From: Pyrinomonadaceae bacterium
GTDB taxonomy: Bacteria; Acidobacteriota; Blastocatellia; Pyrinomonadales; Pyrinomonadaceae
Length of the DNA stretch: 24,000 nt
Direction of reading: 5' to 3'
Assembly: GCA_036802885.1 (NCBI GenBank)
Contig: DAIRVI010000005.1
Location: 4,137 to 28,136 of the forward strand
Every line of letters starts with the position of its first letter. Within the stretch, counting starts at the first letter, position 1. A program made the position numbers and the translations under genes. Below the pieces are notes generated by a model. That model was not told where the DNA came from. It saw nothing but the letters and a program-made list of their open reading frames with translations, and searched no databases. This document shows, piece by piece, positions 1 through 24,000 of this stretch.

Positions 1-40
1 CTGCGCGATATTGGCTGTTTTCATAACATGGCCATTATAG

Positions 41-58
41 CCTACTTGGCCTACTTGG
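41..58. repeat. Perfect tandem duplication of a 9-mer (cctacttgg x2) in a short intergenic spacer
   Basis: Read directly: cctacttgg at 41-49 and again at 50-58. It lies between the stop of the chimeric ORF (69) and a minus-strand ATG at 24. Confidence 0.6.
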
Positions 59-68
59 TCAAGTATTT

Positions 69-275
69 CTAACGCAACGCCAACCCAGCATCGAGAGCCT
101 CGATGACTTTGTCGATGGAATCGGTGGTTGAGTTGAGCATGACGCCGGTGCGGATGACGTTGCCGTAGAGGCCGCCTTTTCCCATCGTCGTAACCGTCTT
201 GGCGTCAATAAAGATATCGACGTGGTAGTCGTCGACAGCAGTAACAACCTGGCCATTCTTAATTAAGGTTTTCAT
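69..275 (-). pseudogene. Chimeric gene relic: amidohydrolase (dihydropyrimidinase/hydantoinase-like) N-terminus (about 33 aa) fused to a duplicate of the last about 38 aa of the class-III aminotransferase
   Basis: The 68-aa ORF reads MKTLIKNGQVVTAVDDYHVDIFIDAKTVTTMGK|GGLYGNVIRTGVMLNSTTDSIDKVIEALDAGLAL. The first half looks like a cyclic-amidohydrolase N-terminus. The second half duplicates the C-terminus of the 1729-3033 gene. Hand alignment of nt 71-182 against 1731-1842 gives 8 mismatches in 112 nt. Confidence 0.55.
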
Positions 276-280
276 ATAAT

Positions 281-325
281 AAGAAATTTACCACAGAGAT
301 AATGGGAAAATTGAGTCTTTCTCAG
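281..325. repeat. Degenerate partial copy of the ACCACAGAG palindromic repeat family
   Basis: aagaaatttaccacagag (281-298) matches aagaaattcaccacagag at 1062-1079. tctttctcag (316-325) is the reverse complement of the ctgagaaaga found in the full copies. Confidence 0.35.
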
Positions 326-392
326 CATTCCCTACCCTTGTAGTAAATCAAAAAGTATTTTCATCTCAACTGATCTACGTTATTATATCAGG

Positions 393-614
393 ATGGAAAG
401 TTTAACTTATGAAATGGCCATCGAGCGAAACCCGGCAAAGGTAAGCGGTAAATGGGTTTTCCGGGATACTCGTGTACCGATTTCCGCGTTGTTTGAAAAT
501 TTGAAGGACGGCGTTTCCATCGATGAATTTCTCGAATGGTTTCCCGGCGTAAAACGCGAACAAATTCTCGCCATTCTGGATCACGAGATCGAAGAACTCA
601 AAAACGCGGCATGA
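393..614 (+). CDS. DUF433 (COG2442) domain protein, putative antitoxin
   Basis: The 73-aa ORF has a DUF433-like core (NPAKVSGKWVFRDTRVPISALFENLKDGVSIDEFLEWFPGVKREQILAIL). Its stop overlaps the start of the downstream gene in ATGA (611-614). Confidence 0.75.
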   Translation: MESLTYEMAIERNPAKVSGKWVFRDTRVPISALFENLKDGVSIDEFLEWFPGVKREQILAILDHEIEELKNAA

Positions 615-931
615 AGATTTTATTCGATCAGGGAACGCCTGTTCCACTGAGAAAACTTCTACCGGAACATTCGATTATTACTGCTTACGAACTCGGCTGG
701 CAAAGGCTTGAAAATGGAGACCTTATCGCAGCGGCCGAAGCCGATGGCTTCGACATTATCGTCACAACCGACCAAAACCTAAAATATCAACAAAACTTAC
801 AAACGCGAAGCATTTCGATAATGGTTCTGTCTTCGACATCATGGCCGCGAATTCGCGAAAACGCTACGGCAATACAAAATGCTCTGGACAGTCTGATGCC
901 GTCGTCATTCATCGAAATAGAAATTAAGTGA
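611..931 (+). CDS. PIN-like (DUF5615/COG4634-type) protein, putative toxin
   Basis: The ATG at 611 gives MKILFDQGTPVPLRKLL...DIIVTTDQNLKYQQNL (106 aa) and has a 4-nt ATGA overlap with the DUF433 gene. The 131-aa ORF-track version starting at 536 is an Arg-rich out-of-context extension. Confidence 0.65.
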   Translation: MKILFDQGTPVPLRKLLPEHSIITAYELGWQRLENGDLIAAAEADGFDIIVTTDQNLKYQQNLQTRSISIMVLSSTSWPRIRENATAIQNALDSLMPSSFIEIEIK

Positions 932-941
932 ACCCCCCTTT

Positions 942-1061
942 TTATGTTCCTTTATCCTGCCGCTTGCCGATAGTCGTCACCAGCTCGCCGCGGGTAAAAA
1001 TATCCGCCCGATAGTCGTCCACCGCCGTAACAACCCGTCCGTTTTTGATCAGTGTTTTCAT
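942..1061 (-). pseudogene. Truncated amidohydrolase (dihydropyrimidinase/hydantoinase-like) N-terminal stub, 39 codons
   Basis: My own translation of the minus strand gives MKTLIKNGRVVTAVDDYRADIFTRGELVTTIGKRQDKGT*. It is a paralogue of the stub at 177-275 and breaks after the same (I/M)GK position. It is too short to appear in the ORF track. Confidence 0.5.
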
Positions 1062-1063
1062 AA

Positions 1064-1204
1064 GAAATTCACCACAGAGTCACAGAGGACACTGAGAAAG
1101 ACAAATCAAAGTTAACAACAAAACTTTCACCAGCAACAGACCATCGTCTGATTAGATCATTTCTAAAAAAATCTCTGTGGTCTCCGTGCCTCTGTGGTGA
1201 ATTC
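1064..1204. repeat. Palindromic repeat module 1 (imperfect about 32-nt inverted arms, about 70-nt spacer)
   Basis: The left arm is aattcaccacagagtcacagaggacactgaga (1066-1097). The right arm is tctctgtggtctccgtgcctctgtggtgaatt (1172-1203). They are reverse-complementary at 27 of 32 hand-aligned positions. The right arm abuts the stop codon of the GxxExxY gene. Confidence 0.75.
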
Positions 1205-1575
1205 TTAGTTTATTCTTCTCTTAATTCCGTTTTTCAATAGAGTTACGTTGAAATTTATCAACAGTCCGAGCTTTTTATTCGCAAGCTTTAAATAAGTTAA
1301 GAGTTGAGCCTCGTGAATCGGCAATATGTGCTCGACGGACTTCAATTCGAGAACTACCGTGTCTTCAACCAATATGTCGATGAAATAATCTGCATCTAGC
1401 CTAAGGCCTTCGTAAATAACCGGAAGAGCAAGTTGACGTTCGGCTTTCAAACCGGCCTTTCTTAATTCATGGACAAGGCAAACCTCATAAGCACTCTCAA
1501 GTAACCCCGGACCAAAAACCCTGTGAACCTTGATCGCACAACCATGATCTTTTCAGTTAAGTCATTCAATTCCAT
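1205..1575 (-). pseudogene. GxxExxY protein (TIGR04256-type, PD-(D/E)xK-like), disrupted by a 1-nt frameshift near codon 10
   Basis: The downstream frame gives HGCAIKVHRVFGPGLLESAYEVCLVHELRKAGLKAERQLALPVIYEG...DILVEDTVVLELK...LINFN. This contains the GLLESAY (GxxExxY) motif and a D..E.K motif. The ATG at 1575 (MELNDLTEKI) is in another frame. The span is 371 nt, one short of a multiple of three. Confidence 0.8.
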
Positions 1576-1587
1576 AAGAAGGAGGAA

Positions 1588-1719
1588 GAATTCACCACAG
1601 AGTCACAGAGGACGCGGAGAAAGAAAGTCAATAAATTTGCATAACAATTATTCAACCCCATTCACCATACAACCCTTCTAAAAACCCTCTGTGCCCTCCC
1701 GTGCCTCTGTGGTGAATTC
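1588..1719. repeat. Palindromic repeat module 2, a direct copy of module 1
   Basis: The left arm is gaattcaccacagagtcacagaggacgcggagaaaga (1588-1624). Its 36 nt after the first g (1589-1624) match module 1's left arm (1066-1101) at 34 of 36. The right arm is ctctgtgccctcccgtgcctctgtggtgaattc (1687-1719). The module sits between the GxxExxY start and the aminotransferase stop. Confidence 0.75.
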
Positions 1720-1728
1720 TTTCTTTTC

Positions 1729-3033
1729 TTAACACAACGCCAAGCCAGCATCCAATGCCTCGATGACTTTGTCGATCGAATCGGTGGTTGAATTGAGCAT
1801 GACGCCGGTGCGGATGACGTTGCCGTAGAGGCCGCCTTTGCCGATGAGGACGCCCCGCGCCCGCGTTTCTTCGAAGACGCGAAGGACGAGGTCGGGGGAC
1901 GGTTCTTTGGTTTTGCGGTCTTTGACGAGTTCGATGCCCTGCATCAGGCCCATGCCGCGAACATCACCGATGCAGGCGTATTTTTCCTGCAATTTGAGCA
2001 GCTCGTTATGAAAATAATCGCCGACGACGCGGGCGTTTGTGCGAAGGTCATCTTCTTCGATCACGTTGATCACCGCGAGGCCGACTGCCGACGAGACGGG
2101 ATTGCCGCCAAATGTCGAAAACGTCAGCCCCGGGAACGCATCGGCGACCTCAGGCGTCGCAATCGTCCAGCCGATCGGCACACCGTTGCCCATGCCTTTC
2201 GCCGAAGTGATGATGTCCGGCTCGACGCCCCAATGCTCAATGCCAAACCACTTGTCGCCCGTGCGACCCCAAGCGGCCTGGACCTCGTCTGAGATAAACA
2301 GCCCGCCATGGCTGCGTGCGATCTCGGCGACACGAGGGAAATACTCTTTCGGCGGAATGATAAATCCGCCGACGCCGAGTATCGTCTCGGCCATGAACGC
2401 CGCGATATTGCCGGTCGTCGTCGTATTGATCAATTCTTCGACATCATCCGCACAAGCCACGCCGCATGATGGATATTCGAGCTTGAAAGGACAGCGGTAG
2501 CAATAGGGTGCGTGAGCATGAACAACGCCCGCAACCTGCGAAGCGATCGGCTTCCAGGTCTTATGCCCGATCGTCGAAAGCGCCGTTGCCGAACGCCCCG
2601 CATAACTATGCCGCAGCACAACGATCTCATTATTCCCCGTCGCGATCTTCGCCGCGAGGATTGCCGTATCGTCAGCCTCGGTACCGCTATTGGTAAAAAA
2701 CGACTTCTTCAAATTCCCCGGCGTGATCTCAGCCAATTTCTCCGCCAGATCGCCCTGCGGCCCGTTCGCATAAAGCGTCGACATATGCGCGATCTTATCG
2801 ACCTGATCCTTCCACGCCGCATTAACACGCGGATTGGCGTGGCCGACGCTCACCGTCAGCACACCGCCAAAGGCATCGAGATATTTGTTGCCCTGATCGT
2901 CCCAGACGTATTCGCCCTCGCCTTTGACGATCGCGATCGGCTCTTGGTAGTAAGTCGCAACCGCCGGAAAAAGAAATTCCTTGTGCTTTTCGACAGCACT
3001 CTTCAGAGACGATTTTTGTTCAGCTTGAGTCAT
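1729..3033 (-). CDS. Class-III (omega-type) PLP-dependent aminotransferase, AGXT2/beta-alanine-pyruvate transaminase-like
   Basis: At 434 aa it carries family motifs: FISDEVQAAWGRTG, the PLP-lysine region TSAKGMGNG, and NSGTEADD. I prefer the start at ATG 3033 (MTQAEQK...), which is preceded by GAGGAAAAATT. The ORF-track start at 3087 adds 18 unlikely residues. Confidence 0.85.
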   Translation of the reverse strand: MTQAEQKSSLKSAVEKHKEFLFPAVATYYQEPIAIVKGEGEYVWDDQGNKYLDAFGGVLTVSVGHANPRVNAAWKDQVDKIAHMSTLYANGPQGDLAEKLAEITPGNLKKSFFTNSGTEADDTAILAAKIATGNNEIVVLRHSYAGRSATALSTIGHKTWKPIASQVAGVVHAHAPYCYRCPFKLEYPSCGVACADDVEELINTTTTGNIAAFMAETILGVGGFIIPPKEYFPRVAEIARSHGGLFISDEVQAAWGRTGDKWFGIEHWGVEPDIITSAKGMGNGVPIGWTIATPEVADAFPGLTFSTFGGNPVSSAVGLAVINVIEEDDLRTNARVVGDYFHNELLKLQEKYACIGDVRGMGLMQGIELVKDRKTKEPSPDLVLRVFEETRARGVLIGKGGLYGNVIRTGVMLNSTTDSIDKVIEALDAGLALC

Positions 3034-3174
3034 AATTTTTCCTCGGAATTCCCAAATAATAGCAGAAACACAAGTATTAGGGAACAAATCCGGAAGGCGC
3101 GACGCTTAGAGAACCCGAAATTCGTGCAGAGCGACGCGTTTGACAGCCTCACGAGATTTGCCGAATATGGTCGT

Positions 3175-4860
3175 ATGCTTAATTCCATTGACTATAAACT
3201 GCCGGCCGACCTGTCGAAAACGCTCCAGTCTGTGATCGATGAGTGGAAACTCGGGGAAAAAATCGCGCGTATCTGGGCCAGGGACGCATCCGTCTGGACA
3301 AACGATGACGAAGCAAAATGGCTCGGTTGGCTCGACATTGTCGATGAAGAATTAACACAGACGCAGACCTATCGAGATCTTCGCACGGATATCGAGAGTG
3401 CGGGTTTTACCACTGTTTTGCTGATGGGAATGGGCGGTTCGTCGCTATGCCCAGAGGTTTTGGCCCTAACTTTTGGCAAGACAAATTTTCATATCCTTGA
3501 CTCAACAGTTCCCGCTCAAGTTCGAGCGGTCGAGGACAAACTTGATCTCGCAAAGACCTTGTTCATCGTCGCCAGCAAATCAGGCTCAACGCTTGAGCCA
3601 AACTGTTTCAAGCAGTATTTCTTTGAAAAAGTCGCTGGCATTGTCGGGCGTGAGAAAGCGGGACGACAATTTATCGCAATAACAGATCCCGGCTCGAAAA
3701 TGGAAAAGGTCGCAAAGGATGACGGCTTTCGACACATCTTTTACGGCAAGCCCGAGATCGGCGGGCGATTTTCGGCCCTGTCGGCCTTCGGTATGACGGC
3801 CGCGGCGTCGATGGGCCTCGATGTCGGGGAATTTTTGGCGCAGGCGAACAATATGATTACGGCCTGTCGCGACAGCGATCCGGCCGCAAATCCAGGTGCG
3901 CTGCTCGGTATAATCCTCGGCCTCTGCCACAAACACGGTCGCGACAAACTCACCATTTTTACTTCACCAGAGATTCATGATCTCGGCGCATGGATGGAGC
4001 AGTTGGTAGCAGAATCAACCGGTAAGATAGGCGTTTCGATCATCCCCGTCGATCGCGAACCTATCCAATCGGCAAATAGATACGGCGAAGATCGCATATT
4101 TGCGTTTCTGAGTTTGAAAGGCGATACGTCGTTCGATGATGCCTATAACAAACTAACGTCTGCCGGCCATCCGGCCATGAAGATCGATCTTGGGTCGATC
4201 GACGATCTCGGTCAGGAATTTTTCCGCTGGGAATTTGCGACCGCCGTTGCGGGCTCGATAATGCAGATCAACCCGTTCAATCAGCCCGACGTCGAATCGG
4301 CAAAGATCGAGGCTCGCAAGATCACAGATGAGTATGAAAAGACGGGTTCGCTGCCTGATGAGCAGCCGTTTTTTAAGGAGGACGGTATCTCGCTGTTTAC
4401 TAGTGATGGTTACGCACGAGTCCTGACGCAGGCTGCCGGAATATTCTCACTCAGATCATTGATCGATGTTCATTTGTCGCAGATCGAGATGGGCGATTAT
4501 TTTGCGGTTCTCGGATATGTCGAGATGAACGCTGATACGGAGCGGCTGCTCCAGGCGATCCGCGAAAAGGTTCTGGAACGCACGGGCGTTGCGACGTGTC
4601 TTGGTTTTGGGCCGCGATTTTTGCACTCGACCGGCCAGGCATACAAGGGCGGAGCGAATAATGGCGTATTTTTACAGATAACATCCGACGACGCGTTTGA
4701 TCTCGCCGTCCCGGGCCAAAAATATACCTTCGGCGTGGTCAAAGCTGCTCAGGCTCGGGGCGATTTTCAGGTACTGCTCGATCGGGGCCGTCGAGCTCTC
4801 CGTGTCCACCTCGGTGCTGACGTAAAGAGCGGTTTGGAGAAAGTAGCTTCGTTCGTGTGA
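3175..4860 (+). CDS. pgi: Glucose-6-phosphate isomerase (the PGI type otherwise found fused to transaldolase)
   Basis: SIS/PGI motifs are present: LLMGMGGSSLCPEV, FIVASKSGSTLEP, and a C-terminal GDFQVLLDRGRRALRVHLG. The long ORF from 2512 is antisense read-through of the aminotransferase. The first plausible starts are ATG 3175 and GTG 3124, so the start is uncertain. Confidence 0.75.
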   Translation: MLNSIDYKLPADLSKTLQSVIDEWKLGEKIARIWARDASVWTNDDEAKWLGWLDIVDEELTQTQTYRDLRTDIESAGFTTVLLMGMGGSSLCPEVLALTFGKTNFHILDSTVPAQVRAVEDKLDLAKTLFIVASKSGSTLEPNCFKQYFFEKVAGIVGREKAGRQFIAITDPGSKMEKVAKDDGFRHIFYGKPEIGGRFSALSAFGMTAAASMGLDVGEFLAQANNMITACRDSDPAANPGALLGIILGLCHKHGRDKLTIFTSPEIHDLGAWMEQLVAESTGKIGVSIIPVDREPIQSANRYGEDRIFAFLSLKGDTSFDDAYNKLTSAGHPAMKIDLGSIDDLGQEFFRWEFATAVAGSIMQINPFNQPDVESAKIEARKITDEYEKTGSLPDEQPFFKEDGISLFTSDGYARVLTQAAGIFSLRSLIDVHLSQIEMGDYFAVLGYVEMNADTERLLQAIREKVLERTGVATCLGFGPRFLHSTGQAYKGGANNGVFLQITSDDAFDLAVPGQKYTFGVVKAAQARGDFQVLLDRGRRALRVHLGADVKSGLEKVASFV

Positions 4861-4983
4861 CCTCTCGTACTCGTGAATGACGACGGGTCCACACTTGCCG
4901 GTCGTCAACGTCTCGCATTATGCTTCGCAAGTTAGAGCGCATATACTAAAAGTTGACGCCTAGATACGTTTTTACCGATTTTT

Positions 4984-6081
4984 ATGCAAAGCGAGAACGC
5001 GTTGGGACCCGATTCACAATACCTCGAAACCCCAGCCTCGAAATCGAGATCGAATAAGACAAATCTGCTGATCTGGGTTCACGCCATAACTTTTCTCCTG
5101 GGCCTCGGCCTTCTTATATATGTAATCTACAAGATCGGCTATCAGAGCCTGATAGAATCGGTCACACGAGTCGGATGGGGCATCGTTTTAATAATGGGCC
5201 TAAATCTCGTCAGGCATTTGCTGCGAGCATCGACGATGTATCTTGCCGTTGCCCCCGAACATCGAACTTTTAAATATCGAAGCGCGGTTGCCGCACGGTT
5301 CGGAGGCGAGGCAGTCAATTTCTTCAGCTTTGCGGGCCCGTTTCTGGGCGATGCGACCAAGGCCGTTTTGCTCAAGAAAAATCTCCCGCTGACACACGGC
5401 GCTTCGGCCGTAATAATCGATAACATCCTATATTACGTAACGGTTATTCTGGTCGTTTTGACCGGCGTTGCGATCCTGCTATTTAATTACGGCAGCAGCG
5501 GTTCGGCGATGAGCAATGTTCTGCTGGTCATCGTCGTGGCCGCTGTATTGATGTTTACTGGTTTGTCGCTTGCGATCCTTTATCGCGTCACCCCGCTTAC
5601 GCACGCGATCGATTTTTTTGCAAGGCGGAATATTGCGCCGAAATTCCTTTTGAAAAAGCGTCACAACATCCTCGATGTCGAGAATAATGTCTTTCAGTTT
5701 TACCACAACCGTAGGGCCGATTTCTTTATAGTGTTTGGGATCAGCCTAGGAGTTCATACCGTCAGCGTGACAGAGGTCTATTTGGCTCTGAAGTTTTTGG
5801 GCTATGACGCACTCGTCTCGACGGCTTTTATAATCGAGAGCCTTACAAAGGTCATAAATGCGACTTTCAGCTTTATTCCGGGGACGATCGGCGTGTATGA
5901 GGGCGGAAACGGTTTGATCCTACACACGCTTGGTTATACGACGGCGGTTGGCGTCGCGCTAGCATTGGTGCGCCGCGGAGCGATCCTTTTTTCGACGTTT
6001 ATAGGATTGGTGATCTTGCTTTGGCGAGGGGCTGAGCGTGGAGCAAAACACCTGGCAAAAAACCGCGATCAAGCCGAATAG
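4984..6081 (+). CDS. UPF0104 / lysyl-phosphatidylglycerol-synthase-TM-region-like (flippase-like) integral membrane protein
   Basis: The 365-aa protein has about 8 hydrophobic segments and the typical layout for this family. It has a polar N-terminus, then LLIWVHAITFLLGLGLLIYVIY, then a conserved basic loop (VRHLLRA). Confidence 0.65.
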   Translation: MQSENALGPDSQYLETPASKSRSNKTNLLIWVHAITFLLGLGLLIYVIYKIGYQSLIESVTRVGWGIVLIMGLNLVRHLLRASTMYLAVAPEHRTFKYRSAVAARFGGEAVNFFSFAGPFLGDATKAVLLKKNLPLTHGASAVIIDNILYYVTVILVVLTGVAILLFNYGSSGSAMSNVLLVIVVAAVLMFTGLSLAILYRVTPLTHAIDFFARRNIAPKFLLKKRHNILDVENNVFQFYHNRRADFFIVFGISLGVHTVSVTEVYLALKFLGYDALVSTAFIIESLTKVINATFSFIPGTIGVYEGGNGLILHTLGYTTAVGVALALVRRGAILFSTFIGLVILLWRGAERGAKHLAKNRDQAE

Positions 6082-6082
6082 T

Positions 6083-8575
6083 TCATGGTTTTGAGCCGCG
6101 CCCGTCCACGGCCGGAACGACGATCTCCTTAACCAAGCGGCCGGGAAACTGACGAAAACCAAGTTCCTTAAGTTCACCGACAGGCCGATTCTCGTTATCG
6201 ATTTTGCCCATTAAACGCAGAATCGTTGGCATAAAGCTGAGGCCGTCGTACGGCTGCTCGACCGCAAGCCCGCGCGGAATGCCGGTGTTTAGCCCGCCCG
6301 CGACCATAAAAGTTGAATTTGTCGAAACGCGAAAAAACGAGCCGTGGTTGCCGCCCGGATTAAAGCCGCGAACGTCGAAATTCCAATGGTCGTTGGCGAG
6401 GATCAGCAAATCCGCCTCTGTCAGTCGACGCTGACGCTCGCGAAACCGCCTTATGAGCGTCTCATCCTTCGAAATACTAGCTTCGTCATCAAATAACCGA
6501 TGGCGGTCAAGCTGTTCGTTCAAACCGATGATCGCGTTTGAGTATGTCGTCTTGTGCGTGGCATTTAGCCATTCGATCTCAGTGTGCCACTCGTTTAGCC
6601 AAGCCGAACGGAGCGATGGCGGAATGGCGAAATTGTTGTCTTCGAAATATTTCAACGGCAACCCGGCTGCAAATTCTCTCACCTGAAATGTAACCTTTAC
6701 ATTCGCATCCTGCCGCAAGCCCGAGATCGGCAGATAACGAAAGCTCTGACCTCCATCCTCGTCAATGCGAGAGAGTATGAGGGCCTGCTTGTCAGCACCG
6801 CCAAAGAGCCAGACCGGTTCCTCATTCGTCCGGATGTCCGATGGCAGCGATCCGTTCGGGATACGCACCGCGACAAAGTCGATTGGGCGGCTGCTGAGGT
6901 CCGCCTGCACATTATTGCGAACCCTTTGCTCGTGCAACAGGTCAAAATAGTTCACCCGCGCAAAGCTTTTTGCGAGGTCGAGATTCTTGTCCTGATCGAG
7001 CGTCAGTCCATTTCCCGACAGACCGACGACGTAATTCTGCAGCTGGTAAACTGAGTTGGGCTCGCCCATTGCGCCGGGCGCGATAAGATCTTCGACCCTG
7101 ATTTTTCGAGCATCTAGGGTCTCACGCTTTAGAGCAAGCAAGTTCCTCAACGTCTTTAGATACTCGCGGTAATCGGCTTCGGCCTGTACGGCAATATTAA
7201 CTTGCGCCGCAAGCCGCCGGTTTTTTTCGATCGCCCCTCGCATTGCAGGGTCGCGTTCGGACTTCATCGGCAGGGTTTTTATAATTTTTTGTTGAGGCTC
7301 GATCCAACGTTGTAATGCATCAAGCTCCGCGCCGAGTTGATCGACAGTTGTTCGCCAATCAGCCCTGTACGAATCGATGATCTTAAATACACTGTCCTTT
7401 GCTGCCGCTCTTAGTTCGGATGCGAGGCCGTCCTGCCGAAGCTGTTGTAACAGAATGTGCAGGATGTTTAGATCGCTGTTGCGAAGGTGAATCGACGAGC
7501 GTTCGTTCCCGTCAAAATCGACCAATGCGGTCGGATACGATTTGACCTGGCCTTTCAGATAAAACGACTCGTCCGATGCGGTCCTGATCAAGGGAACCAA
7601 AGGATAAATTCCCTTTATGGTGTAATCGAGCATTAGTCGCCGCTTCGTGATCGCGTGATGTCCGCCGCCTGCCGCGCTACCGAGAAGTTTTACTAGATTA
7701 AATCCCTGGCTGTAAACATTTTCCTCTGAGTTAAATCCGTGATCCGACACCAGAACCAGAGCAGTTTCGTCCGCCCGCGAAGACGCCGTTATCGCGACCC
7801 AGATCTTGCCGATCAGCCGATCGAGCTCTTTGAGCCCATTCAATCTCGATGCGGTGTCGTTGTTATGGTGCGAGACGTGGTCAAACGAAACGTCGTAATA
7901 ATCGTAGTAATCAATCTCAGGCCTTTTGATGAGTTTGCCGGTAATGTCGCGCTCGGCCTGTTTGGTCGTTATTTTGCGAAAGTCGAGGCCGATCGCCCAT
8001 TCATCAATAAAGTCCTTGGGGTTACCCGGATACAAATGCACAAATCCGCTTGCAAGTACGGCCCAATCATTTCCTCGTTGGTAAAGCTGTTGACTGGTAT
8101 ATCGTTTCTCAAATGGAAATGCGTCACACAGCAACGGAATCTTTAGCTGATCCATCACCTCGACCGCGGGCATATCGGCATTCTTTGCGAACGCATACTT
8201 TAGGTAGTACGGAAAAAAGTTTAGGTAATCGTAGGCGTGCAGGGTATAGCGGTCATATTCGACATTGCCCTTGATCTGAAGGTGCTGACCCGTGTCGAGC
8301 TGCCCCCACGACGGCCCCGAGAGGCTCATACCTCGCGTATAAAAATTGGTTACACGACTCCCGTTTTTGTAAAAGACCTCGTCGAACCACGGCAAGATCG
8401 ACTTTCCGGTCTCTGGGTCACGCACTTTTACAAAATGATCGACGTAATAACTGGGCAAACCATCGATCTTAACGATCACAACACGCTTTACGCTCTGACC
8501 TGTAACGAAAACGCTTCCGGCAGCGAGAAATAAGAATGCGAGGATGGCGCTTGAGACCCTTGTTCTAATGCTCAT
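6083..8575 (-). CDS. Alkaline-phosphatase superfamily / nucleotide pyrophosphatase-phosphodiesterase (NPP)-fold enzyme with a signal peptide and a very large internal insertion
   Basis: All NPP-type metal and nucleophile motifs occur in order: VVIVKIDGLP, SLSGPSWGQLDTG, SFDHVSHHN, LVLVSDHGF, NPGGNHGS. The last two lie about 460 aa apart. The N-terminus MSIRTRVSSAILAFLFLAAGSVFVTGQ looks like a signal peptide. I prefer ATG 8575 over TTG 8590. Confidence 0.7.
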   Translation of the reverse strand: MSIRTRVSSAILAFLFLAAGSVFVTGQSVKRVVIVKIDGLPSYYVDHFVKVRDPETGKSILPWFDEVFYKNGSRVTNFYTRGMSLSGPSWGQLDTGQHLQIKGNVEYDRYTLHAYDYLNFFPYYLKYAFAKNADMPAVEVMDQLKIPLLCDAFPFEKRYTSQQLYQRGNDWAVLASGFVHLYPGNPKDFIDEWAIGLDFRKITTKQAERDITGKLIKRPEIDYYDYYDVSFDHVSHHNNDTASRLNGLKELDRLIGKIWVAITASSRADETALVLVSDHGFNSEENVYSQGFNLVKLLGSAAGGGHHAITKRRLMLDYTIKGIYPLVPLIRTASDESFYLKGQVKSYPTALVDFDGNERSSIHLRNSDLNILHILLQQLRQDGLASELRAAAKDSVFKIIDSYRADWRTTVDQLGAELDALQRWIEPQQKIIKTLPMKSERDPAMRGAIEKNRRLAAQVNIAVQAEADYREYLKTLRNLLALKRETLDARKIRVEDLIAPGAMGEPNSVYQLQNYVVGLSGNGLTLDQDKNLDLAKSFARVNYFDLLHEQRVRNNVQADLSSRPIDFVAVRIPNGSLPSDIRTNEEPVWLFGGADKQALILSRIDEDGGQSFRYLPISGLRQDANVKVTFQVREFAAGLPLKYFEDNNFAIPPSLRSAWLNEWHTEIEWLNATHKTTYSNAIIGLNEQLDRHRLFDDEASISKDETLIRRFRERQRRLTEADLLILANDHWNFDVRGFNPGGNHGSFFRVSTNSTFMVAGGLNTGIPRGLAVEQPYDGLSFMPTILRLMGKIDNENRPVGELKELGFRQFPGRLVKEIVVPAVDGRGSKP

Positions 8576-8600
8576 TTCTATGTATTTCAATAAATAATGA

Positions 8601-10667
8601 TCAATTTGTGCCGATTCCGGCGATCACCTGAGCATCGCGGTATGAAATGCGCTGACCCTCTACGAGAGCGAGTTTGAGATAACGGGCACAAAGGTCGTGC
8701 CAGCGTTCACCGGGCGTTGAATTCTTGTAAATTGCAAGCAGCTCGTTCTTAGCCGACGAATTATTTACCTTGTAAAGAGCGCTCAAACAAAGCGAGCGCA
8801 TGTCGATATCAGTCGTGATCGCAAAGATCTTTGCTAGGGCGCGCGACGTCTTATCCTCAGCCGCCGCACCGTTCTCGGCAATGAATGAAAGCGAGCGACG
8901 CAGCTTAACAACGTCCGAATCGACCTCCGGATTTGCCGACGCATAAGCGACCTCACGCAAATATCGCTCGTGATAATCCAACTGCCGGCGAATATCCAAC
9001 TGCGCCAGCAATTTGGGCGTTTCTTTTTCTCGATGCGTTATTAACCCGAAGGAAAAAGCGTGTGCGATCGACAGTAACGCGCGATCAACGCCTCCGTGCG
9101 TTAACCTGACCATCTCCTCTCGTCGGTCCTGTGTTATCTTTTTTGGCAAACCGTCGGGCCGTTTCGCATAGGCCAAAAGGTTTGCATATTGGGTGTGCGC
9201 AAGTCTAGCCTCGGCCTCGAGGCCATTCTGTAACGGATTGAGCGTCGCGGATTCGATTCGTTTGGCGATCTCCGTGCGAAATTCGGGATCGAGCGACGCA
9301 TCCAGCGACAGCAAAAGCTTTAGCTGAGAATACGAACGCAGGCGCGACGCTTGATTGAGATCGATTCCGCGGCGACCTGTTATAAACGAGTAAATGAGTC
9401 GGCCGACAAAAAACGGAAGGCCGCCAAAACGAGTAAGCGGCAGGACGTTGCCGATGATCTCATTCAACAGACGCCTCGACATCTCGCGTATCTTTGGATT
9501 GCCGTTATCACGAAAATCGACCAATATTACCGGTATCTTTGGATTATCGAGACCGTAAAGGGCAAGCGGGATCATCAGCCTGGATTTGGCGTTCGGGGTT
9601 TCTGGCTCGACCTGGCGATTGTCGGCGTCAAACCAACGCTGCTGTGAATAGCCACTCCATTTTGCGAGTCTGCTGTCGGTCCACGGGTTTTTGATATTCA
9701 GAAACCGCGCATCGAACTTTTTACCTTTGTTCGCCTCTATATCCGCGGCATCTACCCAGACTAACGCATGCTGTGCGGCACCGTCCGGCATTTCCAACGG
9801 TTCAAAATACAGACCCTGAGCCTCTGAATACTGGCGAAGTAGTTCCCAGTTGTGCCCGCGAAAATCACGGGTTTTTGTAAGCTCCTTATCATAAACCCGG
9901 CCAAGGTTTTCGCTCTGTACGTGCCAGCCAAAGGGTTTGTCATTAAGCGACAGTCGAGCCTGAATATCCTTTAACTCAGAATCACTTAGGACCTTTTCGC
10001 CCTCGATCTCCTGATATAGCGACAAAACCGTCATCGCCCGCGCAACGGCGGATTGCTGATACTCAAAAGCATTCTGTCGGTAGTGCAAGGTTGACGTTTT
10101 CATTCCAAGGCCAACTTCGCTAAGGACGATATTTTTAAAAAGCAGCCAAAATACTTTGTTCCAAACCACCTTATCGGACGACTGGACATCAATGACAGGC
10201 GGCGGAGCTTCGGTTCCGACGTTTTTCTTATTGGAGGTTCTGGAATAAAGAATGGGCGCGAATGCCGACAGTTTTTGCACCAGCGACGCTTTTGTATAGT
10301 TATGCATCCAGACGTACCGGAGCCTGTCGTTTTCCGGCAGATCATCGCCGAGCGTATCGCGAAGCACGCTGATCATCGGGATCTCAGTTGCGGGACCAAA
10401 AGTCGATTCATTCGAGCGCGATTGTTTAGCAAAAATCGTGATCAGTTCCCCGCCGCCTGCAACCGGAACCTTTTCGACCCGAAAACCTGTCTCGGTTTCG
10501 GGCTTTTCATTTTTGGCTAGATCGTTCGGGGGTGCGTTGAGTGCGAACGACTCGGCACTCGATTGAGCGGGTACCCGAATAGTGGAAAACACGATGCAAT
10601 AGACGATTAAAAAGACCGCGCAACTGGGGATTAGTCTTCGATCAGATGTGGTTTTGATCAATTTCAT
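8601..10667 (-). CDS. Hypothetical secreted or membrane-anchored protein (688 aa), no domain recognised
   Basis: This is a long uninterrupted ORF with an N-terminal hydrophobic segment (LIPSCAVFLIVYCIVFSTIRVPAQS). It ends 25 nt upstream of the AP-fold gene on the same strand, which suggests an operon. The start is ATG 10667, with TTG 10673 as an alternative. Confidence 0.6.
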   Translation of the reverse strand: MKLIKTTSDRRLIPSCAVFLIVYCIVFSTIRVPAQSSAESFALNAPPNDLAKNEKPETETGFRVEKVPVAGGGELITIFAKQSRSNESTFGPATEIPMISVLRDTLGDDLPENDRLRYVWMHNYTKASLVQKLSAFAPILYSRTSNKKNVGTEAPPPVIDVQSSDKVVWNKVFWLLFKNIVLSEVGLGMKTSTLHYRQNAFEYQQSAVARAMTVLSLYQEIEGEKVLSDSELKDIQARLSLNDKPFGWHVQSENLGRVYDKELTKTRDFRGHNWELLRQYSEAQGLYFEPLEMPDGAAQHALVWVDAADIEANKGKKFDARFLNIKNPWTDSRLAKWSGYSQQRWFDADNRQVEPETPNAKSRLMIPLALYGLDNPKIPVILVDFRDNGNPKIREMSRRLLNEIIGNVLPLTRFGGLPFFVGRLIYSFITGRRGIDLNQASRLRSYSQLKLLLSLDASLDPEFRTEIAKRIESATLNPLQNGLEAEARLAHTQYANLLAYAKRPDGLPKKITQDRREEMVRLTHGGVDRALLSIAHAFSFGLITHREKETPKLLAQLDIRRQLDYHERYLREVAYASANPEVDSDVVKLRRSLSFIAENGAAAEDKTSRALAKIFAITTDIDMRSLCLSALYKVNNSSAKNELLAIYKNSTPGERWHDLCARYLKLALVEGQRISYRDAQVIAGIGTN

Positions 10668-10799
10668 CTCCAAAATTATCGAGCATTTACATCCTTACGT
10701 TTGAGGCCATAGCCTCTTTGTCTACATCAGTTAGGAGAAATATTTTAGCGCAATCAGTTTATCAGATGCCGGAAAATCAGAAAAAGTTCGGCGAGCGCG

Positions 10800-10955
10800 C
10801 TATTTTGTGAGTTTTGAGCGGAAAACCGTCACGATTTCGACCATTGCAACGCCAATACCCGTCAATAACAGAAGGTGCACGAACCCGCCCTTGCCGAGAA
10901 AAACCAGCAAAAGCCAGATTCCTAATAAAACCCCGGTGATCAATCGTAAAACCAC
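10800..10955 (-). CDS. Small lmo0937-family-like (DUF5670-like) membrane protein, about 51 aa
   Basis: LITGVLLGIWLLLVFLGKGGFVHLLLLTGIGVAMVEI resembles the two-helix lmo0937 family (GGxIHLLL motif). The in-frame start candidate is GTG 10955. A canonical ATG-CTG-TGG (MLW) at 10960 is one base out of frame. The 91-aa ORF-track version starts at a TTG and adds a non-membrane extension. Confidence 0.4.
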   Translation of the reverse strand: MVLRLITGVLLGIWLLLVFLGKGGFVHLLLLTGIGVAMVEIVTVFRSKLTK

Positions 10956-11026
10956 AGCATTTTCGAAACAGTGACAATATTTATCTCCGCCAATGATATC
11001 ACGCCGGGAAATCGGATTGGCACATT

Positions 11027-11054
11027 TTGACAGAGCAAACGTCAATCGGATAAT
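11027..11054 (+). promoter_or_regulatory. Candidate sigma70-type promoter for the GT-C glycosyltransferase gene
   Basis: TTGACA (11027-11032), a 16-nt spacer, then GATAAT (11049-11054). It lies 50-85 nt upstream of the candidate starts at 11105 and 11138. This is a sequence match only. Confidence 0.3.
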
Positions 11055-11137
11055 CTTCAGATTCAGTTTTCGCAAGCCTGAAACGCCCCGATTAGACTGA
11101 TATTTTGCGGCTCAAATCCTTTGGGAGAATAAACAAA

Positions 11138-12844
11138 TTGTCAGCCCAGATCCGTCCGCCAATCACCGCCGGCATTTACCCGGAAAAGTTTTCCGACAAC
11201 CTGTTCTTCTCAAAAAATCGAAAGGTTGCCGCTATTATTTTGGCTATCTTTATGGCCATCGGCTTTGCCTTGCGCGTAAACGACCTAGGTGTCGAGAGCT
11301 TTGGCGAGGACGAGCTGAACAAGCTGCAAACCGTCGAGGAATATCGAACTAACGGCCTGTCGGGCAAGAACGGCGAGCATCCGTTTTTGATGAAAGGCCT
11401 GCAAACCGCTAGCGTCGTAGCGGCGGAGAGTCTGAACAAAGTCGTATCGCCGCAATATTTCACAATTTCGGATGAGGCGGCTCTGCGGTTTCCCGTAGCC
11501 CTATTTGGGACATTTACATCGCTACTTATCTTCTTACTTATTTCTGAGTTATTCGGACGCAGTATAGGGCTTGTGTCAGCGGTTCTCTGGGCGGTTGAGC
11601 CGATGGCGATCGGGTTTGACCGGATCGCGAAGGAGGACAGCCTTGTCCTTTTCTTTTTTCTACTCACGAACCTTTTTTGGATACGCAGCCAAACCGCTGC
11701 TGAACGCGGTAGCGACAGATGGACCTGGTTTGCGTGGGCGGCCGCGGCGAGTTTTGCTGCGCTAATGGCGTCGAAATATTATCCGTTTTTGCTGGGTATA
11801 ACCGCTGCATATTACAACATTTTTAAATTTGTGCCGGGAAACAAGTGGAATCTGGAAGGCGCCCGGTGGCTCAAGTTCTTCGTCATAATGGGCTTGGCCT
11901 TTCTGATCCTAAACCCAACGATCGTCTTGCCCGATACTTGGCGGGAAATGCTCAAATTCTCAAGCGAAAATCGCATCGGCCATGACAGTTATGAATTTAT
12001 GGGCGAGCTATTCCCGAACAAGATGACCGCATGGCTCGCAGGCGTGCCTTGGATCTTCTATTACATCTTTATTGCGGTAAAAACGTCGCTGCCGACCCTT
12101 TTCCTGTTCATTATCGGGTTGCCCCTGATGTTTCGACGCAACCTCGGTGACGGACGTTTTTTTATTTTCTTTTGGGCATTCATTTGGTTTATGCCCTTCA
12201 CGGTTTTGGGAGGGAAATTTACACGCTATTTCACGTTTGTGGAGCCTCTGTTGCTGATCACGGCGGCGGTCGCATTTTGCTTCGTGTTAAATTGGGTGTC
12301 CGCAAAGTTCTTTCAACAATCGTTGCTCAAGCCAATTCTGCAATCGCTCTCATTCGCGGCACTGGTTGCGGCTCCGCTTTTGAATTCACTCTCGGTCGCT
12401 CCGCATTTTAGGATGTTTACCAATGAGATCGGCGGCATGTCAGCCGCAGGCACCTACTTTCCGCATGACGAATTTTACGACGCCGGTTCGCGTGACATTG
12501 TGGCGGAGATCTCGGCTCGAGCCGGACACGGGGCAGCTATCGCGTGCGAAACTCCGATGCTGTTCGAGTATTACGCTCGGAAAGTTGGTCGCGATGACCT
12601 TACATTTTTGTCTCTGTCAGACAAGTCAAAAGTCAAGGATCTAAAGGTTGGTGATTTTGTTGTGATTACTCGAGGCCGCCGATATTTCAGTAATTCGGCG
12701 TACGAAAACTACTTGGGTAAATCGGCGACCGCAAATGTCGTGATCAAGATCGGCAAGGTCGATGCAGCGTGGATCTACCAGTTAGACCAATATACCGCCG
12801 CAGACATTCAGGCAATGGCAAAATCGGATATCAATCGTAATTGA
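11138..12844 (+). CDS. GT-C fold glycosyltransferase, family 39 / ArnT-PMT_2-like membrane protein
   Basis: It is a polytopic membrane protein. The first TM (VAAIILAIFMAIGFAL) is followed by a loop with FGEDE, which matches the acidic first-loop motif of ArnT/PMT-type enzymes. There are many TM segments and a soluble C-terminal domain of about 150 aa. The start is uncertain. TTG 11138 has GGGAGA 11 nt upstream, and the ORF opens at TTG 11105. Confidence 0.6.
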   Translation: MSAQIRPPITAGIYPEKFSDNLFFSKNRKVAAIILAIFMAIGFALRVNDLGVESFGEDELNKLQTVEEYRTNGLSGKNGEHPFLMKGLQTASVVAAESLNKVVSPQYFTISDEAALRFPVALFGTFTSLLIFLLISELFGRSIGLVSAVLWAVEPMAIGFDRIAKEDSLVLFFFLLTNLFWIRSQTAAERGSDRWTWFAWAAAASFAALMASKYYPFLLGITAAYYNIFKFVPGNKWNLEGARWLKFFVIMGLAFLILNPTIVLPDTWREMLKFSSENRIGHDSYEFMGELFPNKMTAWLAGVPWIFYYIFIAVKTSLPTLFLFIIGLPLMFRRNLGDGRFFIFFWAFIWFMPFTVLGGKFTRYFTFVEPLLLITAAVAFCFVLNWVSAKFFQQSLLKPILQSLSFAALVAAPLLNSLSVAPHFRMFTNEIGGMSAAGTYFPHDEFYDAGSRDIVAEISARAGHGAAIACETPMLFEYYARKVGRDDLTFLSLSDKSKVKDLKVGDFVVITRGRRYFSNSAYENYLGKSATANVVIKIGKVDAAWIYQLDQYTAADIQAMAKSDINRN

Positions 12845-13934
12845 GAGCTTCGACGGCGTCGAGACGAGCCGCTCGCAACCCTGGGTACAAGGCTCCGAGC
12901 GCGCCGCTAACAAGTCCGACGACTACGATCGTTAGGACGATTTGTGGCTCGATGGAAACCGTAAGTGTTGACCATTTGCCAAGTACCGCTCTCAATGCGT
13001 ACGTCGCCGCGACGCCAAAAATTATACCGCCGACACTGATCAGCATCGCCTCTTGGACAATCGTCCAGGCAATATTCGTGTTGGACATTCCGAGCGATTT
13101 CAATACTCCGATCTGACGGGTGCGTTCCGTAACCGTCGTGTACATCGTAAGCAAAATTATTAGGCCGCTGATCGCCGCGGCAACGCCGATCACCACATCA
13201 AGAAAGACGTTAAGGGCCGGAATCCCCTGCATGTAAAGCTCTTCGAGCTCACTCGTGAGGATGATCTGATTATCAGGAAATTTCGCGTGTAGATTGTCGC
13301 CCACCGCGGCGGGGGTAGAACCCTCCTTGACCTTTACCAAAAAGGCCGACGCTTTGCCTTCGGCCGCGAGTTGGGCCTGCATCGTAGTGAGCGGAATCTT
13401 GATACGCGCCCCGGCGCTCGGCTCGTAGGTTCCGACGATCTCAAAATCGCGGTCGTAGATTTTAAATTTATCGCCGATCTTGAGCTTTCGACGCTCGAGC
13501 CAGGCACTGTCCGACATCATCTCGTCGCGGCCATCGACAAACTTCCGTCCCTGCACTATCTGCAGACCGGCCATCGCCGAATATTCGTCATAACTCACGC
13601 CGTCAATCAGACGGCTGCCCGTTAATCCGTCGGTCGCGGCGACGCTATTCTGCGCAACCGGTATTACAGCGGCCACGCCCTCGACCTTTTCGATCTCGGT
13701 TGATTGTGAAACGGGAAGCCGAAGGGAATCCGACCCGCTCAGCCCGAAACTACCCAACGCTCGAAACATTATTTCCGCTCCGACATTTTTATCGCGGGCA
13801 GCGCGCTCGCGCATCGTGCCATTTGCGAGTCCAACCGTAAAAACGATCAGCAAAATGCCGATGCCGATGCCAAAAATACTGACAACGGTCCGTGCCGGGC
13901 GGTGGAGCATGTTTGAAAATACAAGGCTGTTCAC
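12831..13934 (-). CDS. FtsX/MacB-type ABC transporter permease (single module, 4 TM), no adjacent ATPase
   Basis: The N-terminus FSNMLHRPARTVVSIFGIGIGILLIV matches the typical MacB/FtsX start. A periplasmic domain of about 220 aa follows, then the FtsX region (TERTRQIGVLKSLGMSN...). The start is GTG 13934. The 3' end overlaps the convergent GT39-like gene by 14 nt. Confidence 0.8.
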   Translation of the reverse strand: MNSLVFSNMLHRPARTVVSIFGIGIGILLIVFTVGLANGTMRERAARDKNVGAEIMFRALGSFGLSGSDSLRLPVSQSTEIEKVEGVAAVIPVAQNSVAATDGLTGSRLIDGVSYDEYSAMAGLQIVQGRKFVDGRDEMMSDSAWLERRKLKIGDKFKIYDRDFEIVGTYEPSAGARIKIPLTTMQAQLAAEGKASAFLVKVKEGSTPAAVGDNLHAKFPDNQIILTSELEELYMQGIPALNVFLDVVIGVAAAISGLIILLTMYTTVTERTRQIGVLKSLGMSNTNIAWTIVQEAMLISVGGIIFGVAATYALRAVLGKWSTLTVSIEPQIVLTIVVVGLVSGALGALYPGLRAARLDAVEALNYD

Positions 13935-13962
13935 TTAATACAAAATTCGACGTGCGCAAAGT

Positions 13963-14874
13963 CTAGTTTCTACCAACGGCTTTTTTGAACGCTTCTTTCG
14001 CCAATAATTTGGGCGAATTCATCGTAGCCATGTAAAACGGAACGACGCAGCCGCATTTATCACAATCGGCATTGTCGCCCATCATACATTTGCCTTTCGG
14101 ATTACCATCTGCCCCGAGCGTAAATGCCTTTTCCCTGAAAAGGCATTTATCTGTTACGCTCCGTGAATTATGCGATCTCATCAGGTCAAGCGTCGAATCC
14201 AGCATATTAATAAAGCCGGGATATTTACGTTTGAGGGCGTGAAGATCATCGATGATACGGTCGCGGGTTTTCCAATCGAGCCACAACGATTCGTCGAGCT
14301 TATTCACCGGTGTAAAGAAATCGAAAATAATTCCGCCGCGGGCCAATGGCCCCCATTCGACGATCAGGTCTTCGATACATTCCACGGTCAGACTGGTTAT
14401 AACACAGGAGATCTGGATCTTCAGATCAGGATGACGAAGTACGTTCTCTTTGATCTTTTGATAAATGCCGGGGGCACGCATTTTGGCAAACGCCTCTTCG
14501 GTGCCGTCGATCGAGATGACCCAAGTGCAATCGGTCCAGTCGGGCAACTCCATTGTGCCATTCGTAACTATAGTATTGTGCTTGAAATATTTACGGCCAA
14601 CATCGATCAGCTCTTTGCGCACCATCGGTTCGCCGCCTACCCAGGTGCAAAGCAACATCGGGTCTCCGGCCGCCTTCATCGCCTCAAACTTTTCAACCCA
14701 TTTATCGACAGTCAGCTCAACCTCTTTGTGCTCCTCCGCAAAGAAATAGCAATGCTCACAACGAAGGTTGCACCGTTTTGTGACGTCGATCGACCCAACG
14801 GCGTTCGCAGGCATTCCGAACACCAACATCCGCGTCAGCGCACCTAAATTCTTAACGGTTTTGGCGATCTGCAT
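13963..14874 (-). CDS. Radical SAM protein (303 aa) with a C-terminal four-Cys cluster (possible auxiliary Fe-S site)
   Basis: It has the CNLRCEHC (CX3CX2C) motif at residues about 35-42, a GGEP motif (WVGGEPMV), and C-terminal CMMGDNADCDKCGC. Its ATG overlaps the upstream gene's stop in TAATG (14872-14876). Confidence 0.85.
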   Translation of the reverse strand: MQIAKTVKNLGALTRMLVFGMPANAVGSIDVTKRCNLRCEHCYFFAEEHKEVELTVDKWVEKFEAMKAAGDPMLLCTWVGGEPMVRKELIDVGRKYFKHNTIVTNGTMELPDWTDCTWVISIDGTEEAFAKMRAPGIYQKIKENVLRHPDLKIQISCVITSLTVECIEDLIVEWGPLARGGIIFDFFTPVNKLDESLWLDWKTRDRIIDDLHALKRKYPGFINMLDSTLDLMRSHNSRSVTDKCLFREKAFTLGADGNPKGKCMMGDNADCDKCGCVVPFYMATMNSPKLLAKEAFKKAVGRN

Positions 14875-16850
14875 TACGCAACCCCGACGGGCTCGGCTTC
14901 CGTTTCCTCAACTTCCGCGACCAAATACGGCGAGGTTGCGACCGAATCAAGGTCTTCCGAAACGATCTTTGCGATCACCGGCAAACTCAAGCTGCGGGTT
15001 TTCGCAATTCCCGGCACTTCGTGACCCTTGGCATATACAGCATGGCGGCCGTGCTCTTTATACCACTCGGAAAGCGACGCGGTCTTGTGCATTTCCTCGA
15101 TGATCTGACGCCAGCCGACGCCGGTGTTGTAGGCGCAAAAACTGACTTCGCCTTCTTGCGTGCCATACGGGATCACGCACATCTCGGTGCGGCGGAAATC
15201 GTAGTTGAATAGGTCCTGAAACCACATTCCCTCAACGCAGAGGACACGCCAATTGTCGTCGCTGTTCGTATCCTGGCCCGCACTTGTCATGCGATCATTG
15301 CGGTCGGAATTTGCGTTCGTCGATGACGGTTTGAATAAATTCAGGATCTGCGAGATCGGAAAGCCTTCAGGCGCCCTTCCGGCGTCGAAGTTTCGCATGA
15401 TCGCCATACCGAGCTGCGCCATCGTGAGTTTCTTGCCACGAGCCGTGTCGGTGATGACGGTGACGTCCTTCATAAACTGCTCATAGTTAAAGAAATCGAA
15501 CAGCGACGTCATCTGATTCGTGTTCTTATTGACCACGATCAGCGTAAAAATACCGCAGTTCGGGTGGCAGTTGCACGAAGACCAGCCCCACGGAGCGTCC
15601 GCGCCTTGCAGCATATCCATCACGCTAGTGAACGCCGAATACGAACTGAGCGGAAACCAATCGCGAAGCGGCTCAAGCACACCGTCAAGCTGCGCTTTAA
15701 GATCATGCGTCATTCCTGACAGCGTGTATCGCTGTGCGATGCGGTCCTTGTCCGACACGTCTTCGTCGCGGCCGGTAAACGAAACAGGCTGGAAAGCGAT
15801 GGTCTGCACCTTATCGATATTCTCAGCAGCAAATTTAACGATGCTGCCTATCCCGGAATTGTTCCATGAATTAACAATGGTCGTGACGAGCGTCACCTTG
15901 ATGCCAACCGAAGCGAGATTCTCGATGGCTTTGAGCTTTACGTCAAACAGATTGCCGACGCCGCGATGTTTGTTGTCTTCGTCGTTGGTTCCGTCGAACT
16001 GTAAATAAACGCCGTGCTGCCCTGCGGCCTTTGCGGCTTTGCAAAATTCGATGTCCTCGGCGTATCGAATGCCGTTCGTCGCGGCAAGGATGCGGTAAAA
16101 ACCGATCTTCTTCGCGTACGCAACCGATTCGAGAAAGTGCGGTGCGATGGTCGGTTCGCCGCCGGAGAAAAGGATGATGATCTGCCGACGCGGCTTGAAC
16201 GAAACAGCTCTGTCGAGGATCTCTTTCGTGTCCTCGAACGTCGGTTCGTGCACATAACCGACCTGATTCGCATCCATAAAGCACGGATTGCACATCATGT
16301 TGCAGCGGTTTGTCAGATCGACGGTGAGCACCGCCCCGCGGCCAAATTTAATATCCGAAGTGCCATGATGATGAACGTGTTTGTCTTCGGCAGCCTTAAA
16401 ATCGCGGCCGTAAAACAACGATTCGATGCGTTCGAGAAACTTCGGATCGGTCGCCATCACATCTGTAAACTCGCCGTGCGTCGGGCAGATCTTTTTCATC
16501 ACAACCTGGCCGTTTTCCTCGACGATCTGAGCCTTGATCTCGCCGGGATGCGAATTCATCAAGATCTCAAGCGGGATCGTTTTATTGATCACGCCCTCGC
16601 GAACGCTCTTGACGCACGCCGGGCAAAGCGAATCGGTCTCACGCGGAAAACCAAGTGGCGGCGCCGTGCGCTCGTACGATTTGAGCAGCGGTTCGGCAGC
16701 CCATTTCGGCGTAATCGCCTCGCTCTCAGGCAAAGCCTTGTTCACAGCCTGAAAAGTCTTCCAGCCGATATCCGCCGCCGCCGAAGCCATCTTCGACCCT
16801 TTCCGTCCTTTCCCGCCTTTTTCCCCACGTCTAAAATTGTCGCTAAACAT
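14874..16850 (-). CDS. Large radical SAM enzyme of the class D / MJ0619 (GDGT-MAS, Tes tetraether-lipid-synthase) type
   Basis: The N-terminal zinc-ribbon/rubredoxin-like pattern SLCPAC...(about 45 aa)...ICPTHGEF is followed by DLTNRCNMMCNPCF (radical SAM CX3CX2C) and FSGGEPT. Further Cys clusters are present (SSCNCHPNC, MCVIPYG, SFCAYN). I prefer ATG 16850, with GGAG 9 nt upstream. Alternatives are GTG 16874 and ATG 16790. Confidence 0.8.
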   Translation of the reverse strand: MFSDNFRRGEKGGKGRKGSKMASAAADIGWKTFQAVNKALPESEAITPKWAAEPLLKSYERTAPPLGFPRETDSLCPACVKSVREGVINKTIPLEILMNSHPGEIKAQIVEENGQVVMKKICPTHGEFTDVMATDPKFLERIESLFYGRDFKAAEDKHVHHHGTSDIKFGRGAVLTVDLTNRCNMMCNPCFMDANQVGYVHEPTFEDTKEILDRAVSFKPRRQIIILFSGGEPTIAPHFLESVAYAKKIGFYRILAATNGIRYAEDIEFCKAAKAAGQHGVYLQFDGTNDEDNKHRGVGNLFDVKLKAIENLASVGIKVTLVTTIVNSWNNSGIGSIVKFAAENIDKVQTIAFQPVSFTGRDEDVSDKDRIAQRYTLSGMTHDLKAQLDGVLEPLRDWFPLSSYSAFTSVMDMLQGADAPWGWSSCNCHPNCGIFTLIVVNKNTNQMTSLFDFFNYEQFMKDVTVITDTARGKKLTMAQLGMAIMRNFDAGRAPEGFPISQILNLFKPSSTNANSDRNDRMTSAGQDTNSDDNWRVLCVEGMWFQDLFNYDFRRTEMCVIPYGTQEGEVSFCAYNTGVGWRQIIEEMHKTASLSEWYKEHGRHAVYAKGHEVPGIAKTRSLSLPVIAKIVSEDLDSVATSPYLVAEVEETEAEPVGVA

Positions 16851-16953
16851 ATAGTTACTCCGTCGAGTAGACACACTACTCCCGCCCGAATTCTAGCAAA
16901 TTTGGTAAGGGATTACTATTCAGCTTGCCACAAGTGGCTATTACAAACGTAGC

Positions 16954-17730
16954 CTATCCGGGACCATCCGCAATCCAAACTCTGAGAATCTTCATTTGCC
17001 CTAATTCTTTTACAACAGTAAAACGCCATTTTCCCCAAACACCCTTAATTCGGGCTTCCACATCAATAACATTTCTGTATTTTGTGTAAGAGCCGAACAG
17101 AATTTCCGGAGATTCGGTGTCGGCGTGAGCTGAGACTCTGTCCTTAAGAATCTTTCGAAGTTGGCTTCCAAACTGAGAGCGAACAACCTTAGCAATGGCG
17201 TTATGTATGGCGGTCAGGTCAAACAATTCGGCTTCTGAGGTAGCCGCTTTGCTTGAGTTAGAATCTTTTTCACTCCACAACTTTTTGTAAAGCGTCTTTT
17301 GCCGCCGATTCAGCCTTGACATTACCCTTGGCCTAATTGCTGTTTGAAAGACGTCAAAGTCAAGGCGTGTTTTTCGCTCATCATTGGATTCTGAGTAGAA
17401 ATATACCCAATAGAGCCATTCATCCGTCTGTGACGCCATAAATGCTCGCTCCAGTATCGGCGTGTCGAAGGATTGTAAATGGTCCTCGGTTAACATTTCT
17501 GTCAATCCAGCTTCAATCGTTAATCGACGCATTGCTCGATCTTTGACGTACATCGTACCAAAGACGGTTGCAAAATCGAGAGTCGTTCCAAACTGACTCA
17601 TCGCTCGAATGATAAGTTCTTCGGCATCCCGCAAATCTCGCTGTTCGCCCCAGGTTTGGGGCCTTGGAGGTTGTGCCGCCATAAGACTGGCGAGAAGAAG
17701 AAATAAAAATAACGCTCTTGTAAGTCTCAT
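16954..17730 (-). CDS. Hypothetical secreted protein (258 aa)
   Basis: It has a clear signal peptide (MRLTRALFLFLLLASLMAAQP) and no recognisable domain. It is markedly AT-richer than its neighbours. My count for nt 17001-17100 is 36% GC, against 55% for 15001-15100. Confidence 0.6.
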   Translation of the reverse strand: MRLTRALFLFLLLASLMAAQPPRPQTWGEQRDLRDAEELIIRAMSQFGTTLDFATVFGTMYVKDRAMRRLTIEAGLTEMLTEDHLQSFDTPILERAFMASQTDEWLYWVYFYSESNDERKTRLDFDVFQTAIRPRVMSRLNRRQKTLYKKLWSEKDSNSSKAATSEAELFDLTAIHNAIAKVVRSQFGSQLRKILKDRVSAHADTESPEILFGSYTKYRNVIDVEARIKGVWGKWRFTVVKELGQMKILRVWIADGPG

Positions 17731-17809
17731 AATTACTTAACCGAAAACTTCAAGATATTTCACGCCGGAGCGGTATTGAAGATGGCAACGGCCCCACCTC
17801 AATGCTGCT

Positions 17810-18160
17810 CTATGAACTGCCGAAACGCACCTTTGTCTCGGTCACGGTAACGAACTGATCTGGCAGTTTGTCAGCGTGGGCCGTGAGAAGTTTTTGTAGA
17901 ACCTCGATCTTGTTTGCGGCTCTTTCGTCAGTAAGGCGAAAGAAGATTATTCCATGGTGCTCACGGCGTTCGCGATAAATGAGTTCGCCGAAATCTTTGT
18001 CGTTGGTAATTAAGATCCAATTCTCAATGACGGCTTTGGCGAGAATGTCGTCGTCCTGTTCGCCCCGTGACTGATCGAATACAGAATAGACCTCGTAACC
18101 TTCGGCGGCCAGCCAGGCGGCGACTTTTGGGCCGGTGCATTCGTCAACCAAAAACCGCAT
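17810..18160 (-). CDS. DUF5615 (COG4634) PIN-like protein, putative toxin
   Basis: MRFLVDECTGPKVAAWLAAEGYEVYSV...ILITNDKDFGELI is a typical DUF5615 pattern. It starts immediately after the stop of the DUF433 gene (TAGATG). Confidence 0.8.
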   Translation of the reverse strand: MRFLVDECTGPKVAAWLAAEGYEVYSVFDQSRGEQDDDILAKAVIENWILITNDKDFGELIYRERREHHGIIFFRLTDERAANKIEVLQKLLTAHADKLPDQFVTVTETKVRFGSS

Positions 18161-18409
18161 CTAAGCTGTCTCCATAACGAGCGGCATAAATTCGGTACGG
18201 CTTAGCGATTCTCCGGCGAATAAAAGACAGGCGTGAATGTCTTCGGGCTGGAGGCCTTTGTATTCATCCAATATTTCAGCGGTCGTCGCACCGTGAGCGA
18301 GAAGGTTTAGTATGAATTCGACGGTTAGGCGCGTCCCTTTGATGACCGGCTTGCCCGTCATGACCTTTGGATTGAGTGTTATTCGCTCTAGCAATAGCTG
18401 ATCGTTCAT
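18161..18409 (-). CDS. DUF433 (COG2442) protein, putative antitoxin
   Basis: ITLNPKVMTGKPVIKGTRLTVEFILNLLAHGATTAEILDEYKGLQPEDIHACLLFA is a canonical DUF433 core. It is adjacent to and upstream of the PIN-like gene. Confidence 0.8.
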   Translation of the reverse strand: MNDQLLLERITLNPKVMTGKPVIKGTRLTVEFILNLLAHGATTAEILDEYKGLQPEDIHACLLFAGESLSRTEFMPLVMETA

Positions 18410-18426
18410 AACTGTGATAATCGCAC

Positions 18427-18451
18427 ATTTTCTTTGCTTTCAAAAGAAAAT
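18427..18451 (-). terminator. AT-rich hairpin just downstream of thrC (possible weak terminator)
   Basis: attttcttt (18427-18435), a 7-nt loop, then aaagaaaat (18443-18451). This forms a perfect 9-bp stem made almost entirely of A-T pairs (8 of 9). There is no clear trailing U-run on the minus strand. Confidence 0.25.
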
Positions 18452-18455
18452 CTTT

Positions 18456-19649
18456 CTACTCAAACGCTTCGAGATACTTGATGCCGGAGCCGGTGTTGAA
18501 GATGACGACGGACTCGTGTTCGTGCACGAGGTTTTGGTCGATCAGTTTTCGTAGAGCGGGGAGGCAGGCGGCGCCTTCGGGAGCGGTGAAGATGCCTGTT
18601 AGAGCTCCGATCTCGGCGACGGCGGCGGTGAGTTCGGCGTCGGTGACGGTGACGGCGGTGCCGTTGGACGCACGGATGGCGTCGAGGATCAGAAAATCGC
18701 CGATGCACTTTGGCACGCGAAGCCCGGAAGCGACGGTCGTGGCGTTTTCGAACTCGTCGGCAAAGCGTTCGCCCGCGTGAAAAGCACGCACGATCGGAGC
18801 GCAAGTCTCGGACTGCACTGACACCATTCGCGGACGTTCAGAACCGATCCAGCCCATCTGCTCCATCTCGTCAAAGGCTTTCCACATCCCGATCAAGCCC
18901 GTGCCGCCGCCGGTTGGATAGAGGACGACGTCAGGGAGAGTGACAAGTGACAAGTGACGAGTGACAAGCGAAGAAAACTGCTCGAAGAGTTCGAAGCCCA
19001 TCGTCTTTTTGCCCTCGACGCGGTAGGGCTCTTTGAGGGTGGAGACGTCGAACCAGCCCATTTCTTCTTTTCGCTTGGCAACGATCGCACCGCAGTCCGT
19101 GATGAGGCCGTCGACAAGTGTGACGTTTGCTCCGGTCTGTTGGCATTCGACGATGTTCGCCCGCGGGGTGTCGGCGGGCATAAAGATGTTGGCTTCCATA
19201 CCGGCGAGTGCCGCGTAGGCGGCCATCGCTCCGGCGGCGTTTCCGGCACTTGGCACGGCGAGTTTTGTCACGCCAAGCTCTTTCGCCATCGAGATCGCGG
19301 CGGTCATTCCTCGAGCTTTGAACGACTGCGTCGGATTCTGGCCTTCATCTTTGATGTAGAGGTCGAGTTTGATAGGCAAGGTCGCCGCTAGCCTGTCCGT
19401 TCGAAACAAAGGCGTCCAGCCTTCGCCCAAGGTGACAACGTTCGCCGCATCCTCAACCGGCAAAACCTCACGGTAACGCCACAGGTTCGGTTCGCGTGTC
19501 TTCAGCGAATCGCGTGTAAATGTCACCGCCGCTTTTTCGAGATCATAGCGAACAAGCAAAGGCTTGCCGCAGGTGATACAGAGATTTTGCAGCGTATTCG
19601 CCTCATGCCGCAGGCCGCAGAGGGCGCATTCGAGATGGGTGACGTTCAT
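18456..19649 (-). CDS. thrC: Threonine synthase (with N-terminal Cys-rich zinc-ribbon)
   Basis: The PLP-lysine motif is [10 protein letters not shown]. Also present are [19 protein letters not shown] and the N-terminal CALCG...CITCG. The gene is intact despite an internal heptamer repeat. Confidence 0.9.
18938..18972. repeat. Heptanucleotide tandem repeat (RAGTGAC x5) inside thrC
   Basis: Read directly: gagtgac aagtgac aagtgac gagtgac aagcgaa. On the coding strand this translates as [12 protein letters not shown]. Confidence 0.85.
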
Positions 19650-19654
19650 ACAGT

Positions 19655-20350
19655 CTACTCTCGCAGCATGGGTTTGAGGGCCTTGTAGACATTCTCAGTC
19701 ATGATCTTTGCGCCGTCTGCATTCGGGTGGATGCCGTCGGGCTGATTGAGCTCTTTTTTTGTCGCTATGTTATCGAGCAAAAAAGGTAGGAATTCGACCT
19801 TGTGCTCGCTGGCGAGGTCCGGAAAGGCAAGCATGAAATCCCGCTGATACGCGGCGCCCATAGTCGGCGGCGCGAGCATTCCACAGAGTAGAACTTTGAG
19901 GTTTTTTGACTTGGCCTTGCGGATTATTTTATCGAGATTATCCTTCATTTTCGCAACCGGAACGCCGCGAAGCAGGTCATTGGCGCCGAGTTCGAGTATG
20001 AGAATCTTGGCATTCTCCTGCTCCAGCACCCAATCGCTTCGTTCAAGCCCACCGAGGCTCGTGTCACCAGAAACTCCGGCGTTAACAACCTCAAAATCAT
20101 AGCCATCGGCTTTGAGTTTTTCCTGAAGCAAATACGGGTATGATTCCTTTTCCGTTAGGCCAAATCCCGCCGTCAGGCTGTCGCCAAACGCAATTATCTT
20201 AGGCCGGCTCGCCATGATCTGCGGTGTTGCAAGCGGCTTATTTGTAGCGGTGACGGTTCCTGATCGGCTGCCGGAACTGCCGCAAGATAAGAGCAATGAC
20301 GTGAGAAATATGAAACCTACAACTGCCGTTTTTCGAATATGACAACGCAT
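19655..20350 (-). CDS. tesA: SGNH/GDSL hydrolase, TesA-like (thioesterase I/lysophospholipase L1/arylesterase), predicted lipoprotein
   Basis: The SGNH blocks are IIAFGDSLTAGFG, GVSGDTS, ELGANDLLRG and DGIHPNADG. A lipobox is present (SLLLSCGSS). The gene is divergent from ybbA/ybbP-like genes, as in E. coli. Confidence 0.8.
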   Translation of the reverse strand: MRCHIRKTAVVGFIFLTSLLLSCGSSGSRSGTVTATNKPLATPQIMASRPKIIAFGDSLTAGFGLTEKESYPYLLQEKLKADGYDFEVVNAGVSGDTSLGGLERSDWVLEQENAKILILELGANDLLRGVPVAKMKDNLDKIIRKAKSKNLKVLLCGMLAPPTMGAAYQRDFMLAFPDLASEHKVEFLPFLLDNIATKKELNQPDGIHPNADGAKIMTENVYKALKPMLRE

Positions 20351-20400
20351 AAATTGACACTTTATTGTACGCTAAAGCGGTACCGAAAGATGCAAATTCT

Positions 20401-21066
20401 ATGATCGAATTAAGGAATGTAACCAAAATCGTCCAATCGGGCACTGAGGACTTGACGATACTCGATGATGTTTCTTTTGAGATACCGGACGGGCAATTCG
20501 TCGCCGTTACCGGTGCCTCGGGCAGCGGCAAATCTACGCTCCTCGGCCTAATTGCGGGTCTTGACGCACCGACGACGGGCAGCATCCTGATCGACGACGA
20601 CGAGATCACAAAGATGGGCGAGGACGGTCTTGCGAGGATCCGCAGCGAGAAGATCGGCTTTGTGTTTCAGTCGTTTCATCTTATCCCAAGCCTGACGGCC
20701 CACGAGAACGTCGTTATACCGATGGAGATACTCGGCCTAGCGGATGTGCGCAGCCGTGCCGACCAACTGCTCGAACAAGTCGATCTCACGAATCGTGGAC
20801 ATCACTATCCGGCTGAGCTTTCGGGCGGCGAACAGCAGCGCGTCGCGATCGCACGGGCATTCGCCAATTCACCGAAAATACTGCTCGCGGACGAACCGAC
20901 CGGAAATCTAGATACAAAAAATGGTCAGCATATTTTTGACCTGATGAAGAACCTGCATAAGCAGAACGACGTGACATTGATCCTGGTAACGCACGACGCG
21001 GCGCTCGCTGCGCAGGCTCAGCGGCGAATCGTCTTAACGGACGGGCGTGTTTCGAGCGACGAGTGA
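20401..21066 (+). CDS. ybbA: ABC transporter ATP-binding protein, YbbA/LolD-MacB-type
   Basis: It has Walker A (GASGSGKST), the signature LSGGEQQRV, and Walker B (ILLADEPTG). I prefer ATG 20401 (MIELRNV...). The ORF-track start at 20365 is a TTG that adds 12 aa. Confidence 0.85.
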
Positions 21067-21081
21067 CGAGAGCTATAGGTA

Positions 21082-23610
21082 ATGAGATTTATCTTTAATT
21101 TAACCCGACGCGAGATCCGCTCTTCATGGCGGCGGCTGCTATTTTTCTTTTTATGTATCGCCCTAGGTGTAGGGTCGGTCGTTGCTTTGCGTTCGTTGAT
21201 TCAGAATCTGACAAAGGTCGTGGGCAATGACGCTCGTGCCCTGATGACCGCAGATGTCGAGGTATCATCGACGAACGATTTTTCGCCGACTGACGTCTCA
21301 AAGATCGAGGACGTCGTTGGGCGATCTTCGATTGTAGAGGCGAGAAACGAGACTATCTCGACCGCGTCAATGGCGCGCCCGGCCGACGTATCGAACGAGA
21401 CCCTCGAATTTGTCGAATTGCGCGGCATTGAGCCGCCCTTTCCGCTGGTCGGCACTTTCACACTTTCGTCGGGCGAGCCATTCGATTTCAAACTGCTTGA
21501 AAATAAAGGAGCGGTCGTCGCAAAGATCCTGCTTGAGGAGCTTAAGGTAAAGATTGGCGACAAACTCCGGATCGGCGAGAGTGAATTCGTGATACGCGCC
21601 GCATTTGACGAGGAACCTGGCGGGTCGAGCGGATTCCGTCTTGGTCCCCGGGTCTTTGTGGAAAAAAAGGCGTTTGATGATGCCGGCATTACACGAAATT
21701 CGAGCCGTGTTCGCCGAAGGATCCTTTATCGTACATCTGAAAATCCAACTGAACTGGTAAAGCAGCTTCGCGATGCTCTTAAGGGAACGACGGTTCAGGT
21801 CGGTTCGTATCGCGAGCAGCAGGAAAATCTGAGCGCGCAATTTGAGCGAACCGAGAACTACCTCTCTCTAACCGGTCTCTTAATACTAGTGCTTGGCGGC
21901 GTCGGCGTTTGGAATGTGGCTCGTGCCTTTGTCGAACAAAAGCGAAAAACCGTCGCGATCCTCAAATGCCTCGGTGCAAGCGGAACGCGGATAATAACGG
22001 TGTATCTGCTGCAGATCCTGACGCTCGGGCTGGTCGGCAGTCTTTTCGGGGTGTTCCTTGCACAATGCGGTTTGTGGCTGGCGCGCTGGCGATTTATTGA
22101 CGCTCTGCCCGCGAAAATGAGCTATGCCATTAATTTCCCGGCTGCGGCACAAGGAATTGTGTTGGGTGTTCTGATCTCGGTGCTTTTTTCAGCGCTGCCG
22201 CTATTGCAGATCCGTACAATAAAACCAAAGCTGTTGCTCCGCGACGAAAATAATGTAAATCTTTCAAAACTTGATCCAACTAAATGGATATTCGGCTTCG
22301 TCTGTCTCGCCGCGTTACTTGGCCTTGCGGTTTGGCAAGCCGGTTCGCTGAAAGTCGGGGTTTTTTTTCTGGGCGGGCTTGCGGCAACCGGATTGGTGCT
22401 ATATCTATCGGCCGCCGTTCTGACGTGGCTTTTGAAAAAGGTTAAAGGCGTGAGCTCGTTTTCCGTCCGACAGGCTGTCAATTCGCTTTACAGGCCGGGT
22501 AATCAAACGCGTATCATACTCCTCGCGGTCGGGCTCGGCGCCTTTGTCGTGATCACCGTTCAGATAATGCAGACCAATCTAGTGCGGGAGTTTGATTTTT
22601 CGCGCAATCGGCGGCTTCCAAGCCTTATTTTTGTTGATATTCAAAAGAGTCAGATCGGGGACGTTTCGAAGATGATCGAACAGCGGACAGGCGAAAAACC
22701 CGACGAGGTGCCGACCGTACGGGCACGGATAGCTTTTGTTAACGGCGAGCCGATCGATTATCAACAGCGTGAGGTCAAACAGCAGCAGGGACAGATCGGG
22801 CGCGAATTCGCCATCAGCTACCGCGACAAAACCGAAGAAAATGAAACCGTCGTTTCCGGCAGTTGGTGGGACGCTGCTCAATCGTCGGATACACCCGAGG
22901 TTTCGGTCGAAGAAACGATGGCAAAGACTCTCAACGTCTCACCCGGCGACTCGATGACATTCGACATATCGGGACGCAAGATCACAGCCCGCGTAGCTAA
23001 TATCAGAAAGATCGATGTACGTAATGCACGAACTGCGTTCGTTTTTGTATTCCGCCCCGGAACGCTCGAAAAAGCTCCGCAGAGTTTCGCGGTGACTATT
23101 TTGAACCATGTACCGGCGACCGACCGCCAGCGGCTTCAGCGTGAGGTTCTCGATAAATTCCCCAATGTGCAGATATTTGACGTGGCCGACATAATTGCCG
23201 CCGTCAACCGCCTCGTAAATAATTTCGTTATCGCCGTCTCTTTTGTCGGCAGCTTTGTGCTCCTGAGCGGCATTTTGATACTCATCGGTTCGGTCGCGCT
23301 CACCAAATCACAGCGAATCTACGAGAATGCGATCCTTAAGACGCTCGGCGCAAATCGACGAACGCTTGCGACAATACTTTTTGCGGAGTACGGCCTCCTT
23401 GGATTGCTGGCCGGAACAATAGCAACAGGATTTGCCGTCAGCCTATCGTATATTGTGACGAGATATCTGATGGATATCGATTGGGAATTCGATCCGATTT
23501 TGACCGCCGCAGGTGTGATCGTGACCGCATTGCTTGTCACGATTGTTGGCGCTGCGGCAAGTTTCGATGTCCTATTTCGTAAACCGCTGGCGACGCTGCG
23601 GTCGCAGTGA
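21082..23610 (+). CDS. ybbP: Duplicated FtsX-domain ABC permease, YbbP-like (842 aa)
   Basis: It has two FtsX-type TM bundles (around residues 255-380 and 720-840), each preceded by a large extracytoplasmic domain. It lies immediately downstream of the ATPase gene. Confidence 0.85.
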   Translation: MRFIFNLTRREIRSSWRRLLFFFLCIALGVGSVVALRSLIQNLTKVVGNDARALMTADVEVSSTNDFSPTDVSKIEDVVGRSSIVEARNETISTASMARPADVSNETLEFVELRGIEPPFPLVGTFTLSSGEPFDFKLLENKGAVVAKILLEELKVKIGDKLRIGESEFVIRAAFDEEPGGSSGFRLGPRVFVEKKAFDDAGITRNSSRVRRRILYRTSENPTELVKQLRDALKGTTVQVGSYREQQENLSAQFERTENYLSLTGLLILVLGGVGVWNVARAFVEQKRKTVAILKCLGASGTRIITVYLLQILTLGLVGSLFGVFLAQCGLWLARWRFIDALPAKMSYAINFPAAAQGIVLGVLISVLFSALPLLQIRTIKPKLLLRDENNVNLSKLDPTKWIFGFVCLAALLGLAVWQAGSLKVGVFFLGGLAATGLVLYLSAAVLTWLLKKVKGVSSFSVRQAVNSLYRPGNQTRIILLAVGLGAFVVITVQIMQTNLVREFDFSRNRRLPSLIFVDIQKSQIGDVSKMIEQRTGEKPDEVPTVRARIAFVNGEPIDYQQREVKQQQGQIGREFAISYRDKTEENETVVSGSWWDAAQSSDTPEVSVEETMAKTLNVSPGDSMTFDISGRKITARVANIRKIDVRNARTAFVFVFRPGTLEKAPQSFAVTILNHVPATDRQRLQREVLDKFPNVQIFDVADIIAAVNRLVNNFVIAVSFVGSFVLLSGILILIGSVALTKSQRIYENAILKTLGANRRTLATILFAEYGLLGLLAGTIATGFAVSLSYIVTRYLMDIDWEFDPILTAAGVIVTALLVTIVGAAASFDVLFRKPLATLRSQ

Positions 23611-23613
23611 AAA

Positions 23614-24000
23614 CTAATCCTTGGGATCAAATGGATCCAATTCCAGAACCGCTCTAAGTTTGACCTGACCGAACAAGGTCTCGAGATATGCCCCGAGGCG
23701 ATGCAGGATCGGAACGAGGTCCTTGTTTTGCTTAGTCACGAGGATTTCTTCGACAAAACGCTCTACAGTTTCCGTATCTTTGTAAAAAAGGTAATGGACG
23801 GTTCCCTTTAAGAACTCACGCAGCTTCTTTTGCATCGCGTCAATTTGTCGCTTTTCGGGATTCTTTTCTGCGGCCTGCACGATCTGGACGACTGCCCCAA
23901 GCTCATTCCGGAGAACAATTGTCTGCTCGAGTTTTTTGAGAAAATTCGGAAAGAGTCCAAAGACATCCGCCTTAGGATCGAGCATCCGAGCAAACCCAAC
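23614..24000 (-). CDS. Hypothetical protein, 3' part only (the ORF is open to the window edge)
   Basis: The reading frame continues upstream of the ATG at 23985 (VGFAR-M...) with no stop before nt 24000. The stop lies 3 nt from the convergent ybbP-like stop. I recognised no domain. Confidence 0.45.
   Translation of the reverse strand, partial: VGFARMLDPKADVFGLFPNFLKKLEQTIVLRNELGAVVQIVQAAEKNPEKRQIDAMQKKLREFLKGTVHYLFYKDTETVERFVEEILVTKQNKDLVPILHRLGAYLETLFGQVKLRAVLELDPFDPKD

What the first reader, a model, noticed from the sequence alone, without database searches (positions are those of the whole stretch)
12831..16850. Bacterial Tes/GDGT-MAS-like radical SAM enzyme in a three-gene operon with a second radical SAM protein and an orphan FtsX permease
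- **Enzyme signature:** the ~658-aa protein has the N-terminal SLCPxC...CPxHG ribbon, CNxxCxxCF and GGEP motifs, plus several extra Cys clusters. As I remember it, this is the signature of class D radical SAM enzymes typified by MJ0619. MJ0619 was shown to be the archaeal tetraether lipid synthase (GDGT-MAS of Lloyd et al. 2022; Tes of Zeng et al. 2022), which joins two lipid tails by C-C coupling.
- **Why it matters in bacteria:** homologues have been proposed as the route to membrane-spanning iso-diabolic-acid or branched-GDGT lipids, but their partners are essentially uncharacterised.
- **What the sequence shows:** the gene is translationally coupled (TAATG) to a 303-aa radical SAM protein, and a MacB/FtsX permease lacking an ATPase follows 28 nt later.
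- **Inference:** this gene set could be a make-modify-move module for membrane-spanning lipids. I do not know of that system being described.
Basis: partly seen in the sequence, partly recalled or inferred. Interest (0 to 1): 0.8.

Follow-up and report, generated by a model that had tools for sequence, protein, structure and literature searches.

The report
Bacterial Tes-like lipid synthase with partners
A soil acidobacterium carries a bacterial relative of the archaeal enzyme that welds two lipid tails into a membrane-spanning lipid, followed by a small uncharacterised radical SAM enzyme and a transporter subunit, but this three-gene set is confined to its closest relatives and is not a conserved system.

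Summary
Three minus-strand genes sit as described. They are a 658-aa Tes/GDGT-MAS-family radical SAM protein, a 303-aa radical SAM protein overlapping it by TAATG, and a 367-aa MacB/FtsX permease 28 nt further on.

- **Large protein:** it is a full-length GDGT-MAS homologue (PDB 7TOL E 9e-66; model TM 0.85). It scores below NCBI's Tes cut-off (313 vs 450 bits). Like all 73 bacterial relatives checked, it lacks the Cys ligands of the N-terminal auxiliary [4Fe-4S] cluster.
- **Host and prior work:** the host is a Pyrinomonadaceae bacterium (Acidobacteriota). Tes homologues in Acidobacteria are already published candidates for membrane-spanning lipid synthesis, and none has been tested.
- **Triad:** among 80 genome loci with a Tes-like gene, only one other has all three genes.
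- **Small radical SAM gene:** it is an optional gene, patchily present directly downstream of Tes in two synteny backgrounds within Pyrinomonadaceae. Its distant relatives sit in lipid or glycolipid clusters.
- **FtsX:** it recurs next to Tes in one sublineage only.

Best reading: a probable tail-coupling lipid synthase with a lineage-restricted accessory radical SAM enzyme. The "make-modify-move module" is not supported.

The parts
14874..16850 (-). Tes/GDGT-MAS-family radical SAM gene (658 aa from ATG 16850; alternative GTG start at 16874 gives 666 aa)
   Evidence: NCBIfam NF045702 Tes E 2.6e-93, 313 bits, profile 2-483/486. Pfam Zn_ribbon_HMPTM + Radical_SAM. PDB 7TOL E 9.4e-66. AF2 model pLDDT 79.6; Foldseek 7TOM E 1.6e-37, TM 0.85.
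16476..16625 (-). Rubredoxin-like CX2C...CX2H site (C84, C87, C130, H133 in 666-aa numbering), with a ~22-residue insert relative to archaeal enzymes
   Evidence: Alignment with archaeal-type representatives. Invariant in 73 bacterial homologues. Motif as defined in PMC9433317.
16362..16379 (-). HVHHHG segment at the position where archaeal GDGT-MAS has the CPxxCGxCxxH ligands of the N-terminal auxiliary [4Fe-4S] cluster; it contains no Cys
   Evidence: 69 of 72 bacterial ORFs have no Cys in the 45 residues before the radical SAM motif, and none has CX3CX2C there. H168 and H170 are conserved.
16281..16304 (-). Radical SAM CX3CX2C motif of the Tes-like protein (C191, C195, C198)
   Evidence: Read directly from the sequence; invariant in homologues.
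15135..15575 (-). C-terminal auxiliary-cluster region: C434, C436, H437, C440, M550 (equivalent to Met439), C566, Y570 (equivalent to Tyr459), C580
   Evidence: Alignment to 7TOL. Conservation in homologues. Roles of Met439 and Tyr459 from PMC9433317.
14872..14876 (-). TAATG stop/start overlap between the Tes-like gene and rSAM2
   Evidence: The overlap is not conserved: the gap is 113 nt in L006 and 30 nt in L087, and one or two other genes intervene in L005, L019, L024 and L086.
13963..14874 (-). rSAM2: 303-aa twitch/partial-SPASM-type radical SAM protein (radical SAM motif C35/C39/C42; conserved C76, C244, C263, C271, C274, C276)
   Evidence: Pfam Radical_SAM only. No NCBIfam equivalog. Conserved Cys from alignment A1. 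AF2 pLDDT 87.5; Foldseek top hits SkfB, anSME, CteB, SuiB, BlsE, MoaA.
12831..13934 (-). MacB/LolCE-type permease (MacB_PCD + FtsX), no ATPase adjacent; its 3' end overlaps the convergent PMT_2 gene by 14 nt
   Evidence: Pfam. Only weak NCBIfam hits to ADOP, MacB, LolC/E and DevC. 2193 homologues at E<=1e-10. Contexts.
4984..12844 (.). Variable envelope cassette between FtsX and PGI: LPG_synthase_TM flippase-like (4984-6081 +), phosphodiesterase/sulfatase-like 835 aa (6083-8590 -), 690-aa unknown (8601-10673 -), 91-aa unknown, PMT_2 GT-C glycosyltransferase (11105-12844 +)
   Evidence: Pfam. The block travels with FtsX in L007, L089 and L090. It is absent in L008, L010, L033 and L091. This is context, not shown to belong to the Tes function.

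Best explanation
**Tes-like gene.** The 658-aa gene encodes a bacterial member of the Tes/GDGT-MAS radical SAM family.
- Inferred mechanism, by homology to MJ0619: 5'-deoxyadenosyl radicals abstract H from the terminal methyl of a lipid tail. The substrate radical is parked on the C-terminal [4Fe-4S] cluster. A second activation then joins two tails by a C(sp3)-C(sp3) bond.
- In this Pyrinomonadaceae host the likely substrates are iso-branched acyl or alkyl chains, giving iso-diabolic-acid-type membrane-spanning lipids.
- The bacterial clade works without the N-terminal auxiliary cluster.

**rSAM2.** This is a lineage-restricted, dispensable accessory radical SAM enzyme with one twitch-like auxiliary cluster. 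It most likely tailors the same lipid; the reaction is unknown. My best guess is a further C-C link or ring, or an H-abstraction-driven modification of the chain.

**FtsX.** It is one of the many acidobacterial MacB-type permeases. It lies at the junction with a variable envelope cassette. Its link to Tes is at most sublineage-specific.

**Shown versus inferred.** Family membership, motif content and gene-neighbourhood distribution are shown. All chemistry and lipid products are inferred.
For: **Family**
- Tes is the best NCBIfam hit, full length.
- 7TOL E 9e-66.
- The model superposes on 7TOM with TM 0.85, while the next hits match only the radical SAM core at E~1e-7.
- The rubredoxin-like site, the radical SAM motif, the C-terminal Cys, and the Met439 and Tyr459 equivalents are invariant in 73 bacterial homologues.

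**Host**
- Close homologues are named Pyrinomonadaceae, Blastocatellia or Acidobacteriota.
- SD4 Acidobacteria make iso-diabolic acid and lack Mss (PMC13159169).

**rSAM2 linkage**
- 7 of 8 contexts of rSAM2 homologues at >=70% identity lie within 1.3 kb downstream of Tes on the same strand.
- This holds in two different synteny backgrounds, with variable intervening genes.
- In the Tes tree, rSAM2 presence is patchy, a clean presence/absence difference between the same flanking genes.

**Lipid context of distant rSAM2 homologues**
- HpnN/BstA-like RND transporter, HpnM/MlaC-like carrier, TolC-like protein and PIP-synthase-like enzyme.
- Deacetylase, polyprenyl-P GT2, SPASM radical SAM protein and PIM-acyltransferase-like enzyme.

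**Precedent**
- tes-gms clusters in Acidobacteria (PMC11214058).
Against: - No bacterial Tes homologue has been shown to make any lipid; a review from August 2026 still lists them as bioinformatic only.
- Tes homologues were found in only 3 of 14 iso-diabolic-acid-producing Acidobacteria under stringent criteria, so another route may exist.
- The protein is below NCBI's Tes equivalog cut-off (313 vs 450 bits) and lacks one of the four metal sites of GDGT-MAS.
- The host is a metagenome lineage whose lipids are unknown.
- Most Tes-like genes (more than 60 of 80 loci) have no rSAM2 nearby.
- One rSAM2 homologue (L088) has no Tes within 6 kb.
- The nearest structural neighbours of rSAM2 are peptide maturases.
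Confidence: 0.55

Rival explanations
1. One reading: Tes-like, rSAM2 and FtsX form a dedicated, conserved make-modify-move operon in which the permease moves or flips the membrane-spanning lipid.
For: - The three genes are co-oriented with a -1 nt and a 28 nt junction.
- The triad recurs in L006.
- Judging by matching contig lengths, it probably also recurs on several metagenome contigs of the same lineage.
- Tes-FtsX adjacency survives with and without the PMT_2 cassette (L030, L031, L091 versus L007, L089).
- MacB-type permeases include lipid and lipoprotein movers (LolCDE, DevCA; established knowledge).
Against: - Only 1 of 80 genome loci repeats the triad.
- FtsX occurs next to Tes only in the sublineage with Tes identity >=85%. 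Even there it is absent from L008-L010 and L033.
- L090 keeps FtsX with the PMT_2 block but has no Tes.
- No ATPase partner is present.
- ATPase-less FtsX genes occur elsewhere in these genomes: the protein hits the ADOP family, and L089 has two more such genes.
- No promoter or terminator signal above chance is available to define an operon.
Confidence: 0.1
2. rSAM2 has nothing to do with lipids. It is a peptide (RiPP), cofactor or protein maturase that merely sits next to Tes through inherited synteny.
For: - The best structural matches are SkfB, CteB, SuiB and anSME.
- The best sequence-family hits are ScmE, AhbC, StsB and PapB, all far below their cut-offs.
- Some sources name homologues AhbD or AslB.
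- One homologue, L088, has no Tes nearby.
Against: - The radical SAM motif starts at residue 35, so there is no room for the N-terminal peptide-recognition domain that SkfB, CteB and SuiB carry.
- I saw no conserved small precursor gene next to it in the contexts examined.
- The position just after Tes is kept across two synteny backgrounds.
- Distant homologues sit in lipid-transport or glycolipid clusters, not RiPP clusters.
- The sulfatase-like neighbour in the window is absent from the other rSAM2 loci, which argues against an anSME-like role.
Confidence: 0.2
3. The Tes-like protein is a diverged paralogue with different chemistry or a different hydrophobic substrate, not a membrane-spanning-lipid synthase.
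For: - It is below the Tes equivalog threshold.
- It has a second substantial hit to the TrsS family at 204 bits.
- It has lost the N-terminal auxiliary cluster and gained a ~75-aa N-terminal extension and an insert in the rubredoxin-like domain.
- Tes homologues were detected in only 3 of 14 iso-diabolic-acid producers.
- GDGT-MAS homologues exist in bacteria not known to make biphytanyl chains (PMC9433317).
Against: - The whole GDGT-MAS fold is retained, including the C-terminal cluster domain where the substrate radical is held (TM 0.85).
- The Met439 and Tyr459 equivalents are invariant.
- The role of the lost cluster is unknown even in the archaeal enzyme.
- Genomic neighbours in the sister clade are lipid A and envelope genes (lpxA, lpxD, lpxB, lptD-like).
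Confidence: 0.25

Closest known systems
Archaeal tetraether synthase Tes / GDGT-MAS (MJ0619; PDB 7TOL, 7TOM; NCBIfam NF045702)
   Same: - Full-length homology and fold.
- Rubredoxin-like CX2C...CX2H site.
- Radical SAM CX3CX2C and GGEP motifs.
- C-terminal auxiliary-cluster domain with the Met439 and Tyr459 equivalents.
   Different: - 29% identity over the structural alignment.
- Below the equivalog cut-off (313 vs 450 bits).
- No Cys ligands for the N-terminal [4Fe-4S] cluster; HVHHHG sits there instead.
- About 75 extra N-terminal residues and a ~22-residue insert in the rubredoxin-like domain.
- Two extra invariant Cys in the C-terminal region (C434, C436).
- Bacterial host, so fatty-acid-type rather than isoprenoid substrates are expected.
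Published bacterial Tes homologues (Koribacter versatilis, Solibacter usitatus, Edaphobacter aggregans; Zeng 2022 PMC8941075; Halamka 2022 PMC10087280)
   Same: The same idea: acidobacterial Tes homologues proposed to couple iso-C15 chains into brGDGT or iso-diabolic-acid lipids. All remain experimentally untested.
   Different: This copy comes from Pyrinomonadaceae (subdivision 4), a group not singled out in those papers. I did not align it against those particular proteins.
tes-gms (hbs) gene clusters of Acidobacteria and Planctomycetes (Gms = GMGT synthase; Garcia 2024 PMC11214058; Li 2024 PMC11186832)
   Same: A Tes-family gene is clustered with a second radical SAM enzyme of the SPASM/twitch, AhbD-like group that carries auxiliary cluster(s).
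   Different: - Gms proteins are over 400 aa, with an N-terminal six-helix (COG4001) domain and a full SPASM domain holding two auxiliary clusters.
- rSAM2 is 303 aa. Its radical SAM motif starts at residue 35, it has five C-terminal Cys, and Pfam finds no SPASM domain.
Bacterial membrane-spanning lipid synthase Mss (Thermotoga, Thermoanaerobacter; Sahonero-Canavesi 2022 PMC13159169)
   Same: Radical SAM tail-to-tail coupling of fatty acyl chains, the reaction the Tes-like enzyme is proposed to perform.
   Different: Mss is a different radical SAM family. It was reported absent from Acidobacteria and restricted to anaerobes. It was not compared here by sequence.
MacB / LolCDE / DevCA type VII ABC permeases and acidobacterial ADOP permeases (TIGR03434)
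   Same: MacB_PCD periplasmic domain plus the FtsX C-terminal domain.
   Different: It is a single unit rather than duplicated, and no ATPase gene is adjacent. Scores against every named equivalog are far below cut-off, so its substrate cannot be assigned.

Membership tests
Tes / GDGT-MAS radical SAM family | Full-length sequence and fold similarity to GDGT-MAS | tested here: met
   7TOL E 9.4e-66 over residues 113-608. Foldseek 7TOM E 1.6e-37, TM 0.85 normalised to the target.
Tes / GDGT-MAS radical SAM family | Score at or above NCBIfam NF045702 equivalog cut-off (450 bits) | tested here: not met
   313.3 bits. Public records name the homologues only 'radical SAM protein'.
Tes / GDGT-MAS radical SAM family | Rubredoxin-like CX2C...CX2H iron site | tested here: met
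   C84, C87, C130 and H133 are invariant in 73 bacterial homologues. The motif is defined in PMC9433317.
Tes / GDGT-MAS radical SAM family | Radical SAM CX3CX2C cluster and GGEP SAM-binding motif | tested here: met
   C191, C195, C198; G238-P241.
Tes / GDGT-MAS radical SAM family | N-terminal auxiliary [4Fe-4S] cluster ligated by C73, C77, C80 and a His | tested here: not met
   There is no Cys in the 45 residues before the radical SAM motif. The motif is absent in 72 of 72 bacterial ORFs and present in archaeal-type representatives.
Tes / GDGT-MAS radical SAM family | C-terminal auxiliary cluster domain with the labile Met and conserved Tyr | tested here: met
   C440, C566, C580, M550 and Y570 align with the archaeal residues and are invariant. 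Which residues actually ligate the cluster is inferred from alignment only.
Tes / GDGT-MAS radical SAM family | Catalyses tail-to-tail C-C coupling of membrane lipids | not testable with these tools
   This needs expression or knock-out with lipid LC-MS. No bacterial homologue has been tested.
Gms / Hbs (GMGT synthase), for rSAM2 | Over 400 aa with an N-terminal helical (COG4001) domain before the radical SAM core | tested here: not met
   rSAM2 is 303 aa and its radical SAM motif starts at residue 35. The family is described.
Gms / Hbs (GMGT synthase), for rSAM2 | Full SPASM domain with two auxiliary [4Fe-4S] clusters | tested here: inconclusive
   Only five conserved C-terminal Cys (C244, C263, C271, C274, C276) plus C76. 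Pfam SPASM is not detected. The fold is twitch/SPASM-like.
Gms / Hbs (GMGT synthase), for rSAM2 | Direct sequence homology to characterised Gms | not tested
   No Gms sequence could be obtained. The supplements hold only PDB-format models.
SPASM/twitch radical SAM enzymes, for rSAM2 | Radical SAM core followed by a C-terminal Cys-rich auxiliary-cluster domain | tested here: met
   Foldseek hits: SkfB E 4e-12, anSME, CteB, SuiB, BlsE, MoaA. CX12GX5C...CX2CXC pattern.
MacB/LolCE-type ABC transporter, for the FtsX gene | MacB_PCD plus FtsX permease domains | tested here: met
   Pfam E 1.4e-18 and 4.3e-17.
MacB/LolCE-type ABC transporter, for the FtsX gene | Cognate ATPase encoded with the permease | tested here: not met
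   No ABC_tran gene is adjacent in the window or in L007, L089, L090 or L091.
Conserved Tes-rSAM-FtsX three-gene module | Triad conserved across Acidobacteriota genomes | tested here: not met
   Distribution of the partner genes next to a Tes-like gene:
- Full triad: window and L006 only.
- Tes + FtsX only: L007, L030, L031, L089, L091.
- Tes + rSAM2 only: L005, L019, L024, L086, L087.
- Neither partner: more than 60 loci.

The most novel reading that the evidence does not exclude
rSAM2 founds an undescribed family of small twitch-type radical SAM lipid-tailoring enzymes. In this reading it acts on the product of the bacterial Tes-like synthase, for example by adding a further C-C bridge or ring as in brGMGT or cyclised brGDGT-type lipids. 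Its patchy presence would then explain strain-level differences in acidobacterial membrane-spanning lipid structures used as palaeoclimate proxies. The distant homologues in HpnN/MlaC-type and glycolipid clusters would do related chemistry on other envelope lipids.
Probability: 0.22. Interest if true: 0.7.

Novelty: new variant of a known kind. Interest (0 to 1): 0.42.

Why it matters
How Acidobacteria make iso-diabolic-acid and brGDGT lipids is a long-standing open question. These lipids are the basis of widely used temperature and pH proxies.

This locus does not open a new kind of system, because Tes homologues are already the published candidates. It does sharpen the experiment in three ways:
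- It gives a compact Tes-like plus rSAM2 pair to co-express.
- Natural rSAM2+ and rSAM2- relatives are available for lipid comparison.
- The whole bacterial clade lacks one of the four metal sites of the archaeal enzyme. That bears on what the site is for.

Tried and rejected
- **HpnH (adenosylhopane synthase) identity for rSAM2:** suggested by HpnN/HpnM-like neighbours of distant homologues. No HpnH model appears among the listed NCBIfam hits of rSAM2 or P0238, and Pfam finds no domain beyond Radical_SAM in rSAM2. Rejected.
- **anSME-like maturase for the neighbouring phosphodiesterase/sulfatase-like protein:** that neighbour is absent from the other rSAM2 loci. Rejected.
- **RiPP maturase:** rSAM2 has no N-terminal recognition domain, and I saw no conserved precursor gene. 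Kept only as a low-confidence rival.
- **rSAM2 compensating for the lost N-terminal cluster of Tes:** all bacterial Tes-like proteins lack that cluster, while most have no rSAM2. Rejected.
- **Operon signals:** promoter-like and terminator-like matches were at chance level. Uninformative.
- **Searches that failed:**
  - The afdb50 fold library was not available.
  - Supplementary table S21 of PMC13159169 is not held.
  - Gms and Mss reference sequences could not be obtained, so rSAM2 versus Gms/Mss homology is untested.
- **Class D radical SAM methylase label for MJ0619:** this is the older annotation (JGI still names homologues 'dihydro-6-hydroxymethylpterin dimethyltransferase'). Lloyd et al. 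could not corroborate it.

Full report
**1. The observation**

- The large ORF runs 14874..16850, giving 658 aa from the ATG. Gene callers and homologues use this start, and an upstream GTG at 16874 would give 666 aa.
- Its stop overlaps the next start as TAATG (14876-14872).
- The 303-aa ORF is 13963..14874.
- After 28 nt comes a 367-aa ORF, 12831..13934, from a GTG start.
- The quoted motifs are all present: SLCPAC...CPTHG, CNMMCNPCF and GGEP.
- No ATPase gene is adjacent. The nearest one (20365..21066) is paired with its own 842-aa duplicated FtsX permease.

**2. The large protein**

Sequence and fold place it in the Tes/GDGT-MAS family.
- Pfam finds the MJ0619-type N-terminal zinc ribbon plus Radical_SAM.
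- The best NCBIfam hit is tetraether lipid synthase Tes, over the whole profile (2-483 of 486; E 2.6e-93). At 313 bits it is under the curated 450-bit cut-off. The next family, TrsS, scores 204 bits.
- The only strong match among solved structures is GDGT-MAS 7TOL (E 9.4e-66).
- An AlphaFold model (pLDDT 79.6) matches 7TOM at E 1.6e-37 with TM 0.85. All other hits cover only the radical SAM core at about 1e-7.

I compared the metal sites defined by Lloyd et al. (PMC9433317) with alignments.
- The rubredoxin-like CX2C...CX2H site is invariant in 73 bacterial homologues.
- The radical SAM triad is invariant as well.
- So are the C-terminal cluster region and the equivalents of Met439 and Tyr459.
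- The CX3CX2C+His ligands of the N-terminal auxiliary [4Fe-4S] cluster are missing in every one of them. HVHHHG sits there in the window protein.
- Archaeal-type representatives (38% identity or less) keep CPxxCGxCxxH.

So this is a true family member but a distinct bacterial subtype. It probably carries two [4Fe-4S] clusters rather than three.

**3. Host and prior knowledge**

Close homologues come from Pyrinomonadaceae, Blastocatellia and Acidobacteriota MAGs.

Bacterial Tes homologues, especially acidobacterial ones, have been proposed as brGDGT or iso-diabolic-acid synthases since 2022 (PMC8941075, PMC10087280). Three cautions apply:
- Mss is absent from Acidobacteria.
- Tes homologues were detected in only 3 of 14 iso-diabolic-acid producers.
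- A review from August 2026 still treats bacterial Tes homologues as bioinformatic only.

**4. The triad**

A scan of one genome per species found more than 595 relatives, and I examined the best 80 loci. tblastn of the window's proteins against them, plus ORF clustering, gave the following:
- The full triad occurs only in L006 (Tes 96% identical).
- More than 60 loci have neither partner within 10 kb.
- The commonest neighbours of Tes-like genes are lpxD/lpxA (23 loci), lpxB (17), an LptD-like gene (13) and a small secreted protein (11).

Adding contexts retrieved from the partners' side shows two synteny backgrounds.
- **Clade A (Tes identity >=84%).** The order is PALP...Tes-[variable]-PGI. 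The variable part differs by locus:
  - nothing in L008, L010 and L033;
  - FtsX alone in L030, L031 and L091;
  - FtsX plus a PMT_2 / 690-aa / phosphodiesterase / flippase-like block in L007 and L089;
  - rSAM2 plus FtsX plus that block in L006 and the window.
  - L090 keeps FtsX and the block but has no Tes.
- **Clade B (Tes identity 78-81%).** The order is lptD-lpxB-lpxD-lpxA...Tes-small secreted gene-[rSAM2]-HisKA fragment. rSAM2 is present in L005, L019, L024 and L087. It is cleanly absent in L013, L014 and others.

A neighbour-joining tree of the Tes-like proteins shows rSAM2 and FtsX scattered patchily within the Pyrinomonadaceae clade. Neither occurs outside it.

**5. rSAM2**

rSAM2 has only a Radical_SAM Pfam hit and no NCBIfam equivalog.
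- Conserved Cys are C35, C39 and C42 (the radical SAM motif), plus C76, C244, C263, C271, C274 and C276.
- Its model (pLDDT 87.5) resembles the twitch/SPASM enzymes SkfB, anSME, CteB, SuiB, BlsE and MoaA.
- Seven of eight contexts of homologues at >=70% identity lie just downstream of Tes. Spacing and intervening genes vary, so the TAATG coupling itself is not conserved.
- Homologues at about 48% identity are not next to Tes. They sit in lipid-related clusters instead:
  - one cluster type has an HpnN/BstA-like RND transporter, a flippase-like protein, a PIP-synthase-like enzyme, a TolC-like protein and an HpnM/MlaC-like carrier;
  - another has a deacetylase, a polyprenyl-phosphate GT2, an extended AhbD-like SPASM radical SAM protein and a PIM-acyltransferase-like enzyme.

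This supports a lipid-related role. [quoted passage not shown] It is therefore not a Gms orthologue by architecture.

**6. FtsX**

The protein has MacB_PCD and FtsX domains, with only weak hits to ADOP, MacB, LolC/E and DevC. It has many close orthologues in this lineage. Its adjacency to Tes is restricted to clade A. It also travels with the PMT_2 cassette without Tes. ATPase-less FtsX permeases occur elsewhere in these genomes: L089 has two more. The evidence for a functional tie to Tes is therefore weak.

**7. Verdict**

The enzyme identification is right and already anticipated in the literature. The three-gene "make-modify-move" module is not a conserved system. Three things are new and useful:
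- the recurrent but optional Tes-rSAM2 pairing in Pyrinomonadaceae;
- the lipid-cluster contexts of the wider rSAM2 family;

All chemistry remains inferred.

Noticed in passing
L042, L049, L051, L057, L083 (e.g. L051:6239-7726): A ~495-aa B12-binding radical SAM protein (Pfam B12-binding + Radical_SAM) lies next to or near Tes-like genes in Gemmatimonadales, Latescibacterota and other Acidobacteriota MAGs. It is a candidate chain methylase or cyclase analogous to the archaeal Grs and Gmm enzymes.
   Followed up: partly
L092:9001-13817 and L093: A 49%-identical rSAM2 homologue heads a cluster with four other genes. They are an XrtA-type polysaccharide deacetylase, a polyprenyl-phosphate GT2, a 458-aa AhbD-like SPASM radical SAM protein with a ~110-aa N-terminal extension (an architecture reminiscent of Gms/Hbs), and a PIM-acyltransferase-like protein.
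   Followed up: partly
L004:2597-13908 (also the contexts of P0227 and P0229): rSAM2 homologues at ~48% identity sit among lipid-related genes. These are an HpnN/BstA-like RND transporter, a flippase-like protein, a phosphatidylinositol-phosphate-synthase-like enzyme, an inositol-dehydrogenase-like oxidoreductase, a TolC-like OMP and an HpnM/MlaC-like carrier. Together they look like an undescribed lipid make-and-traffic cluster.
   Followed up: partly
window 4984-12844: A block lies between FtsX and PGI: LPG_synthase_TM flippase-like, an 835-aa phosphodiesterase/sulfatase-like protein, a 690-aa protein with no family hit, a 91-aa ORF and a PMT_2 GT-C glycosyltransferase. It is conserved in L007, L089 and L090. 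It is absent in L008, L010, L033 and L091, so it behaves as a variable envelope cassette.
   Followed up: partly
L090:5350-8080: Here the FtsX gene and the PMT_2 block occur without any Tes-like gene. An IS200-type Y1_Tnp transposase gene lies just upstream, suggesting a rearrangement at this junction.
   Followed up: no
window 17810-18409: A likely toxin-antitoxin pair (DUF433 plus PIN-like DUF5615) lies two genes upstream of the Tes-like gene. It is also present in L091.
   Followed up: no
L005, L013-L026, L087 (clade B loci): In the sister Pyrinomonadaceae clade the Tes-like gene is flanked by lipid A and outer-membrane genes (lpxA, lpxD, lpxB and an LptD-like 826-aa protein). A ~230-aa secreted protein with no family hit lies immediately downstream.
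   Followed up: partly
window 16362-16379 and homologues: The segment that replaces the N-terminal auxiliary-cluster ligands is His-rich (HVHHHG; H168 and H170 conserved in 97-100% of 73 bacterial homologues). Whether it binds a metal is unknown.
   Followed up: partly
L068:8805-9902: A different 365-aa radical SAM protein (Radical_SAM + Fer4_12) lies immediately upstream of the Tes-like gene in a Blastocatellia MAG.
   Followed up: no
L006:13065-14168: The FtsX orthologue in the only other triad locus was split into two ORFs (149 and 183 aa) by my ORF caller, although tblastn aligns it at 82% across the full length. This could be a frameshift or a pseudogene.
   Followed up: no
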